Origin: Mantamonas sphyraenae STR306
Taxonomy: Eukaryota; Protista; CRuMs
NCBI GenBank assembly: GCA_026936335.1
Contig: JAPMXV010000040.1
Location: 136,138-200,137, forward strand
DNA: 64,000 nucleotides
Direction: 5' to 3'
Shown: piece by piece, positions 1 to 64,000 of the stretch
How positions within the stretch are numbered: position 1 is the stretch's first letter
Layout of the letters: each line of letters begins with the position of its first letter
Position numbers and translations under genes: made by a program
Notes under the pieces: model-generated
What the model was told of the DNA's origin: nothing
Databases searched by the model: none
What the model saw: the letters and a program-made list of their open reading frames with translations, nothing else

Positions 1-1111
1 AAGGGCCCCGCGCACGCCGTTGCCGACGAGAACATCGAAACGCACGTTGGCCGTTTGCCGGCACAGAGGGTTGAAATCCTGCAGTTCACACTCACTGAGG
101 AGCACAGTGGCCCATGTAACGATGTTGAGGAACAGAGGGAACAGAGCCTGGACCTGGACGACCAGGAGGGCGAGGAAGGTGGGGTGCTGCTTTCGCAGGC
201 GTTGCACGTCACAATAGAGTCTCGGCTGTTTTGTACCTGGCAAACTCAATCCAGCAGGAGATAGATCACCGAGGAGGGGTTGAAAGGTAGGAGGCATGGC
301 CACAACGCCAAGAAAAATTGATGAGTGGCTAGAAGTTGCCGCGTCGTCGCGCTGCGTCGTCGCCTCTACATGCAAATGTGGGTGTGATGTGCTGTCCCCG
401 TTTTCAGTATGCTCCCTGTACGACGCCCGATTGCCCACCAAACCGGCAGACGCAGCGCTGGGCACCGCACGGGCAAAAGAGTGATGCTTCGTTGCCGTCG
501 CGTGACCAGCAAGTGGCACACGTCCACAGGAACCAAACAGAGTCAAGTGGAAAGGCTGTGCGACTACACCAAGACACTACAGCAGGAAGCGCCCCTTGCC
601 GTGGGGCCTTGGCCGTCCTCTACGACACAAAGAACCGCCTTGTCAGGCTACGTGAAAATCAGGTTGTGAATCCACGGTATCGGGCTTCACACGCTGTCTC
701 ATGGTGTTTGTAGATACATATTGGGACATGGGTCTGCTGAGGGGAGACGCATGTGCACAATAATTGTACTGGGTGTCAAGGGGTGCATCTCAACGGCGTC
801 AACCTGCATGCTGCTCCTCCCACGGGTGTTGGAGCCAAAACCAGAGGACCATGTGGCATGATGACTGTATGCAGGCGTTCCATGGATTGTTTATGCACGG
901 GGCGCATGGTACTGTTCGCAAAGCCCGGTTGCAACGGGGTCGCTCCTGACTGAGGAGACTGCTGCCAGGGGAGGTGGGCACTATCCACGCCTTGTAGGTG
1001 CCCCACTTAGCCCTCCCTGCTTCTCTTTGAGCCCCCCCGACACAAAGATGGCAATGGGAGTACGGGTTTTTCAGCACCAGCGTGCGCCCTGAATGGCTAC
1101 GCTCCACGATC

Positions 1112-2131
1112 CTACATGCGGTACCCGCAGTGATGGACCCAGTTCCTCACATCAGCAGCCGTAACATGCCCCAATGCAGTACAGATCGCCGCGAAAGTGC
1201 AAATGTCCACTCGATGAAATTCCCTGCGGAGGACCGCCTTGAACTTGCTAAACATGAGCTCGATGGGGTTGAGCGTAGGTGTGTAAGGCGGGAGAAACTC
1301 GACATCCACCCCATACCAGGTGCACAGCTGGCGTACAGCATCGCCTTTGTGGATGGAGCAGTTGTCCATGACCAGAACTGTTTGGCGGCAATCTCGCATG
1401 CGGGGCAAGAGGTCTTGCTCCAGGAACTCCATAAACAGCTGCCGGTTGTATGACCCCTCTCGCATTGTGTACGCTACCAGTGGCGAGCGCCCACCGGTGC
1501 TGATGGCCGCCAGCACGCTGATGCGCTTTTGCTTGGGATGGTTCTCCACAACGACCGCTGGTTGCCCACGTTTCGCACGACCATATCTCCTGTAGCACAC
1601 TCTGTTGTTCACTGCAGTTTCGTCCAAGAAGACCACGTTCGGCGCTCGGAACACACCGCGAATCCTCATTGCTCGAGTAAACTCGCGTGTGCGCGCCACG
1701 GTGGATTCCCTGAACCGTTGCTTGGCGATAGCACTCACCTTCTTGCGAGTCAGTCCCATGCGCGCACAAGAACGGCGAATTGTGGACAGAGATACCACCT
1801 TGTTGCGATGAAGAGCAACGGCTACTTGCAACTCGTCCAGGTACAGTCGCGGATCATCGGCCACCTGTTCAGCAATGAATTGGTCGTCATTGGCATCCAG
1901 GAGACGCCTGAACGGTGGTTGGGCCACAAGAGGGCGTACATGGCCCATGGCTCGGTGTTGACGTACAATCTTGGACACGACGGAAGGAGACACACCGAGA
2001 GCCTCCGCTGTGCCTCTGCACGAAGGACGCAAGCTGGATTGGTAGTGAAAGAGAATGCATTCTCGTTTGTCCGCCGAAAAGGCTTTGCCGTGGATGTATG
2101 ACCCACCCGTTGCATTCGTTTTGACGGTCAT
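1112..2131 (-). mobile_element. IS630/Tc1/mariner-superfamily DDE transposase (DD34E), intact ORF
   Basis: N-terminal HTH-like region (RGTAEALGVSPSVVSKIVR; LYLDEL...VSLSTIRR..MGLTRKK). Catalytic motifs VVFLDET, LVMDNCSIHKG and FLPPYTPTLNPIE, with 34 residues between the second D and the E. No TIRs found by eye. Confidence 0.9.
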
Positions 2132-2185
2132 TTTTGTTTTGCGTTGCTGACCACAGCGCGCGGAACGCCACAATACAGCAACCCA

Positions 2186-3505
2186 ATGAGCAGTTCGGGA
2201 GGGGTCAAACGCACCTTTTCGTCCATTTCGACACCCAACTCACCCGCGTTGCACTTTGAAGTGACAGCAAGGTGGCGCAAGGCGCGTGTGGGGCGGTTGT
2301 TCCTGCCGAGTGTGGCTGCAGAGACGCCGCTGTTCATGCCTGTGGGCACGCAGGGGAGCATCAAAGGAATGACCACGCGGCAGTTGGAAGACTTGGACTG
2401 CCGAATCATCCTGGGCAACACGTACCATCTGGGCCACCGGCCTGGGGCCGATCTGGTGGACGAACTGGGAGGCCTGCACACGTTTATGAACTGGAAGCGA
2501 GGCCTGCTGACAGACTCGGGTGGCTTCCAAATGGTGTCTCTGCTTGACCTGGCGCACATCACAGAAGAGGGGGTCCTGTTCAGGTCGCCGCACAACGGGG
2601 AGGAGATGATGCTGACGCCCGAGAAGAGCATCCAGCTGCAGAACGAGATTGGAGCCAACATCATCATGCAGTTGGACGATGTGGTGTCGTCCAAGGTGCG
2701 TGGGAAGCGTGTGGAGGAGGCCATGGAACGCAGCACGCGGTGGTTGGACAGATGCATGGACGCGCACGAGAAGAAGCAGACGCAGAACCTGTTCCCCATT
2801 GTGCAGGGGGGACTGGACGAGGCTTTGCGTGCACGTTCGTTGGAAGAGCTGATTGCACGGGACGCACCCGGGTATGCCATTGGCGGACTGAGTGGAGGGG
2901 AGGCGAAGGAGGACACGGCAAGGTGCATCGACCAGTGCACAAGCAAGCTTCCAAACGACAAGCCCCGGTACGCCATGGGCATTGGGTATGCCATCGACTT
3001 GGTTGTGTTTTCGGCCCTGGGCGTGGATATGTTTGACTGTGTGTTCCCCACGCGTACGGCGCGCTTCGGGCGTGCGCTGCTGATGTCTGGGGCCATCAAT
3101 CTCAAGTCGTCGCAGTTTGCGGATGACTTTGAACCCATCGACGCAGAGTGTGGCTGCATGGTGTGCCAACAGTACACGCGTGCATACGTGCATGCCCTGG
3201 CAAAGGGCGAGGGAGCTGGCCTGCAGTTGATCACCTACCACAACATTGCCTTTCAGATGCGCCTCATGCGCACCATCCGTCATCACATCACCGAGGGTAC
3301 CTTTGTCTCCTGGGTTTGCTGGTTTGTGCGCCAGCAGTACGGCGAGGACCCGGAGCAGTTTCCAACGTGGGTTGTGGATGCGCTGGCCACCGCTGGCATG
3401 GATGTGGTCAACCAGTGCGAGATTGATGAGGATGATGAGCAGGAGGGTGATGAGGAGGGTGACAAGAAGGAGGGTGGTGATGACATGGAGCAGGAGACAA
3501 TGTAG
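2186..3505 (+). CDS. QTRT1: Queuine tRNA-ribosyltransferase catalytic subunit (TGT)
   Basis: Motifs ETPLFMPVGTQG, ILGNTYHL, LLTDSGGFQMVSL, GYAIGGLSGGE, DMFDCVFPTRTARFG; Zn site CGCMVC...HN; intronless. Confidence 0.96.
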   Translation: MSSSGGVKRTFSSISTPNSPALHFEVTARWRKARVGRLFLPSVAAETPLFMPVGTQGSIKGMTTRQLEDLDCRIILGNTYHLGHRPGADLVDELGGLHTFMNWKRGLLTDSGGFQMVSLLDLAHITEEGVLFRSPHNGEEMMLTPEKSIQLQNEIGANIIMQLDDVVSSKVRGKRVEEAMERSTRWLDRCMDAHEKKQTQNLFPIVQGGLDEALRARSLEELIARDAPGYAIGGLSGGEAKEDTARCIDQCTSKLPNDKPRYAMGIGYAIDLVVFSALGVDMFDCVFPTRTARFGRALLMSGAINLKSSQFADDFEPIDAECGCMVCQQYTRAYVHALAKGEGAGLQLITYHNIAFQMRLMRTIRHHITEGTFVSWVCWFVRQQYGEDPEQFPTWVVDALATAGMDVVNQCEIDEDDEQEGDEEGDKKEGGDDMEQETM

Positions 3506-3706
3506 AAAACAGGGCACGAACCAGTTTCGCATCCATCTCGACCTGCACGTTGTCCTCTGTGGTGACCACAACTTGGAAGAAGAAGGTTGATTGATGCAAA
3601 CCCGTGCAACACCGAAAGGGCATGCTGGGCATGTCCTTCCACCCACACCCACAACCAAACACCATCTTCACTCCCTCCCCTGGACCCGTGGGAAGACCCG
3701 ACGTGA

Positions 3707-5404
3707 ATGAAACGAGCACACTTGGTCCTTGTGCTTTCACTGGGTTTGTTGATTGTGTTGCCTGTGGTGATTGTGCACTCGCGGCCTCGCATGGTGTCCG
3801 TTCCCAGCGATGCCGACCAGGCACACACCGATGGATACCGAGAGGAGGACGCTGGTGATGATCACACGCCCCATGCCCGAGACGACGACGACGACGACGA
3901 CAATGACGACAAGACCCAACCAGCCCCAACCATTGGCGACGAGGTCCGTGTGCGCAAGCAGTACCGTGAGTGCAAATGCTTGGCGGGCAAACCCAGCAGT
4001 CGCCTCGCCGATGAGCGCTGTGCACAATGTTTTGTAAGTGGAACACACTCCCATTCGCTTCGCATGTGGGTCATCTGCATGGCAGTTTGTGGCACGTACA
4101 TGAACGAGTGTGTGGGGTGACAACCCCGAAAGCGCGTAGTGAATTGACACGCCCTCCTTCTGCCACAGCGCATCGGCAGTAGCAGCAACGCACAGCGGGC
4201 AGGGTTCTATTTGGACCATAAGCCATGGGCAAGCGAATCTGAGGCACAGGATTTGCAGCGGGAACAGTGCCAGTCGACACAGCGAGCAGTCGTGGCTGCA
4301 CGAGCACTCAACCTGGGCAAGGAAGCTTCCGACCTGGACCAGGCCAATGAGGACCTAAAGAAGACGTGGCCCCTGCATGCCATGTCGCCCCCACGTGTGC
4401 CGACACGGGTGACGGACCTGCGAGAGGCACTGAAGGCCAACGATCCCGACCTGCAGCGCATCTACGAGGGCACAAGCGAAGCCCAGAGTGACGCTGGCAA
4501 AGTGGCCATGAACAAACGAGGACTGACGTTGAATTGGCACATGGTGGATGGGGTGGAAAAGCACAATGTGCCCATTTGGCTGCGTGTGTTTTCCCGCACG
4601 CAGCCCTTGGACAAAGTCATCGACGGCCTGCGTTCCATGGAGGGCAAGGAACGCACCGTTCTGTACATTTCTGTGGATGGAGCTCACAAACACGTGTTGC
4701 AGTTTATTGCTCAGCATGTGGACTTTATGCCCGCACGCATTCTCTTCCACGCCTTCACTCACGACGTCGAATCCTTCCCCGAACTCAAGACTATGGACCC
4801 ACGTGTGGCCCGCCTCAACTCCCACTTTAACTATGGCATGCGTTTGCTCTTTGACGTCTTTGGCTACGGGTACGTGGCCTTGCTGGAGGACGACATCATG
4901 CCTGGACCCGATTTCTACATGTACCACAGGGACATGATGCCCTACGCCCTGCTCAAACCCGACAAAGTGTTTTCTGTGGGTGCCATCATGCACGGGCCCA
5001 TCAACGACTGTGATTACATAGCCAACAAGCTGCTGAACCGTGGGTCGTGCCGCCTTGAGTCCATGAACCATCTTGTGCTGGAGCAGTACTACACCACATG
5101 GGGCTCAGGCATGCCCAGACACACCTTTATGGAATACTGGCCCCATCGTTGGACAAACATCTACGACGGCATCTTTTCAGGCCTCATCGGCAAGCGCTGG
5201 CATGTGACGCCGTGTTCGCACAGGGCCAAGTGGTTGCCCAACTCGGGCACCAACGGCACGGGAGGCAAACGCTGGAACCATGACTTGCCTCTGCTCAAGG
5301 GCGAACACAACACAGTGTACCACATTGAGCAGGTGGACGGCTTTGTCCAGACACAGGTGCTTCGCCGTCGCCATGCAAAACACACGTGCAGCAGCAAGCC
5401 CTAA
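3707..5404 (+). CDS. Type II membrane glycosyltransferase, GnT-I/GT13-like (exons 3707-4033, 4169-5404)
   Basis: N-terminal signal-anchor and acidic stem. GTAAGT...TTGAC...CAG intron 4034-4168 joins the exons in frame. LYISVDG and LLEDDIMPGPDFY resemble the GnT-I EDD motif. Confidence 0.65.
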
Positions 5405-5508
5405 TGGCGCAGCATCGCACACACACACATCACAGTAAAATGGGTGGAGGGGGAGAAACCGCGGTGCATTCCATTGCTCGTGCATCAGCATCACCCGCGC
5501 AGTCTGCT

Positions 5509-8500
5509 TCAATCGCTGGTCTTGCGCTTGTCGTAGCGGACGACGCCGCCGCTCATGACGAGTTTGACACCCAGGTGCACTTCGCTGAGGGCAACCAGAT
5601 CGGCGTCCATGCCTACCTCGATTTGGCCCTTGTTGGGCAGCTTCAGGTAGCGTGCCGGGGTTCGTGTGACCAGAGGCAGGAGTTCTTCGACAGCCCATTC
5701 GTACTTGCGATGCAGGGCATGCAGAGTCTGCAGGATCGAGTCTGGGGTGCCCATGCCATACGAAATGACCTTGCCCTGGTCGTTGAACTGCGGGCGCGAC
5801 CCAAAGGCGTCGCTGCTCATGATCAGGCGGTCGATGGCGTATCCGTCGGCCTTGGCACGGTGCAAGCACATGGCCGGGATGTTGGGGCCAGCGGTGATGT
5901 CAATGTATCCACCCTGGGCCAACCAGTCCAGAGAATCCTCAAAGAGCTCTTCCGTCTTGCTGCAATGCGTGGGCAGGATCTGGTCGATGGGCACCATGCC
6001 CTTGTTGACCAACTCGCGCAGGGGACCCAGCATCTGCTCGCCGCGGCCCAAGTGTGCATAGAGCACACCCTTCTTGCCCGAAATCATGCCTCCCACCATG
6101 CACTGCTTGGTCACCTCCATCAGCTGCTCAAACGACGGGTTGGAACCGCGGTGATCGCTGATGGCAAGTTCACCCACTCCAATGACCTTGTCCACCACGC
6201 ACAGATCGCTCTGCACGCTTCCGGTCAGTGTCACGGGCGGCACGGCGTACGAGCCACAGTACATCCAGGACGACACGCCCTTGGCGTCCATCTCCCTGCA
6301 CTTCATCAGCAGCGTCTCCAGCTTGCGCGAATAGTCATCTGTGCCCAGCACACCCACGGCCGTGGTGATGCCACTCTCCAGAATCATCGATGCGCTGGCC
6401 TCCGACGTGCGAGACCACGGGCCGGCCTCGCCACCGCCTCCAATCAGGTGCTGGTGGATGTCCACGAAACCCGGCACAAGCAGCAGACCATCCACGTCGA
6501 TTTCGTTGATGTCTGCCAACGAGCGCAGGAGATCGCGTTCGTTCTCCTCCAGAATGCCCACAATCTTGCCACCACCCAACAGCAGACTCACTTCTCCCAG
6601 GTCGGAGGGAGAGTACACACGCTTGGCGTTCAGCACCAGGGTCAGCTCCTTGTTCACCGGCTTGGGGCCAGCCGACGGGCCGCTCATGTCCTGGCGCGTG
6701 CTCGAGACCTGCTCGTGAGCCTCAAGCGGCTTCTGCAGCAGACGCGTCGTCTTCTCCTTGAGGCCATGCACGTGCAGCGTGTCGCGGCCAATGGCCACGT
6801 ACTGGCCACTGCGTCCGGGCAGATGCACCATGGGGAACACACCAAAGGGCTTGCCCGCCTGCAAGGCAATGTTGGCGTTCACCAGGCGGTTGAACAACGC
6901 AAACGCAGTCAGGTCCTTCGAGGGCTTGATCTTGAATGCAATCCAAGCGTAGTTGCCGTCCTCGGGCGCATGGTTGGCCACAAACAGCTTGGGGAAGTGG
7001 GCGCCGTTGAAGCGGGCCGTGTTGACGTCCGACAGGTACGGCTCGCCGTTGACCATCAGGAAATCAACGCCACCAGGGCCACGCGGCTTGGAGCCACGCA
7101 GAAAGGCCTTCATGATGCGAGTGCACCTGTCCTGGCACTTTTCGTCAATCTCACTGGGGCGCCAGCCGGCATAGCCTGTGCCCACCATGATCTGGTCCAC
7201 ACACGGGGTGCCGTAGATGCGCGAGCCAAAGTAGTGGCACGCCGGCGACAGGATGACACCGTCGGGCGCACGGTCGATGTCCAGCATCTCTTCCAGCAGG
7301 ACGTCACCGTAGCCAAAGTCGTACACCTGCAGCTCCTCCACGGAACTGACAAACATGATGCCCTCACCTGCGGCTCCGTTGACAGGCTTGATGACCACCT
7401 TTTCGGCGTCCATCAGCTCGTAGGCCTTGAGCAGGTCGTCTCGGGTGGAGCACGTGTATCCATCGGCCACAGTGATGTCACCCAGCTGCATCTGTTCCAA
7501 CACACTGGGGGTCTCCAGGTCCTGCACGTGACGGTGCAGAATCGACTTGTTGCCGTATTGGCTCTGCCACACAGGGTCCTCTGCAAAGATGCTCACACCC
7601 AAGCGCTCCAGGCGGCTCATCCAGCGCATGCCGTTGTCGCACGGCGTGTAGGGGACAATCATCCAGCCCTGCGGGCCGCACTCGCTTGTCACCACCAGCG
7701 ACTCCAGCTTGGCCAGCATGGCCTCGTCGATTTCGTCGTCCATGAGGTACTTGGTGCCCGACGTAAAGAAGAATTGGTCGGGACTCAGCTCCAGCGTCTC
7801 GCACAGGAAGCGTGCAAACTCGCGGCCCTCGGGGAACTCACCCGGGAGAATGACAACATCCATGCCCGGGCGCACGAGTGCTGCCACGCGGTGTGACAGG
7901 TTGACACGCTGCGAGATGCGACGGTACGACGGATGGCACGACTGCACCCAAATGCGTCGCATGTGCGTCTCGCTCAGCGACACAAACTTGGCTTCCTCGG
8001 TCACCGAGCCGCGGCCGAGCTCGTCGCAAAGCATGTCCATGCGTTCCATGCTGTCCTGCAGGCCGTTCTCGGTCTTGTTCACAGCCAGGAACGCGCCGCT
8101 GTACGGCTCCACCGACAGCGGAAAGATGCCGCCGCGTGAGCTCTTGCTGTGCTTGGGCAACAAGGCAAGCTTCTCCTCGCGCATGGCCGTCCACAGACGC
8201 CAAAAGTCGGTCTCGGAGGGGAACACGCGCAGGAACATCTGCACAAAGGGCAGCTTGCGCACGTAGGTCTCGTGGAAGCGGCAGACAAAGTGTTCGAGGA
8301 TGAAGCGGTTGACGACAACCTCGGACAGCACAGGCTGGTTGTTGCGCACGTGGAACGACACAAATCCGGCACCCTTGAACTCAGCCAGCTGCACGATGCT
8401 CTGGGCCACCTGCACGGCCGTGTTCAGGCAGGCCTTGGGGCAGGTGGCGTTGCGGATGCCCAGAAGAGTGCCACCCTGGCTGCACAGACGCTCCAGCAGC

Positions 8501-11500
8501 ACAGAGGTGAGCACGCTTCCGCCCAAGAAGGGCACATTGATGTTGAACAGGAAACCGTCACGCGTGTTCTGCAGGCCGGCTCCGTCCTGGATCAGCATCA
8601 TGCCCGGCTTGGCCGTGAGCAGCATGTTGATCTCTGCCTGCGAGCTGACCACGTGCATTTCCTGCTCTGCACCGTGGCGCTTGACAAGAAAGATGTCTGT
8701 GTTCAGCTTCTCGATGGCTGCGTTCGTGGCCTTCTTGTTGCCACTGCGCGTGTAGAACCCGTTGAGCGTGGGCACGTTGTACTCGTTGGCTGCCATCTCC
8801 TTGACCCCCTGTGCATCGATGGCCAGGCGGCGCGACGGCTTCTTCACCTTGGGCGTCTCCCTGGGCGACGACGGTTGCGAGTTGGCCGGCGACGGCGAGG
8901 CGGACGACGAGGAAGAGGAGCTCGACGAGGAGGACGCTGCCTCGACGTCGTCGGTAAACGCCTCTTCGTCCTCCACCTGCACCTGCGGCGTGGTAGCCTG
9001 CACGGAAGGAGGCGAGGGGGGGCACAGCGGCAGCAGCAGCAGCGGCAGCGGCAGCAGCCTGCGTGGACTCTGTCATCTTGCGCGCAAGCACTTCGTTGAC
9101 AGTGCCAAAGCGACGCTCGATGTCCATATCCTCAGTAAAGATGTGCAGACGAGACGAGCCGACGCGCTCGATGAGGGCCTGGAGCATGCGGTCGCGACGC
9201 TGGGGCACAAGGGTCACCTGACGGCTCTTGTGCTGACTCATGAAGCGCTGGACGGCGTCGGCACACTCGTCGAGGTCGGTCTCGAGGTCGGCGACGACGA
9301 TCTGCTCGATGTCCAAGGACATGACGGTGCGCACAAAGTCGACATAGTCGCTGCGGTCCTTGACGAAACGAGAGGACATGATGACCATGTCACGCTCGGT
9401 ACGCAGCATGCACAGAGTGGCCACGGAGCTGATGGGCGACTCCTCGTCGTTCATGATCCAAATGCGTGCGTCGCTTCGGCGAGACAGATCGCGGCGACGG
9501 AAAAAGCTGACGTCCTTGTTCTCTGCACGCTGGGTGATCTCGCGCTCGGCCTCGGTGAGCATGTCGTTGAGGGTCGTGTTGAGGGTCTTGAGCGAGGACA
9601 CCTTGTTGCTGGCGCACACAAAGACGGTGAGGTCTTTGTTGAGAAAGACGGGCATGATTCCCTTCTTGTTGGAGCTGCCGAGCTTAAAGTCGACTGCGGC
9701 GGTGTGCAGGCCTTCCACCACCGACCAAGGGGGCAGCTTCTGGCCAGACAGCAGGCAGCGCCACAGTTTCTTGCCCAAATCCATGCGTGCAATGAGCTGG
9801 AGCATCATGTGGGTCAAGGTGATGGTACCCACGTGCAACTCGATCAGCTGCAGCTTGCCCGACGGCTTGACCTGCTTGGATTCCTCGGCATCCCCTTCCG
9901 AGGAAGAGGATGAGGAGGACGACGACGACGACGACGCGCTCTTGTCTTCCAGCACCTGGAAAACAAACTCGGCGTTGGTCACCTTGAGCTTCTTCTGCAG
10001 CTGGGAAGCAATTTCGTTGGAACGCTGGAGGAGCTCCGGGGCAATCTTGTCGGTGACGTTGGTGATGCCCGAGCCGTTGTGTGCAGCAAAGTGCACGGGG
10101 GTGTTGGGCATGACCTTGGTCTGCCACACCAGGACACTCCAGCGCTTGTTGGAAACGAGCGGGGTCGGGCGTCGCAGGACAACCTCGTCTTCAGGCAGGA
10201 TGGGCAGCATGGACAGCTGGTGTGCGTTGTCGATGGTGTAGCGGCTCTGTTCGACGCTGCTGTTGACATGCACCTCCACGCTGCTCTGCACACCCAGGGC
10301 CTCGTAGGCCTCGATGAGATGGTCGTTGCCCGTGCAGACAATGCCCTCGACAGTTTCCAAGTCCTCGGCCCACGACGAAATGGTGGTGTTGGATGTCTTG
10401 CTGCCGAGCTGGCGGTAGACGAGGGAGGAGCCCGTGACGTCGGTGAAGGGAGCCAGGACAGCCGGGCGATACAGCTGGAGGGCGCTGAGGACATGGCTAA
10501 GGAGGTCGTTCTCGTCGCTGACCAGGAGCACAGACGGGCGCTGCTTGGTCTCTGTCTCGAAGGAAAGGAGGAAGGCCTGGAGGGGAGCGAGGCTGTTGCT
10601 CACATCCTGCTCGTCGATCCACATGATGCTGGAGCTGCTGAGGCCCATGATCTTTTCGATGGTGTCGACGAGCTGGCGGTTGGCGGTGTCGTCATGCAGG
10701 AGCACAACCTGGTTCTCGCCGAGCAGATGCAGACCCGGGTTGCCGAGGAAGCTGCTGTTGACGCTGCCTGGCACGTTGCAATGCAAGGTGATGGGCATCC
10801 AGACGGTGACGTTGAACTGGTCCGGGGACTTCTTGGTCAACTGATGGCTGATTGTGGAGCGCTTGATGGGCTTGCTGAGCTGCTCCATGACAGCGGCCTT
10901 GAGATCGTCGAGATCGTTGGGGGTCGAGGCAAAGGCGTGCATGAAGCTGGAGGACGAGCTCTCGATGAAGGAGAGGGGAACGCAGGCGGAGAGGCCAGCC
11001 TGGATAAGTCGCATCCAGGCGTTGAAGACATCCAGGGAAGGATGTGCGTTGGCAAACCAGCAGGTGCTGTAGGCGTCGGGAGCGTTGCGCTGGTGGAGCA
11101 ACTCTGCAGCGTGTGCCTTTTGCAGGGGACCAAACTGGGCATCGATAAGCTTGAGAGAGCCCTTGACGACAATGAAGCAGAGCTGGGCAAAGGCACAGGA
11201 CTGGGCCTTGCCCGAGAGGGACTCGACGAGTGTGCGTGCGGTGTCCTGCATGGTCTCGCGTTCCTCCGCCGTGGACATGGTGGAGGGCAGTCCGTAGCCC
11301 ACAGTCTGGTTACCGATGCTGAGCACGTCAATGACAATGTCGCTGACCTTGCCGTCAAAGATGTTGACGAGGAAGCGCTTGCTGTAGCCATTCTGCTCGC
11401 GGTCGGGTTCGTACATGGAGCGAAGGATGCGAGCCGAAACACTCATGTTGACGAAGCGCAGCTCGCCTGCGCTGACGGCAGTGGCGACAACGGCACTCTC

Positions 11501-12022
11501 TGTAAGGTGGACAGGGAATTCGAGGCTGGCCTGGTCGCATTCGAGGGCACGGTTGGCGACGAGAAGATCTTGGGCGGTGCGACACAGGTAGCCCGGGGCA
11601 ACGGTGACACCTTCGGGCAGATTGAGCGAGGTATAGCGGGGCTCGTTGGAGGAACCCACACGACTGACGAGGAGGGTGCGCACGGTCTTGTCATTGCTCA
11701 GATCCTCGAAAATGGGCAGGATACGTGAGTTTTGGTTTTCTTTGGCGAGAGTGTCCAAAATGCTCTCAAGATCGTCCTCGATGGCGACGTGCACCTGAGC
11801 GGCGGTGGTCTGCTGGGTGGCCATGTAGAATTCGGCATAGGAGTCGGACCAGAGCTCGGCGCATTGCGGGCCAAGGACGAGGTGATCCTTTGCAGTGAGG
11901 AGGGAGAGGGCCACTTGCAGCTGCTCGCCAACCTGTCGCTTTCCGAACACGTGGCTTTCGGGCAGCTCGGCCACGTAGATAATCGGGTTTTGGGCAGTAG
12001 ATTCAGAAGAAGAAGACGCCAT
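5509..12022 (-). CDS. Large fusion: four tandem ATP-grasp-like modules plus C-terminal isoaspartyl dipeptidase (IadA-type); joins ORFs 8558..12034 and 5509..9003 across a 1-nt frame break near 9016-9022
   Basis: IadA motifs PGFVDIHQHLIGGGGEAGP, GITTAVGVLGTD, GELAISDHRGS, ILPTH, SSDAFGS. Intact ATP-grasp motifs VVIKPVNGAAGEG, LLEEML, GGVDFL, SDVNTARFNG. Internal homology among four modules, with module 3 straddling the frame break. Confidence 0.85.
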
Positions 12023-12465
12023 GGTGATGTGCAATTGTGGTTCCTAACAGCACGCTACGGGGGTGTCCTTCTTTTTGATGTGGTGAGGGGTGCGCAATGG
12101 GAGGGGTTTCTTGTGGAAGTTTTTTTGGGCGGCCTGACCAAAAGCTGCCGGAAAACTCAGGAAGTTGACGGCCGCATGGACGGGAAAAGAGTGATGCAAA
12201 CGGTGCGGAAATTGATGCAAGACATACCTGGGGATGCATGGGAACGTGGGGAAACATGGAAGGGGGTGAGAGAAGGCGCAGTGAGCGTGAGGAACGATTC
12301 CTGAGAGGGCAATCTGTGGGGACGGGAACAGAGGCGGGAAAGAGAGCGACACGCAGTGGGAAGTTGCGCAAATGGAGTGCCAAGGACCAAAAGGGCACGG
12401 AGGTCGTGCAAGGTAGGTGGAGAAGGGGCAGGCAAAGGTGTGTGGAAGGCCGGTTGCATTTTTTC

Positions 12466-14245
12466 TCACTCGGCCTTGCCCGCCTGGAGCTTTTCATATT
12501 TCTCGCGGGCCGTGTGTGGCGACGGGGTGGGCAGGTTGTCCACCTTGTCGAGGGCGGCAGCGTAGCGCTTGTAGGTTTCGTAGTTGCGCATCTGGATCTG
12601 CCAGCTGGTGTCCATTCGGTACTCGATCCCGTTCTCCTTGGCCCATTTTTGGACGATGGGGCGGAGGGACGGGTAGTAGTAGCGGGGGATGGTGGGGAAC
12701 AGGTGGTGCTCCAGTTGGTACTGCATGCCACCCCACAGGTACTCATCGATGGGGTTGTGTGTCTGCACGTCGCGTGTGGTGCGGAACTGGTCTTGGACAA
12801 AGGCGAAGCTGACTTCCTCCAGAAGCTCCTCGCTCTGGTGGGTGACCGTCACAATGATGGCGACACCGTATCCGGAAAGCAGAATGGAGCCGAGGGCAAC
12901 CTTCCAAGGCAGCATGAGCATCCAGGCGCTGTTTGCGCTCATCAGGAAGAGCTCGAGGTAGTTGTTGGTGGCGAGTGCAAACTGCCACGATTGGATGCGC
13001 CACGAGACGTAGAGGAAGGAGAAGACCTGCAGAAGAGGGCACGAGAGGGGGAAAGGGGGGAGGGTGGGGGTGTTAGACAGAGGCAGATCGGGTGAAGGTG
13101 CGAGAGGCAAGGGAGGCGGTGCAAGAGAAGGGCACACGTACAAAGTTGTAGTAAACGTGCTGGAAACGACGGAACCAGACATCCTCGCTTTCACGGGGCA
13201 GCCACAGGTGCAGGATCTTGTCGTTCTTGAGGTCGTCGTCGTAGAGGAGCGAGTTTGTAAGAACGTGGTGGGTGTTGTGCTTGCGCTCCCACCAGCCACG
13301 GGAGAAGCTGGGCAGGAAGGCGAGGGCATAGCCAAGGATAAGGCTGCCCTTGCCCCGGCCATGGATGTAGTCATGGGCGGTCCAGCCAGCCTGCTGCTGG
13401 GCAAGGCCGAGGAGAAGCAGGGCCCACCAGGGATGGGACCAAGCAAGATAGGTGCCCAGGATGGCCATGGCATAGATGTGGCCGACATTGAGGATGTCCA
13501 CAAGCCAGTTGCGCTCAAACCAGCCCTGTTGAGTGGTGGGCAGAGGGCCAACAGGTGGCAGGGGAGGAGGGTCAGCAAGGGAGCCACACATGCGAGCGAA
13601 GTGCAGCTCGAGAAGGGTCGATGCGCATGTTCCGTGTGCGCTAGACCCCGGAGGGGAGACTGGCACCACACAAAGGAAAGGCAAGGGCAATGAGGAGGCG
13701 TGGGGCACAGGATGTGGGAGTTGCAGGCCATGTGTGACGCGCAGGGAGGGAGCAAGGTGGGAAACGGCCCGGCGGACAAAAGAAAGGGGCCTGCGGCAGG
13801 ATTGTTCCAGCACGTACGTCCTTTTCCAGCTGCACACGCAGCTTGCGGAAGCTCTTTTCCACGCTGCCGGACTCGGGCAGGGCCAGAGCAGCAGCAGGCA
13901 GGTCCTCGTCGGCCACAATCTTCATGCCCGCGAGCTTTTCGCGCGCATCCATCGAGTGGAGCGAATAGAAGGCGTCCGTGGCGTCCTGCAAATGCCAGCG
14001 CTCAATGCTCTCTGCGAGGGGCGGGGTGGATGTAAGCACGAGCACAACATGGACAGATGTGTGGCGCAGTCATGCAAGGTGATGACGGTGTACATGCAGC
14101 GGTGTACAAGGTGCACAGCGTGGCGAAAGGGCAAACACGTACCAGCACCGCCGGGATGCGCAGCAACCCAGTATTTGCAGTCGTACCAGTTGCCGTCGAT
14201 ACGGATAAGCACAGACTTTTTCGCGTCAAATGTGTTCTTGGTCAT
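12466..14245 (-). CDS. Cytochrome b5-fusion front-end fatty acid desaturase, paralog 1 (4 exons)
   Basis: HPGG heme motif; His boxes HDYIH, HNTHH, QLEHH; three GT-AG introns. Confidence 0.92.
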
Positions 14246-14311
14246 GATGGGTGGAATAAGCGTGTGGGGGTGTTGGGCAAAATGCAAGTGTTTCTTGATG
14301 GATGCCGTGCT

Positions 14312-16936
14312 TCAGCCCGCGTGAGCCAGGACGCGCGCGTACAAACGCATGCGCTCGTCGTCGGATTGATCGCCGTGGCGTTCCTGGCCCTGAATGTCGA
14401 AACTAAGGCACATCCATCGCTCGGCTTCGGCCCAGCGTTCGAAAAGAACACATCGCAGGGCGAGATTCCAAGCCGTGCCGGCAAGCCAGCGCAGCTGCAG
14501 GTCTGCGTCAGCTCGCAGTTGTGGCGACTCGTTGAGGGCCGCCATTTCGTCACGTGCGTCGCAAAACCCGGGCCACAACTGCTCTGTGCTGGCCTGGTCG
14601 AGCTGGGCGGCCAGGGAGAGAACGAGCAGGTGAAGACGATCCAGAGGCGAATCATCCATGGCAGCACGCATGTGGTCCACAAGCAGCTGGTGGACGACAC
14701 CTGTCCGCTTGTACTCTGTGCAAAGAGCATGCATGCCTTGCCAGCAATCTGTCCGGCGACTGGGCGTGGGAATGTGCGCCACGTCGTCCAGTACCTTGCG
14801 CAGGTCGTGTTCGGGGCCGTTGAGCAGCAGGACGCATTCGAAACGCATCAACAAGACGTCTGTATGCTCGTGGTGTTGCTTGCCGACGTCGCACTGGAGC
14901 AGCTGAGCCTGCAGCTGATCCACCGCGGATGGATCCGCACCACCATGCCGCAGATCGTCCATTTGCACGTGCAACAGCATGACCAAACTCTTTCGCGCAG
15001 AGGCATGGTCGCCACAGAGCAGGCTGAGATCCTGGGAACAGCTGAGCAGGTCGACCGCGTCCTGAACGTTTGACGCGGCACGGCTGATGTTCCACAATGC
15101 ATCTGCCATCCACTTGAGAACTGAGTTGTCACTTGACGAGGCTTCCAGGCGTGCAATAGAGTCTTGAGCACAGTGGGCAAGGAGAGAGTAGTCCAGCAGC
15201 AGCGTGGACGTGTCGGGGACGCGAACCCACGCCTGAAGGAGACAGTGGAGACGATCCAGTGCCTGTGTGGCGTCGGCTTGCAAGGACAACTGCAGCGCAC
15301 GGATTGCCACATGCAGTGAATTGCTGCGCAGAGCGGAGTGGACAATGCGGGCAAGGCAGACGGGATCGTAGGAAGGAGCTTGACTCAAGCGTCGAAGCAG
15401 ATCGAGCAGCATCGTGTGGTCGTGCTCGTCGTCCTGATCATGCTCAGCCGCACCCAAGTGTGCCAGGAGTGCCATGTAAAGAGCATGGGCGTCTTCCTCG
15501 TCTTCATCTCCATTGGACGGCTGATTCAGCAGGACATTGGCGCATTCGAGGGCGTCGTTCCAGTGTTGCAGGGCAAGGAGGCCCTGCATGCAGCCAAGCC
15601 GAGCCATGTGTTGCAAATGAGGGTAGTGGCCTTCACCCAAAAGGTGACTGAGCATCTGGTACCACTTGAGGCCCTGGTCGTGGTGTGTGCGCTGGTAGCA
15701 ACGGCTCGCGTGGGCCGAAGCGATGGATGCGAGCTGGTGCATCTGCTCAGCCTCCAGGCGCAGCGTGCCGTCCATGTGTCCTGCACCGCAGGCGCTCATG
15801 CACTGTACGGCCTCCATGTCCATATCGCGTTGCAAGAAGCAGGCCATGGCGCGGAGCAGCAGGGCTTCGTCGCGGTCCACAAGCTCCTGCAACCGCTCAC
15901 GAAGCGTGTCGTTGTCCAGATGGTGCATGTTCTGCTCAACGACATGCATGCAGGGCGTGGCATCCCACGGGAGGCCTTGCAGGGACCCACAGGCAACACT
16001 TTGCAGGAGTTGCTGAGCTTCGTCGTGTCCATCGGTGTGCAGAAAGAGCAGTTGGATGAGGTACGCCACATGTGTGTATGTGGATTGCAGACGCACGCAT
16101 TCGCGTGCGTTTGATACGGCCAGCTGCCACAGGTCCTGTGCCTGCTGGCATTGGCTCAACAGTCTTCGTGCGAGCGCATCCGAGCGCCGCTCCATGTCCA
16201 CGTTTGCATCCAGGCCTGCCTGAAGAAAGTCGGCGCTGACCTTGTATTCGCCTTTGTCGTGCAGGTGCTGACCTGTGCTGTACAGCTGGTCGACGAGAGC
16301 GCGACGCATGGCAGAGACGGCTGGAGCTTCATGCGCCTCGCGTCTTTGGAGCAGCTCCTCGCTGGCGTCATGGAGTGCATTGAGGGCTTGTTGTGTGGAT
16401 GTGGCGGCGCCCACTTGGATGGCGAGGCGGTGAAAGGCAAAATCCTGCTTGTCAGGATCGCGCGGTTTTGTTTCTGCCAGCCATTGTGATCGCACGTCCC
16501 GTGCGTCTTGCAGAGCGTGCACAGCGTCATCATGCTGATCAGAGCGCACACAGAGGGTGCCATATTGAATGTGAAAGTGCAGAATCTGGGCGAGGTGGCT
16601 GGGTGAGTGACGCGCTGGTTTGCTCGAATTGCGGTCGATTCCCGAAAGGGCGAGACGTCCCAGCGTGCATGCAGCACGCCGCAAAGCGAGCATAGCAGCT
16701 GCGTTGGATGGAAGGGACGAAGTGGAAGAGGAGGATGCAGACTGCGCACTGGACAGGCTGGACAGGCGAACGCTGCAATTCCAGGCTCGGCCTGCAGCAC
16801 GGTACAGCTTGTTGTGGCCAAACGACGAGCTGTTGTCGTCCATGGCATCTTGCAGGGCCTGCAGCTGGGTCTCTGTGGGCACCATCTCCTTTTGGATGTG
16901 TGCTTCAATGCGCTGCAGTGCAGTGTCGAGGGACAT
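14312..16936 (-). CDS. ZIP4: Meiotic TPR protein ZIP4/SPO22/TEX11-like
   Basis: All-helical TPR-like 874-aa ORF. Segments LYSTGQHLHDKGEYKVSADFL, LKWMADALWN and LRWLAGTAWNLALRC..ERWAEAERWMCLS resemble conserved TEX11/Spo22 blocks. Confidence 0.7.
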   Translation of the reverse strand: MSLDTALQRIEAHIQKEMVPTETQLQALQDAMDDNSSSFGHNKLYRAAGRAWNCSVRLSSLSSAQSASSSSTSSLPSNAAAMLALRRAACTLGRLALSGIDRNSSKPARHSPSHLAQILHFHIQYGTLCVRSDQHDDAVHALQDARDVRSQWLAETKPRDPDKQDFAFHRLAIQVGAATSTQQALNALHDASEELLQRREAHEAPAVSAMRRALVDQLYSTGQHLHDKGEYKVSADFLQAGLDANVDMERRSDALARRLLSQCQQAQDLWQLAVSNARECVRLQSTYTHVAYLIQLLFLHTDGHDEAQQLLQSVACGSLQGLPWDATPCMHVVEQNMHHLDNDTLRERLQELVDRDEALLLRAMACFLQRDMDMEAVQCMSACGAGHMDGTLRLEAEQMHQLASIASAHASRCYQRTHHDQGLKWYQMLSHLLGEGHYPHLQHMARLGCMQGLLALQHWNDALECANVLLNQPSNGDEDEEDAHALYMALLAHLGAAEHDQDDEHDHTMLLDLLRRLSQAPSYDPVCLARIVHSALRSNSLHVAIRALQLSLQADATQALDRLHCLLQAWVRVPDTSTLLLDYSLLAHCAQDSIARLEASSSDNSVLKWMADALWNISRAASNVQDAVDLLSCSQDLSLLCGDHASARKSLVMLLHVQMDDLRHGGADPSAVDQLQAQLLQCDVGKQHHEHTDVLLMRFECVLLLNGPEHDLRKVLDDVAHIPTPSRRTDCWQGMHALCTEYKRTGVVHQLLVDHMRAAMDDSPLDRLHLLVLSLAAQLDQASTEQLWPGFCDARDEMAALNESPQLRADADLQLRWLAGTAWNLALRCVLFERWAEAERWMCLSFDIQGQERHGDQSDDERMRLYARVLAHAG

Positions 16937-17070
16937 GGATGGGCAGGATTGAAAGGGTTGCTTTTCATTCGCCAGCGCTCGCTCGGCATGTCCAGTCGGT
17001 TACGGTGCAGGGCAGCCACGTGGGCGACAAATGATTGAGGGATCTTGACAGGGATGGTGAGCCAGCGACG

Positions 17071-18815
17071 TCACTCAGCCTTGCCAGCCGCGAGTTTGAG
17101 GAACTTTTCGCGGGCAGTGTGGGGCGACGGGGTGGGCTTGACGTCGATCATGTCGATGACAGCAGCGTTGCGCTTGTACGTGTTGTAGTTGCGCACCTGG
17201 ATCTCCCAGCTGGTGTCCATGCGGTAGTCGAGGCCGTTCTCCTTGGCCCACGCCTGGATGATGGGTCGCAGAGACGGGTAGTAGTAGCGGGGCATGGTTG
17301 GGAACAGGTGGTGCTCCAGCTGATACTGCATGCCGCCCCACATGTACTCGTCGATGGGGTTGTGTGTCTGCACGTCGCGTGTGGTGTTGAACTGGTTGGT
17401 TGCAAAGTCAAAGTCGACACCCTCCACGAGCTCCTCGCTCTGGTGGGTGGCCGTCACCACAATGGCCACAGCGTAGCCCGAGAGCAGAATGGAACCGATG
17501 GCCACCTTCCAGGGCAACATGAGCATCCAAGCGGTGTTGGAGGCCATCAGGACGAGCTCGAGGTAGTTGTTGGTTGTCAGTGCGTGTTGCCATGACTGGA
17601 TGCGCCACGAGACGTAGAGGAAGGAGAAGACCTGTGGTTGGGTTGGGCGGGTTTGCGGGAGGTTAGAAGAAGAAGAAAAGAGAGCAGGGAGCAGGGAGCA
17701 GGGAGCAGGGAGCAGGGAGCAGGGAGCAGGGAGCAGGGAGCAGGGAGCAGGGAGCAGGGAGCAGGGAGCAGGGAGCAGGGAGCGGGGAGCACGTACAAAG
17801 TTGTAGTAGATGTGCTGGAAGCGACGGAACCAGACATCCTCGCTCAGGCGTGGCAGCCACAGGTGCAGGATCTTGTCGTTCTTGAGGTCGTCGTCGTAGA
17901 CGAGAGAGTTTGTGAGGGCATGGTGGGTGTTGTGCTTGCGCTCCCACCAGCCACGGGAGAAGCAGGGGATGGTGGAAAGGGCGTAGCCAAGGAAGTAGGC
18001 CACCTTGCCACGGCCATGGATGTAGTCATGGCCCACCCAAGCGGCCTGCTGTTGGGCAAGGCCAAGGACGAGGGTGGCCCACCAGGGATGGGACCAAGCG
18101 AGATAGGTGCCAAAAACAGCCAGCACGTACACGTGGATCACCGTCAGCACGTCGATCAACCACATGCGCTCAAACCAGCCCTGCGAGGAGAGGTGCCCGG
18201 AAGTAGGACGCGCCGTGGCGGTGTGAGTGGCCGGTGGGAAGGGAAACTCACGGCGGGAGCCAAAAAGCGCAGTAACGAAAAATCCACGTCATGGATCCTT
18301 CCCGAACTCTGCACACGGCGTGTACAGGTGCGTGCGTGGCCCTTTTTACGACCACACGTACCTGTTGTTCCAGCTGGGAGCGCAGAGTGCGGAAGTTCTT
18401 CTCGGCAGCCGGCATCTCGGGCAGCGCCAGCGCAGCAGCCGGCAGCTTCTCCTTGGGCACCTCGGGCATGCGAGCGAGCCGCTCGCGGGCCTCATCAGAA
18501 TGCAGGGCCAGAAACACATTGGTGGCGTCCTGCAGATGCCAACGCTCGATGCTCTCTGATGTACAATAGTACAGGAAACATGGGACACGTGTGCGTGAAA
18601 CGTGTAAGCAGCTCAATGCAGCGGTAGCGCGGCGTGCGTGTTTAGGAAGCGCTCATTTTTTGTTGATGTGAAGCACGACGCGGACCGCAGCACTCACCAG
18701 CGCCTCCCGGGTGCGAAGCAACCCAGTGCTTGCAGTCCACCCACTTGCCGTCGATGCGAATCAGCACAGGCTTCTTGGCATCGAATTTCGAGTCAGCGTT
18801 TGCCACGTCGCTCAT
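17071..18815 (-). CDS. Cytochrome b5-fusion front-end fatty acid desaturase, paralog 2 (4 exons)
   Basis: HPGG, HDYIH, HNTHH, QLEHH; same intron positions as 12466-14245 and highly similar exons. Confidence 0.92.
17682..17790. repeat. Intronic heptamer tandem repeat (GAGCAGG)x14 plus a degenerate unit
   Basis: 14 perfect units at 17682-17779, inside intron 3 of desaturase paralog 2. Confidence 0.97.
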
Positions 18816-18909
18816 TGCAGTGGACGAAAAGGTTTCTCTTTTGTGGTGGGAGGTCTGGCGTTCATTTCGCAGAATCCATTCAAGTGTGTTTGGATGCTGT
18901 GTGGAGCAG

Positions 18910-20070
18910 CTACGATTCCCTCTTGGCCTTCTTGCTCTTCTTGTCCTTCTTGTCCTTCTTGGCGCTCTTGTCCTTCTTGGCACTTTTTGCGCTTTTGTCC
19001 TTCTTGGCCTTCTTGGTCTTCTTGTCCTTCTTGTCCTTGGGTGTGGTCGACTCGCTGCCTGTGCTGGGCGCAGCCATTCGTGTGTTGGGTGCCTTGAGGG
19101 GCACCCCGCCCGGGCGCAACACGCGTGGGGTGGGCCCACTCCCCAGTGGCCTGTGGATGCTCTTGAGGTCGTCGATCTGCTGGACTGTCTTTTGAAGGCC
19201 CTCGATGCCTTCGTAGTCGACGGCTGGCACGTCGTAGGAGCGTGTGATTGTAAATTGGCGTGCAAAAGGAGGGCACACACTCAGCTGGCCTCGTTCGGCG
19301 TCTGGAAACAGATTCACAAGCTGGTTGGCTTCGTTGTTGTCGGGTGACACATACACAGAATACTTCTCCACGCCCCGTTTGGTTTCCAACTCAAAGCTGG
19401 CCGCTGTGCTGCTGGACTCGCTCAACTTGAAGCGGATTTTCTGGTCGTGAAGCAGCTGCGGGTGAAACTGTGCTCGTGGGCGTGTGTGTGTGAGGATTGG
19501 GGACAGCAGAAGCCTCTGTGTGGTGCACTGCACACATGTGCATGCCGCAAGTGATGTTCTGAGTGTGCAGATGGGCCTTGTCCATGGCGGCAGGCGTACC
19601 TTTTTCGGAGCGACCATGAGCCACAACTCCTTGCCGTCTGTGGATGACGACGACGACGACGACCCCCGGCCCAGCTGGGCAATGTCGTGCTTGCAATCTG
19701 TGTACTCCACCTCTACAAATCCCTCGGGCACGCGTTGTCTGTGTGTCCCGTGCCCCAGTGTCAGTGTCGGCGGGTGGCTGTGGCTGATGCATGTCCGCCA
19801 CCGCACCTCCCACTCCACGCCAGGATACGGCCTCGTGCGTGTTTGGGCACACACAATGTTGCAACGTAGGCATCCCTTTACTCGCCACCTCCCCATCTGC
19901 TGGGACCGAGTCCTTCCTGCAACGTACTCTGCTTCGACACGTGCTCTCTTGCTTGCCTGTCCTTCAGTCTGGTCCTCCTCGTCCAGAACATCGGCCCCCA
20001 ATTCCTGGTCATCCACGGATGACGAGCGTGACGACACGGACAGAGATCGCTTCCTCGACATGGTCGACAT
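18910..20070 (-). CDS. RPA34: RNA polymerase I subunit RPA34/PAF49-like (spliced)
   Basis: KELWLMVAPKK|FHPQLL motif, a basic N-terminus and a Lys-rich KKDK tail; exon boundaries approximate. Confidence 0.65.
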   Translation of the reverse strand: MSTMSRKRSLSVSSRSSSVDDQELGADVLDEEDQTEGQASKRARVEAEYVAGRTRSQQMGRWRVKGCLRCNIVCAQTRTRPYPGVEWEVRWRTCISHSHPPTLTLGHGTHRQRVPEGFVEVEYTDCKHDIAQLGRGSSSSSSSTDGKELWLMVAPKKVRLPPWTRPICTLRTSLAACTCVQCTTQRLLLSPILTHTRPRAQFHPQLLHDQKIRFKLSESSSTAASFELETKRGVEKYSVYVSPDNNEANQLVNLFPDAERGQLSVCPPFARQFTITRSYDVPAVDYEGIEGLQKTVQQIDDLKSIHRPLGSGPTPRVLRPGGVPLKAPNTRMAAPSTGSESTTPKDKKDKKTKKAKKDKSAKSAKKDKSAKKDKKDKKSKKAKRES

Positions 20071-20144
20071 GATGGCAATCCGACGAGTGAGTGACTTCTG
20101 CTGTTTGTGCTGCATTGTGGAGCGCCGTGCACACTGTTCATTGG

Positions 20145-20690
20145 TCATTTTCCACACCCGTCTGCCAATCCCCGTTCCAATGCGTCCAATTGATATTCCA
20201 GGACACGCACATTGTTCATACGCACCGCCTGCGCGTCGGCTACGTCCTGTTCGCTTCGCAGCGAGCGTAGCTGCTCGCTCAGGTCGCCCCGATGGCACCT
20301 ATCCTCCAGAGCTGCCAGGTAGTGGTACATACAATCGTCAAGAGCCGTCTTTGCCACGTCGTACTGATCGTACAGGTCGCTTTGCTGTTGAATAAACGCC
20401 TTTTGTTCGGCGGTTCCGCTCTTTCTGCGCCGGGCCAGCGCTGCGTCCACCTCGCCGTGCATGCGCAGAAGCATTTGGTGGCGACGCAACAGTTCGTAGT
20501 GTTGTTCATTCAACCCCTGAAGATCCAGCGCAGATGCTGCTTCGGTGCCCAGCAGCCGTCTGCGTCCACCTGAAGGTGGTTCCTCTTGCACCTTGTGTGC
20601 TGTGCGCACCCACAGCACACACAGCAAGCCCAGCAGCGCTGTAAGCACGACGGCTAACCTTGGTCCATTGCCAACGACGGTGTTGCGCAT
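20145..20690 (-). CDS. Hypothetical type II membrane/secreted coiled-coil protein (~181 aa)
   Basis: N-terminal hydrophobic segment LAVVLTALLGLLCVLWV, an RRRLL site, then a heptad-rich helical region. Confidence 0.6.
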   Translation of the reverse strand: MRNTVVGNGPRLAVVLTALLGLLCVLWVRTAHKVQEEPPSGGRRRLLGTEAASALDLQGLNEQHYELLRRHQMLLRMHGEVDAALARRRKSGTAEQKAFIQQQSDLYDQYDVAKTALDDCMYHYLAALEDRCHRGDLSEQLRSLRSEQDVADAQAVRMNNVRVLEYQLDALERGLADGCGK

Positions 20691-20763
20691 GCGTGGAATG
20701 CTGTGGCTCACCGGTGGCACGCACCCCATCCCCTCCACACGCCAACACAAGCATTTCCACACC

Positions 20764-21984
20764 ATGCATCCGGGTCTCGTCACCGGACTCCAGCTCCTGG
20801 GTCTCGTGGAAGCGGTACGTCAGCGCTTCGTGTGTGTGTGTGTGTGTGTGTGTGTGCTTGTTGTGGTCGCTTGCTAACACTCGTTTCCCCCCCCCCCCAC
20901 ATCTGCCTTTGCCCTCTGTGGTGGCCTCGTGTCTGTGATTGTCTTTTCCGTACCGCATGTGTGCAACCGCCCATTGTGGTGTGATCCGTGTGCCCTTCAG
21001 ATTGTCGGTGTGATGTATTTGATTGTGCCCGACGACCTGTTTGCCATGGTCATGGGCATTCTAGCCATTGTCCTCGGCATCGGGGCGATGTTTCTGCTTA
21101 CACGTGAGGCCGACTGGGCCAACAAGACGCTCGTGGGTACCCAGATTCCGTTCTGCTTGGCCAACGGGGCCCTGGGCATCTACTTGTACGAAACACAGGC
21201 CGAGTGCGTCAAGGCCAACTTTCTGCGCCAGGCGGCCGCCTCCTACGACTGCTCCCTGTGGGAGATTGTGGGCACCGCTGCCCTCGCCTGCATGCTGCCC
21301 GCTGTAAGTACAACCATGACGTGACCCCTTTGTTCCGTCCGGCCTGCCTGTGTCTCTACTCCGGCGCGCAAACCGCGCCCAGTGACTTTGAGAGGGAAAG
21401 GGGTGATCCGCGCCACCTTGGGGTTCGCCAACCGCCCGTCGATCCTTCGTGCACTGCGTTCCCCACCTCCCACTCCACTGCCTCCCCAAACCCTTGCCCT
21501 TACACAGCACTCCTCGTCTCCCGTCACCATCACTTGACTCTCTCACACCCCCTACCCAACCTTTTCCTCGGCGCAGGCAATTCTGGCTGGCGTGGTCGCT
21601 TGGAAAGGAGATGAGACTGGCGGTGGAGGCAGTGGCTGCTGCTCCATGCCTACTGTCAACATTCCCTCCAGGGGTGGTGGCGGAGGTGCACCTGCAAGCA
21701 AGAGCGCAGGCCGCTTTGGCAAGAAGAAAAAGGACACGGCCGAAGCAGCGCCTGCAAGCTCGCCTGCAGCTGGCGGCGGTGGATACAACCCGCCTGCAGC
21801 CCCGTCCAAGTCCATGTACGTTGCCCTCTACGACTATCAGGGCGATGCATCGCAGGGAGAACTGTCCTTCAGCGAGGGAGACCGCATCGAGCAGCTTGGC
21901 CCGCTCGACGGCAACGGCTGGTTCCAGGGCAAGTGCAAGGGTCGCCAGGGCCTGGTGCCATCCAACTACGTGCAAAAGTCGTGA
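20764..21984 (+). CDS. Four-TM membrane protein with C-terminal SH3 domain (exons 20764-20814, 21001-21303, 21577-21984)
   Basis: GTACGT and GTAAGT donors with CAG acceptors give an in-frame product. Four hydrophobic helices; SH3 motif ALYDYQG..ELSFSEGD...GWFQG..GLVPSNYV. Confidence 0.8.
20830..20856. repeat. (GT)n microsatellite, intronic
   Basis: Run of about 13 GT units. Confidence 0.9.
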
Positions 21985-22115
21985 CCGGGGAATGGGAATG
22001 TGGGAAAAGCAATGCAGGCTTTTTTTCGGCAGCTGCTGTGTGCAGGGGATGAGCACGAGGCGCATGCGTATGTGTGTGTGTGTGTGTGTTTGAGTGTGCT
22101 GCGTGTGCTGTGCGA

Positions 22116-23442
22116 TCACAGGTCACGCGACCCTGCTTGCAGACCACTTCCCAGGTTGCCACTTGCATCGTCGCCTGCCTCGAGACTGGCTTCGCGATCC
22201 TTGCGTTTCTGGTAGCGTTGCAGGACGCCCGGCAGGATGTGTGTGGCTGTATCTTCCAGTACGTCCGACACGTCCATGTTGTCCATGATGGAGCTGAGCA
22301 GGGGCGTCTGTGCAATCTCGCCTTCGTCCTTCTCGCTGTGATGCACAAACTCTTCCCACGGGAAGGCGTAGATGTGCGCCACAGCAATGAGCATCATTTC
22401 AAAGCAAATCATAAAGTCTTGCAGTCCCGTCTGCACGTCACTGGCCGTGTACGAGCCCACCTGGTGGATGACGTCGATTTTGGACAGACCGGACAGCACC
22501 ACTCCCTGCCAGAAAGAGAGAAAGAGCACTGCCTTGATGCAGGCAAACTTCCACAGGGGCGAATAGTCGTGCAGCAGGTGCTTCGTGGCCTTGTAAAAGA
22601 TCACCAGCGAGTACATGGCCCAGGTGATACTAATGTTGTCCAGGAAAGCCACATAGACCCAGCCCGAGGACCAGGCAAAGTGGCCCTCGTGGAAAACGCC
22701 TGCCAGCTCAAGTATGAGCGTCGTCACAGCAAGAATGGGCTTGACCAGCACAAACTGGAGGGCGCCGCGTCGGCAGGTACGGACAAACTCTGCGTCTGGG
22801 ATCATGGGTGACATACACCAGCCACAGGGAGGCGGGTGGTGCACAGGGTCTTCGTCACGCATCTTTTCCTCGACTCCTTTTTCCGAGCCGAGAAGGCACA
22901 CGAGCAGGCTGATGAAGCTGTACAGGGCCCACGATTCGTACGCGCCACGGATGGCGTCAATGTACACCGCCACGTCTTTGAAACGCAACGACAACCAACT
23001 ATCGATGGCATAGATCTGTGTTTGACGTGTGGCCCCGCACAAAGACGTGTGTGTCAGTGCCTGGGGCGCTGGGGCGGGAAACCACCGTATTTCGCAAATT
23101 ACCCGCGCTGCCCGTGTACGCACACCGCTCGCCACACACACACACAAGGCACAGACGGGGAGACAGACACCACGGGTGCCGAACGCATTGTCCATCACTT
23201 ACCGGAACCATGAGTAAAATGCGCACGACGTAGCGTTGTGCCCTTGGGTAAACCCAGTGTGTCAAGTGCTGGTAGATGAGCACGCAGCTGGGTCGCACAC
23301 GAAGGGTTAGCCAACATGCCCGCACACGCACACACACACACACGCTCTCTGAGGTGTCGACAACATACCTCACCACTACGGCCACCGAGCTGAACGATAA
23401 GCCGAGGTACCACGCAATGATGTGGCGTTCCACGTCGACCAT
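22116..23442 (-). CDS. TMEM184: TMEM184/OST-alpha family transporter (2 introns)
   Basis: Motifs IYQHL..W..P.AQRYVVRILLMVP|IYAIDSW, GALQFVLVKP, KFACIKAVLFLSFWQG, LQDFMICFEM...HIYAFP. Confidence 0.92.
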
Positions 23443-23513
23443 GGGAAACGCAGCAGGTTTTGTTGGTGGTGCTGGTGGGCATCGCGTCTTGACACACTCT
23501 CACTCACTCACAC

Positions 23514-26500
23514 TCAGAATCCCATCCACCCAGTGACCACAGCCAGCAGCTCACACACACGCATGCCGGCATGCATGATGAACCAACCGAACCAGGAGCC
23601 GTCGCCGACACCCATCTCGTAGGCCATCTGCTTGGCCCAGGGCAGAGCCAACAGAGCTGTAAACTGCGTCACCAGAGCGCTGCTCTTCATGAGCTTGACC
23701 CAAGTGGGTGCCCACAGTGCATAGCCCATGTATGCCAGGGGACGTTCACGCTGGATGCGCTGTCCAAACTGGCCGTCCAAACGGTACACGTCACTGGACA
23801 AAAGGCCCTGCGCATGCAACTCGGTGCAAATGAACGTAAACACAGGTTGCGGTGATCCTGCGCCCGTCTGTGACCACATGCGCAGCCTGTGGCGCAGGTT
23901 GACAAGGTGGTCGCGCACTTCCGTGTTGGTGATGTTCTGCGACAGGGCAGTCTGCACTTCCGTGTACAGGCTTTCCAGCGTTGCTGTGATCTCCGACTGC
24001 ATGGCAGGGTGGGCAAACGTCCACTGGAACAGCATGAACTGCACCCACATCGTTTGTGTGTCGCGCTGGAAGCTGTTGGAGGCGGTCATGTTGGCAAACA
24101 CGGCGTTGTGCACCGTGTCAAACACCTCACGCACAGTAACCACGTCTGTGTTGGCGCCATACTGTTGCTTCTGCATCCAGGCGTCGTCGCGCAGGCGTTC
24201 CATGCGAGTGGCCTGGAACAGCTGGGCAACGACAGCACCACGCAACGACGTCACAGCCTGGTGGATGTTGACCGACACCAGACCCAGCATGCCCGTGCGT
24301 TGCATCATATAACGGAAGACGTCCGAGTGGGGCACAATGTCGTCGGAGCTCAGCACCTCGGCAATGAGGGCCAGAGCTTCACGCTGCTTGGCCACACTCA
24401 CTGGCGTGATGGGCGGCTTGTTGTTGGGCAGTTGTGCGTCGCCACGGTGTGCCTTGGACACAACCTGGCCACCCACGTACTTGGTGGCGTAGTACCCGCT
24501 CAGGGTCACGTCAATCATCAGGGTCAGCCCTGCCGCTCCCAGATCCTCAAAGTTCTCGCCGGCCTCCACCGTGCGGTTGAGCAGCAGCGGCCACGTGGCC
24601 TTAACTGTCTCGATGCGTTCGCGGTAGAACCACAGTGGGTCGCTGCTCAGGTCAAAGTAGTTGGCGTACGGGTCCCATCCTTCTGCGCCAGCCACGTCCT
24701 CGTCGGTGTCAAATGGCTGCAGGTTGGCCTGCGCCATTGCCTTGAGTGTAGGATGTTGCACACCCTGCACCTCGTCTGACAGCGGTGTGTACCCGTAGCG
24801 GATGCAAAAGATGTCATAAGCGCCCGGGGTCGAGGTGAAGAACTCACCTTGGGCACTGGAGTTGCGTGCGATGTTTGTTGGAAGGTAGTCCATCACCGAG
24901 GCAGTGAGACCGTTGGCCTGGGTGTAAGCCACGTCGTGCAGCTGTGCAGGCGTCACTGCCGTGCTGCCTTTGAAGTTGTGGCGCAGGCCCAGCGTGTGGC
25001 CCACCTCGTGCATGACCACGTCGCGCAGGCCCGCACGGATGTATTCAATCGGCAAGGGTTGTCCAGGATTGGCCACGTTGTTCGCCAGCAGAGCTGTGCG
25101 CAGTCGCATGGCGTTCAGCAGCCTGTGGGCGCTCTTGACATCCACTGCCGCACGGCGTTGCGGGTCCTGGGACAGCAGATCCCAAATGGACCACTGTGCT
25201 GCATCCGCTCCCTCGATGGCCTGCAGCTTCTCGTGCACCGACTTGATGAGTGGGTGCTCCATCTCGGCCGTGGCGGCGTCAAAGGAAAACGAGGACGAGG
25301 CTGGGGACGCGTAGGAAGCAGAGGGCGATGCGGTGCTGCTGCGCATGGAACCCTGCATGCTGCGCGGCACAAGCATGTTGCGCACACGCTGGTCATACTG
25401 GGACTGGTAGACACGCGACCAGCCGTTGGTGATGATGATGTCCGCGTTGAGCAGGCGAGCGTTGCGCGGGTCAGTCATGGACGCCCCAAAGCCAAAGGTG
25501 GCTGCCTGGGCCTCTGTCCAACTCAGCACACTGTACTTGAGCATGCCTGGGTTGTAGTCTGCAGGCCAGTCGGCGTCGCCAGGCAACACAGCCTTGATGG
25601 CGTTGTTGCCAAGTCCTGCAGCGGCAAAGGCCTTGTTCCATGCCTCGATGCCCTGCTTGAATGCGTCGCGGTATTCCACAGGCACGGTGGGATCCACGTA
25701 GTAGCGCAAGGGCTCGGTGCTGGTCACGTACCAGCGGTTGGCGTAGTTGACCTCCCTGTTCTCCGGACGAACCTCGCCCATGTCCAGGAAAGATTCGGAA
25801 AAGAAGCCGACACGTTCGTCAACCACGCGGCCCAGCATACGTGGCTGCTCTTCAAGCATGACCACGCTGTAGTGGATGACAAGGCGCGAGTACTGAAAGG
25901 GCAGCTCCAGTTCCACTTCCATCGAGTCGGTTCCGGTCACGTTGGTCACGAAATCGTACAGCGGGTTGTTGCTCAGGCGTGCGGCGGAACCGTCGAGGAA
26001 GAGACCCAGGCGAAGGTATGCAGTGGCATCGATGAGCACCACGTCTTCGGTACGGCCTGGAGCTGGGGCAGCCGGGTTGTGCTTGTACGAGGCAACGACG
26101 GGGAACACGTACACGAGACGTTCCTGCTTGGCGCCGGCGACGTATGCATTGTACGCCGAGTCCTGCGTGCTGTTGATGCGAAAGCGAAAGTCGGGCTGGA
26201 CAAGCTCGATGCGCGTGTCCACCTGGCGCCACATAAACCAGTAAGGGTTGCCAAAGTTGATGGGAAAGTGATACATGGCGTTCTGCGGTTCACCTTTGGT
26301 CACGGTGGCGTCGACAACAAAGAGACGCTCAAGCTGGCTCTTTTTGATCTCCATGTAGAAGCGGTCGCCGCTGATTCCCGCGCTGGCAGGAAAGGGTTTG
26401 TCGTACACAGTGAACAGAGTCTGGATCTTCTTCATGCCCGCCGTGATCTTGGCGATGGGGTCGGACGGGAGCGGTGTCGAAGACGGGGACGGGGAGTGGG

Positions 26501-26819
26501 ACGGGGACGTGGACGGGGAAGCGGAAGGAGAGGGGGGCGTGGATGGGCTGCTGGCTGTGCTGTTGCTGTTGCCCTTGGCATTGCTTGCGTCGCGTGCATA
26601 TGCGGCAAAGTCGGACTGCAGGGTAGCCATAAGGGCGACGAGCACAATGACCAGGATCACGAGGATGAGCTGGGAAAGGATGGTGATCTTGTGCGACTGC
26701 CGCTCCAGGGACGCGTTGCCCTTGCTGGCGGTGCTGTTGGCAGACGCGCCATTTTCGTTGTTGATCAAACGCATGTCGTCTAGCTCCACGTCGTCGTGGT
26801 GCTCGTCCTCTCCATGCAT
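23514..26819 (-). CDS. Membrane-anchored zinc metalloprotease, bacterial DUF5117/DUF5118 + Met-zincin type, with extra C-terminal module
   Basis: N-terminal TM and Ser/Pro stalk; DERVGFF, YYVDPTVP, HEVGHTLGLRHNFKGS, Met-turn SVMDY, PGAYDIFCIRYGY. Confidence 0.88.
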   Translation of the reverse strand: MHGEDEHHDDVELDDMRLINNENGASANSTASKGNASLERQSHKITILSQLILVILVIVLVALMATLQSDFAAYARDASNAKGNSNSTASSPSTPPSPSASPSTSPSHSPSPSSTPLPSDPIAKITAGMKKIQTLFTVYDKPFPASAGISGDRFYMEIKKSQLERLFVVDATVTKGEPQNAMYHFPINFGNPYWFMWRQVDTRIELVQPDFRFRINSTQDSAYNAYVAGAKQERLVYVFPVVASYKHNPAAPAPGRTEDVVLIDATAYLRLGLFLDGSAARLSNNPLYDFVTNVTGTDSMEVELELPFQYSRLVIHYSVVMLEEQPRMLGRVVDERVGFFSESFLDMGEVRPENREVNYANRWYVTSTEPLRYYVDPTVPVEYRDAFKQGIEAWNKAFAAAGLGNNAIKAVLPGDADWPADYNPGMLKYSVLSWTEAQAATFGFGASMTDPRNARLLNADIIITNGWSRVYQSQYDQRVRNMLVPRSMQGSMRSSTASPSASYASPASSSFSFDAATAEMEHPLIKSVHEKLQAIEGADAAQWSIWDLLSQDPQRRAAVDVKSAHRLLNAMRLRTALLANNVANPGQPLPIEYIRAGLRDVVMHEVGHTLGLRHNFKGSTAVTPAQLHDVAYTQANGLTASVMDYLPTNIARNSSAQGEFFTSTPGAYDIFCIRYGYTPLSDEVQGVQHPTLKAMAQANLQPFDTDEDVAGAEGWDPYANYFDLSSDPLWFYRERIETVKATWPLLLNRTVEAGENFEDLGAAGLTLMIDVTLSGYYATKYVGGQVVSKAHRGDAQLPNNKPPITPVSVAKQREALALIAEVLSSDDIVPHSDVFRYMMQRTGMLGLVSVNIHQAVTSLRGAVVAQLFQATRMERLRDDAWMQKQQYGANTDVVTVREVFDTVHNAVFANMTASNSFQRDTQTMWVQFMLFQWTFAHPAMQSEITATLESLYTEVQTALSQNITNTEVRDHLVNLRHRLRMWSQTGAGSPQPVFTFICTELHAQGLLSSDVYRLDGQFGQRIQRERPLAYMGYALWAPTWVKLMKSSALVTQFTALLALPWAKQMAYEMGVGDGSWFGWFIMHAGMRVCELLAVVTGWMGF

Positions 26820-27075
26820 GGTTTGGACGACGGTGGGAAAGCGTTGCTTTTTCTGTGGCTGCCTCAGCGTCGGAGGAGAGTGGGAAGCAAGCGATGGTGT
26901 GAGGAGGATAGGAGATCATGGAGGTGGTGTGGGAATGACGTTGACACTGTTTTCGAGGCAGGCAGCGATTGTAGAAGCCTGCGTCGCGTGAGCCCTCATG
27001 GTCGCGAGCCGGGTATCTGACATGGCCAACCCAAGACTGGATAGTATGTGTTTGAGGCGCGATGGCAGGATACTT

Positions 27076-27160
27076 GCACGGGTGGCCGAGTGGTCTAAGG
27101 CGGCGGATTTAAGACCCGCTGACGTAACAGTCATCGCGGGTTCGAATCCCGCTCCGCGCA
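27076..27160 (+). tRNA. tRNA-Leu (anticodon UAA), long variable arm
   Basis: Acceptor GCACGGG/TCCGCGC+A, A-box TGGCCGAGTGG, loop TTTAAGA, variable arm TGAC/GTCA, T-arm GCGGG-TTCGAAT-CCCGC; T-run terminator near 27178-27182; two A-C mismatches. Confidence 0.88.
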
Positions 27161-27273
27161 GAGACCTATGATTCTTCTTTTTGGCTCTTGCGCTTGTGCA
27201 CCAACACAGGAGAATGCAGGGAGAATGCAGAAAACAACAATGCATTGTCTTGTTGAAGGTGTTCACTCTCGCG

Positions 27274-30200
27274 TCAGTCGTATTTGTCTTTCCAGGTGCC
27301 CGTTAGGCGCATTAGTAGCACAGGACTTCGATACACGTCCAACAGCTCGTGGTAGAGAGTCTCTTCGAGCATGAGGTCTTCGTCTTGGCGTGCAGCGTAC
27401 AAATCGTCACACAGTTGCATGAGCGAGGTGACGTCGGGAAGGTCGGTAAACATCGCGTCGCGTCCCAGGCCCGTCAGTGACAGGCGCAGGAAGCGGCCCA
27501 CACTGAGCACCACACCGACGTAGAGTCCCACCACACCTAGCGATGCAATCTGAGACACCACGCCAGACGGGAAACGTGCGCTCAGCGTCACCATGGTCAG
27601 ATCTTCACCAGGAAACGCCGGTCCAGGTTCTTGCCGGATCACCCAGAAGGGCAGGCCTCGCGATGACTGGTTCAGGCTGATGTATGCCGTCACGTTGAAT
27701 GTGTAGTCACGGCGGTTGGACATGGGTCGCGGAACGCCTGTCGCGGGCACTTCGATGAAGCGCGGCAACAGGTCCGGCACAACCATCACCTCGTCGGACG
27801 AGCCCAGCTCCTGGGTCTCGTTAAGAATGCGGAACAGAGAATCACGCTGTTTCTTGTTCAGCTGGTGGCTGTATGACATCTTGATCACAGGGGACACAGG
27901 CGGACCCCTGCGCACAAAACTCAGCGTCGTCGTCAGCTCAAACGGCCGCGGGTCGGACATGCGTAGCATCATCGAGTCGTACGACGTTGGACTGATGTCC
28001 CATAGGTACTGTGAACCTTGTGTCATTCTCAATAGCTGCGAGTTTTCCAGTCCTTCCTCCGTGCCCAGCTCCGGCATCTCGTACTGTTTCTGCCAAACGT
28101 TCACCTCTGACTCGGTGGTATTTGTGATCCTTGCGGCCATTTCCAGCTGGTACAAGGGCGGATAACCCGTGAGCAAACACGAGACATCGGTGCGAATAAG
28201 CAAATTCTTGCTCATCAGCGGCGTGCCCGTGCTCATGAGCAGCAGAGGCGACCACACAAGGAACACCAACGCCACAAAGATGGCCACTCCCTGACCAATC
28301 TTCATGTCTGCACGCACTTTGTCTCCACGCGAGCGCGGGTAGCGCTTGTAGTAGTTGCGGTCGCACTGGATTGCGTACAACTGGGAGTAGATGTCCTCCA
28401 GCTTGAGCCACTCGAAAAAGGTCATGGTGGTCTTTGTGCAGATCCAGTCCAGGAGGGAGCGCAGCTCGTACACAAACGGGATCGAACGGTACACGATGTA
28501 CGCGTACATCTCTTCCACTTGTTTGTATCGCATCAGAAACTGGCCGTATGTGTAGCGTGGGTAGCCATCTGCAACCTGCATGGCACTCAGCCACATGGCA
28601 ATGGCCTTGAGGACGTACAGCGTACGCAGTGCGATATTGTTTGCAAAGGCCACACGTGCCAGATCTGGCAGCCAGAATGTGATCAGCACGTGTTGCGTGA
28701 TCACCATGCAAAAGTGCACCACTGTCTTGAGGGCAAGCGCACGGTACAGGTACAGCACACGATCCACAATCAACAGGCCAAACTGCGAGAGCATGGCAAA
28801 CACGAGCGGGCCCGGGATGCGGTTGTTCACCACAAAGTCGGTCAAACTTTCGCCCTGGCCGTTTGCGTTGGAGTCGGTGTACAGCGGAAAGAACGCAAGC
28901 AGGTAGATGAAGAGGATAAACTCGATGACAAACTGCCACACGTACCAGTCGCGGCCAGGCTTGTAGCCACTGTATCCGAGCCACGCCCACCAATCCCGCA
29001 CAGGCACACGCGACCCCGCTTCTGTGCTTCCAAACAAGCTGTTGGACGAGCCCACGTTGAGTGACGCCGCTCCCTTGCTTCTGCCCAGCTGGCCCAGTTT
29101 GGGCGCCACCGGACGCGCCGTCGACGCAGTGCTCTGGTTTTCGTTCATGTCGCTTGCTGTCCACAACTCGCTTGGATGTGACGATGCATCGCTGGGGAAC
29201 AACTCGTCCAGAAGGGCCATGCCTTTGCGTGTGGACGGCATGAGGTCCTCGGCTGCATCCTCGGCCGTCGCAGCTTCCATAGCGCGCACACGGTTCTGGT
29301 GGCGCTCAAACGCTCGGCGCACGTGTGTATCCATCAAGCGGGCAAGGGTGTCGATGCCCAACTTGTTGCGCATGTGTCTGTGGTAGCACAGCGCTGCCAG
29401 CAGAAGTAGATCCCAGTAGGTGGAGGCAAAGAAGGATTGTTCAAATTTGAACAGCCCGATCACACGCGGCATGGCCAGCTCTGCCGACCAGGTGCTTGTG
29501 GCTTGCGGCACATGACACACGTCTGGCCCACACGCCATCGTGTAGCGCCACAGGCCGTCGGAGCTGCGGCACGCGCACACAAATCCAAACTGGAAGAAGA
29601 ACTTGAGCATGGTGCAACTCTGCGTGTAGATCAGCATCACGTCCCAGAAGCCGGCTGTGCGAATACGCCGTGTCACACCGTACACCAGCATGGCCACAGG
29701 GTACATCACACTCAGCACGTCTGCGTCCGACGTGTGCACCATGATGAACAGCACAAAGCAGATCAGCTGCGAGTTGAACTGCAGCCAGTGCCCCATAGCC
29801 TGCATCACATCCATCAAACCGTATGTCTTTGTCGTGCCCGCACCCTCCTCTGGTACCGATTCTGCGTCCGGACGGTCCACGTACACAACCTCCTCCTCAA
29901 ACGCAGCCTCCAACAGTGCCTTGGCCTCGTTGCCCTTGCCCTCGCTCATGTTGTCGCTGCTGGTACTGCTTTCTTTGTCATCGTCGCCGCCGCTGTCGCT
30001 GTCGACTGGGAAACCACGCGTACTGGTGTTTTTGATGCTCATCTCCTCGCTGTCGCGGTCGTCGTCGTCAGAGAGTGCAACCACGTCTTCGTCTTCTTCG
30101 CCTGCACGCTTATTCGGGTGTGCGCTCATGGTGCCACGCCGCTTGCGCCACAAATAGTCGTCCAGGCGCTTCCACGGGTCTTGTGAGACGATCCAGTGTG

Positions 30201-33200
30201 CGAATTGCTGCCACTTGGATTTGTGCCGTTGCCTCTCGATTTCTGCCTCCACTTCTTCCTTGTGCGTGCGTGCCTCTTGTACCTTGCGTGCCATATCTGC
30301 TTCCCAGTTCATCACCGTCTCCAGCGTGTTGTCGCCTTCCGTAGCAGTGGCCGATCCTTGAAAGATGCGCAGTTCCTCCAGATGCTTCTTGCGCAGTGCC
30401 TTTTCGCGTGCCTGTTTTTCAAACTGCTCGCGCATGTCATCTTCCATCATTTCAAACTGGGCCTTTGCAATCTCGCGGCTCTTGATGCGGTCTGCGCGCA
30501 CGGCCTTGAGCATGGTCTGGAAATCGGGATGCTGGACAATGGTACGCATGACTGTGATGAGCACAAAGGCAGTGATGTCCAGCAGGGCACCATGGACGGT
30601 GAACGCGCTCCCATCGGAGCGGTTGAGCTTGTGCAGGCCCAGGCGCGGGATGCCCAGGTGGCCCACAAACGGGGCCTGATAGAACAGCTTGACCGTGAGC
30701 ATGACGTACGTGAACACATGGATGTAGCGACACACCAGCAGCGGGTTGGTAAAGAACATCCTGTTCTGTTGAATGAACATCAGGGCGCCGCAGGCGTAGA
30801 TGGCGCCGATGTACGTGTACGTGACGGTGCCCATGAGGAAACAAACCCAACAGATGGTGGGAAACAGATAGCGCACAATCTTCTTGCGCAGCCATGAGCG
30901 GTGGTGCTCCTTGAGATGACCGTGCTTGTCGTACACCTCCTGCAAGGCGGCATCCGGGTGCTTCGGATGAGCAAACTTGACCTGCTGCCCCCAGCACATG
31001 AGGACAACGAAAAAGTCGGACAGGAGCTCGGTAGGGGTGGAGTTGTGCAGGCCGAGCCAGTCGACGGTCTCGCTGCTCTGGATGTGATGCCAGGGCGGGT
31101 GGATGGGAGAGCCGGTGGCGTTGAGCAGGAGCACAGAGTACTGCCACAGCAGTGAGGTAAGGGAAAGGAAGCAAAAGCCAATCCAGATGCGTTTGATGGT
31201 GTTGCGTTTAAAGGCAACGCAGGCACCGCCAAAAGACAGGTTGATCAAGCCGATGAGGTCCATGCGTACGTAACTGGCGACAAGCACGGTGAGAATGACA
31301 AACTCAAAGCCGTAGCGATGGAAGAGTTTGCTCACTCGTGTGAACAGGCGCGTTTCCTCCAGACGAGCCAACTCTTGGCGCGAGCGCGTGCTGTCGCGGC
31401 GCAGTGTGGAATTGACGATGGCAAAGAGGAGCACGAGAAAGTCGGAGCGGAAAGCGTGCCAAGGGGTCGGGTAGTGCACGAGTCCGATCCAGGCGTCGAT
31501 GAGGCCCGGATTTTCGTGCATGCCCTCAAACTGATAGACGTACTTGGCGACCATGATGGCCTGGTAGACGGAAAGGATGACCACCATGCGTGTGCGAGAC
31601 AGGTGACGCAGAGGAACGCTGAAACAGGCCATGAGGACGACAATGGCCGAGAGTACAGACACGGAGCGCCAGTCGGTGACACCCGAGTAGAAAAGAAAGA
31701 AGAGGACGAGACGCGGGGTGTTGATCTCGAGCAGCCAACGCACAAACTGGATGGCGTAGGCGATGCGCTCCCACGTGTCTGTGTCCTTGTCCTTGTCGGT
31801 GACCACCCATTGGCGAACGAGTTCGACGAGCTGGCCCGTGCTGTTGCGCATGCGGCGCATGGCTTGGTCGCGCTCGAGCAGCCGCCAGTACAGGACCGAA
31901 AACACAAAGACGGCAAGGTCGCCGGCAATGACGGGGTCAATCTGGCCCAGCGAGAAGCCCTTTGTGAGCCCGATGCCGAGATCGCCCGGTTCAAATGCAC
32001 TGCCGTTTGCAGAGAGCGAGGCGGCGATGCCCCTGCTGACCACAGGGAACTGGAACACGTAGCGCATAAAGACGACGACGCTGGAGAGAAAGATAAACAC
32101 AGGCCAGACGTGGATGAGGATGGGGCGCAGGTGGCGGTTGGCCTCGTGAAAGACGACGAGCAAGGCGCCCATGACGAGGTGGATGAGGCTGAGCACATTG
32201 GCGCGCAAAATCATGGGCACCAAGAGGAGAAGGAGGATGCATGCATAGAGGAGAAAGGCGTCGCTGAGCCATGCGAGCAGCTTGCTGAGTTTGTCAAACC
32301 AGACGGCTGCTTGCCAACGAGATCGGTCGCGAGCCGAGGCTTTCTCTGTTGCGGCATCGCGATCATCGCTGTTGCCACTGTCTGTGGATTTAGGCATGCG
32401 GCGGGAGCGACGCGAAACGGAGGCCATAGCGGCCTGAGCAGGCGCGACGTAGCCGGCCGAGTGTTGGAGGAGAGTGTGTTCGACGTCGTCATCCCACGCG
32501 TCGGCACTGAGAAAGCGAAAGTGGCGGCCACTGCTGTCTGTGGTGCGCAGAGTGTCGTAGGTGCGTCGCATGGACTGAAAGGTGGCACTGCGAAAGGTGT
32601 TGAGTTGGACGGTGGCCAGAAGGAGGATGAGGAGTTCCCAAAAGATGCCTGCCCACAGGGTGGTGAAGTGGTCCAGGCCAATGTACTCGCTGACCTCTGT
32701 GTCCTTGAACCAAACCAACTGCCAAATGATGATGGTGACGACGACAGCCTGGCAGTAGACGACGAGGCCGAGCCAGGTGCGCTCGGCAAAGTGTGGGAAG
32801 CAGAAGAAGAGAAGGCAAATGAAGAGAAAGACGGCGTTGAACACGGTGACGCGCTGGATGACGCAGAGGATGAGGCCGAGGACTGTGGCGCGAAAGGCGT
32901 GGACGACAATCATGCCCACAAACCACTGTGCGAGCATGATGAGGAACTCCTTGGCGGAGCCGAGGAAGGAAGTGAGCGAGTCGAGGAAGCGGTCAAAGAG
33001 GCCAACTTCCGACACGCGGCTGGCGGCACTGTTCTCGGTGGGGTCGATGGAGACGTTTGAACGCGCGTCATCGTCTTGGCTATTGCCTTCGCCGGTCATT
33101 TCCTTCCACCACTGCGGCGCAGCGGCCTTGTCGGCGGGTTGGGGCAATTGGTGGTCGCCATGCGGACCGAAGCCGTCGTGGCGGCCGTAGCGGTTGGCAA

Positions 33201-34977
33201 TGGCGAGGATGATGGCGCCGACAAGCTGAAGGCCGATTGCCAAAAACGGGGATGCCAGGCGGCGCAGGCCAAACTGTTGGACGACAATGCTGGGAGCGAC
33301 GACGTCAGAGTCCATGTTGACGATGTCCTGGAGGAGGATAAATGCGAGGACATAGGCGACAATGGGAGCGAGGAGGGCGTGGACAAAGTGGTCGTCGACG
33401 CGAAGGACGGCGACAAAGGCAAGGAGGACGAGTGGGAGGGTGATGAAGCCCGGCAGCGAGACGCCCCAGATGATGAAAACCACATAGGTGATGTTGAGGG
33501 TCTGTTGGCGAGAGAGGGAGGCAAGGTAGGCGAGGATGGACCAGGCAAACTGGACCTGGCCCTGCTGCTTGGCTGAGTGTGCATAGGGCCTCTTGCTAGG
33601 GCTTGCGTCACTATCGCTGCGGCTTGAGTCACTGTCGTGTGCAGGGTGGTCGTCGTCGGCCACGTCTGCAGTGTGGGAGGAAGCGTCGCTGCCTTTTCGA
33701 TTTCTGCGGCGAGCACGAGGCACAAGGAGAGTGGACTGTCGGGGGGCCGCACTGCGCACAGAGGAGGAGGAAGCGGCATGGGTTGTCTCCATATTTGTTG
33801 CATCGGACGAGGAGGCGCCGTTGTCCTCGTTGAGGCGAAGAGAGGGCACGGTGGGAGGCTGGAAGGAACCGGCAATGGCAAAGTCTGAGCGTGCAGAGAG
33901 AGGACGTGTGCCTGGGTCGTGTTGGGGGTGGGAGGTAGCAAGGAGAGGCTGTGCGAGGTCGTTTGCAGTGCTGGCGGTCGTGAGGAAGCTGTCGTCTGCG
34001 GGAGGGGCTTCTCGTGTGGGTTTGCGAACCCGACCGATGGTTCGAGCGTACACACCGAGGTGGCGCATGCGGCGGTACATGTCGAGACGGGCGCGCTTCT
34101 GGCTCTGCTGGAACTGCACGTTGACGACAAAGAGGGTGAGGACGGAAAAGAAGTTGAGGAGTGCCTCGAGGTTGGAGGTGAGGCGGTCGTTGACAAAAAA
34201 GCGTACGACTCCGATCCACGAAGGGAGGAAGTGGTCGGACTCGTCAAACTGAGAGACGTAGACGAAAATAATATGGGTAGGGCCGAGGAAAAGGTGTGCA
34301 CGAAGCATGTTGCGGCGGATGCGAACAAGGCTGTTGTGTTCGGTGGTCCAGAGCCAGAGGAGGACGGCAAAGACGGTGAGGTAGGCGAGGGAGAGGAGGG
34401 ACGGCAGCGAGGCAGCAGCGACGCCAAGGAGGGAGAGGAGGATGGCAGTCCATGTGTTTGAAGAAACGCGCGGGGTGCTCGTGTCCTCCTTGGGGCCGTT
34501 GTCGGCCTGTGGATTTGTGTGCAGATCGGCGAGGGTTGTGCGCTTGACGGAGTAAACGAGGATGGAGTCCACGGCGCGGAGGGAGTAGCGGCGCAACAGA
34601 TAGTATGAAGCAAAGCTGCAGAGGAGGGCGAGGACGTCTGTGAGGACGTGGCGGACGTTGTTTGCGAGGTGTTTGTAAAAGCCGAGACCCAAGTGCCGGA
34701 TGAGGTCGTGGTTGGCCGGTATGACGCCCTGGACTTCGAGGATGCCTGTGACAATGTGTGCCACGATGGACGAGGAAGAAGAGAGACTCAGGAGGTGTGT
34801 GATGCGAGTGTAGGAGGCGAGACGGGGTGCTTTGCGTTCATGCAGCTGGACAGCGACCATGAGGATGAAGCAGAGCATGTATAGGATGGACGAGACACTG
34901 AGCTTTGTGCCGGCACTCACTAAAATGGTAGCAGGGACGACCACCTGCATAAAGAAAGCAGGTGAGCGGAGCTGCAT
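27274..34977 (-). CDS. PIEZO: Piezo mechanosensitive ion channel (~2,567 aa, intronless)
   Basis: Many TM repeats; PFVYELRSLLDW (PFEW motif), FFEWLKLEDIY, GVVGLYVGVVLSVGRFLR, LEETLYHELLDVYRSP. Confidence 0.96.
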   Translation of the reverse strand: MQLRSPAFFMQVVVPATILVSAGTKLSVSSILYMLCFILMVAVQLHERKAPRLASYTRITHLLSLSSSSSIVAHIVTGILEVQGVIPANHDLIRHLGLGFYKHLANNVRHVLTDVLALLCSFASYYLLRRYSLRAVDSILVYSVKRTTLADLHTNPQADNGPKEDTSTPRVSSNTWTAILLSLLGVAAASLPSLLSLAYLTVFAVLLWLWTTEHNSLVRIRRNMLRAHLFLGPTHIIFVYVSQFDESDHFLPSWIGVVRFFVNDRLTSNLEALLNFFSVLTLFVVNVQFQQSQKRARLDMYRRMRHLGVYARTIGRVRKPTREAPPADDSFLTTASTANDLAQPLLATSHPQHDPGTRPLSARSDFAIAGSFQPPTVPSLRLNEDNGASSSDATNMETTHAASSSSVRSAAPRQSTLLVPRARRRNRKGSDASSHTADVADDDHPAHDSDSSRSDSDASPSKRPYAHSAKQQGQVQFAWSILAYLASLSRQQTLNITYVVFIIWGVSLPGFITLPLVLLAFVAVLRVDDHFVHALLAPIVAYVLAFILLQDIVNMDSDVVAPSIVVQQFGLRRLASPFLAIGLQLVGAIILAIANRYGRHDGFGPHGDHQLPQPADKAAAPQWWKEMTGEGNSQDDDARSNVSIDPTENSAASRVSEVGLFDRFLDSLTSFLGSAKEFLIMLAQWFVGMIVVHAFRATVLGLILCVIQRVTVFNAVFLFICLLFFCFPHFAERTWLGLVVYCQAVVVTIIIWQLVWFKDTEVSEYIGLDHFTTLWAGIFWELLILLLATVQLNTFRSATFQSMRRTYDTLRTTDSSGRHFRFLSADAWDDDVEHTLLQHSAGYVAPAQAAMASVSRRSRRMPKSTDSGNSDDRDAATEKASARDRSRWQAAVWFDKLSKLLAWLSDAFLLYACILLLLLVPMILRANVLSLIHLVMGALLVVFHEANRHLRPILIHVWPVFIFLSSVVVFMRYVFQFPVVSRGIAASLSANGSAFEPGDLGIGLTKGFSLGQIDPVIAGDLAVFVFSVLYWRLLERDQAMRRMRNSTGQLVELVRQWVVTDKDKDTDTWERIAYAIQFVRWLLEINTPRLVLFFLFYSGVTDWRSVSVLSAIVVLMACFSVPLRHLSRTRMVVILSVYQAIMVAKYVYQFEGMHENPGLIDAWIGLVHYPTPWHAFRSDFLVLLFAIVNSTLRRDSTRSRQELARLEETRLFTRVSKLFHRYGFEFVILTVLVASYVRMDLIGLINLSFGGACVAFKRNTIKRIWIGFCFLSLTSLLWQYSVLLLNATGSPIHPPWHHIQSSETVDWLGLHNSTPTELLSDFFVVLMCWGQQVKFAHPKHPDAALQEVYDKHGHLKEHHRSWLRKKIVRYLFPTICWVCFLMGTVTYTYIGAIYACGALMFIQQNRMFFTNPLLVCRYIHVFTYVMLTVKLFYQAPFVGHLGIPRLGLHKLNRSDGSAFTVHGALLDITAFVLITVMRTIVQHPDFQTMLKAVRADRIKSREIAKAQFEMMEDDMREQFEKQAREKALRKKHLEELRIFQGSATATEGDNTLETVMNWEADMARKVQEARTHKEEVEAEIERQRHKSKWQQFAHWIVSQDPWKRLDDYLWRKRRGTMSAHPNKRAGEEDEDVVALSDDDDRDSEEMSIKNTSTRGFPVDSDSGGDDDKESSTSSDNMSEGKGNEAKALLEAAFEEEVVYVDRPDAESVPEEGAGTTKTYGLMDVMQAMGHWLQFNSQLICFVLFIMVHTSDADVLSVMYPVAMLVYGVTRRIRTAGFWDVMLIYTQSCTMLKFFFQFGFVCACRSSDGLWRYTMACGPDVCHVPQATSTWSAELAMPRVIGLFKFEQSFFASTYWDLLLLAALCYHRHMRNKLGIDTLARLMDTHVRRAFERHQNRVRAMEAATAEDAAEDLMPSTRKGMALLDELFPSDASSHPSELWTASDMNENQSTASTARPVAPKLGQLGRSKGAASLNVGSSNSLFGSTEAGSRVPVRDWWAWLGYSGYKPGRDWYVWQFVIEFILFIYLLAFFPLYTDSNANGQGESLTDFVVNNRIPGPLVFAMLSQFGLLIVDRVLYLYRALALKTVVHFCMVITQHVLITFWLPDLARVAFANNIALRTLYVLKAIAMWLSAMQVADGYPRYTYGQFLMRYKQVEEMYAYIVYRSIPFVYELRSLLDWICTKTTMTFFEWLKLEDIYSQLYAIQCDRNYYKRYPRSRGDKVRADMKIGQGVAIFVALVFLVWSPLLLMSTGTPLMSKNLLIRTDVSCLLTGYPPLYQLEMAARITNTTESEVNVWQKQYEMPELGTEEGLENSQLLRMTQGSQYLWDISPTSYDSMMLRMSDPRPFELTTTLSFVRRGPPVSPVIKMSYSHQLNKKQRDSLFRILNETQELGSSDEVMVVPDLLPRFIEVPATGVPRPMSNRRDYTFNVTAYISLNQSSRGLPFWVIRQEPGPAFPGEDLTMVTLSARFPSGVVSQIASLGVVGLYVGVVLSVGRFLRLSLTGLGRDAMFTDLPDVTSLMQLCDDLYAARQDEDLMLEETLYHELLDVYRSPVLLMRLTGTWKDKYD

Positions 34978-35022
34978 TGCGTGTTGAGGTTTTGTTTTGT
35001 TGTGGCTTGGTGAGGGCGGCAA

Positions 35023-36512
35023 TCACCAGGGGTGGCAAACATCCAGGCCCCATTGCTCGTGGGCAGCACGTTCGAGGGATTCACGATCGTCGGGGTGGGC
35101 AATATCGATAAGGGCGCGAGCTCGCTGGGCGATGTTTTTGCCAAAGAGATAGGCAGCACCGTACTCTGTGACGACCCAGTGCGTGTTTGCACGCGAGGTG
35201 ACGACGCCCGCACCCGGCTTGAGGGTGCTGACAATGCGAGGGAGACCCTTGCCCGTGCGGGACGGGAGGGCGATGATGGGCACGCCGCCGCGGCTGAGGG
35301 CAGCGCCGCGTTCAAAGTCAAGCTGGCCTCCAATGCCGCTGTAGATGTGTGTACCGATGCTGTCTGCGCACACTTGCCCACTGAGGTCGATTTCCAGGGC
35401 CGAGTTGATTGCGACGACGTTGTCGTTCTTGCGGATGGTGCTCGGGTTGTTGCTGGTTGTTGAGATGTCATGGAGGGGGGGGGGGGGGGGGGGGGTGCGG
35501 GAGGGTGTGAGTGGGTGGATGAGGGGGTAATCCGCGCTGTACACACGTACACAAAGTGGGACGAATCAAACTGGACGATGGGGTTGTCGTCGATAAAGTC
35601 CATGATGGCGCGGCTGCCCATGACAAAGCTGGTGAGGACGACGCCAGGACGGACGACCTTGCGCGAGTTGTCGACAGCGCCAGTCTTGATGAGGTCGATG
35701 ACATTGTCGGCCATCATTTCTGTGTGGATGCCGAGGTGGCGGTGTTGACTGAGGTTGGAAAGGACGGCGTCGGGGATGGCACCGATGCCCATCTGGAGAC
35801 AGGCACCGTCTGGGATCATGCCTGCGATGACCTTGCCAATCTTGTCCTGCTCTTCGGTGCGCTTGCGAGGCTTGAGGAGAGGCAGGTCCTGGGTGAGCGA
35901 GACAATCGCGTCGATCTGGCTGGCGTGGAGGTTGCCTGCGCCATGGGTACGTGGAATGTTTTCGTTGACCTGGGCCACAACACAATGTGCATTCTGGGCG
36001 GCGACGAGGGAGGTGTCACAGCTGGGACCCAGTGAGTAGAAGCCGTGCTTGTCCGGTGGCGAGACGCTGATGAGAGCAATGTCGACCTTGACGTGGCCGT
36101 CCATAAAGAGCTTGGGCACCTCGCTGAGGAAAATGGGCACAAAGCTGCCATTGCCCTGCTGGAGGCTGTTGCGTGTGTTGCCGCCGACAAAGAGGTTGTT
36201 GATTTTGAAGGAGTTTGCACACTCTGGTTCAGCATACGGGGCAGCACCTTCAGTGTGCAGATGGACGACGTGGACATTGCTGAGCTCTTTGTGGCGCCTG
36301 GCCATGGCAGCAGTGAGGGCAAGAGGCGTGGCGCAGGCCGTGTGCACAAAGACGGTGTCGTGGGACTTGATGCGTCGAACTGCCTCATCGGCGGACAATT
36401 CCATGGGGCGTGCGTCCCAGTCGAAGCGAGAAGCAAACGCACGGCGAGTTTGTGCGTGGAGGGCCGCTGCACATGTGGCTGCGGTTGTGGAGGAGGAAGA
36501 ACGAGAAAACAT
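35023..36512 (-). CDS. Acetyl-CoA hydrolase/transferase (4-hydroxybutyrate CoA-transferase / ASCT family 1B-like), probable mitochondrial presequence; 1 intron
   Basis: VPIFLSEVP, SPPDKHGFYSLG, LQMGIGAIPDAVL, GIHTEM, YSGIGGQLDF, VVTEYG; Arg/Ser/Ala-rich N-terminus. Confidence 0.92.
35475..35495. repeat. G homopolymer (~21 nt) in intron
   Basis: Direct observation. Confidence 0.9.
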
Positions 36513-36634
36513 GGGGTGTGTACACAGCAGGGTGTTTTGCTGGTCGAGGGGGTGGAGGGGGGCGAGTGAGCATGAAGAATGGTGGTGGTGGTGGTGGTGA
36601 TGATGATGGTGATGGTGTGTGCATTGCGTTGTGA

Positions 36635-38126
36635 TTACCACAGCTCGATGTAGTTGTCGACCTGGTCCTTGCGGTTCTGGGAGACGCATTCTGCGATCCA
36701 GACGACGTTGCGGATCTCTTGCTCCTTGAGCTTGACGTAGGCGTAGAAGACACCGTAGTTGAACTGCTGGTTGAAGGCGTTCTTGAGGACCTCGACCTCA
36801 TACTCGTGGAAAAGGTCATCGAGGCGGGTCTTTGCGTCGTCGTGGCCGAGGATGGAGGCGTAGGGCTCGTAGGCCTCGACAGCCTTGGCGACCTCCTCGA
36901 GAGACTCGGCTTTGGCCAGCTTGTCGGTGACGTGGGGATAGAGCTTGCCAAAGGACGGGTAGAGCTTGGCGCGGTCGTCCTTGTTGAGCTCCTTGGCAAT
37001 GAAAGAGTTGACGGTGATGTTGATGGCGCGCTTGTCGGCCTCAAACTCGAGGAGCTCGCTCATGACCTCTGCAGTGGTGCCGCCAAGCTCGTTGACGTAA
37101 GCGTAGAAGTCGTTGAGGTAAGCACAGCGGAGGGTGAGGCGAATGAGTTCGGTGGACACCTCGGTGAGGTCGTCCTCGGTGGTGCCGGACATCTGGAAGT
37201 ACGGGGCTGTGTGGAGGAGGGTTACAAGTGAGGGCGGGAGGGTGTGAGTCTTGGGCAGGGAGCCCCGCAGAGAGCAAGGTGTCGCGGGGAGGAGAAAGCG
37301 TGGGATCGTCGCCGGGCTGGGATTTCCCTCCCACGGAGCGGGGCTGAGGCGAGAGGGGAGTTTTCCGCAGGCAGGAAGGAAGAAGGGCCAGTGTATGGCG
37401 GCTCCGGGGATATGTGTGACAAGGGAGGGGACGTACCGAGGGGCGTGTCTGCAAGGACCTCGTTGTAGAGCTCGGAGGCGGTGGTCGTGGCGGTGAGCGC
37501 ATTCATGCTCTCAAACTTGCCGAGCTCGTGGGTCTTGGAAATCATCTCGCTGCTGTCACGGTTGTGCATGGTGGCCTTGATGAGGAGCATGACGTTGTCG
37601 ATCATGTAGCTGTATGTGATGTAGTCGAGGAACTTTGCGAGAGGGTCGCCAATTTGGGCTTGAAGGAGGCGGAACTCGTCGACGAGTTTCTCCGTGCACT
37701 TGGTCTTGAGGGTGGCAGCAGAGAGAGGCGAGGGCTCGTTGGCGAGAAAGTTGCCATAGTCTGTGTTGGCCAGGTGGAGTTTCATGTCTGTGGGATGGGC
37801 GAGGAAGAGGTGGAGAGGGGGACAAGGGTGTGAGGGAGATTCAGGCGCGTGGACAATGGGCGCTTGGCAGAGAAAAGGGACGGGGACGGGAAGGACGGGC
37901 AGGGGAGGCTGAACAGGAGGACAAGCAAACAGGAAGGGGAGGTGGAGAGTAACGGACCATCGATGGCGTCGCACTGGGTCAGGTTCTGGTAGTCGGCGGT
38001 GGTGAGGAGGCCGCCCTTGAAGCCGCGGACGAGGCCGTCAGCAAAGCCGTCGTCCATGTTGAAGGTGAGGGAATCGCCCACCGTCAACGCGTTGAGGCCC
38101 TTTGTGTAGTAAGCGGAATAGGACAT
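36635..38126 (-). CDS. ATP6V0D: V-type proton ATPase V0 subunit d (2 introns)
   Basis: [69 protein letters not shown]. Confidence 0.96.
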
Positions 38127-38168
38127 GGGATGGATTGAACCGGAGATTTGTTGGGGAGGATGGAGGCG

Positions 38169-39358
38169 TCAGAGAACCTCGATGTCGAGGGAGGCCCGCA
38201 GGCATTCGAGGGATTTGTCGAGCATGGCTTCGGGCACAAGGACATAGTCGTCGTTGGCGGCGGACATATAGTAGATGGGGATGCCATGGGCAGCAAGGAT
38301 ACAGGAAACAGGGGCGACCAGGGGAACGCCGCTGTCGCCCATGCCGCCAAATGTGACGCGGAGGACGCGCCAGAGGGTGTCGTTGACGGTGATACAGTCG
38401 CACACGTGCTCAAAGACGGCCACCTGGTCCTTGCTGCAAATGAGGGTGGCGTCTGTGTTGGAGACGGTGTAGGAGAAGAAGACGTTGGGTTGCTTGTCGA
38501 CAAAGAGCTGGAGGAGGGGGTTTGTGCAGGTGGCGAGGGCGTTGCGTTCAATGAGGACAAGGACCATGTCGCCAGCAATGATTTCGAGGACCATGGATGG
38601 GAGCCCGGCCCAACGTTCGGACTGCAGCGAGTCGCGCTCGACAAGAGGCACAGTGCCGGTCTGAGATTCAAGGCCACGCAGACGATCCTTGAGGACGACC
38701 ATATTTGCCTCGATGGTGTCGTAGGCGGATTCAAAGACGTCTGGGGAGGTGACGACGAGATCGGAGTTGAACACGCTGACATAGAGCAGGGAGAGGTCCT
38801 GAGGGGCAAGGGCGGCCACGAAGCCGGTCATGTCTGTGGGTTGAAGAGTCGGGTGTGGCACGAGGGAGCGTTAGGTGCATCGGAAAGGGGGAGAAAGGGG
38901 TTGAAAGGTTGGTTGTGGGCCCACATACCAATTGCTGCGGCGCCTTCGTGGATGTCAAGGGCACAGAGACCCGAGTCGACGATTCGGACACGGTCTTTGT
39001 CGAACGTGTCTGCAGTGTCGTCGTCCATGAGGACGGAAATTGCGCCCTGGATCTCGTTGTAGCTGAAGAAGAAGGGTGCGTCGAGACGAGTGCCGGAGCA
39101 GCAGGCAACCAGGAGTAGGGCGCGGAGATCGAGGTCGTCACGGGACATTTGGCACATGCGCAGGGTGCAGTCGAGACGAGTGACAAAGAGGTCGTCTGCA
39201 GAAGCAAAGCCTGCGCTGTCGGTGCTTTTGTGGGAGGCGGCGGCGGCGACAACGGAGAGGCCAACAACAGGGGGGGATGTGGACAGGGAGTCATCGACGT
39301 CGGCCGAGTGTGACTCGAGTGTGTCCGTGGAGGGCTCGAGCGGAGGATTGGAGGACAT
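38169..39358 (-). CDS. CASTOR/GATS-like tandem ACT-domain protein (1 intron)
   Basis: FFFSYNEIQGAISVLMD and FFSYTVSNTDATLI repeats; GFVAALA..LSLLYVSVFNSDLVV; GIPIYYMSAANDDYVLVPE. A GTATGT...CAG intron joins ORFs 38828..40024 and 38169..38861. Confidence 0.75.
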
Positions 39359-39407
39359 GGGATGGATGTGTGTCGCGGAGCGCAGGCAGGCAAAAAGCAA
39401 CGTCATC

Positions 39408-42400
39408 ATGAGCAGCCGCGAGGAGAATGGACCACAGTACGAGACTCTGTTGGTGGTGGAGGACAGCAAAGATGGCGGAGACACCCAACAGGGAATCGAG
39501 GTCAACTTTGGGCGAGTGCAAGGCGGGCTGAGATACCACGACGCGACGCCCAAAACGCCTGCGTTCCCAGCGGCCACGTATGTGCCGACGTCGACGTCGT
39601 CTCTGGACGAGCCACACGCACAGTCGAACGCCAAGGTGGACACACACGCAGCGTCGGCATCGCCGCTGTTTTCCACAATGCTGGTGAAGCCTGTGTTTAA
39701 CGACATGTTTGGCACGTTGCTGCCTGCAGCGCCGCCGCCGCCGGAGGACACGCTGAGCGATGAGGAGAAGCGGCGACTTGAAGGACAACGGCTGCAGGCG
39801 GCAGCGGATGCAGAGCGCAAAGCACAGCAGGAACGGGCGGCAGCAGCAGCCGCAGCAGCCGAGGCCAAAGCCAAGTCGCCTCGGCACAGGTCGCGACGTG
39901 GGACAAAGACAAGTCTGGCATCGCCATCAGGCGGTTCAGGGAACAGCGGTGGAAGCACGGGAGGAAGCGTGGGATCGCCGAGTGGTAACCGGACGGCACG
40001 GGGCAGCAAGAGCGGCAAATCCAAGAAGAGCGCGAAGGAACGGGCCGCGGAAGAGGCGAAAGTGGCTCAGGAGGAAGAGGAGGCACGTGCAAAGGCAGAG
40101 GCAGAGGAGCGGGTGCGTGAAGAGGAAGCCAGGAAGCAAGCAGCACTGCTAATTGTGCCAGGTAAGTTGCAGAGGGTGGCGGGAAAGCGCGGCGGTCGTG
40201 TGCAACGGTCGCCCAGTGCAACAAAGAGCGGCTGGCTAACACACAGCGGGGATGGAATGGACCAATTGGGGACGCACACGGACATACAGCACATGTGGCA
40301 GAGACACGTGCGGCGAAGGAGTCAACCAAGGCTCTGGAAAAGATCGTGGCGTGGCTGGAGGGGCAGATTGCGGCGAGCGAGGAAGCGCAGGCGTCGCTGC
40401 AAGAGGCAGTGGACAAGGCTGTTCGGCTGGACCAACAACAGCGAGCGCGCATGAAGTCACGCATCACAGGGTTGCCGCTGGGCAAATCGAACCTGGTGCT
40501 GGACGATGCGTTTGTGGCGAAACACGGCCTGATCCAACTGCCGCAGAACAGGTTTGCAAAGGACAGGCCACAGAGCCCTGCGGGAGAAGTGACGAGTCCG
40601 CCGCCAATCAGTGTGCGTAGCACGGTTGCGGCGCAGGCGAATCTGCGTGCGGCAACAGAGAAGCTGGACAGGCTGGGCATCGACCCAACGGTTCACTTTA
40701 CGCGCAAGCGGCTGGACACGATTTCGAACCGCGAGGCAACATTGCGGATGTCCAAGAAGAAGCCGTGGCTAAAGACGATGACGGACAAGCAGCGGGACGA
40801 AGAGCAGCAGGTGTGGTCGAGGATGCAGGAGAAGAACAAGTTTCTGTTGACGTCGCGGCACAACCAAAGCTTGAACAAGACAACGCGGACGTTGGCCAAA
40901 AAGGCGACGGCGCGTGCAGACATGTCGTTTCTGGCAGAGCCGTCGCACATTGAATTTGTGGATTTTGAACCGGGGTTGACGTACACGGCGACGGTGACGT
41001 TCCGCAACGTGTCTGCAGTGTCACAAAGCCTGCGTGTGTTGCCACCTAGCACAGAGCTGGCGACACTGGAGGCTGTGGAGGGCGGGAAGCAGGGAGCCAA
41101 CGGTGTGGTTGCGCCTGGCTTGACGCGAGCGTTCAGGGTGCACTTTCTGCCGATGGACGGGCAGGACTTTGTGGACGAGCTGCAGGTGGTGACGGAGACA
41201 AACCAGTTCTCGGTGCCAATCCGAGCGAGGCGAACGCCGCCGCAGTTGACTCTCCCTGCGGTGATGGACGCAGGGTCTGTGTTGCCGTTTGGAGTGCGGC
41301 AAACCCAGTTTGCGTGCAGCAACACAGGCGGGCCGGGCTGGTTTGCATTTGCGCCTGCCTTGCAAGTCCCAGAAGACATCACGTCGCTGTTTGGAGGCGT
41401 GAAGGGAGAGGAGTACCTTCGCCTGACGCCGTTCTACCTTCATCCGCGGATGTTCCATCTGGAGACGGGCCAGACGCAGACGGTGACGGTTGCGTTCAAC
41501 CCGGACGCGCAGCAAGAAAGTGTGTCGTCGTTTGACGTGGCGCTTGTGTGCGACAACGGTCACGTGGCGACACACACGCTGGTGGGAAACGTGTGCCAGC
41601 CGCGGGTGCGGATCACACAGCTGGACCGCAACGCAAGCGTCGACATGGACAACCAGCCGCAAGGGATGCGGTTTGAAGAGATGACGGTGAAGGCGACCAA
41701 CAGCAAGACCGTGTCTGTGCGGTCGGACTCTGCCATTCCGCTGTTTGTGCATTGGGAGCTGGGGCAGGAGATCGAGAAGGAATTTGTGATCGAACCGCAG
41801 CGTATCTCGCTGCAGCCGTTTTCGACGGTGCAGTTTGAGGTGACGTTTACGCCGCAGCAAGCACGGGAGTCGATTGTGTGCGAGGCAACACTTGTGTTGG
41901 AAGATGTGCCGACGAAGCACAACATGATGCATCTGGGAGGAAGCAGCGGTGCGGGCGGGATGGCAACGTCAGAGTATGCGCTGTTGTCGCTGGATCTTCT
42001 TGGCAGTGCGCGTGCGTTGGAGGTGGAGTTGGATCCGCCTGCGCTGCTGTACGCAGGGCAGGTTCTAGTGGGCGAACGACACACGCGGACGATTCGGATT
42101 CACAATCGGGGAGACACGAGGCTGGAGTATGTGTTTCCTCGTCTGCAGGACGACCACTGTTTGCTGAATGTGACACCGAGCGCGGGCACGCTTGCGCCCG
42201 GAGGGAGCGCGTCAGGCAAGCTGCTGATGGTTGCGTACGCGGCAGGCATGCTGCAGAGTGCGCTTGTGTGCAAACTAAGTGTGGATGGGGTGGAGGAGGA
42301 ACGTGTGGTGGCAGTGCGTGCAAACGTGCGGGGTGGGCGTGTTGTGTTTGATGTGCCGTGCATCGACCTGGGCCTTGTGCAAGCGGGCGAGCCCGTTCAG

Positions 42401-44492
42401 GTGGAGGTGCCCTTGCGTAACACCAGTGGCGTGACCGTGCAATGGCAGCTTGCGGACGCCGCGCGAGCGGCGGCGGCGGCGGGGACGGCGGTGCAAGCAG
42501 GGCGGCCTGCGTCACGACGACGTTGGCGAAGCCAGAGACCCGACAGTGAGACTCAATTGGACAACGTGGAATTTGATCCGGCGATGGGTGTGATGGAGGC
42601 GTACGGACAGGAGACGGTGGAGCTGACATTCCGAAGCAACAAGGTGGGGCGTGTACGCGAGGTGCTTGCATGCGTGGTTGGCAACGGGGGCGAAACGGAG
42701 TACATCGAATTGCGTGCGACGGTGGCACACCCGCGTGTGGCGCTGTCGCAGAGCTTTGTGGAGCTCGGGCAAACGTTCCACGGAGTCACGACGTTGGCCA
42801 AGTTTCGCATGCGCAACATGACGAAGCTGCCTGCGACGTTCCAGTGGGGTGATGAGACGGACAGGGACGACGTACAGGCCACGTTTGTGCCATTCCAGGG
42901 CACGCTGCAGCCGTTGCAGGAGATCAACGTGACCGCACGTGTGCGTCCTCTGCGTGTGGGCACGCTGAAGCCGCTTTTCGTGTGCCATGTGCAAGGGATG
43001 CAAATGCCACTGGGGTTGGCAATGAGCACAGAGGCTGGAGGGCTGGACGTGCGATTTGACACGATGGCGTTGGACTTTGGAGCGGATGTGCCAATCTTTG
43101 AGACGCACACACGTGTGCTGAGAGTGACGAACCACAGTGCGATCGCAACGAAGCTCGAGTTTGACGCAGAGACGTTTGGCGAGGAGAGCGGAGGCAAACG
43201 CGTCGAGGCGGAACAAGGAGGTGGGGAGGCACTGACGCCGCGCAGCGGAGCGACGGGATTCACGTTTGCATCTGCCACGACGACGAGCTCGTCTAGCAGT
43301 GGGACAAGCAGCGCCTCGGGGAACAGCATGTCGATTGCGTCGCAGCGGCAAGAAAAGACGCGTATCAAGAAGCTTGTGGCAAAGGGCAAGGGGTTGGTGG
43401 TTCGAGTGGAACCAAAGACGCTGTCGCTGGGCAAGGGGGAATCGGCCGAGGTGGAGGTGAGTGTGCTGGCAGACATGTACGGCCAATACCGTGAACGCAT
43501 TGTGTGCCATGTGGAAGGCCAGGATGAGCCGAGCGTGGTGGAGATGCAGGTGGGGGTTGTGGGGTCGCCGTTGACGTTTGTGCACGGGACGACGGGTCTT
43601 TCGGTGACGCAAGCGGTGCCGTTGCTGCAATGGGGCACGATTGTGCACACGGACGACCTTTGCAAGCCGCTGAAGGTGGAGAACCACAGCGGATTCGATC
43701 TGAACGTGTCGCTTGCGGCGTTCAACATGCCGTACGGACGACCTACGCTTGTGGACCTGCACATGGACGTGGATGAAGATGGACACGTGGGAGTGCGTGT
43801 GGAAGAGCACGTGGAAACGGCAGACGACCATCCATACTGGATCGAGCCAACAAGCAAGGTTGTGCGCGCACGAGATGCAGCGACATTTGACGTGCATTTC
43901 GCAGGCGATGGAGACCAGTTCCACAGGGCGTACGTGAAGGCATTTACGTCTCTGGTGCGCAAGCATCCGTGTGCGGTGGTGCAGGGTCACAATGCAAAGC
44001 CCGAGCTGCGCCTGGACATGGTGGCACGTACGGTGGTGCCTCGGGTGAGCTTTGGCCGCAGTGCAGCACGGTTCGAGGTGGCGACGAGCGACGTGGCACG
44101 TGGAGCGGAAAAGACGGTGACTCTGACGAGCCAGGTGGACGCACAGCTTGGGTTTAGGCTGCGTGTGCCAGATGACTTTGAGTCGGACGTGGACGAGATG
44201 CGGCTGTACTCTCTGCGTCCTCACCAGAGTATGGATGTGGTACTGAGGTATGTGCCGCCACAGGCACGCTGGGAGCACGACCACAAGAGTGTGAGCCACC
44301 TGGGGGTGGAGTACACAAGTGGACACACACAGCACCTGAATGTGATTGTGAATGTGGTGCACCCTCACGTGGAGTTTGACAGGGAGAGGGTGAGCTTTGG
44401 GACGGTGCACGTGGACGCAACGAATGTGAAACGACACGTGGAGCTGACCAACAAGACGACCGCACCTGCGAATTGGCGCATCGAACGGGTGT

Positions 44493-44523
<31 letters not shown>

Positions 44524-44761
44524 CGACGACGAAGGGGTGGTTCGGTTTATGCCGAGCAGTGGATGGCTGGAGGGAGTGGAGAGCGGACGCAAGGCTGCGC
44601 CTCTGCACGTGGACGTGTTGTTCCATCCGCGCAAGGGACGTACGTACAGGCAGAGGTTCCGCGTGGTTGTGCAGCATGCCATGCTGAGCGACACGTGGAG
44701 CTATGTAGAAGTGTCGGGCACGGGAAGCCTTGAGGAGGAGCTTGCTGTTGTTGTTGTGTGA
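39408..44761 (+). CDS. DLEC1: DLEC1/CFAP81-like axonemal protein with tandem ASH/Ig-like domains
   Basis: FLAEPSHIEFVDFEPG...RNVSAVSQSLRVLPPST...GVVAPGL...ARRTPPQLTLP matches the DLEC1 block. Likely intron 40162-40289; the N-terminal exon is less certain. Confidence 0.85.
44493..44530. repeat. (GAT/GAC)n trinucleotide repeat encoding poly-Asp in DLEC1
   Basis: Direct observation. Confidence 0.9.
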
Positions 44762-44778
44762 GGGTTGAGGACGAGGAA

Positions 44779-45933
44779 TCAGGCGGTGGTGTTTTGCAGA
44801 AGTGTGGAGCCACCCTGGAGGTTGACGACAATGAAGAACAGTGAGAACATGAGGGAGCCAAGTTTGACGAGAAGGTCGGAGGTGATGTTCGTGCCGCCCA
44901 TGCGCAGAGCTGTGGAGCGTTCGCGCATGGCGGTGAGAACCATGTTGATGTCTGCTGCGGAAGCATCGTCGTCATGGACGTCCAGGTCGGCAAGTTGAGC
45001 AAGGCGTTGACGCATGCGCTCGCCGTGTGTGTGGAGTGAAGTGGCAAAGGCGATGACGGGCGCAATGCCACCGAGGTTCTGGAGGAGCCAGAACATCTCG
45101 CCAAAGGAAACAACGGAGGGACCGCCGAGTTGGAGGAGACGCCTGCTGAGAAGGATGATGACGGCCATGATCTGGACGCCCGAAGCGAGAGCGAGGTAGG
45201 TGTCGAGGGTGTCGTTGACCCAGGTGAGCTGGGAGACGAAGGCACGGTGGTCGGTGTTCAATTGGTGAAGGTCTTTGGATTGGATGTGTGTCCAATTGCG
45301 GACGCGTTGATGGAGGCGCTTGGCGCAGGCGTGGAGCGCAAACATGATCTGCCAGACGCCCACATACGGAAGGAGCCAGAAGAAGTTGTTTGGAGCAGCG
45401 ATGATTTGTTCAACGATGCGGAGGCCCATGAGGTTTGCGATGGGGTAGGCCATGGAGGGCTCCGAGGAGAGGTGGACGTCCATTGAGACGGCGGTGTTTG
45501 CCACGGAGAGAGCGAGGAGGCTGCAGAGGATCCAGGCAGTCCAGCGTTCGACATCCGCACGTCCTCGGCGTACCATGCGCAGGAGGACGAGAAGGTGCTC
45601 GACAAGGGCACGGACCCAGTGGGGGGGAAGGGAGTAAAAGAAGAGCTGGCTTGTGACGGTGGACGACGTGTTCCAGAGACAATTGATGAGCAGGAAGAAT
45701 TGTTCGTTGCGTGGGACGTCGCCGTGGAAAAGGGCGACCCACAGGCGAATGTTGTGGGCCCAGAGGAGGGCAAAGTAGGAGACGATCAGGACGCGAACAA
45801 GTGTGGGCTCTCTGCCAGAGCGCTGCTGGAGAAAGAGGGACATGGTGCGGTCGTAGCGCTTCTCCCAAGCGTTTGGTGGGTGGGGAGGGTCGTCATCTTT
45901 GTCGTCAGCAGGTGAGAGGAGGGCCTGCTGCAT
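44779..45933 (-). CDS. Seven-TM protein resembling the gustatory-receptor-like (7TM ion channel) superfamily
   Basis: About 7 hydrophobic helices and a long helical loop (LNTDHRAFVSQLTWVNDTL). C-terminal ALRMGGTNITSDLLVKLGSLMFSLFFIVVNLQ resembles the Gr TM7 signature. Confidence 0.6.
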   Translation of the reverse strand: MQQALLSPADDKDDDPPHPPNAWEKRYDRTMSLFLQQRSGREPTLVRVLIVSYFALLWAHNIRLWVALFHGDVPRNEQFFLLINCLWNTSSTVTSQLFFYSLPPHWVRALVEHLLVLLRMVRRGRADVERWTAWILCSLLALSVANTAVSMDVHLSSEPSMAYPIANLMGLRIVEQIIAAPNNFFWLLPYVGVWQIMFALHACAKRLHQRVRNWTHIQSKDLHQLNTDHRAFVSQLTWVNDTLDTYLALASGVQIMAVIILLSRRLLQLGGPSVVSFGEMFWLLQNLGGIAPVIAFATSLHTHGERMRQRLAQLADLDVHDDDASAADINMVLTAMRERSTALRMGGTNITSDLLVKLGSLMFSLFFIVVNLQGGSTLLQNTTA

Positions 45934-45990
45934 GGTGTGGGAGTGTTTTGTTTGCGAACGCGGCGGCAATCACATTGCTGGAAGGCCAGG

Positions 45991-48900
45991 ATGTCGGGCC
46001 ACAGGATGTCGCATGCACAACCATTCTCGATGCAACATCATTTTCACCGGATGGAACAGGAGAACAAGCTGCTGGAGTATCGCATCCTGGAGCTGCGGAG
46101 AAGTGGACAGGAGGCGGAGGAGACGAGCGGAGCGCAACGGAAAGAATTGCAGGGTGCAAGGACACGGATCAGGCAGCTTGAGGAGCAGGTGGCAAGTTTG
46201 CAGGGAAAGGTGGAGCAGCTGGACACTCGGGCGCGGTCTGGAGAGGAGGTGGAAACTCTGGTGCGGGAAAACACACTTCTGCAGGAGCTGCTATCGATAC
46301 CCGAGCAGCAGCTGGGGGAAGAGGAACTGGGGGGGCTGGTGGGCCAGTTGGTGGAGGAAGAGCAGAAGCGAGAGGAGGGGGGAAGCGCGGGGGTGGAGTG
46401 CGTGCGATGTGAGGAGCTGAGGTTACGTTGCCAACGGGTGGAGGCGGCGCTGGTGGCGAGCAACCAGTGGCGGGAACGGTACCGAACACAGGTGAAGGAA
46501 GAGTTGGAGCGACGAAAGCACGACGTGGGTCAGCTGGAGAGCCAGGTGAGGGCGAAAGAGGAACAGCTGGAGAGAGCGTTGGAGGAGCTTGACAACTTGC
46601 GCGAAGGGCCAGGGGAAGAACGGCGGCGGAGCCAGGAAAGTGAAGGGGAGGCAAGTGAGAGAGAGACGGAGGATGCAGGATTGTCCAACAGCAGCACAGA
46701 CGCAAGCAAGGCGCTGCGTACGCTGAATCGTCGGCTGCAGAGTGAACTGGCGCGGGAGAGGCTAGAAAACAAGCGGCTGGCGCGTCGTTTGAGCAAGGCC
46801 GGGCTGCCTGCGCGCAGGCACAGCGAAAACGGAAGAGAGAGCGAGGCAGAGACGGAAGGGACAGGAAAGAATGGTACAGGGGCACAGGTGGAGAGCAAGG
46901 ACGAGAGCACGGCGAGTGGAAAAGAGGCGGAGGAGGAAGAGGGGACAGGGAGCAAAACGGAGGTGGCCCTGCACCGGTCGGCATCATTGGACGTTGGGTC
47001 TCACGATGTATCCAAGGCGCAGGCGGCAAAAGTGGCGTACAGGAACAAGCGGATGGAGCAGACGCAGTCGCGGAAGTATGCAGCGGACCTGTGGTCGATG
47101 TTTGAAAGGGAAGGATTCATGGACGAGAAGCTGTTGGGTCTGGCGAGTGGATCTGCAAAAAGGTCGTCGACAGCAATTGAGGCAATTGCACGGAGCATGT
47201 CGTCTCGGGATTACAGCAGTGGGAGCAGCGGTGGGAGCAGCAGCAGCAGGAGCGGAGGCGGCCATTCGCTGCGAAAACTGGCGTCGGGAAACGCGATGAA
47301 GGAAGCATCGGGAAGCAAGAGCACAGGGCGTGTGCGACGCAACACGTTGACAAACAGACTGCGCACAGCAAGTGTGGCGTCGCATTCGGAAGACATCCGG
47401 CGGTTGAGCATCCGGACGTTTTCGGCAGCGATGGTGCGGCAGCAGATGGAACGGGATCAGTCACGGAGGCGTGGAGGAAGTGTGGACTCGGATGGATCGG
47501 GAGATGAGAGCGAAGATGAAGAGGAGGAGGAGGAAGGAGATGTGGAGGGCGGGAGCAAGGAAGGAGCGTCGGACAACAGGGCAAGCAGCGTGATTGTGCG
47601 CGTGAACCGGAAAACGGGTGTGCGACACGTGGTTGCTGGGTCGTTTAGACGACTTGTGAACGAGCTGGTGAACCCAAAGGTGTCGAATCCGGAGTTTCTG
47701 TTTGCGTTTCTCCTGTCGTTCCGGCAGTTTTGCACGAGCATGGAGTTGCTGGTGGCGCTGCGTGAGCAGTTTGTGGGGCTGGAGGAGGAGGACGAGTATG
47801 AGAGCGACGAGGGGACACGAAACAACAGCAAGGGTGCGCAGATGGCCTTTGAGGCAAAGGTGGTGATGCCGCGGAGGCTGCGCGTGGTAAATGTGCTGAA
47901 AACATGGATCCAAGACCACTTTCAGGACTTTTACGACGATGAGGAGCTGATGCAGGCGTTTTACGACTTTACGGACACGACGATGTTCAAGCTGGGGATG
48001 GAAAAGCCGGCGGAGCTGCTGCAGCGAGTGATGCAACGGAGCATGGCGGAAGCGGCGATGCGTCAGGAAGAGGATCAGGCGTACTCGTGGGCAGGGAACA
48101 TTCTGGACGTGTCAAGATCGCTGTCGGGAGGGAGCGCGGGACAGGCGGCGAGTGTGGCGCAGAGACAGCACAGCAAATCTGTGTCTGGGACGCTGGACAT
48201 CTCGTCGTCGATGGTTGTGACGAAACCAAGGAGCGGAACAAACATGCGGACGACACTGCGTGTGTTGACGGGCAAAGACCGTCCGCTGCCACACCTTACG
48301 TTTCGAAGACGGAAGGCGCCGAGCCACGTGCTGGAGATCCACGCGGAGGAGCTTGCGAGGCAACTGACGCTGATTGAACACATGATGTTTGTGCGCATCC
48401 GTACGACCGAGTTTGTGAACACCAACTGGACGAGCGAGCAAGCGTCGTCTGAGGCGCCGCACATCATGGCGATGATCAAGCAGTTTAACATAGTGACGCA
48501 GTGGGTGGCAACGACCGTGGTGTTGGAGGAGTCACTGAAGCGGCGGACGTCTGTGCTGGGCCACTTTATCAAGGTGGCCGGGTACGCGTACAGGATGCGG
48601 AATTTCAACACGACGATGGAGATCATTGCCGGGCTGCTTATTTCGCCTGTGTGGCGGCTGGAAAAGACGTGGGAGAACCTGGGCGACGATCTGCAGCGAG
48701 AGTTTGACCAGCTGAGTGCGCTTACGTCGCCGATGAAGGATCACAAGCTGCTGCGGGATGAGATGAATGTGGCGGTGACGCCGTGCATTCTGTTTATCGG
48801 CTTGCTTCTGGGAGACATTATGAATGTGGATGGGATGGATGCGACGACGAGCGAGGGGCTGATCCACTTTGACCGATACTTCCGGAGTGCGATGCTGGTT

Positions 48901-49047
48901 CGGGATCTGAAGCAGAGCCAGTACGGGGAGTACGATTTGGAGCCCGTACCGGAGATTCTGGAGTGGTTGCGGAACGTGGTGGTGGTGAATGATGCCGAAC
49001 TGAGCAGCGCGAGCGAGCAGCGTGTGATGGAGGAGGGATTTGGGTGA
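45991..49047 (+). CDS. RasGEF (N-terminal coiled coil, REM, CDC25 domain)
   Basis: AGSFRRLVNELV..FLFAFLLSFRQF, RVVNVLKTWI, ELARQLTLIE, NFNTTMEIIAGL..PVWRLEKTW; start codon uncertain (45991 or 46051). Confidence 0.93.
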   Translation: MSGHRMSHAQPFSMQHHFHRMEQENKLLEYRILELRRSGQEAEETSGAQRKELQGARTRIRQLEEQVASLQGKVEQLDTRARSGEEVETLVRENTLLQELLSIPEQQLGEEELGGLVGQLVEEEQKREEGGSAGVECVRCEELRLRCQRVEAALVASNQWRERYRTQVKEELERRKHDVGQLESQVRAKEEQLERALEELDNLREGPGEERRRSQESEGEASERETEDAGLSNSSTDASKALRTLNRRLQSELARERLENKRLARRLSKAGLPARRHSENGRESEAETEGTGKNGTGAQVESKDESTASGKEAEEEEGTGSKTEVALHRSASLDVGSHDVSKAQAAKVAYRNKRMEQTQSRKYAADLWSMFEREGFMDEKLLGLASGSAKRSSTAIEAIARSMSSRDYSSGSSGGSSSSRSGGGHSLRKLASGNAMKEASGSKSTGRVRRNTLTNRLRTASVASHSEDIRRLSIRTFSAAMVRQQMERDQSRRRGGSVDSDGSGDESEDEEEEEEGDVEGGSKEGASDNRASSVIVRVNRKTGVRHVVAGSFRRLVNELVNPKVSNPEFLFAFLLSFRQFCTSMELLVALREQFVGLEEEDEYESDEGTRNNSKGAQMAFEAKVVMPRRLRVVNVLKTWIQDHFQDFYDDEELMQAFYDFTDTTMFKLGMEKPAELLQRVMQRSMAEAAMRQEEDQAYSWAGNILDVSRSLSGGSAGQAASVAQRQHSKSVSGTLDISSSMVVTKPRSGTNMRTTLRVLTGKDRPLPHLTFRRRKAPSHVLEIHAEELARQLTLIEHMMFVRIRTTEFVNTNWTSEQASSEAPHIMAMIKQFNIVTQWVATTVVLEESLKRRTSVLGHFIKVAGYAYRMRNFNTTMEIIAGLLISPVWRLEKTWENLGDDLQREFDQLSALTSPMKDHKLLRDEMNVAVTPCILFIGLLLGDIMNVDGMDATTSEGLIHFDRYFRSAMLVRDLKQSQYGEYDLEPVPEILEWLRNVVVVNDAELSSASEQRVMEEGFG

Positions 49048-49056
49048 GGGTGTGGT

Positions 49057-50277
49057 TCATTGCGCACCATCCATGCGGACAGCAAGGGAGACGGGGGACG
49101 AGGAGGCACCCAGCGAATAGATAGAGATGTGGTTGTCGCCAGAGATGGAGTAGGTGTGTGCAGTTTGGTCCCAGGCAGCTGGGGCGTCGTCGAAGCCCCA
49201 GAAGGAGAGGATGGCGGCACATTGTGTTTGTTGGACGAGGGAGTCGAGCATGTCGAGCCATTGAAGGGTGTGATCGCGTGTAAGGAAGCCTGTGAGTGAA
49301 ACGAGGATGCCGTTGGAGGTGGTGGTGATGGTTGTGGTGGAAGATGAGAGAGCGGGTTGGACAAAGGCTCGGTGCTCGTCAGAGAGGTCGAGGGCACGGG
49401 AGGACGGGAGCGGGGTGGTGGACGACTCATGGAGAGGCTCGGGTTCAAAGTCGAGGAGGCGGCAATGGAGGCTGCCTGTCCATTGGAGGAGTTCAGTGAG
49501 GGGTGTTTGATCTTGGACGCCGAGGGTGGAGGAGTGCTTGGCCTGGACATGGGAGAGCAGTTCAGCAGCCCATTCAGCGTCGGTGAGATCCGGGGTGGGC
49601 TGGAGGGAGGCAAGAAAGGCAGCGTGGACGTCGTTGGCACAGAGGGTTGCCGAGTCGGCAAAGGAGGACGGGAGGTCGACAGGGGAGAGGTTGCCGTCTG
49701 TGTCGAGCCAGGCAAGAAGGACAGAGAGGTTGGGCTGGACAAAGCGGTCTGTGAGACACCAGTGGACACGGTCGTAGGTGGGCTTGCCGGGCTGGAAGGC
49801 GTCTGCACGCAGGTCGACGGCGACGTGGTAGCGCTCCGGGGTATCGTGCTTGCGCAGAAGGTCGCTGTTGCAGAGCTCGCCAGAGAGGCCGAGGAGTTCA
49901 TAGGAGTCTTTGTCGAGGCTGAGGACGAGGACGCCGTCGGGAGTGATGCAGAGGCTGTTGCAGGAATCGAGGGGCGCGGGATGGAGAAGGAGCGAGAGAG
50001 AGCCTGTGTGGATGTAGGTGCGGACAAAGTCGATGTGGAGAAGGTCTACGATGGGACCGGTGGCATATTGATAGTGGCGGTGAGCATCAAGGGCATCCCA
50101 GTCGGCGAGGAGAGAGCGGGCAGTGTCGAGGTCGCCGCCTGTAAGGAAGAGCTCTGCGCGATGGGTGAATGTGTGGGAGGCGACGAGATCACGAGGCTTG
50201 GCAAAGGATTCGTGGTCGTCGGAGCCCCAGAGGTGGATGTGGGCCTTTGGAGAGGAGCCTTGTTGGAGCCACGCCAT
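49057..50277 (-). CDS. RPP40: Ribonuclease P/MRP subunit RPP40
   Basis: GVLVLSLDKDSYELLGLSG, FQPGKPTYDRVHWCL, LSFWGFDDAPAAW. Confidence 0.85.
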   Translation of the reverse strand: MAWLQQGSSPKAHIHLWGSDDHESFAKPRDLVASHTFTHRAELFLTGGDLDTARSLLADWDALDAHRHYQYATGPIVDLLHIDFVRTYIHTGSLSLLLHPAPLDSCNSLCITPDGVLVLSLDKDSYELLGLSGELCNSDLLRKHDTPERYHVAVDLRADAFQPGKPTYDRVHWCLTDRFVQPNLSVLLAWLDTDGNLSPVDLPSSFADSATLCANDVHAAFLASLQPTPDLTDAEWAAELLSHVQAKHSSTLGVQDQTPLTELLQWTGSLHCRLLDFEPEPLHESSTTPLPSSRALDLSDEHRAFVQPALSSSTTTITTTSNGILVSLTGFLTRDHTLQWLDMLDSLVQQTQCAAILSFWGFDDAPAAWDQTAHTYSISGDNHISIYSLGASSSPVSLAVRMDGAQ

Positions 50278-50309
50278 GGTTGCGGTGGCGGGACCAGTGC
50301 GTTGCGAAC

Positions 50310-50657
50310 ATGAGCGAGGAGGAATGGAGCGTGCAGTATGCGCCGTACTTTAACTTTATGGGCCCGCTGCTGGAGCTGCTGGAGCAGGTGAAGGACGGGG
50401 AGGGGAAGGATGCGCTCAAGGTTGGACGTGCGACACAAGAGCTGAACGAGGCGATTGAGCGGGCGATTGAGATGGTGCAGGCGATGCCTGGGATTGAAAT
50501 GAGTGTGGAAGAGCAGAAGGAGGCGTACGCGGCTTTGGAGAAGCGGATTGCGGACAAGGAGGCGTTGGTGGCGGGAGTCCAGGCAAAGTTGGAGGCGTTT
50601 GCAGAGGGTGAGGAGAGGACGGCGGGTGTGAAGAGGGAGGAGGAGGGGAAAGAGTGA
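50310..50657 (+). CDS. MED9: Mediator subunit 9-like
   Basis: Short helical protein with FMGPLLELL and MVQAMPGIEMSVEEQ (Med9 MPGIxxSxExQ motif). Confidence 0.65.
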   Translation: MSEEEWSVQYAPYFNFMGPLLELLEQVKDGEGKDALKVGRATQELNEAIERAIEMVQAMPGIEMSVEEQKEAYAALEKRIADKEALVAGVQAKLEAFAEGEERTAGVKREEEGKE

Positions 50658-50673
50658 GGGGAAAGAGTGAGGA

Positions 50674-52127
50674 ATGGATGAGTTGTACAATTTTGAACGG
50701 TGTTTGTGCTGCGAGACCGTGGCCAAGAGGAGAGGGAGAGAGCGCGGGATGAGCTCGTCGTTTGGAGTCCGTAGGTTGGGGCTGAGTTGTCGGGAGGGAG
50801 GGACGGGGAAGGGCGGTGGGCAGGACGCTGACGTGAGGGAGGGTAGGGTCGGGGATTCAAGCCATGATTCGGGAGCAGGTGGACACGGAGGTGATTCGTG
50901 CACACTTGGTGGCACGAAAGTGCATTGCTCTGCAGTGTTACTTCTTGGCACGGATGGTGAACGAGTTTCCGTTGGATGAAAATGGGTTGGAGGAATGCGG
51001 TGAGGTGCTGGAGCTGTTTGGAGCGCACGGGGCGCGGAAAGAGAACGAAATTGTACGTTGGGGGATTGTGGAAGGGGTTGGGGAGGGAGGAAGTTGGTGG
51101 GAGGGCGTGTGGGAAGAGGACTGACAGGGTGAATGGACAGCAAATCTTGATGCGGTCGACGTCGACCATGTCTGTGAGCTCGATGAGCAGCGTGGCGTCG
51201 TGGAAGCTGCAACGGTTCCAGTCGCAGCTGCAGGCTGGAGGGACAGGGCAGGGCCAGGGAGGGTTAACACGGCAAGGATCGCCCGGAAGCACGTCAAAGC
51301 GTGTGCGGCGTGATTCGATGAGCAGTTTCGGCAGCAGTGTGCGGCGTGGCTCGCTGGGGCGGACGAGCAGCTTCGCGGTGGGCGGCAAACAAGGTACACA
51401 AGTGGTGTATCACCGGAGCAAGGACGATTGGCAGGGACTGTGTGCGCCACATGCTGTGGGGATCATCGGGTGTGGGAGTGTGGGCAAGGTGATTGTGGGT
51501 GCGCTTCTGGACTCGGGCCAGTTTGCACCGGAAGACATTGTTGTGTCGTGTCGGTCGACGCGGACTCTGAAACGTGTACAAAACAAGGGAGTGAAGTGTG
51601 TGACACAGAATGCGGAAGTGAGTGCAAGCGCAAACATGCTGATTCTGGCGGTGCCGCCATCGCAGCTGCAGCAAGTGGCCGAGAGCGTGCGCGGGACGAT
51701 CCCAGCGGCGACGACAGTGGTGTCTGTGATGGCCGGGGTTAGCGCACACAAGGTGTGCAACCTGTTGGATGTGCCTGCGTGCATATGTACAGAGGTGGAT
51801 GCGGATTTGATTGAGGAGCGGAAGGAGGAGCTGTACCATGTGTTTGAGGACGATTACCTGTTTCAGGACGTGGACATGATCGAACTAGCAGGGTGCATGG
51901 TAAAGAATGTGGAGGAGAAGCTGGAAGCGGTGAGGACGCAGCTAAGCAAGCTGGAGCTGAAACGGAGCGAGGAAGACGTGGGCCATCTGGCAGTATGGTA
52001 TCTGGTACGGAGGGTGATGGTGCGGGAGGAAGAAGAGGATGAAGAGGGGCAGGGAGAAGGAAGAGAGTGGAGCGAGAAGCTGGAAGAGGCGTTTACAGCG
52101 CGATGGCAGGCGTTGTTTGGTGTGTGA
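50674..52127 (+). CDS. NADP-dependent oxidoreductase domain protein (NOXRED1/P5CR-like); exons 50674-50770, 50847-51052, 51141-52127
   Basis: Rossmann motif VGIIGCGSVG, LILAVPPSQL, VVSVMAGVS; lacks the P5CR dimerisation domain. Two GT-AG introns with CTGAC branch sites keep the frame. Confidence 0.7.
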
Positions 52128-54365
52128 TCAGGCATAGGGGAACCAGGAGGAGGGGCAAGGGACAGTGGTGGCCTTTTCGGGCTGGGCCAGGACGTCGAGC
52201 ATGGTGACGGCGTGGTCTTTGTAGGCAGAGGTACGGTAGTAGGCGGCCTGTGCACGCTCACTGATAAAGACAATGTAGATGTAAAACACGTGGGAGTGCT
52301 CTGCGTCTGGCTTGAGAAAGGTGTGAAGGACCTGGCGAGTGCCACGGATGGCAGTGAAGTGCTCTGCGACGGCGGTCTTGAACTCGTCGACAAAGCCGTC
52401 GGCGACGAGGCAGGTGCGTGTGAGCAGTTGGACAGTACCGTACTCGTCGATATCTGCAGAGGAACCGTCGAGGTCGAGGGAAAAGGTGCCAAAGAGGGCG
52501 CGGTCGAGGGTGTCGAGGGTGCGCTTGAGCTGTCCGACGTAGCGATCGACGGCGTCGGTGCGGACGGCAAGGGTGGAACTCTTTGCGCTGCGGCGAGAGT
52601 TTTGCTCCATCCTGGACATGACGGCCTCGTTGGACTCTTGGGGAGGCCTGTTTTCGGCGCTCGTGGTCTCGAGGTGGTCGAGGGCGATTTCGAGGGGCTG
52701 GTAGATGTTCTTGAGCTGTTTGATGGCCTCGCGGAAGTAGTAGCGTGTGCGGAACTGAGAAAACATGTCCTCGTCGTCGTAGGACTTTGCGGTGGAGTGG
52801 AGGACGCCCAGGAGAGACTTGTGCATGAGCTCAAGGGAGAGGTAAACGTCGACGTAGGGCGGGAGGCCTTGGAGGAAGAAGGTTTGGAGTTCCTCGCTGT
52901 CGATGGTGCGCCCTCCGTCTTTGTCGATGGTGTCGAACAGGTTGTCGAGGTCGTACTTGGTCATGACGTTGTCGCGGAAGTAGTCTGAAAACTCGTCACG
53001 CTCGAGGGTACCGTCGTCGTTTTTGTCTGCCTTGCGAAAGACATCCTGGAAGAGAGCAAAGCCCTCAAGCTTGGCGTCGTTCTCGACGGCAGACTCGCCC
53101 TCGTTCTTTGCGGTGTCGATGGCCTTTTTGGCGACGGAGACGAGGTCGAGCTCGCTTTCCTGGCGCTTGGCAAAGAGGTTCTTGAACTTGAGGGTGGCGA
53201 TGACGCCGTAGGAGGCCTTGCGGAACTTGCGCTTGGCGTTGAAGGTCTTGAGGTTGGAGAGGGTGCCCGGGAGGTTGATGTCCGGGGCGTCTGCGTGGGC
53301 GACAATCCAGGGGTGCTCCATGGCCTGTTCGGCGGTGAGGCGCTTCTCGGTGTCGACGACAAGGAGGGAGCTGACGAAATCCTTGGCGGACTTGCTGACG
53401 TCGTCCCAGTAGGGCTCGAGGAACTCGTAGTCGGCGGCGAGGATGGACTGGAAAAGCAGGGCTTGGTTTGTTTCGTAGAAGGGTGGGAAACCGCAGAGGA
53501 GGATGTATGCGATGACGCCGAGGCTCCACATGTCAACAGTGCCCGCGTAGCCTTTCTGTGGGGCGGGGAGGAGGGAGGAGGCAGGAGAGGGAAGGGGTGA
53601 GCAGCTGGGAGAAGGCTTGGTGGCAGGAAGGGCGGGAATGGACGTACGCTTGACGCCTTGTGGGCTTTGAGGATCTCTGGAGCAAGGTACTGTGGGGTGC
53701 CGAGGATGGTCTTTGTGAAGGAGCCCCTGGGGAAGTGGAGGGAGGCCGGGGGAGGGGTGGGCAGGAGGTGTGAGATTTGTGAGGGAGGGAAAAAGGGGAA
53801 CGGGTTTCATGGGGTGGGAGGGCGGTGACGGGGTCGACGATGAGGGGAAAGGACGGGAAGAGGGGCAAGGGACGCACTCATCGAGCATGGTGGCAAAGCC
53901 AAAGTCGGCAATCTTGATCTCGGCGTCCTCCTGGTCGTTTGCGTAGAGGAGGTTTTCGGGCTTGAGATCGCGATGGATGATTCCCTGGCCGTGGAGCCAG
54001 GCAAGAGCACGTGCGATCTTGTAGACGACGGTGGCGGCGTCCTTTTCACTGTAGAAGCCCTTGTCGACGATGCGGTCAAAGAGCTCGCCGCCAGCCATGC
54101 ACTCCATGACGATGTAGTAGTAGTCGGCACTCTCGGAAAACTCGATGAGCTGGACGACGTTTGGGTGGTTGATGTCCTTGAGGAGGTTGACCTCGTTGAA
54201 GAGGTTGTCGCGGTCGTGTTGCATCTTGAGCATGTCCTTTTTGATGCACTTGATGGCAACCTCGTCGCCCGAGTCGCGGTCGACGCCGAGCTTGACGCTG
54301 GAGAAGGCGCCAGTGCCCAGTTCCTGGAGGATCTTGTACTTCTTTTTGAGTTCTTTGTGGCTCAT
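52128..54365 (-). CDS. CaMK-type Ser/Thr kinase fused to NECAB-like EF-hand and ABM module (2 introns)
   Basis: LGTGAFS, VAIK, HRDLKPEN, DFG; spliced exon ~53726-53648 supplies TKTILGTPQYLAPE; regulatory FNAKRKFRKA; EF-hands DKNDDGTLERDEF and DKDGGRTIDSEEL; ABM-like C-terminus ending PSSW. Confidence 0.88.
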   Translation of the reverse strand: MSHKELKKKYKILQELGTGAFSSVKLGVDRDSGDEVAIKCIKKDMLKMQHDRDNLFNEVNLLKDINHPNVVQLIEFSESADYYYIVMECMAGGELFDRIVDKGFYSEKDAATVVYKIARALAWLHGQGIIHRDLKPENLLYANDQEDAEIKIADFGFATMLDECVPCPSSRPFPSSSTPSPPSHPMKPVPLFPSLTNLTPPAHPSPGLPPLPQGLLHKDHPRHPTVPCSRDPQSPQGVKRTSIPALPATKPSPSCSPLPSPASSLLPAPQKGYAGTVDMWSLGVIAYILLCGFPPFYETNQALLFQSILAADYEFLEPYWDDVSKSAKDFVSSLLVVDTEKRLTAEQAMEHPWIVAHADAPDINLPGTLSNLKTFNAKRKFRKASYGVIATLKFKNLFAKRQESELDLVSVAKKAIDTAKNEGESAVENDAKLEGFALFQDVFRKADKNDDGTLERDEFSDYFRDNVMTKYDLDNLFDTIDKDGGRTIDSEELQTFFLQGLPPYVDVYLSLELMHKSLLGVLHSTAKSYDDEDMFSQFRTRYYFREAIKQLKNIYQPLEIALDHLETTSAENRPPQESNEAVMSRMEQNSRRSAKSSTLAVRTDAVDRYVGQLKRTLDTLDRALFGTFSLDLDGSSADIDEYGTVQLLTRTCLVADGFVDEFKTAVAEHFTAIRGTRQVLHTFLKPDAEHSHVFYIYIVFISERAQAAYYRTSAYKDHAVTMLDVLAQPEKATTVPCPSSWFPYA

Positions 54366-54438
54366 GGGACGAGATGGGGAGTGGGATTGGGTTGGGGCGC
54401 TGGGTGGGCCAAGAGAGGAAGTGGAAGGGTCGGAAGCG

Positions 54439-55759
54439 ATGGGAGTGAGGACAGGACTAGGTCTGGGCCTTGGCATGCTGGTGCTGTTGTGTGTGGTGGT
54501 GGGCAGTGGGATGTGCGAGGTGCCGTTTGAGTGGTCGTCGCAGCCGTGGGGGCCAGAGGAGCACGGGACGCCGGAGTTGTTGTCGAATGGGCACGTGCGA
54601 GAGAGGGGAGAGAAGGATAAAGTGAAGCCTGGAACGGGTGTGTGGGATGAAAAGACGTTTGGGAACTATGTGACGATGGATAGCCGGGCGGAGGTGAGTG
54701 AGAAGAAGGGGGGGGCGGAAGGAAGGGCGAACGGGAGCTGACATGGAACGTGGGGCACAGCAGGGTGGAAAAGAGGCATTGTACAGGAGCAGGGTGGTGT
54801 CGAAGAAGGTTGGGTGGCGTTTGGCGCGTGGTAAACTGTTTGTGGTGGAGAATCCACGCGGGCATGTGAGCATGGTGGCGCCAAAGGGAGGGTGTGGGGA
54901 TGGGCGGGTGATGCAGACGGTGCGCAAGACGGCGAAAGAGGCCGGGTGCAGAGTGGCGGTGAACGCAGGATTCTTTCGACCAAAGACGGGGGAGTGCTTG
55001 GGGAATTTGGTGACGGGAGGCAAGAAGGTGCAGACGTCGGATGCGGTGAACGTGAACTTTGGGCTGAGCAAACGCGGAGAGTGGGTGGTTGGATATCTGA
55101 AGGAGCTGCAGGTGCAGCAAATGGCGCTGGAGACGGCTGTGTCGGGAGTGGTGTGGCTTGTGCGGAACGGAAAGAACTACGCGCACACGTCTGGGGCGCT
55201 GGAGAACGAGCACACACAAGAGACAGGGTACCCGCGGTTTGTGACGATTGTGGCACCGCGGACGGCAGTGGGGGTCGATGCAGAGGGGCGAATGATGATC
55301 CTTGCGGTGGACGGGTACGAAACATACCACGAAGGGATTGACCTTGTGGCGATGGCCGATTGGATGATCGAGCTCGGGGCAGTGCAGGCAGTGAATCTGG
55401 ACGGGGGTGGATCAACGACTGTGGTGGAGGACGGGAAGGTGGGGAATTTCCCGAGTGATCCGTGTGAGAGGAGTTTGGGGGCGGTTCCAGGGGAGTTGTG
55501 CGAGCGGAATGTGACGAGTGTGGTGTGTGTGCATGATATGGTGGGGGAGGAGGAGGATGGAGAGAAGGAGGATGGGGAGAAGGAGGGCGGGCCGAGGGTG
55601 GGTGTGGCGGCGCCTGTGCGGCAGCTGAATCCAGAGACGCAGCTGGTGACGTCGCTGGTGTCTGGGCTGGTGGGCGCAGTGGTCGGGGCAGCAGTGATGG
55701 GTGCAGTGTGGAGGAGACAGCGAGGGAGGGTGAGGTATTTCCGGTTACAGCGACTGTAA
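54439..55759 (+). CDS. NAGPA: N-acetylglucosamine-1-phosphodiester alpha-N-acetylglucosaminidase (uncovering enzyme); intron 54694-54760
   Basis: Signal peptide; CRVAVNAGFF..GECLGNLV, SGVVWLVRNG, APRTAVG, AVNLDGGGST, CERNVTSVVCVH; C-terminal TM and YFRL tail. Confidence 0.88.
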
Positions 55760-55760
55760 A

Positions 55761-58361
55761 TTAGAGGGCCTTGCCGCGCAGCTTGCGGACCACAGACTCG
55801 ACAGTGCGCTTCTTGAGCTTGGTGTCCTTCTTGCTGAAAGAAAACCCAGAGGCCTCTTTGTACTTGTCGAGGACGAGGACAAGCTTGCGGACGTCGAGGC
55901 GGGCGTACTTTGTGAGGCGGATCTCTTGGTCGAGGATTTCTTCAAAGTTGTCGGAGTGCATGAGGGCGGTGAATTGGGTGACCTCGGCAAAACACTCGCT
56001 GAGCATGGGCTGGTTCTGGTTGTTGGCAAACTCGAGGAGGACCTGGAGGTCTGTTTCGAGGTCTGTGACGGCGTTGAGGTTGAACTTTTTCACGTCGTCG
56101 GAGAGGAGGACGTCCATCATGCAGTCGGAGATGTGCTTGCAGGCGGAATAGTGCAGGCCCTTGTTGATGACCTGGGGCACGACCTCCATGCTGAAAAAGA
56201 TGTTTTGCAAGTAGGTGACAAGAGTCATGACGTAGTCGCGGGGCCCCTTGGCAGGAGAGGACGGAGTAAAATTGACGCTGTACAGGTCTTCAAAGAGCGA
56301 GTCGATCTTGAGGTCGACAAGCTGGAAGATGGTGTCCTCGGCGCGTGTGGCGGTGGTGATGATGGCGGAGCGGCAGGTGAGCTTCATGTGGACGAGGTTG
56401 TTGCGTTGGGCAGCAAAGTAGTCTTCGAAGGAGTCGCAGGCACGGGCGAGGTGGCTGGCATTGACGGAGATCTGCACGGCCTGAGAGATGCTGAGGTTGC
56501 TGTTGCGCTCGATGACGCTGGCAAGGCGCTGGTTTACCTGGCGGGCCACAAACTGGTCGGTGCCCTTTTGGATGTAGCTGTCCATCTCGTTGAGGTACTT
56601 GCTGAAGCGGAAAAGCTCCGTCATGAAATTCTGCACGGCATAGCAGCAGTAGGGGACGAGCTTGGAAAAGGGCATCGTGAGCGGGAAGGAGAGGTCAGAC
56701 GCGGACGGTGGGGAGGTGCTGGTGGGGGTTGTGGAGCTGGGATTGGAGGAGGATGAGGAGGAGGAGGAGGAGGAGGAGGTGGAGGATGAGGAGGAGGTGG
56801 AGGAGGAGGAGGCGGCGGCGGTCGGTTTGTACAGGTAGAAGGGTTGGATGAGCTCGCGGTAGGTGGCTGCATCCTGGACAACCATGGGCTCGTACTTTTC
56901 GTCGGCAAAGAGGACGTCGAGCTCGGAGGAGTACTTTTGGATGAGGAGCTCGTAGTAGCGGTCGCGCATGGACTCGAGAAAATCCATGAGGTGTGTGACG
57001 TCGTAGTTGCCGTTGCGCTGCATGACCTGAGCAAAGATGGCCATAAAGTCTTTGATCTCCAGAAAGGTGGACGGGACGGTCCAAAAGGCAATTTGCTCCT
57101 GGAGGACAGCCTTGATCTTTGCGACGGCAACGTCCCAGGACTGCTCGAGGTGGGAGCGGGAGATGAGGTTGTCGGTGCTGTTGAACACAGTGTCTTCGAC
57201 AATGTAAAAGCCGGCGACCTGGGCAAAGTAGTTGCGGTAGCCGCGGATGAAGGAGCCGCTGAGGGGCTGGAGGACAAGGGCAGCTTGGAGCTTGCGGTTC
57301 TCGATGTAGTAGGTGCGGAACTCGTCGGTGCGGCCGAGCATGTCAAAGATGCAGATGCAGCGGTAAACGATGGTAAAGTCGATGTTGAGGTGGTGGTAGA
57401 CGTCCTCGCCCGAGGCGCTGGCAACGGTGTTGAGGTTGGGTGTCTCGAGGGAGAGCTGGCTGGCAGACTTTGAGCGCATGGTGCTTACGCGGCGGCGCAG
57501 GGCGTCGCCACTGAGCTGTTCGCTCTCTTTGGCCTGGAGCTGGTTTGCGAGCTCGTCCATCATGTGCGTGCCGATGGCCGCGCTCTGTTGGCGGATGGTG
57601 ACCATCCACTCTTTGAACTCGGAGGTGACGGTTGCCTTGATCTCGTTGCGCATGATGGGGATGTTTTTGAGCATCTGCTTGACGAATTCGTAGTGCAGGA
57701 TGCGTTTCATGTACACACGCTCGAGTTGGTCGAGCGTTTTCAGCGCCTGGTGGTATTTGCCTTGCTTGGTGAGCTGTGTGCTGAGCACAAAGAAGTTGAG
57801 GACCTGTGCGCAGCGGGAGAGGACATCGATGGCGCGGTTGATGTTCTGCTGCACGAAACGGAGGCGGAGAAGCTCGTCGGCCTGGGAGGAAGAAAATTTT
57901 TTTGGCGGCGGAGAGGACGGCGCGGGACAGGGTGAGCAGGGGTGAGGGCGAGGAGGGACGGGTGGGGGGCGGGATGGGACGCGTACCTTTTCAAGCACCT
58001 CTGTGCCGCTTTGCTGGATCTCTTTGTTGAGCTCGTCCATGCGGCGTGCAAGAGTGGCGGCGTCCTCGCGGACGGACAAGAGCTCGTCGATGGAGGAGAT
58101 GAACTCCTTGTAGTGGTAGGAGCACCAGGCCTGGATGTCTGTCTGTTTGCTGTCCATGTAATGGTCGAGCTCGTTGAGAAACAGCTCCTCTTTTCCGGCC
58201 TCGAGGACGGCTTTGAGGGTAGGGCCGAGGTCGTCTGTGTCCGGGAGGGCGGCCAGGAGCGGATCGCTGCTGATTTGGCCGTCATCCTGGATGTCTGCGG
58301 TGCCCCGGGCTACAGCCGCCGCAGCCGCCGCATTGGCTATGGCAGAGAACTTTGGGGGCAT
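55761..58361 (-). CDS. EXOC6: Exocyst complex component Sec15 (1 in-frame intron ~57882-57986)
   Basis: WCSYHYKEFISSIDELL, YHQALKTLDQLE, IDFTIVYRCICIF, YFAQVAGFYIVED, MPFSKLVP. Confidence 0.94.
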   Translation of the reverse strand: MPPKFSAIANAAAAAAVARGTADIQDDGQISSDPLLAALPDTDDLGPTLKAVLEAGKEELFLNELDHYMDSKQTDIQAWCSYHYKEFISSIDELLSVREDAATLARRMDELNKEIQQSGTEVLEKVRVPSRPPPVPPRPHPCSPCPAPSSPPPKKFSSSQADELLRLRFVQQNINRAIDVLSRCAQVLNFFVLSTQLTKQGKYHQALKTLDQLERVYMKRILHYEFVKQMLKNIPIMRNEIKATVTSEFKEWMVTIRQQSAAIGTHMMDELANQLQAKESEQLSGDALRRRVSTMRSKSASQLSLETPNLNTVASASGEDVYHHLNIDFTIVYRCICIFDMLGRTDEFRTYYIENRKLQAALVLQPLSGSFIRGYRNYFAQVAGFYIVEDTVFNSTDNLISRSHLEQSWDVAVAKIKAVLQEQIAFWTVPSTFLEIKDFMAIFAQVMQRNGNYDVTHLMDFLESMRDRYYELLIQKYSSELDVLFADEKYEPMVVQDAATYRELIQPFYLYKPTAAASSSSTSSSSSTSSSSSSSSSSSNPSSTTPTSTSPPSASDLSFPLTMPFSKLVPYCCYAVQNFMTELFRFSKYLNEMDSYIQKGTDQFVARQVNQRLASVIERNSNLSISQAVQISVNASHLARACDSFEDYFAAQRNNLVHMKLTCRSAIITTATRAEDTIFQLVDLKIDSLFEDLYSVNFTPSSPAKGPRDYVMTLVTYLQNIFFSMEVVPQVINKGLHYSACKHISDCMMDVLLSDDVKKFNLNAVTDLETDLQVLLEFANNQNQPMLSECFAEVTQFTALMHSDNFEEILDQEIRLTKYARLDVRKLVLVLDKYKEASGFSFSKKDTKLKKRTVESVVRKLRGKAL

Positions 58362-58444
58362 GGAGAAGGGGCGGAGTAAGGTTGGTGGGGGTGGGGGGAT
58401 GGGGGTTTGTGAGTGTCGCGGTGGTGCGGCAAGAGAAACTGGAA

Positions 58445-59935
58445 ATGTTCACGAGAGCGTTGCGAGAGACACGGCAAGCAAGCAAAATGGTTGGAGGAGG
58501 TGGGCTGAAGCAGTGGCGGAGCGTGGTGGGCGGTGAAAAGGACGTGGAGGGAAAGTGGGCGGAGAGTTGCTTGGATGTGGAGAACAAGCACACGGGAGAG
58601 GTGATTGGGCGTGTGGATGTGGGTGGCAAGGGATTGGTGGATGAGGCGCTGCGACAGGCAGTTGGCGCGGAGGAGGCAATGAGAGCAACAGCGTCGTGGG
58701 AACGGCGAGAGATGTTGCTGGAGATTGCCGCAGGCGTGCGCAGGCAGCAGGAGGATTTTGCAGCGATGGTGGCCATGGAGAGTGGCAAGACGATCACGGA
58801 AGCGCGTGGAGAGGTGGACAGGGCGCTGGACACACTGGAGATCGGAGCGGAGGAGGCTGTGCGGCAAGAGGGGACATATGTTCGGTACGACATCCGAAAA
58901 AAGTACGACGGGTACCATGGGATTGTGAAACGTGTGCCGATTGGCACGTGTGGGTTGATCACGCCTTTCAACTTTCCGCTGAACTTGGTGGCGCACAAGG
59001 TGGCGCCGGCGATTGCGGCCGGCTGCCCGATGGTGCTGAAGCCGGCCCACAGGACGCCGATTACCGCGTACATGCTGGCCGATGTGGTCAACGAGGTGGG
59101 CTTGCCCAAGGGAGCGTTCTCATGCGTGAGTCTGGAGAACGAGGACACGGTGCGGCTGGTGGAAGATGAACGGCTGAAGCTGCTGAGTTTCACGGGATCG
59201 ACGATTGGATGGGAGTTGAAGCGGCGTGCACACCCGCGCTGCAAGGTGGTGTTGGAGCTGGGTGGATCTGCAGCGTGCGTGGTGGACGAAACGGTGAAGA
59301 ACGTGGGAGCAGTGGCCGCACGCGTGGCCCAAGGCGCGTTTGGTGTTTCGGGACAGTCGTGCATTTCGGTGCAACGGGTGTTTGTGCATGAGTCTGTGAT
59401 GGAGTCCTTCGAGGAGGCACTGCGACGGGAGGTGGAAGAAAACTGGAGCGGAGGCGGAGAGGCGATGGAAGAAGGAACGAAGCTTGGGCACATGATCTCG
59501 GGGGCAGACGCAGAGCGCGTGGCAGCCGCGGTGAAGGAGAGCGGCGGGCGTGTGGTTGCAGGAGGAGGATTCGTGGGCACGCGGCACAAGGCAACGGTGC
59601 TGGCAGAGGTGCCAGGAGACTCGGCGCTGCAGCAGAAGGAGATTTTTGGGCCAGTGTGCGTTTTGGAGTCGTTCAGTGACTTTAGGGCGTGTGTGGCGCG
59701 CGTGAACGAGACGGACTTTGGGTTGCAGGCGGGTGTGTTTACAGAAAGTTTGCAGCGAGCTTGGTATGCGTTTGATCACATTGTGGCAGGTGGAGTTGTG
59801 ATTGGGGATATCCCGACGATGAGGGTAGATTCGATGCCCTATGGTGGAGTGAAGGACAGCGGGGTAGGGCGGGAGGGACTTCAGTATGCGATTGAGGATA
59901 TGAGTGAGCTTCGGGTGATGTTGATGAAGAGTTGA
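58445..59935 (+). CDS. Aldehyde dehydrogenase (ALDH21/lactaldehyde-DH-like)
   Basis: ITPFNFPLNLVAHKVAPAIAAG, FTGS, LELGG, catalytic GQSCISVQR, EIFGP, MPYGGVKDSGVGREG. Confidence 0.93.
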   Translation: MFTRALRETRQASKMVGGGGLKQWRSVVGGEKDVEGKWAESCLDVENKHTGEVIGRVDVGGKGLVDEALRQAVGAEEAMRATASWERREMLLEIAAGVRRQQEDFAAMVAMESGKTITEARGEVDRALDTLEIGAEEAVRQEGTYVRYDIRKKYDGYHGIVKRVPIGTCGLITPFNFPLNLVAHKVAPAIAAGCPMVLKPAHRTPITAYMLADVVNEVGLPKGAFSCVSLENEDTVRLVEDERLKLLSFTGSTIGWELKRRAHPRCKVVLELGGSAACVVDETVKNVGAVAARVAQGAFGVSGQSCISVQRVFVHESVMESFEEALRREVEENWSGGGEAMEEGTKLGHMISGADAERVAAAVKESGGRVVAGGGFVGTRHKATVLAEVPGDSALQQKEIFGPVCVLESFSDFRACVARVNETDFGLQAGVFTESLQRAWYAFDHIVAGGVVIGDIPTMRVDSMPYGGVKDSGVGREGLQYAIEDMSELRVMLMKS

Positions 59936-59946
59936 TGAAAAAGGGT

Positions 59947-62900
59947 TCATTCGATGCGCTGGCGTTTGGAGGAGGAGGAGGAGGAGGAGGAGAAAGGGTC
60001 TTTGCGCTTGGGGAGGGTGAAGGAGGGGATGGGGTAGGTGTTGACGAGTGCGGGGGTGGTGGGACGGGTGGTGATGTGGGGTGTGATGCGGTCGATGAGG
60101 GTGTGGAGGAGGGTGTGCAGTGTGGCGTCGCTGGGTTGGGGGGTGTCGAGCCAGGCGATCTTGAGGGAGAGCGAGGTGACACCGCGGGTGAGGGTGTTGC
60201 TGATGGCAGGTTGCACCTTCCTGTAGGTGAGTCGTGGCCTGAGGAGGCGGACAAAGAAGGCCAGGTCGACAGGCGGCACGCTAATATTGCCCAGCGCCAG
60301 GATGATGTGTCGCAGCAGGGACTTCAGGTCGCCGTTGTTGATCAGCTCACGCAGTGCCTGGTGCTCGTGTGCGTGCTGATGGCGAGGGTGTTTAGCTGCA
60401 CATGTCTTCATGTGTGCCAGCAGCGTCTGGAACTCCCGCGCCGTGCAGCTGCCACGCTCGTCGCTGTTGGCTTTGCTCCAGCCACTGCGAACAGACTCAG
60501 GGTGCCACTTGTTCACATTGGTGGTGGTGAGGTGGTGGTCGTAGTCGCATTGTGTCCAGTGTGGGTCGCTGTCGTTGTCAGCAGGGCGTCGTGCTTTCTG
60601 CAGCCTCAGCTGGGTCTGCTTGTGCTCCTTCCATGTGGTGGGATGGGGCCTGTTGCCAAGTGTGTCCATCTCTGTCATGAGCAGGTGGAGGAGGGCGTAG
60701 TTGGGGTCGCCGTGGTCGTGTGGCTCCTCCAGCCAGCATACCTTCAACCCAGCCTTTGTCACACCCATCGCCAGACCAGCCTCGTCGATGGCTCTGCTGC
60801 ACGCTTTTTGATCCACATCATGGCCGAGAAGGGTGAGAAAGAAGGCCATGTCGCCCTGGGAAACGGGAATGTTGCCCAGAGCGAGCTGAATCTGTCGGAC
60901 CAGCGTCAACAGGGTGCCATGGCAGACCACAACACGCGCCTGCAGGGTCATGAGGTCGGGGATGTCGTCGATAGGATGCTCATTGGCCAGGGTGTGCATG
61001 TGGTTCAGCAGTGCCGTGTGCTCCTTCTTGTTGCTGTGGCTGCGCTCGTTCCTGCGCCAGTATGTCCAGCCACTGCGCACAACGCCATCTGGCAGTTCAT
61101 CCTCCACGACAGCCTCCTCCTCTGTTGGCTCGGGCAGAACAAGGTCGGGGATGTCGAGGGCATTGACGGCGTCGAACGTGGTGGGCCTGGTGGTGATGTG
61201 GGGTGTGATGCGGTCGATGAGGGTGTGGAGGAGGGTGTGCAGTGTGGCGTCGCTGGGTTGGGGGTTGTCGAGCCAGGCGATCTTGAGGGAGAGGGCGGTG
61301 ACGCCGCGAGTGAGGGTGTTGCTGATGGCAACTTGAACCTGCTTGTGGGTGAGGTGGGGCCTGAGGAGGCGGACAAAGAAGGCCAGGTCGACAGGCGGCA
61401 CGGCAATGTTGCCCAGCGCCAGGATGATGTGTCGCACCAGAGACAGCTTGCTACCGTTGTTGATCAGCTCACGCAGTGCATGGTTCTCATGTGCATGCTG
61501 ATGGCGAGGGTGCTTGGCTGCGCGTGCCTTCATGTGCGCCAGCAGCGTCTGCAACTCCCGCGCCGTGCAGCTGCCACGCTCGTCGCTGGGAGAGGCACTG
61601 CTCCAGCCACTGCGTACAGAGTCAGGATGCCACTTTCCCACCTTGGTGGTGGTGAGGTGGTGGTCGTAGTCACATTGTGTCCAATGTGGGTCGCTGTCGT
61701 TGTCAGCAGGGCGTCGTGCTTTCTGCAGCCACAATTGGGTCTGCTTGTGCTCCTTCCACGTGGTAGGATGAGGCCTGTCGCCGAGAGTGTCCATCTCTGC
61801 CATGAGCAGGTGGAGGAGGGCGTAAATGGGGTCGCCGTGATCGTGTGGCTCCTCCAGCCAGCACACCTTCAACCCGGACTTTGTCACACCCATGGCCAGA
61901 CCAGCGTGGGCAATGGAAATTCCGCACACCTGTTGATCCATGTCACGGCCGAGAAGAGTGAGAAAGAGGGCCATGTCGCCCTGGGAAACGGGAATGTTGC
62001 CCAGAGCGAGCTGAATCTGTCGGACCAGCGTGTTCGTGGTGCCATGGCAGACCGCAACACGCGCCTGCAGGATCATGAGGTCGGGGATGCCGTCGATGGG
62101 ATGCTGGTAGGCCATAGTGTGCATGTGGTTCAGCAGTGCCGTGTGCTCCTTCTTGTTGCTGTGGCTGCGCTCGTCACTGCGTCCCTTTGTCCACCCTTTG
62201 CCCAAAACGCTATCTGGCAACTTGGTCGTCTTGTCCACGCCTGCTTTCTTCCGTGCGCCGTTGTCTCCGTTCATGGCCCTCCTTGCCAGTGTGCTCGACG
62301 TTCCTGTCTCTGTGCCGCTGTCTGCCGTGACCCTGCGCCTGCGCTGTCCGCTGCCTTTCTTCTTTTGTGGACCAGTACGTCGGCTGTTAGGGACTCTACG
62401 TCGTCGTGCGCTGGCTCTGCTTGTGCGTTGCGGCTGCCGGCCGTCCGCGTCCTCCTGCTCTATGTCGTCTGTGTCATCGTCGTCGACTTCTTGCGGCATG
62501 TACTCCTCGTCCATGGCATCACCAGTGTCTGCAAACCTGAGTGCGCCCTGAGTTTCCAACTCGTCGTCCACGTGCTGCTGGGTTGCGTGGTTTGTCTCGC
62601 CGTCTTCATCGTACGCCTCCATCCCTAAGCTGGCCATCCACTCCGACTTGCTGGAGGTCGACCGTGGTTCACGGTGGCCAAAGTTCAGGAACATAAGGTC
62701 CTCCACGTCGCCGGTGTCATGTGTGTGTGTGTCTTGGTCTGCGTCGTCGTCGTCGCTGTCTTCAATCTGCCGTGTGGCCTGGTGGGAGGAAGACGACGAT
62801 GTGGTGGTGGATGTGGTCCGTGTGATGCCGACAAAGGCAGGACTGATGCGTTTGGGGACGCGGTTGTGGTTTGTGGTGGGTTGAGCAGGCGGAGGGTGCA

Positions 62901-63126
62901 ACGGAGGCTGAGCAAAGTGCATCTGGGCGGTTTGTCGCGGCTGTGGAGGCGGCGGAGGAGGGTAGGCGTAGTATGGGTGGCCCTGATGAGCATACGCGTG
63001 GTGCTGCTGGGGATGGGTGTTGACAGGGACCCACAGGATGGGTGGTTGTGGGTGCTGGTACGGGTTTTGTACGCCAGAGACGGGCAGCTTGTTCGGAAAC
63101 GGCTGGGCAGCCATGGGGGCGACCAT
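59947..63126 (-). CDS. Telomere-adjacent hypothetical protein with low-complexity N-terminus and internal tandem repeats
   Basis: Long open frame with a Pro/His/Gln-rich N-terminus, acidic and basic (NLS-like) segments, then two 375-aa repeats that preserve frame. Confidence 0.7.
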   Translation of the reverse strand: MVAPMAAQPFPNKLPVSGVQNPYQHPQPPILWVPVNTHPQQHHAYAHQGHPYYAYPPPPPPQPRQTAQMHFAQPPLHPPPAQPTTNHNRVPKRISPAFVGITRTTSTTTSSSSSHQATRQIEDSDDDDADQDTHTHDTGDVEDLMFLNFGHREPRSTSSKSEWMASLGMEAYDEDGETNHATQQHVDDELETQGALRFADTGDAMDEEYMPQEVDDDDTDDIEQEDADGRQPQRTSRASARRRRVPNSRRTGPQKKKGSGQRRRRVTADSGTETGTSSTLARRAMNGDNGARKKAGVDKTTKLPDSVLGKGWTKGRSDERSHSNKKEHTALLNHMHTMAYQHPIDGIPDLMILQARVAVCHGTTNTLVRQIQLALGNIPVSQGDMALFLTLLGRDMDQQVCGISIAHAGLAMGVTKSGLKVCWLEEPHDHGDPIYALLHLLMAEMDTLGDRPHPTTWKEHKQTQLWLQKARRPADNDSDPHWTQCDYDHHLTTTKVGKWHPDSVRSGWSSASPSDERGSCTARELQTLLAHMKARAAKHPRHQHAHENHALRELINNGSKLSLVRHIILALGNIAVPPVDLAFFVRLLRPHLTHKQVQVAISNTLTRGVTALSLKIAWLDNPQPSDATLHTLLHTLIDRITPHITTRPTTFDAVNALDIPDLVLPEPTEEEAVVEDELPDGVVRSGWTYWRRNERSHSNKKEHTALLNHMHTLANEHPIDDIPDLMTLQARVVVCHGTLLTLVRQIQLALGNIPVSQGDMAFFLTLLGHDVDQKACSRAIDEAGLAMGVTKAGLKVCWLEEPHDHGDPNYALLHLLMTEMDTLGNRPHPTTWKEHKQTQLRLQKARRPADNDSDPHWTQCDYDHHLTTTNVNKWHPESVRSGWSKANSDERGSCTAREFQTLLAHMKTCAAKHPRHQHAHEHQALRELINNGDLKSLLRHIILALGNISVPPVDLAFFVRLLRPRLTYRKVQPAISNTLTRGVTSLSLKIAWLDTPQPSDATLHTLLHTLIDRITPHITTRPTTPALVNTYPIPSFTLPKRKDPFSSSSSSSSKRQRIE
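60053..62220. repeat. Direct tandem duplication, period 1,125 bp
   Basis: Near-identical blocks offset by 1125 nt, e.g. gtggctgcgctcgt at 61036 and 62161. Confidence 0.92.
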
Positions 63127-63784
63127 GTACCCGTGGCTGTGTGGAGACGGGGAAGGGGAATGGCGGGGTGGTACCGGTGAGCGCAAGGCGGAAGGGACGC
63201 CGTCAGGGTAGAAGCGGGGGTGAAGGGAGGCTGGAACGAGCAAAGAGGGGAAAACGAAGGAGATTGGCAGACGGGGAAACTGGCAACGGGGAGGGCAGTG
63301 ACAGGGGAGAGGGGATTGGAGAAGAGCGGAGAAGGCAGTGGAGGTGGTGAAGGGGAAGTGAAGATGCAGGGGAGGAGTGCAGGGAAGCGACAGAGGCATG
63401 GAGGAGGTAAGGAAGATGGAGAAGCGGGCAGCCAGAAAACGGAGTGGAAGGCAGAACGCACGCTGGGTAGGTGTTGGGTGTGTGTTGTTGCTTGCGAGTG
63501 CTTGAGTAGTCCTTGTCCATGATGGTGGTGGTGGTACTGGAGTGTATGTGGATTGTGTTGGACTGGTGGAGGGAGTTGTGGGTGTTGGTGATATTTTGGT
63601 TGAAGGCGGATGGGCAGTGCTGACTGCGCGTCGTTGCAGGACGACGGCCACTACCCAACAACATTTCCACTCCTACCCAACGCCCACTGCCCCATATCAC
63701 CGCGCAATCAGTCACACCGCCAGCAAGCACAAGCACAACTCACCTGACATAGACCGGACCAACACAACAGTCTAACACCCAAAC

Positions 63785-64000
63785 AGGGTTAGGGTTAGGG
63801 TTAGGGTTAGGGTTAGGGTTAGGGTTAGGGTTAGGGTTAGGGTTAGGGTTAGGGTTAGGGTTAGGGTTAGGGTTAGGGTTAGGGTTAGGGTTAGGGTTAG
63901 GGTTAGGGTTAGGGTTAGGGTTAGGGTTAGGGTTAGGGTTAGGGTTAGGGTTAGGGTTAGGGTTAGGGTTAGGGTTAGGGTTAGGGTTAGGGTTAGGGTT
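63785..64000 (+). repeat. Telomeric repeat (TTAGGG)n, chromosome end
   Basis: 36 perfect hexamers running to the window end, G-rich strand oriented 5'->3' outward. Confidence 0.99.

Follow-up and report, generated by a model that had tools for sequence, protein, structure and literature searches.

What does a gene encode in which four ATP-grasp modules appear to run directly into an isoaspartyl dipeptidase (IadA), and could such a polypeptide both make and break one small peptide? The gene in question lies in a 64,000-nucleotide stretch of contig JAPMXV010000040.1 of the protist Mantamonas sphyraenae STR306 (positions 136,138 to 200,137, hereafter the window). A preliminary description, made from the letters alone, had presented it as a candidate new system.

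As written, the window contains two minus-strand open reading frames (ORFs) that overlap out of frame, with the break at ~9016-9023; these were searched apart, and the joined protein carries an X at the break. Here the short-read data disagree with the assembly consensus. Contigs of three sequencing runs (X1-X3, depth 43-81) place 3,746 letters over 3,747 window letters (6150-9896) with one gap, which is absent from the indel table and so falls inside a skipped repeat (9019-9064), and a piece from a fourth, shallow run with other single-base gaps (X4) places 319 letters over 320 window letters at 8875-9194; the four runs belong to one study, three of them being possibly the assembly's own source, and do not amount to an independent sample. 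Deleting any one base in 8875-9075 yields one ORF of 2,170 aa (6,513 nt after the surplus base is discounted), and no intron is required across the gene. Homopolymer slips are a typical error of PacBio RSII sequencing. The M. sphyraenae assembly was generated with FALCON from PacBio RSII reads and has a GC content of 59% (PMC10492846). Because the contigs of all four runs have one letter fewer than the window over this stretch, a one-base assembly error near 9020 is the most likely explanation, and it is flagged here as it splits the fusion gene in the reference assembly. We give almost no credence to a real frame break (a pseudogene, two genes, a mini-intron or a ribosomal frameshift): while the window does show two ORFs, 35 GT-AG pairs exist that would mend the frame, and the surplus base was not pinpointed in the run contigs, loss of that one base alone restores the frame, the reads behind the assembly are homopolymer-prone, and the orthologue in Mantamonas plastica is a single ORF. 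Contamination was ruled out, the gene being single-copy in the genome searched (25,061,354 bases, 78 contigs) and lying among eukaryotic genes ~52 kb from the telomere at the end of its contig. Coordinates of all features are summarized in Table 1.

Table 1. Parts of the fusion gene, with positions in the window, residues of the joined protein and the basis of each assignment.
Feature	Window position	Strand	Residues (aa)	Basis or remark
Whole gene	5509..12022	-		ORF listing, run contigs, single-base-loss test, colinearity with M. plastica
Module 1, pseudo-ATP-grasp	10874..12022	-	1-383	Profile, hhalign, residue check
Module 2, pseudo-ATP-grasp	9554..10795	-	410-823	Profile, hhalign, residue check
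Module 3, pseudo-ATP-grasp	8023..9490	-	845-1333	Profile, M. plastica alignment, residue check
Run of seven C	9016..9022	-		Likeliest surplus site; exact base within repeat not pinpointed
Module 4, intact ATP-grasp ligase	6736..7977	-	1349-1762	Residues, fold model, profile
Type I isoaspartyl dipeptidase IadA	5512..6660	-	1788-2170	TIGR01975, 1ONW, residue check

A profile built from 108 relatives locates four ATP-grasp modules of ~410 aa in the joined protein, with IadA C-terminal to them (module i-E values in order: 9e-28; 1e-8 plus 4e-5; 2e-8 plus 3e-26; 1e-153), and hhalign supports module 1 with a probability of 98.8 and module 2 with one of 96.5. Profile, hhalign and TIGR01975 thus bear out the coordinates, strand, four modules and IadA domain first described; the modules are not, however, equivalent copies, as only module 4 has the full catalytic set, nearly all of which is lost in modules 1-3. 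Neither Lys is present in module 1, which has also lost its Gly loop, metal Asp/Asn and Arg. Module 2 is the most diverged and carries a poly-Ser insert (~9897-9944). Only Arg and His remain of the catalytic motif in module 3, which also contains a ~90-aa Ala/Pro/Ser/Glu-rich insert (~8781-9052) absent from M. plastica. Although homologous by profile, all three fail the catalytic-residue test of the ATP-grasp superfamily, and judged by residue content they are pseudo-enzymes, leaving one predicted ligase rather than four; an enzyme with four active ligases was rejected on the missing residues. Identity to M. plastica is 32, 30, 33 and 58% for modules 1-4 and 54% for IadA, and the dead modules can be matched one-to-one between the two Mantamonas species. 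Our guess is that modules 1-3 act as a scaffold or a switch.

The catalytic set of module 4 (K1492, K1545, Gly loop 1549-1554, E1577, D1653, D1665-x-N1667, and R1670) is common to 19/19 intact IadA-fused modules, and its pocket comprises Q1610, Y1617, W1620, and N1672-G-A (G1673, A1674). PF02655 recognizes the module at 25.6 bits (cut-off 23.2); PF18604, PF18105, and NF042917 gave no match above cut-off for module 4 and weak matches in 18, 3, and 2 of the 108 relatives, respectively. The usable structure model is that of module 4 (pLDDT 96.5, pTM 0.94), a single-sequence AlphaFold model of the 1,164-aa 3' ORF having been discarded (pLDDT 34.5). Its top structural matches are all ATP-grasp: BesA (Z 31.7, rmsd 3.0, 383 aligned), 8YND (Z 30.5), and PGM1 (Z 30.1), which match the whole module including N- and C-terminal domains (364-383 residues, TM ~0.72-0.74), and LdmS (Z 23.6), with a butirosin Glu-ligase cluster among the nearest Atlas matches. 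RimK (Z 13.9) and TTLL11 (Z 14.0) come out much lower than these small-molecule ligases. The characterised ligases share 12-16% identity with module 4. Its fold agrees with the PGM1/pre-ATP-grasp type originally suggested, and module 4 is likely active as an amide ligase.

The pocket can be read against that of LdmS, whose Asp pocket consists of Q244, Y252, N255, N307, G308, and S309, alanine at N255 or S309 abolishing activity (PMC9486568). By motif mapping rather than superposition, LdmS K136, K173, Q244, Y252, D288, D301, N303, R305, N307, and G308 are identical in module 4, and four of the six pocket residues match, N255 and S309 being replaced by W1620 and A1674. Because two essential pocket residues differ, module 4 is not an LdmS; W and A occupy two of the three positions N255, N307, and S309, and NF047900 (cut-off 475 bits) matched neither module 4 nor the genome, the latter in a search that had no control match. 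It is plausible from these residues that module 4 holds a related acidic substrate in another way, and W1620 and A1674 would fit a flipped Asp or equally a different acid. A conserved arginine, R1378, may correspond to the LdmS Arg that binds the acceptor carboxylate.

The hydrolase looks intact, as had been proposed. It scores 341.4 bits against TIGR01975 (cut-off 331.25; 344.7 in the whole-genome search), aligns with E. coli IadA (1ONW) at E=5e-81, and is identical to it at 11 of 13 active-site positions, the others being K162 (E1951 here) and R233 (K2022). The binuclear metal site is complete (H1856, H1858, H1990, H2019, D2071, and bridging Glu E1951) and the substrate residues E1865, T1894, Y1925, R1958, and S2075 are kept; among E. 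coli G75, E77, T106, Y137, R169, R233, and S289, all but R233 (K) are identical (6/7). Metal and beta-Asp-binding residues are kept across the fusions, and these include E77, T106, Y137, and S289 (E. coli numbering), which we take to be the residues holding the beta-aspartyl group. The genome also holds PF01112 and PF01135 (PCMT) candidates for the usual eukaryotic isoaspartate clean-up, so IadA is not obviously required for housekeeping. A bridging Glu defines the type I isoaspartyl dipeptidases (PMC7774594), and IadA cleaves beta-Asp dipeptides (PMC9974463) within a broad substrate range (PMC9974463, PMC7774594).

Module-IadA fusions with two to four modules occur in CRuMs, choanoflagellates, and cryptophytes. 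The best relative, that of M. plastica, is a 4-module fusion encoded by a complete transcript ORF of 2,009 aa and colinear over all five parts, and five choanoflagellates carry a 2-module fusion, likewise in complete transcript ORFs (1,260-1,308 aa), which upholds the claim of a single polypeptide. Guillardia theta and environmental eukaryotes also carry the fusion, several as intron-containing 4-module genes, and Hanusia phi a 4-module fragment. Nearly all fusions have one intact module; P0021 has two near-identical ones. In Mantamonas and the choanoflagellates the intact module comes last, whereas among the four modules of the cryptophyte type it takes second place. In the cryptophyte type, the IadA-adjacent module keeps the ATP-site Lys, loop, and Glu without D-x-N and branches among intact modules (in a quick tree with long branches), which suggests that dead copies arose more than once. 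The partners also occur apart: free modules are found in Chroomonas, Baffinella, Mallomonas, Picozoa, and Mesostigma (some possibly partial models), Salpingoeca rosetta has two modules with no IadA within 8 kb, and Coccomyxa has a free IadA with no module within 10 kb. The eukaryotic IadA domains cluster together, separate from the seven bacterial ones included (100/100, with sparse sampling), and the fused modules belong to a branch rich in eukaryotes whose support is modest (SH-aLRT 92). Bacterial IadA was sampled thinly (a homologue search at a cut-off of 1e-90 returned two proteins), and consequently neither donor nor fusion date can be given. Public annotations of the family read 'hypothetical', 'ATP-grasp domain-containing' or 'dihydropyrimidinase'.

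Single-module relatives, 35-38% identical to module 4, are present in six Patescibacteria-type genomes; only 2 of 401 Patescibacteria-group genomes hold the module, both among the six. No iadA lies beside the module at any of 12 prokaryotic loci. An amide hydrolase gene does occur within ~5 kb of the free module at 8/12 loci (raw count), in five unrelated kinds. These include a PepT-like M20 peptidase directly downstream (L006, L007, L011, and L059, at least three of them related), an EgtC-like hydrolase (L009), two AstE/AspA-like genes (L014), an M42 gene (L005), and a class I glutamine amidotransferase-like gene together with a GCS2 ligase (L001); L059 also has amino-acid-type binding proteins. 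No module was found in viral or metagenome contigs with a single-module query, in viral contigs with a tight-alignment query, or on plasmids. The pocket of the prokaryotic clade has T for N1672 and N for W1620, so the hydrolase partners there need not predict the eukaryotic substrate.

Taken together, we tentatively favour, at slightly under even confidence, a reading in which the fusion makes and breaks a beta-aspartyl dipeptide, the dead modules serving as scaffold or switch and the substrate being deduced. Module 4 would bind Mg-ATP and turn an acidic amino acid into an acyl phosphate, with the side-chain carboxyl of Asp as the likeliest site. Coupling to the amine of another amino acid would then give a beta-Asp-X dipeptide; we infer these two steps from established ATP-grasp chemistry. 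Such a dipeptide would resist ordinary peptidases and could be a protected nitrogen or amino-acid store or a compatible solute, which the fused di-metal IadA would return to free amino acids when needed, modules 1-3 being dead duplicates that may have been retained as a scaffold or an allosteric switch against futile cycling. It is plausible that the product of module 4 is the substrate of IadA. That this product is beta-Asp-X is a guess drawn from fusion partner and pocket, and is the simplest reading because the partner is an intact beta-aspartyl peptidase. BesA ligates via the gamma-carboxyl of Glu (bioRxiv 10.1101/2025.10.10.681649), which indicates that the BesA/PGM1 clade can activate a side-chain carboxyl. 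The make-and-break reading is supported by a fold nearest to amino-acid ligases, LdmS-type residues in 19/19 intact fused modules, metal and beta-Asp-binding residues preserved in the fused IadA domains, retention of the fusion in three distant groups, hydrolases near 8/12 prokaryotic modules, and a separate candidate route for isoaspartate clean-up in the genome. Against it stand the low identity to characterised ligases, the two deviations from the LdmS pocket, the separate partners in S. rosetta, Coccomyxa, and free eukaryotic modules, the prokaryotic loci without iadA, the related M20 peptidase behind four of the eight hydrolase loci, and the breadth of IadA.

The same cycle may instead run on another product, with module 4 activating a different acid (an alpha-carboxyl, an N-acyl amino acid, or Glu at its gamma-carboxyl) and IadA retuned to the amide so formed. 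This would fit the gamma-glutamyl ligase BesA as top fold match, the EgtC-like, amidotransferase-like, AstE/AspA-like, and M20 hydrolases and GCS2 ligase beside the prokaryotic relatives, and the changes at W1620, A1674, and K2022; we consider it somewhat unlikely, given that the presumed beta-aspartyl-holding residues of IadA are kept in the fusions and that the prokaryotic pocket differs. A forward pathway, in which IadA splits beta-Asp dipeptides from prey (from damaged protein or cyanophycin) and module 4 builds an IadA-resistant product, would suit Mantamonas and choanoflagellates, which feed on bacteria, as well as the activity of IadA on such dipeptides and the many protists whose free modules without IadA imply that the ligase can act alone. 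It is distinctly unlikely, as free Asp is presumably plentiful in the cytosol, so channelling would gain little, and the genome's PF01112 enzyme could perform salvage. RimK and TTLL are protein-tagging ATP-grasp enzymes and PGM1 takes peptide nucleophiles, and the fusion might accordingly write and erase an isoaspartyl tag on proteins, with the one-to-one conserved modules 1-3 as target-binding domains; the low structural rank of RimK and TTLL11, the possible match of R1378 to the acceptor-carboxylate Arg of LdmS, and the description of IadA as a dipeptidase make this improbable. A four-station assembly line or cyanophycin-like polymerase adding one residue per module, suggested by the four tandem modules and a weak profile match to the cyanophycin synthetase G domain (E ~4e-5, limited to the generic ATP-binding stretch), is highly improbable given that modules 1-3 are without ATP, metal, and carboxylate residues, that the count of modules ranges from 2 to 4 with a single one remaining intact, and that neither cyanophycin synthetase (cphA) nor cyanophycinase (cphB) was found above cut-off in the genome.

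Returning to the beta-aspartyl make-and-break reading, it is possible, if on the doubtful side, that diverse protists make a beta-Asp isopeptide as nitrogen store or osmolyte via a free-standing beta-aspartyl ligase that pseudo-ATP-grasp modules switch against the hydrolase, and that the fusion predates the split between Amorphea/CRuMs and cryptophytes. We know of no characterised free-standing beta-aspartyl ligase, and a dedicated one, if confirmed, would be a new biocatalyst. The locus points to an uncharacterised small-peptide metabolite of protists from the sea and fresh water, choanoflagellates and cryptophytes among them. Since candidates for both its maker and its breaker are named, one substrate screen could test the proposal. 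IadA, described as bacterial, is extended to a eukaryotic group, and the repeated acquisition of dead ATP-grasp modules beside a single live one offers a clean case for pseudo-enzyme regulation. Paper searches returned no description of the ligase family or the fusion, in line with the initial impression of an undescribed architecture, although an earlier mention in the amidoligase literature (Iyer et al. 2009) is possible. Apparently new are a ligase subfamily that carries no name, a group of IadA domains from eukaryotes, and the putative product.

Among known systems, ATP-grasp ligases paired with opposing hydrolases already exist, and the fusion is therefore a variant, for which the term new system was too strong. 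Glutathionylspermidine/trypanothione synthetase-amidases likewise unite an ATP-grasp amide ligase and the hydrolase that opposes it in a single polypeptide, and protists too have such enzymes; they differ in having an N-terminal cysteine amidase, another ligase subfamily, and no pseudo-ligase repeats, and neither CHAP amidase nor GSP_synth gave a Pfam match on any part of the protein. In Staphylococcus, the L-Asp-L-Met ligase LdmS lies beside the M20D peptidase HmrA (PMC9486568, PDB 7R8P). This pair shares the ligase-peptidase arrangement and the motif Q, Y, D, D-x-N, R-x-N-G with the fusion, whereas the LdmS product is alpha-linked and LdmS is a one-domain monomer encoded in an operon, with 13% identity. 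The Streptomyces ligases BesA, PGM1, and 8YND are the best whole-module structural matches (Z 30-32), and BesA forms a side-chain-linked dipeptide as proposed for module 4, but all are single-domain enzymes of natural-product clusters without fused hydrolase or dead copies (12-16% identity). The cyanophycin system (CphA1/CphA2, CphB, IadA/IaaA/CphZ; PMC9974463, PMC10273328) likewise employs ATP-grasp chemistry and IadA and uses beta-Asp dipeptides as nitrogen currency; the fusion, in contrast, has no Mur-like domain, module 4 scoring 15 bits and the genome at best 24 bits against TIGR02068 (cut-off 850 bits; G plus Mur-like M domains), and this, with the absence of cphA and cphB above cut-off and a single active module, leaves the polymer first envisaged, or a link to cyanophycin, unsupported and led us to reject cyanophycin synthesis. 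Finally, the hydrolase corresponds to type I IadA (TIGR01975; 7CF6, 5XGW, 1ONW) in passing the equivalog cut-off and in its metal and substrate residues and bridging Glu, and is distinguished by being eukaryotic, C-terminal to ATP-grasp modules, and equipped with K in place of R233.

The ATP-grasp module and IadA also occur apart in eukaryotes. Coccomyxa subellipsoidea carries a free IadA that clusters with the fused eukaryotic IadAs, while in Salpingoeca rosetta no IadA lies downstream of the two modules of PTSG_04013, in contrast to five other choanoflagellates. The Salpingoeca gene is a natural loss of IadA, and provides a case for comparison with the IadA-fused choanoflagellate forms.

Features of the window and of other loci carrying the module or IadA
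Location	Strand	Feature	Match or remark
window 1112-2173	-	IS630/Tc1-type DDE transposase, 353 aa	PF13358, E 5e-27; ORF intact
window 2144-3505	+	queuine tRNA-ribosyltransferase	PF01702, E 9e-146
window 4211-5404	+	397-aa ORF	weak MGAT2 / GNT-I glycosyltransferase matches
window 12466-14290	-	fatty-acid desaturase gene	intron-containing
window 14312-16936		874-aa ORF	no Pfam match
window 17071-18800	-	fatty-acid desaturase gene, second copy	intron-containing
window 17682-17791		7-base tandem repeat
window 63785-64000		telomere unit TTAGGG	36 copies
L001:3924-7925		free module, GCS2 ligase, class I amidotransferase-like gene	side by side
L001:12927-14324		second ATP-grasp gene	LdmS-like, E 2e-18
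L014:6289-8044		two AstE/AspA-family genes	adjoining free module
L025:10001-12562		free IadA, C. subellipsoidea	intron-containing
L026:8001-12635		PTSG_04013, S. rosetta	two modules
L059:1-6165		free module, PepT-like M20 peptidase

Within the window, the transposase is adjoined by the ORF start of the queuine tRNA-ribosyltransferase, and the 397-aa ORF is convergent with the fusion gene, ending about 100 bases from its stop. The 874-aa ORF lies between the two similar desaturase genes, the second of which holds the tandem repeat, seemingly inside an intron. G skew is strong (maximum 0.46) over a long stretch (33000-64000) that the telomere repeats close.

Among prokaryotic loci carrying a module without fused IadA, pairing with a PepT-like M20 peptidase is a repeated, Patescibacteria-type arrangement (L059, L011, L006, and L007), accompanied by a TrmB regulator in two of these loci and by amino-acid-type binding proteins in L059. 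L001, whose second ATP-grasp gene lies 8 kb away, is possibly a small-peptide cluster. The family adjoining the module in L014, AstE/AspA, includes CphZ, a beta-Asp-Arg hydrolase (PMC9974463).

What the first reader, a model, noticed from the sequence alone, without database searches (positions are those of the whole stretch)
52128..54365. CaMK-NECAB fusion kinase: a full NECAB calcium-sensor module attached to a CaMKI-like kinase
Seen: after the kinase and its regulatory helix (LKTFNAKRKFRKA) comes FQDVFRKADKNDDGTLERDEFSDYFRDNVMTKYDLDNLFDTIDKD..IDSEELQTFF...SQFRTRYYFREAIKQL. A ferredoxin-like C-terminus follows, ending DVLAQPEKATTVPCPSSW. Known: animal NECAB1-3 have this order (EF-hand pair with RRADKNDDG, NECAB homology region with QFVTRF, ABM domain ending PASWW), carry no kinase, and are mostly studied in neurons with unclear function. 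Inference: this protist gene is a Rosetta-stone link suggesting NECABs arose as Ca2+ regulators of CaMKs. It would be a calcium-dependent kinase built independently of plant/alveolate CDPKs.
Basis: partly seen in the sequence, partly recalled or inferred. Interest (0 to 1): 0.82.

Follow-up and report, generated by a model that had tools for sequence, protein, structure and literature searches.

The report
CaMKI-type kinase fused to NECAB module
A single gene of the deep-branching flagellate Mantamonas joins a CaMKI-like protein kinase to a complete copy of the NECAB calcium-sensor protein known from animal neurons; the fusion is real and rare, but it looks like a lineage-specific add-on, not the origin of NECABs.

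Summary
A minus-strand gene (52128-54476, three exons, two short GT-AG introns) encodes an intact CaMKI-like kinase, a CaMK-type regulatory helix, a roughly 36-residue linker and a full NECAB module (EF-hand pair, NECAB homology helices, coiled coil, ABM domain).

- **NECAB homology:** the last 316 residues align end to end with named NECABs (amphioxus NECAB1-like 29% identity, E 2e-38; rodent NECAB3, E 3e-30). The modelled C-terminus matches solved ABM domains (TM 0.82-0.88).
- **One reading frame:** kinase C-lobe, helix and NECAB lie in one exon. The same junction occurs in a Mantamonas plastica transcript and in one environmental contig.
- **Origin:** the genome matches Mantamonas sphyraenae by its statistics.

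- Standalone NECAB-like proteins occur across eukaryotes: animals, a choanoflagellate, Capsaspora, an amoebozoan, Anaeramoeba, a green alga and Mantamonas.
- The three fusions form one clade, sister to Mantamonas' own standalone NECAB.
- The regulatory helix is the same 1-8-14 type seen in many free environmental CaMKs.

So the fusion is most simply derived. It is clearly independent of CDPKs. Whether the NECAB EF-hands switch the kinase is untested; one complex prediction gave no verdict. This is a new domain architecture of moderate interest. The scan also noted the standalone NECAB elsewhere on this chromosome.

The parts
54366..54476 (-). Optional N-terminal extension (37 Pro/Ser-rich codons from the first in-frame ATG); probably 5' UTR. 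The likely start is the Met at 54365-54363.
   Evidence: Homology to CaMKI starts at residues 38-41 of the ORF. The composition resembles the in-frame intron read-through.
53878..54365 (-). Exon 1 from the likely start Met: kinase N-lobe through the catalytic loop (HRDLKPEN) and DFG. It ends two bases into a codon, before the donor GTGCGT.
   Evidence: Pkinase profile 1-150 matched. Best PDB matches are CaMK1D/CaMKI at 3e-43 to 3e-41, ahead of CDPK1 at 1e-39. Sequence read.
53727..53877 (-). Intron 1, 151 nt, GT..AG, C-rich, no stop in the ORF frame.
   Evidence: Translating it gives Pro/Ser-rich text with no kinase similarity.
53648..53726 (-). Exon 2, 79 nt: activation segment and P+1 loop (TILGTPQYLAPE), with Thr at the canonical activation-loop position.
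   Evidence: 67% identical to the same segment of the uninterrupted environmental ORF P0002. Aligns with the activation loops of AMPK, SGK and AKT, Thr on Thr.
53556..53647 (-). Intron 2, 92 nt, GTACGT..CAG.
53301..53555 (-). Exon 3, part 1: kinase C-lobe (subdomains IX-XI).
   Evidence: Rat CaMKI 1a06 residues 193-309, E 4e-36.
53172..53300 (-). Exon 3, part 2: post-kinase segment and basic amphipathic regulatory helix (FNAKRKF...V...F, 1-8-14 spacing), of the CaMK autoinhibitory/calmodulin-binding type.
   Evidence: The alignment runs into the CaMKI regulatory segment. 81% identical between the two Mantamonas species. The same helix occurs in 46 free environmental CaMKs that end soon after it.
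53064..53171 (-). Poorly conserved linker of about 36 residues between the regulatory helix and the NECAB module.
   Evidence: 44% and 24% identity to the two other fusions. Low pLDDT.
52860..53063 (-). NECAB EF-hand pair. The EF1 loop (52992-53027) is canonical. The EF2 loop (52890-52925) has Gly and Arg at loop positions 5 and 6, so it may be weak or inactive.
   Evidence: Pfam EF-hand_1/6/7. Family signature positions are retained. 88% identical to M. plastica. pLDDT above 90.
52656..52859 (-). NECAB homology region: two long helices carrying the Q-F/Y-x-x-R-F/Y...E motif.
   Evidence: Alignment with NECABs. Conserved columns are retained. pLDDT 90-97.
52440..52655 (-). Variable, partly disordered segment with one conserved helix (the coiled-coil region of NECABs).
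52131..52439 (-). ABM (dimeric alpha+beta barrel, ferredoxin-like) domain ending in the family P-x-x-W motif. Four highly conserved family positions are replaced (Y to H, E to I, W to F, H to Y).
   Evidence: Beta-alpha-beta-beta-alpha-beta topology at pLDDT 95-98. Foldseek finds LsrG and ABM monooxygenases, probability 1.00, TM 0.82-0.88. Homologues hit PF03992, but the window protein itself does not. Substitutions.
52128..52130 (-). Stop codon, directly abutting the stop codon of the convergent plus-strand gene, which ends at 52127.

Best explanation
One real gene of Mantamonas (CRuMs) encodes, in order: a catalytically intact CaMKI-type Ser/Thr kinase; its ordinary basic 1-8-14 autoinhibitory/calmodulin-type helix; a variable linker; and a complete paralogue of the organism's own NECAB protein (EF-hand pair, NECAB homology helices, coiled coil, ABM domain). 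Shown: the architecture, the homologies, the conserved junction in three sequences, and the single origin of the fusion next to the Mantamonas standalone NECAB. Inferred: a NECAB duplicate was appended to the C-terminus of a conventional calmodulin-regulated CaMKI-like kinase in the mantamonad lineage. Proposed mechanism: at rest the helix blocks the kinase, and a Ca2+ rise releases it. My committed reading (about 50%) is that free calmodulin still captures the unchanged helix. In that reading the tethered NECAB module adds a second Ca2+-sensitive function. That function would be dimerisation through the ABM barrel and coiled coil, or targeting to NECAB partners. This would resemble the layout of CaMKII: kinase, regulatory helix, variable linker, oligomerisation domain. 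The alternative, that the NECAB EF/NHR unit itself grabs the helix in cis like a CDPK, I put at about 35%. The confidence given (0.6) is for the whole statement. For the identity and the derived origin of the fusion alone it is about 0.9; for the committed mechanism alone it is about 0.5.
For: Continuous frame and splice model. Pkinase 6e-67. CaMKI is the best PDB match for both halves, and the alignment runs into the CaMKI regulatory segment. Full-length NECAB homology: 338 profile hits, with named NECABs at 1e-36 and 1e-30; BLASTP 2e-38 and 3e-30. ESM Atlas nearest clusters are NECAB3 and NECAB1, 0.95 and 0.94. ABM fold. The junction is conserved in the M. plastica transcript P0001 and in the environmental ORF P0002/L008. 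Fusion clade support 99/94, sister to the M. plastica standalone NECAB at 95/86. A standalone NECAB lies about 80 kb away on the same contig and strand. The helix is identical in type to those of 46 free CaMKs. The helix and EF pair are the most conserved segments, the ABM is least conserved, and four ABM signature residues are lost.
Against: No transcript of this genome was available. The only RNA support is one 270-nt metatranscriptome contig inside the ABM region. Nothing here measures Ca2+ or calmodulin dependence. AF2 left the regulatory helix undocked at low confidence, and the complex test gave no verdict, so cis versus trans regulation is open. The gene tree is unrooted, so an old fusion followed by many losses is not strictly excluded. 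P0001 and P0002 are 5'-truncated, so the complete architecture is seen only in the window.
Confidence: 0.6

Rival explanations
1. CDPK-like cis switch. The tethered NECAB EF-hand/NHR unit replaces calmodulin and, on binding Ca2+, captures the adjacent regulatory helix to activate the kinase. This would be an independently evolved calcium-dependent protein kinase.
For: CDPK and CCaMK are precedents (established knowledge). The regulatory helix (81%) and the EF pair (88%) are the two most conserved segments between the Mantamonas orthologues, more so than the kinase C-lobe at 62%. EF1 is canonical.
Against: The helix is unchanged from that of free CaMKs that presumably use calmodulin. There is only one EF pair, and EF2 is non-canonical in Mantamonas. 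AF2 did not dock the helix. The complex test scored 0.00, which the tool says is no evidence either way.
Confidence: 0.35
2. Ancestral fusion. NECABs began as the regulatory tail of a CaMK, and the free NECABs of animals and other eukaryotes descend from a fission.
For: The unrooted tree would allow a root on the fusion branch.
Against: It needs loss of the fused form in animals, choanoflagellates, filastereans, Amoebozoa, metamonads and green algae, all of which have free NECAB-like proteins. Mantamonas keeps both forms. Only three fusions were found in searches of 1.8 and 5.8 billion proteins. The kinase part looks like an ordinary free CaMK with its normal C-terminal helix.
Confidence: 0.06
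3. Annotation or assembly artefact: two adjacent genes (a CaMK and a NECAB) that only appear joined.
For: No full-length transcript of this genome could be laid on the locus.
Against: Kinase C-lobe, helix, linker and NECAB lie in one uninterrupted 475-codon exon. The same junction occurs in an independent transcriptome of another species and in an environmental contig. The junction region is under visible constraint.
Confidence: 0.03

Closest known systems
[quoted passage not shown]
   Same: Same order and full-length homology: the EF pair with the ADKNDDG loop, the NHR motif, a coiled-coil helix, and a C-terminal ABM domain ending P-x-S-W. The second EF-hand is degenerate, as reported for NECAB1 and NECAB3 (PMC11624857).
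   Different: It sits at the C-terminus of a protein kinase. Four of the most conserved ABM positions are replaced. It branches with protist NECAB-like proteins, not with the opisthokont clade.
CaMKI (CAMK1 family, e.g. rat CaMKI 1a06, human CaMK1D 2jc6)
   Same: Best-matching kinase for both halves. It has an activation-loop Thr and a basic autoinhibitory/calmodulin-type helix directly after the catalytic domain.
   Different: CaMKI ends shortly after the helix. Here about 350 further residues form a NECAB module.
CDPKs of plants and alveolates, and plant CCaMK
   Same: A CAMK-group kinase, a junction helix and a covalently tethered EF-hand sensor in one chain, so possibly the same regulatory logic.
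   Different: CDPKs carry a four-EF calmodulin-like domain right after the junction, and CCaMK a visinin-like domain. Here the sensor is a two-EF NECAB module with NHR and ABM, behind a 36-residue linker. The kinase scores higher against CaMKI than against CDPK (150.8 vs 139 bits and 127 vs about 80 bits).
CaMKII
   Same: Kinase, calmodulin-type helix, variable linker, then a C-terminal alpha+beta domain of a type that self-associates (analogy only).
   Different: The CaMKII hub is an NTF2-like dodecamer domain. Here the domain is an ABM fold, typically a dimer in bacteria (PMC11624857), and self-association was not tested.

Membership tests
NECAB family | N-terminal EF-hand pair with the family loop (R/K-A-D-K-N-D-D-G) | tested here: met
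   Pfam EF-hand hits. All conserved EF columns are retained. Alignments.
NECAB family | NECAB homology region (helices with the Q-F-x-T-R-F ... E motif) after the EF pair | tested here: met
   Collinear alignment with amphioxus, rodent, sponge and Capsaspora proteins. R271 and E276 are kept; F/Y variants.
NECAB family | C-terminal ABM domain | tested here: met
   Fold match to ABM structures, TM 0.82-0.88, probability 1.00. Relatives hit PF03992. Caveat: the window protein itself misses PF03992 at E<=1 and has lost four signature residues.
NECAB family | End-to-end sequence homology to named NECABs | tested here: met
   hmmsearch 1.4e-36 (Branchiostoma NECAB1-like) and 1.5e-30 (Peromyscus NECAB3). 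BLASTP 2e-38 and 3e-30.
NECAB family | Standalone protein of about 300-390 aa with no catalytic domain other than ABM | tested here: not met
   Fused behind a kinase. It is therefore a NECAB-module-containing kinase, not a NECAB proper.
CaMKI subfamily (CAMK group) | Intact catalytic motifs (Gly loop, VAIK, HRDLKPEN, DFG, APE) | tested here: met
   Read directly. Pkinase 6e-67.
CaMKI subfamily (CAMK group) | Closest solved relatives are CaMKI isoforms | tested here: met
   CaMK1D, CaMKI and CaMK1G rank first for both halves.
CaMKI subfamily (CAMK group) | Autoinhibitory/calmodulin-binding helix after the kinase domain, and actual calmodulin dependence | tested here: inconclusive
   The helix is present, aligns to CaMKI 286-309 and matches the helices of free CaMKs. 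Calmodulin binding is not testable with these tools.
CDPK (plant/alveolate calcium-dependent protein kinases) | Four-EF-hand calmodulin-like domain directly following the junction helix | tested here: not met
   Only one EF pair, of NECAB type, after a 36-residue linker.
CDPK (plant/alveolate calcium-dependent protein kinases) | Ca2+ activation in cis without calmodulin | not testable with these tools
   Complex prediction returned no verdict. A biochemical assay is needed.

The most novel reading that the evidence does not exclude
The NECAB EF-hand/NHR unit is a calmodulin-like effector that binds CaMK regulatory helices. In Mantamonas it has been tethered to its target, creating a third, independently evolved class of calcium-dependent protein kinase. 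By Rosetta-stone logic, the poorly understood animal NECAB1-3 would act on CaMKI/IV-type kinases in neurons.
Probability: 0.25. Interest if true: 0.8.

Novelty: new variant of a known kind. Interest (0 to 1): 0.55.

Why it matters
NECABs are abundant neuronal calcium-binding proteins whose molecular function, and that of their ABM domain, is still called ill-defined (PMC11624857).

- **A testable lead:** a natural fusion to a CaMKI-type kinase suggests a NECAB-CaMK functional link. It also offers a tractable single-chain system for asking what Ca2+ binding to a NECAB module does.
- **A new architecture:** the fusion adds a further, independent architecture to the short list of kinases with a built-in EF-hand sensor (CDPK, CCaMK).
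- **An older family:** as a by-product, the NECAB architecture turns out to be far older than the cnidarian origin given in the 2024 review. Full-length relatives occur in a choanoflagellate, Capsaspora, an amoebozoan, Anaeramoeba, a green alga and Mantamonas.

Tried and rejected
- **First structure model:** AlphaFold2 with a two-sequence alignment gave pLDDT 45 and was unusable. I replaced it with a 49-sequence alignment.
- **First word search:** searching with the NECAB part found only P0001 and missed P0002 and all NECABs. The exhaustive profile search was needed.
- **PDB by sequence:** the NECAB part hits only generic EF-hand proteins there, because no NECAB structure is deposited. This is not evidence for a generic EF-hand protein.
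- **RNA evidence:** one aquatic metatranscriptome run holds a single 270-nt identical contig at 52296-52565. It shows neither the introns nor a single transcript.
- **Metagenome scan for more fusions:** 46 loci came back, all free CaMKs with no NECAB module in their flanks.
- **Literature:** searches for NECAB with choanoflagellate, unicellular or CaMK terms gave nothing relevant.
- **Long NECAB-like proteins:** P0015, P0018, P0022, P0026, P0039, P0152, P0079, P0096 and others were checked for kinase domains, and none has one.
- Each exon was searched by reference on its own.
Full report
**Where the window comes from**

The window is G000:C40:136138-200137 of an assembly of 25,061,354 bases in 78 contigs. 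The window ends in a TTAGGG telomere. These figures match the FALCON assembly of Mantamonas sphyraenae: 25.06 Mb, 78 contigs, 59.19% GC and TTAGGG ends (PMC10492846). The closest protein to the gene studied here is from Mantamonas plastica (EukProt EP00003). I therefore take the organism to be M. sphyraenae, a CRuMs flagellate. This is an inference from matching statistics, not from a named record.

**Gene structure**

The mechanical ORF on the minus strand, 52128-54476, has 782 codons. It is not the true coding sequence.
- After the DFG motif the translation becomes Pro/Ser-rich text and lacks an activation loop.
- Reading the DNA shows a GTGCGT donor at 53877 and an acceptor AG at 53727-53728.
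- A 79-nt exon follows (53648-53726). In its own frame it encodes the activation segment.
- A GTACGT donor at 53647 and an acceptor at 53556-53557 bound the second intron.
- Both introns and the small exon stay open in the ORF frame because the strand is C-rich.

The small exon is 67% identical to the matching part of an uninterrupted environmental ORF. It aligns with the activation loops of AMPK, SGK and AKT, with Thr on the regulatory Thr. Counted from the first in-frame Met (54476), the exon lengths add up to a spliced product of about 701 residues; from the likelier Met at 54365 it is about 664. Every search used one exon by reference.

**The kinase**

- Pfam gives Pkinase at 6e-67.
- All catalytic motifs are present.
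- Exon 1 matches CaMK1D, CaMKI and CaMK1G best (3e-43 to 3e-41), ahead of apicomplexan CDPK1 (1e-39) and CaMKIV/II.
- The C-lobe plus tail matches rat CaMKI residues 193-309 (4e-36). CDPKs score only about 76-82 bits against 127.
- That alignment continues into the CaMKI autoinhibitory/calmodulin-binding segment.
- The helix is basic, with hydrophobic anchors in 1-8-14 spacing.
- A metagenome scan seeded on this helix returned 46 loci. All are free CaMKs that carry the same helix and stop 10-40 codons later, and none has a NECAB module nearby.

The kinase part therefore looks like an ordinary protist CaMKI-type enzyme with its normal regulatory tail.

**The NECAB module**

The last 316 residues were compared in several ways.
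- **Profile search.** A profile of this region plus its M. plastica orthologue, run against 1.84 billion representatives, gave 338 hits. Dozens cover the query from about residue 5 to 316 in proteins of 300-390 residues.
- **Domain content of the hits.** These proteins carry EF-hand and ABM Pfam domains.
- **Named hits.** They include NECAB1-like proteins of Branchiostoma, Oscarella and Nematostella and NECAB3 of Peromyscus.
- **Pairwise BLASTP.** The result is 29% identity over 323 columns with amphioxus NECAB1-like (2e-38), and 25% with rodent NECAB3 (3e-30). Both alignments run from the first EF-hand to the C-terminal P-x-S-W motif.
- **ESM Atlas.** The nearest clusters by language-model features are NECAB3 and NECAB1 (0.95 and 0.94).
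- **Structure.** An AlphaFold2 model with a 49-sequence alignment reached pLDDT 80.7, with over 90 in the EF pair, the two long NHR helices and a beta-alpha-beta-beta-alpha-beta domain at the end.
- **Fold search.** Foldseek matched that last domain to LsrG and many ABM monooxygenases, with probability 1.00 and target TM 0.82-0.88. The Atlas shape search again returned NECAB clusters.

The refutation criterion "hits generic EF-hand proteins rather than NECAB" is therefore not met. The PDB sequence search returned only generic EF-hand proteins, which reflects the absence of any deposited NECAB structure.

**Is it one gene?**

Kinase C-lobe, helix, linker and NECAB module lie in one uninterrupted 475-codon exon. 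The same junction is present in two other sequences:
- a Trinity transcript of M. plastica (P0001, 58-60% identical);
- an environmental contig with a single open frame running from kinase subdomain VII to the NECAB C-terminus (P0002/L008, 48% GC, open at its 5' end).

Direct RNA evidence for this genome is almost absent: one 270-nt identical metatranscriptome contig inside the ABM region.

**How old and how wide**

Free NECAB-like proteins are found well beyond animals. Hits include Helgoeca (choanoflagellate), Capsaspora, Cochliopodium (Amoebozoa), Anaeramoeba (Metamonada), Chloroparvula and an MMETSP alga (with an extra N-terminal region), and Mantamonas itself. The 2024 NECAB review traces the architecture only to cnidarians (PMC11624857).

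Kinase fusions, in contrast, were found only three times: the window, P0001 and P0002.
- The exhaustive search found no others.
- A profile word search over 5.8 billion clusters gave the two known fusions at over 800 bits, and the next hits at 240 bits or less were plain kinases.
- The metagenome scan found none.

A careful ML tree of 49 modules puts the three fusions in one clade (99/94). That clade is sister to the standalone NECAB of M. plastica (95/86). Animals, the choanoflagellate and Capsaspora form a separate clade. M. sphyraenae also has the standalone gene, at C40:107703-108763.

The simplest history is a duplication of NECAB in the mantamonad lineage, with one copy joined to the 3' end of a CaMKI-type gene. 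Because the tree is unrooted, an ancient fusion with many losses is not formally excluded, but it needs at least five independent losses.

**Constraint pattern**

| Segment | Identity between the two Mantamonas orthologues |
|---|---|
| EF pair | 88% |
| Regulatory helix | 81% |
| NHR | 74% |
| Kinase C-lobe | 62% |
| ABM | 49% |
| Linker | 44% |

Of the columns conserved in at least 70% of 46 free NECAB-like proteins, nearly all EF and NHR positions are kept. Four of the strongest ABM positions are replaced in the Mantamonas fusions (Y to H, E to I, W to F/L, H to Y), while the M. plastica standalone protein keeps the last three, read directly in the alignment; the Y was not read. The fused copy thus keeps the ABM fold and C-terminal motif but probably not whatever pocket those residues form. 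EF1 is canonical. EF2 has Gly and Arg at loop positions 5 and 6, recalling the degenerate second EF-hand of NECAB1 and NECAB3.

**Mechanism**

Shown:
- an intact kinase;
- a CaMK-type autoinhibitory helix;
- a tethered Ca2+-binding module;
- a domain of a fold that usually dimerises in bacteria (PMC11624857).

Inferred: Ca2+ relieves autoinhibition. Two routes are open.
- **Trans route (about 50%).** The helix is indistinguishable in type from those of free CaMKs, and the NECAB EF pair is not calmodulin-like. I therefore favour calmodulin still acting in trans. The NECAB tail would then provide Ca2+-sensitive dimerisation or targeting, a layout reminiscent of CaMKII.
- **Cis route (about 35%).** The strong co-conservation of helix and EF pair keeps a CDPK-like cis switch alive.

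AlphaFold2 left the helix undocked at low confidence, and the one complex job gave no verdict. Neither result counts as evidence.

**Verdict**

So is the claim of independence from CDPKs. The evolutionary inference that NECABs arose as CaMK regulators is not supported. The functional Rosetta-stone idea is legitimate but untested. This is a new domain architecture within a known theme (CAMK-group kinases with built-in EF-hand modules). It is restricted, as far as these searches reach, to mantamonads and one environmental relative.

Noticed in passing
window 32000-64000: The last ~32 kb before the TTAGGG telomere has a strong, sustained G>C skew on the plus strand (0.21-0.37 in 4-kb windows), against about 0-0.17 further in. 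It holds regardless of gene orientation, so the kinase gene on the minus strand has a C-rich coding strand and C-rich introns.
   Followed up: partly
window 50976-52127 (+) and 52128-52130 (-): A convergent neighbour with an NADP oxidoreductase/F420_oxidored Rossmann domain (2e-13) ends at 52127. Its stop codon directly abuts the stop codon of the kinase-NECAB gene, so the 3' UTRs must overlap.
   Followed up: partly
window 54698-55759 (+): The divergent upstream neighbour encodes a NAGPA / phosphodiester glycosidase ('uncovering enzyme') domain (8e-35). It lies only about 220-330 bp from the kinase gene's start, so the two probably share a bidirectional promoter region.
   Followed up: no
G000:C40:107703-108763 (-), about 27 kb before the window (L004, L006): A standalone NECAB gene of the same genome, in at least two exons, 51-69% identical to the M. 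plastica standalone NECAB P0009. It is on the same contig and strand as the fusion, about 80 kb away.
   Followed up: partly
P0015, P0018, P0022, P0026, P0039 (green-algal / MMETSP / environmental): A clade of NECAB-like proteins carries an extra 190-300-residue N-terminal region with no Pfam match. One is from Chloroparvula japonica.
   Followed up: no
P0008, P0047 (JGI metagenome proteins): Eukaryote-type EF-hand+ABM (NECAB-like) proteins are labelled 'quinol monooxygenase YgiN' by the source, a name carried over from the bacterial ABM domain.
   Followed up: no
L009-L054 (metagenome contigs): Many environmental protist CaMKs share an almost invariant regulatory helix start (K-R/T-F/W-N-A-K-R-K) with 1-8-14 hydrophobic spacing, and end shortly after it.
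   Followed up: partly
window 53556-53877: Both introns and the out-of-frame small exon stay open in the ORF frame. Mechanical ORF calling therefore yields a 782-codon protein with a false 108-codon Pro/Ser-rich insert in place of the activation loop, a trap for automated annotation of this C-rich strand.
   Followed up: yes
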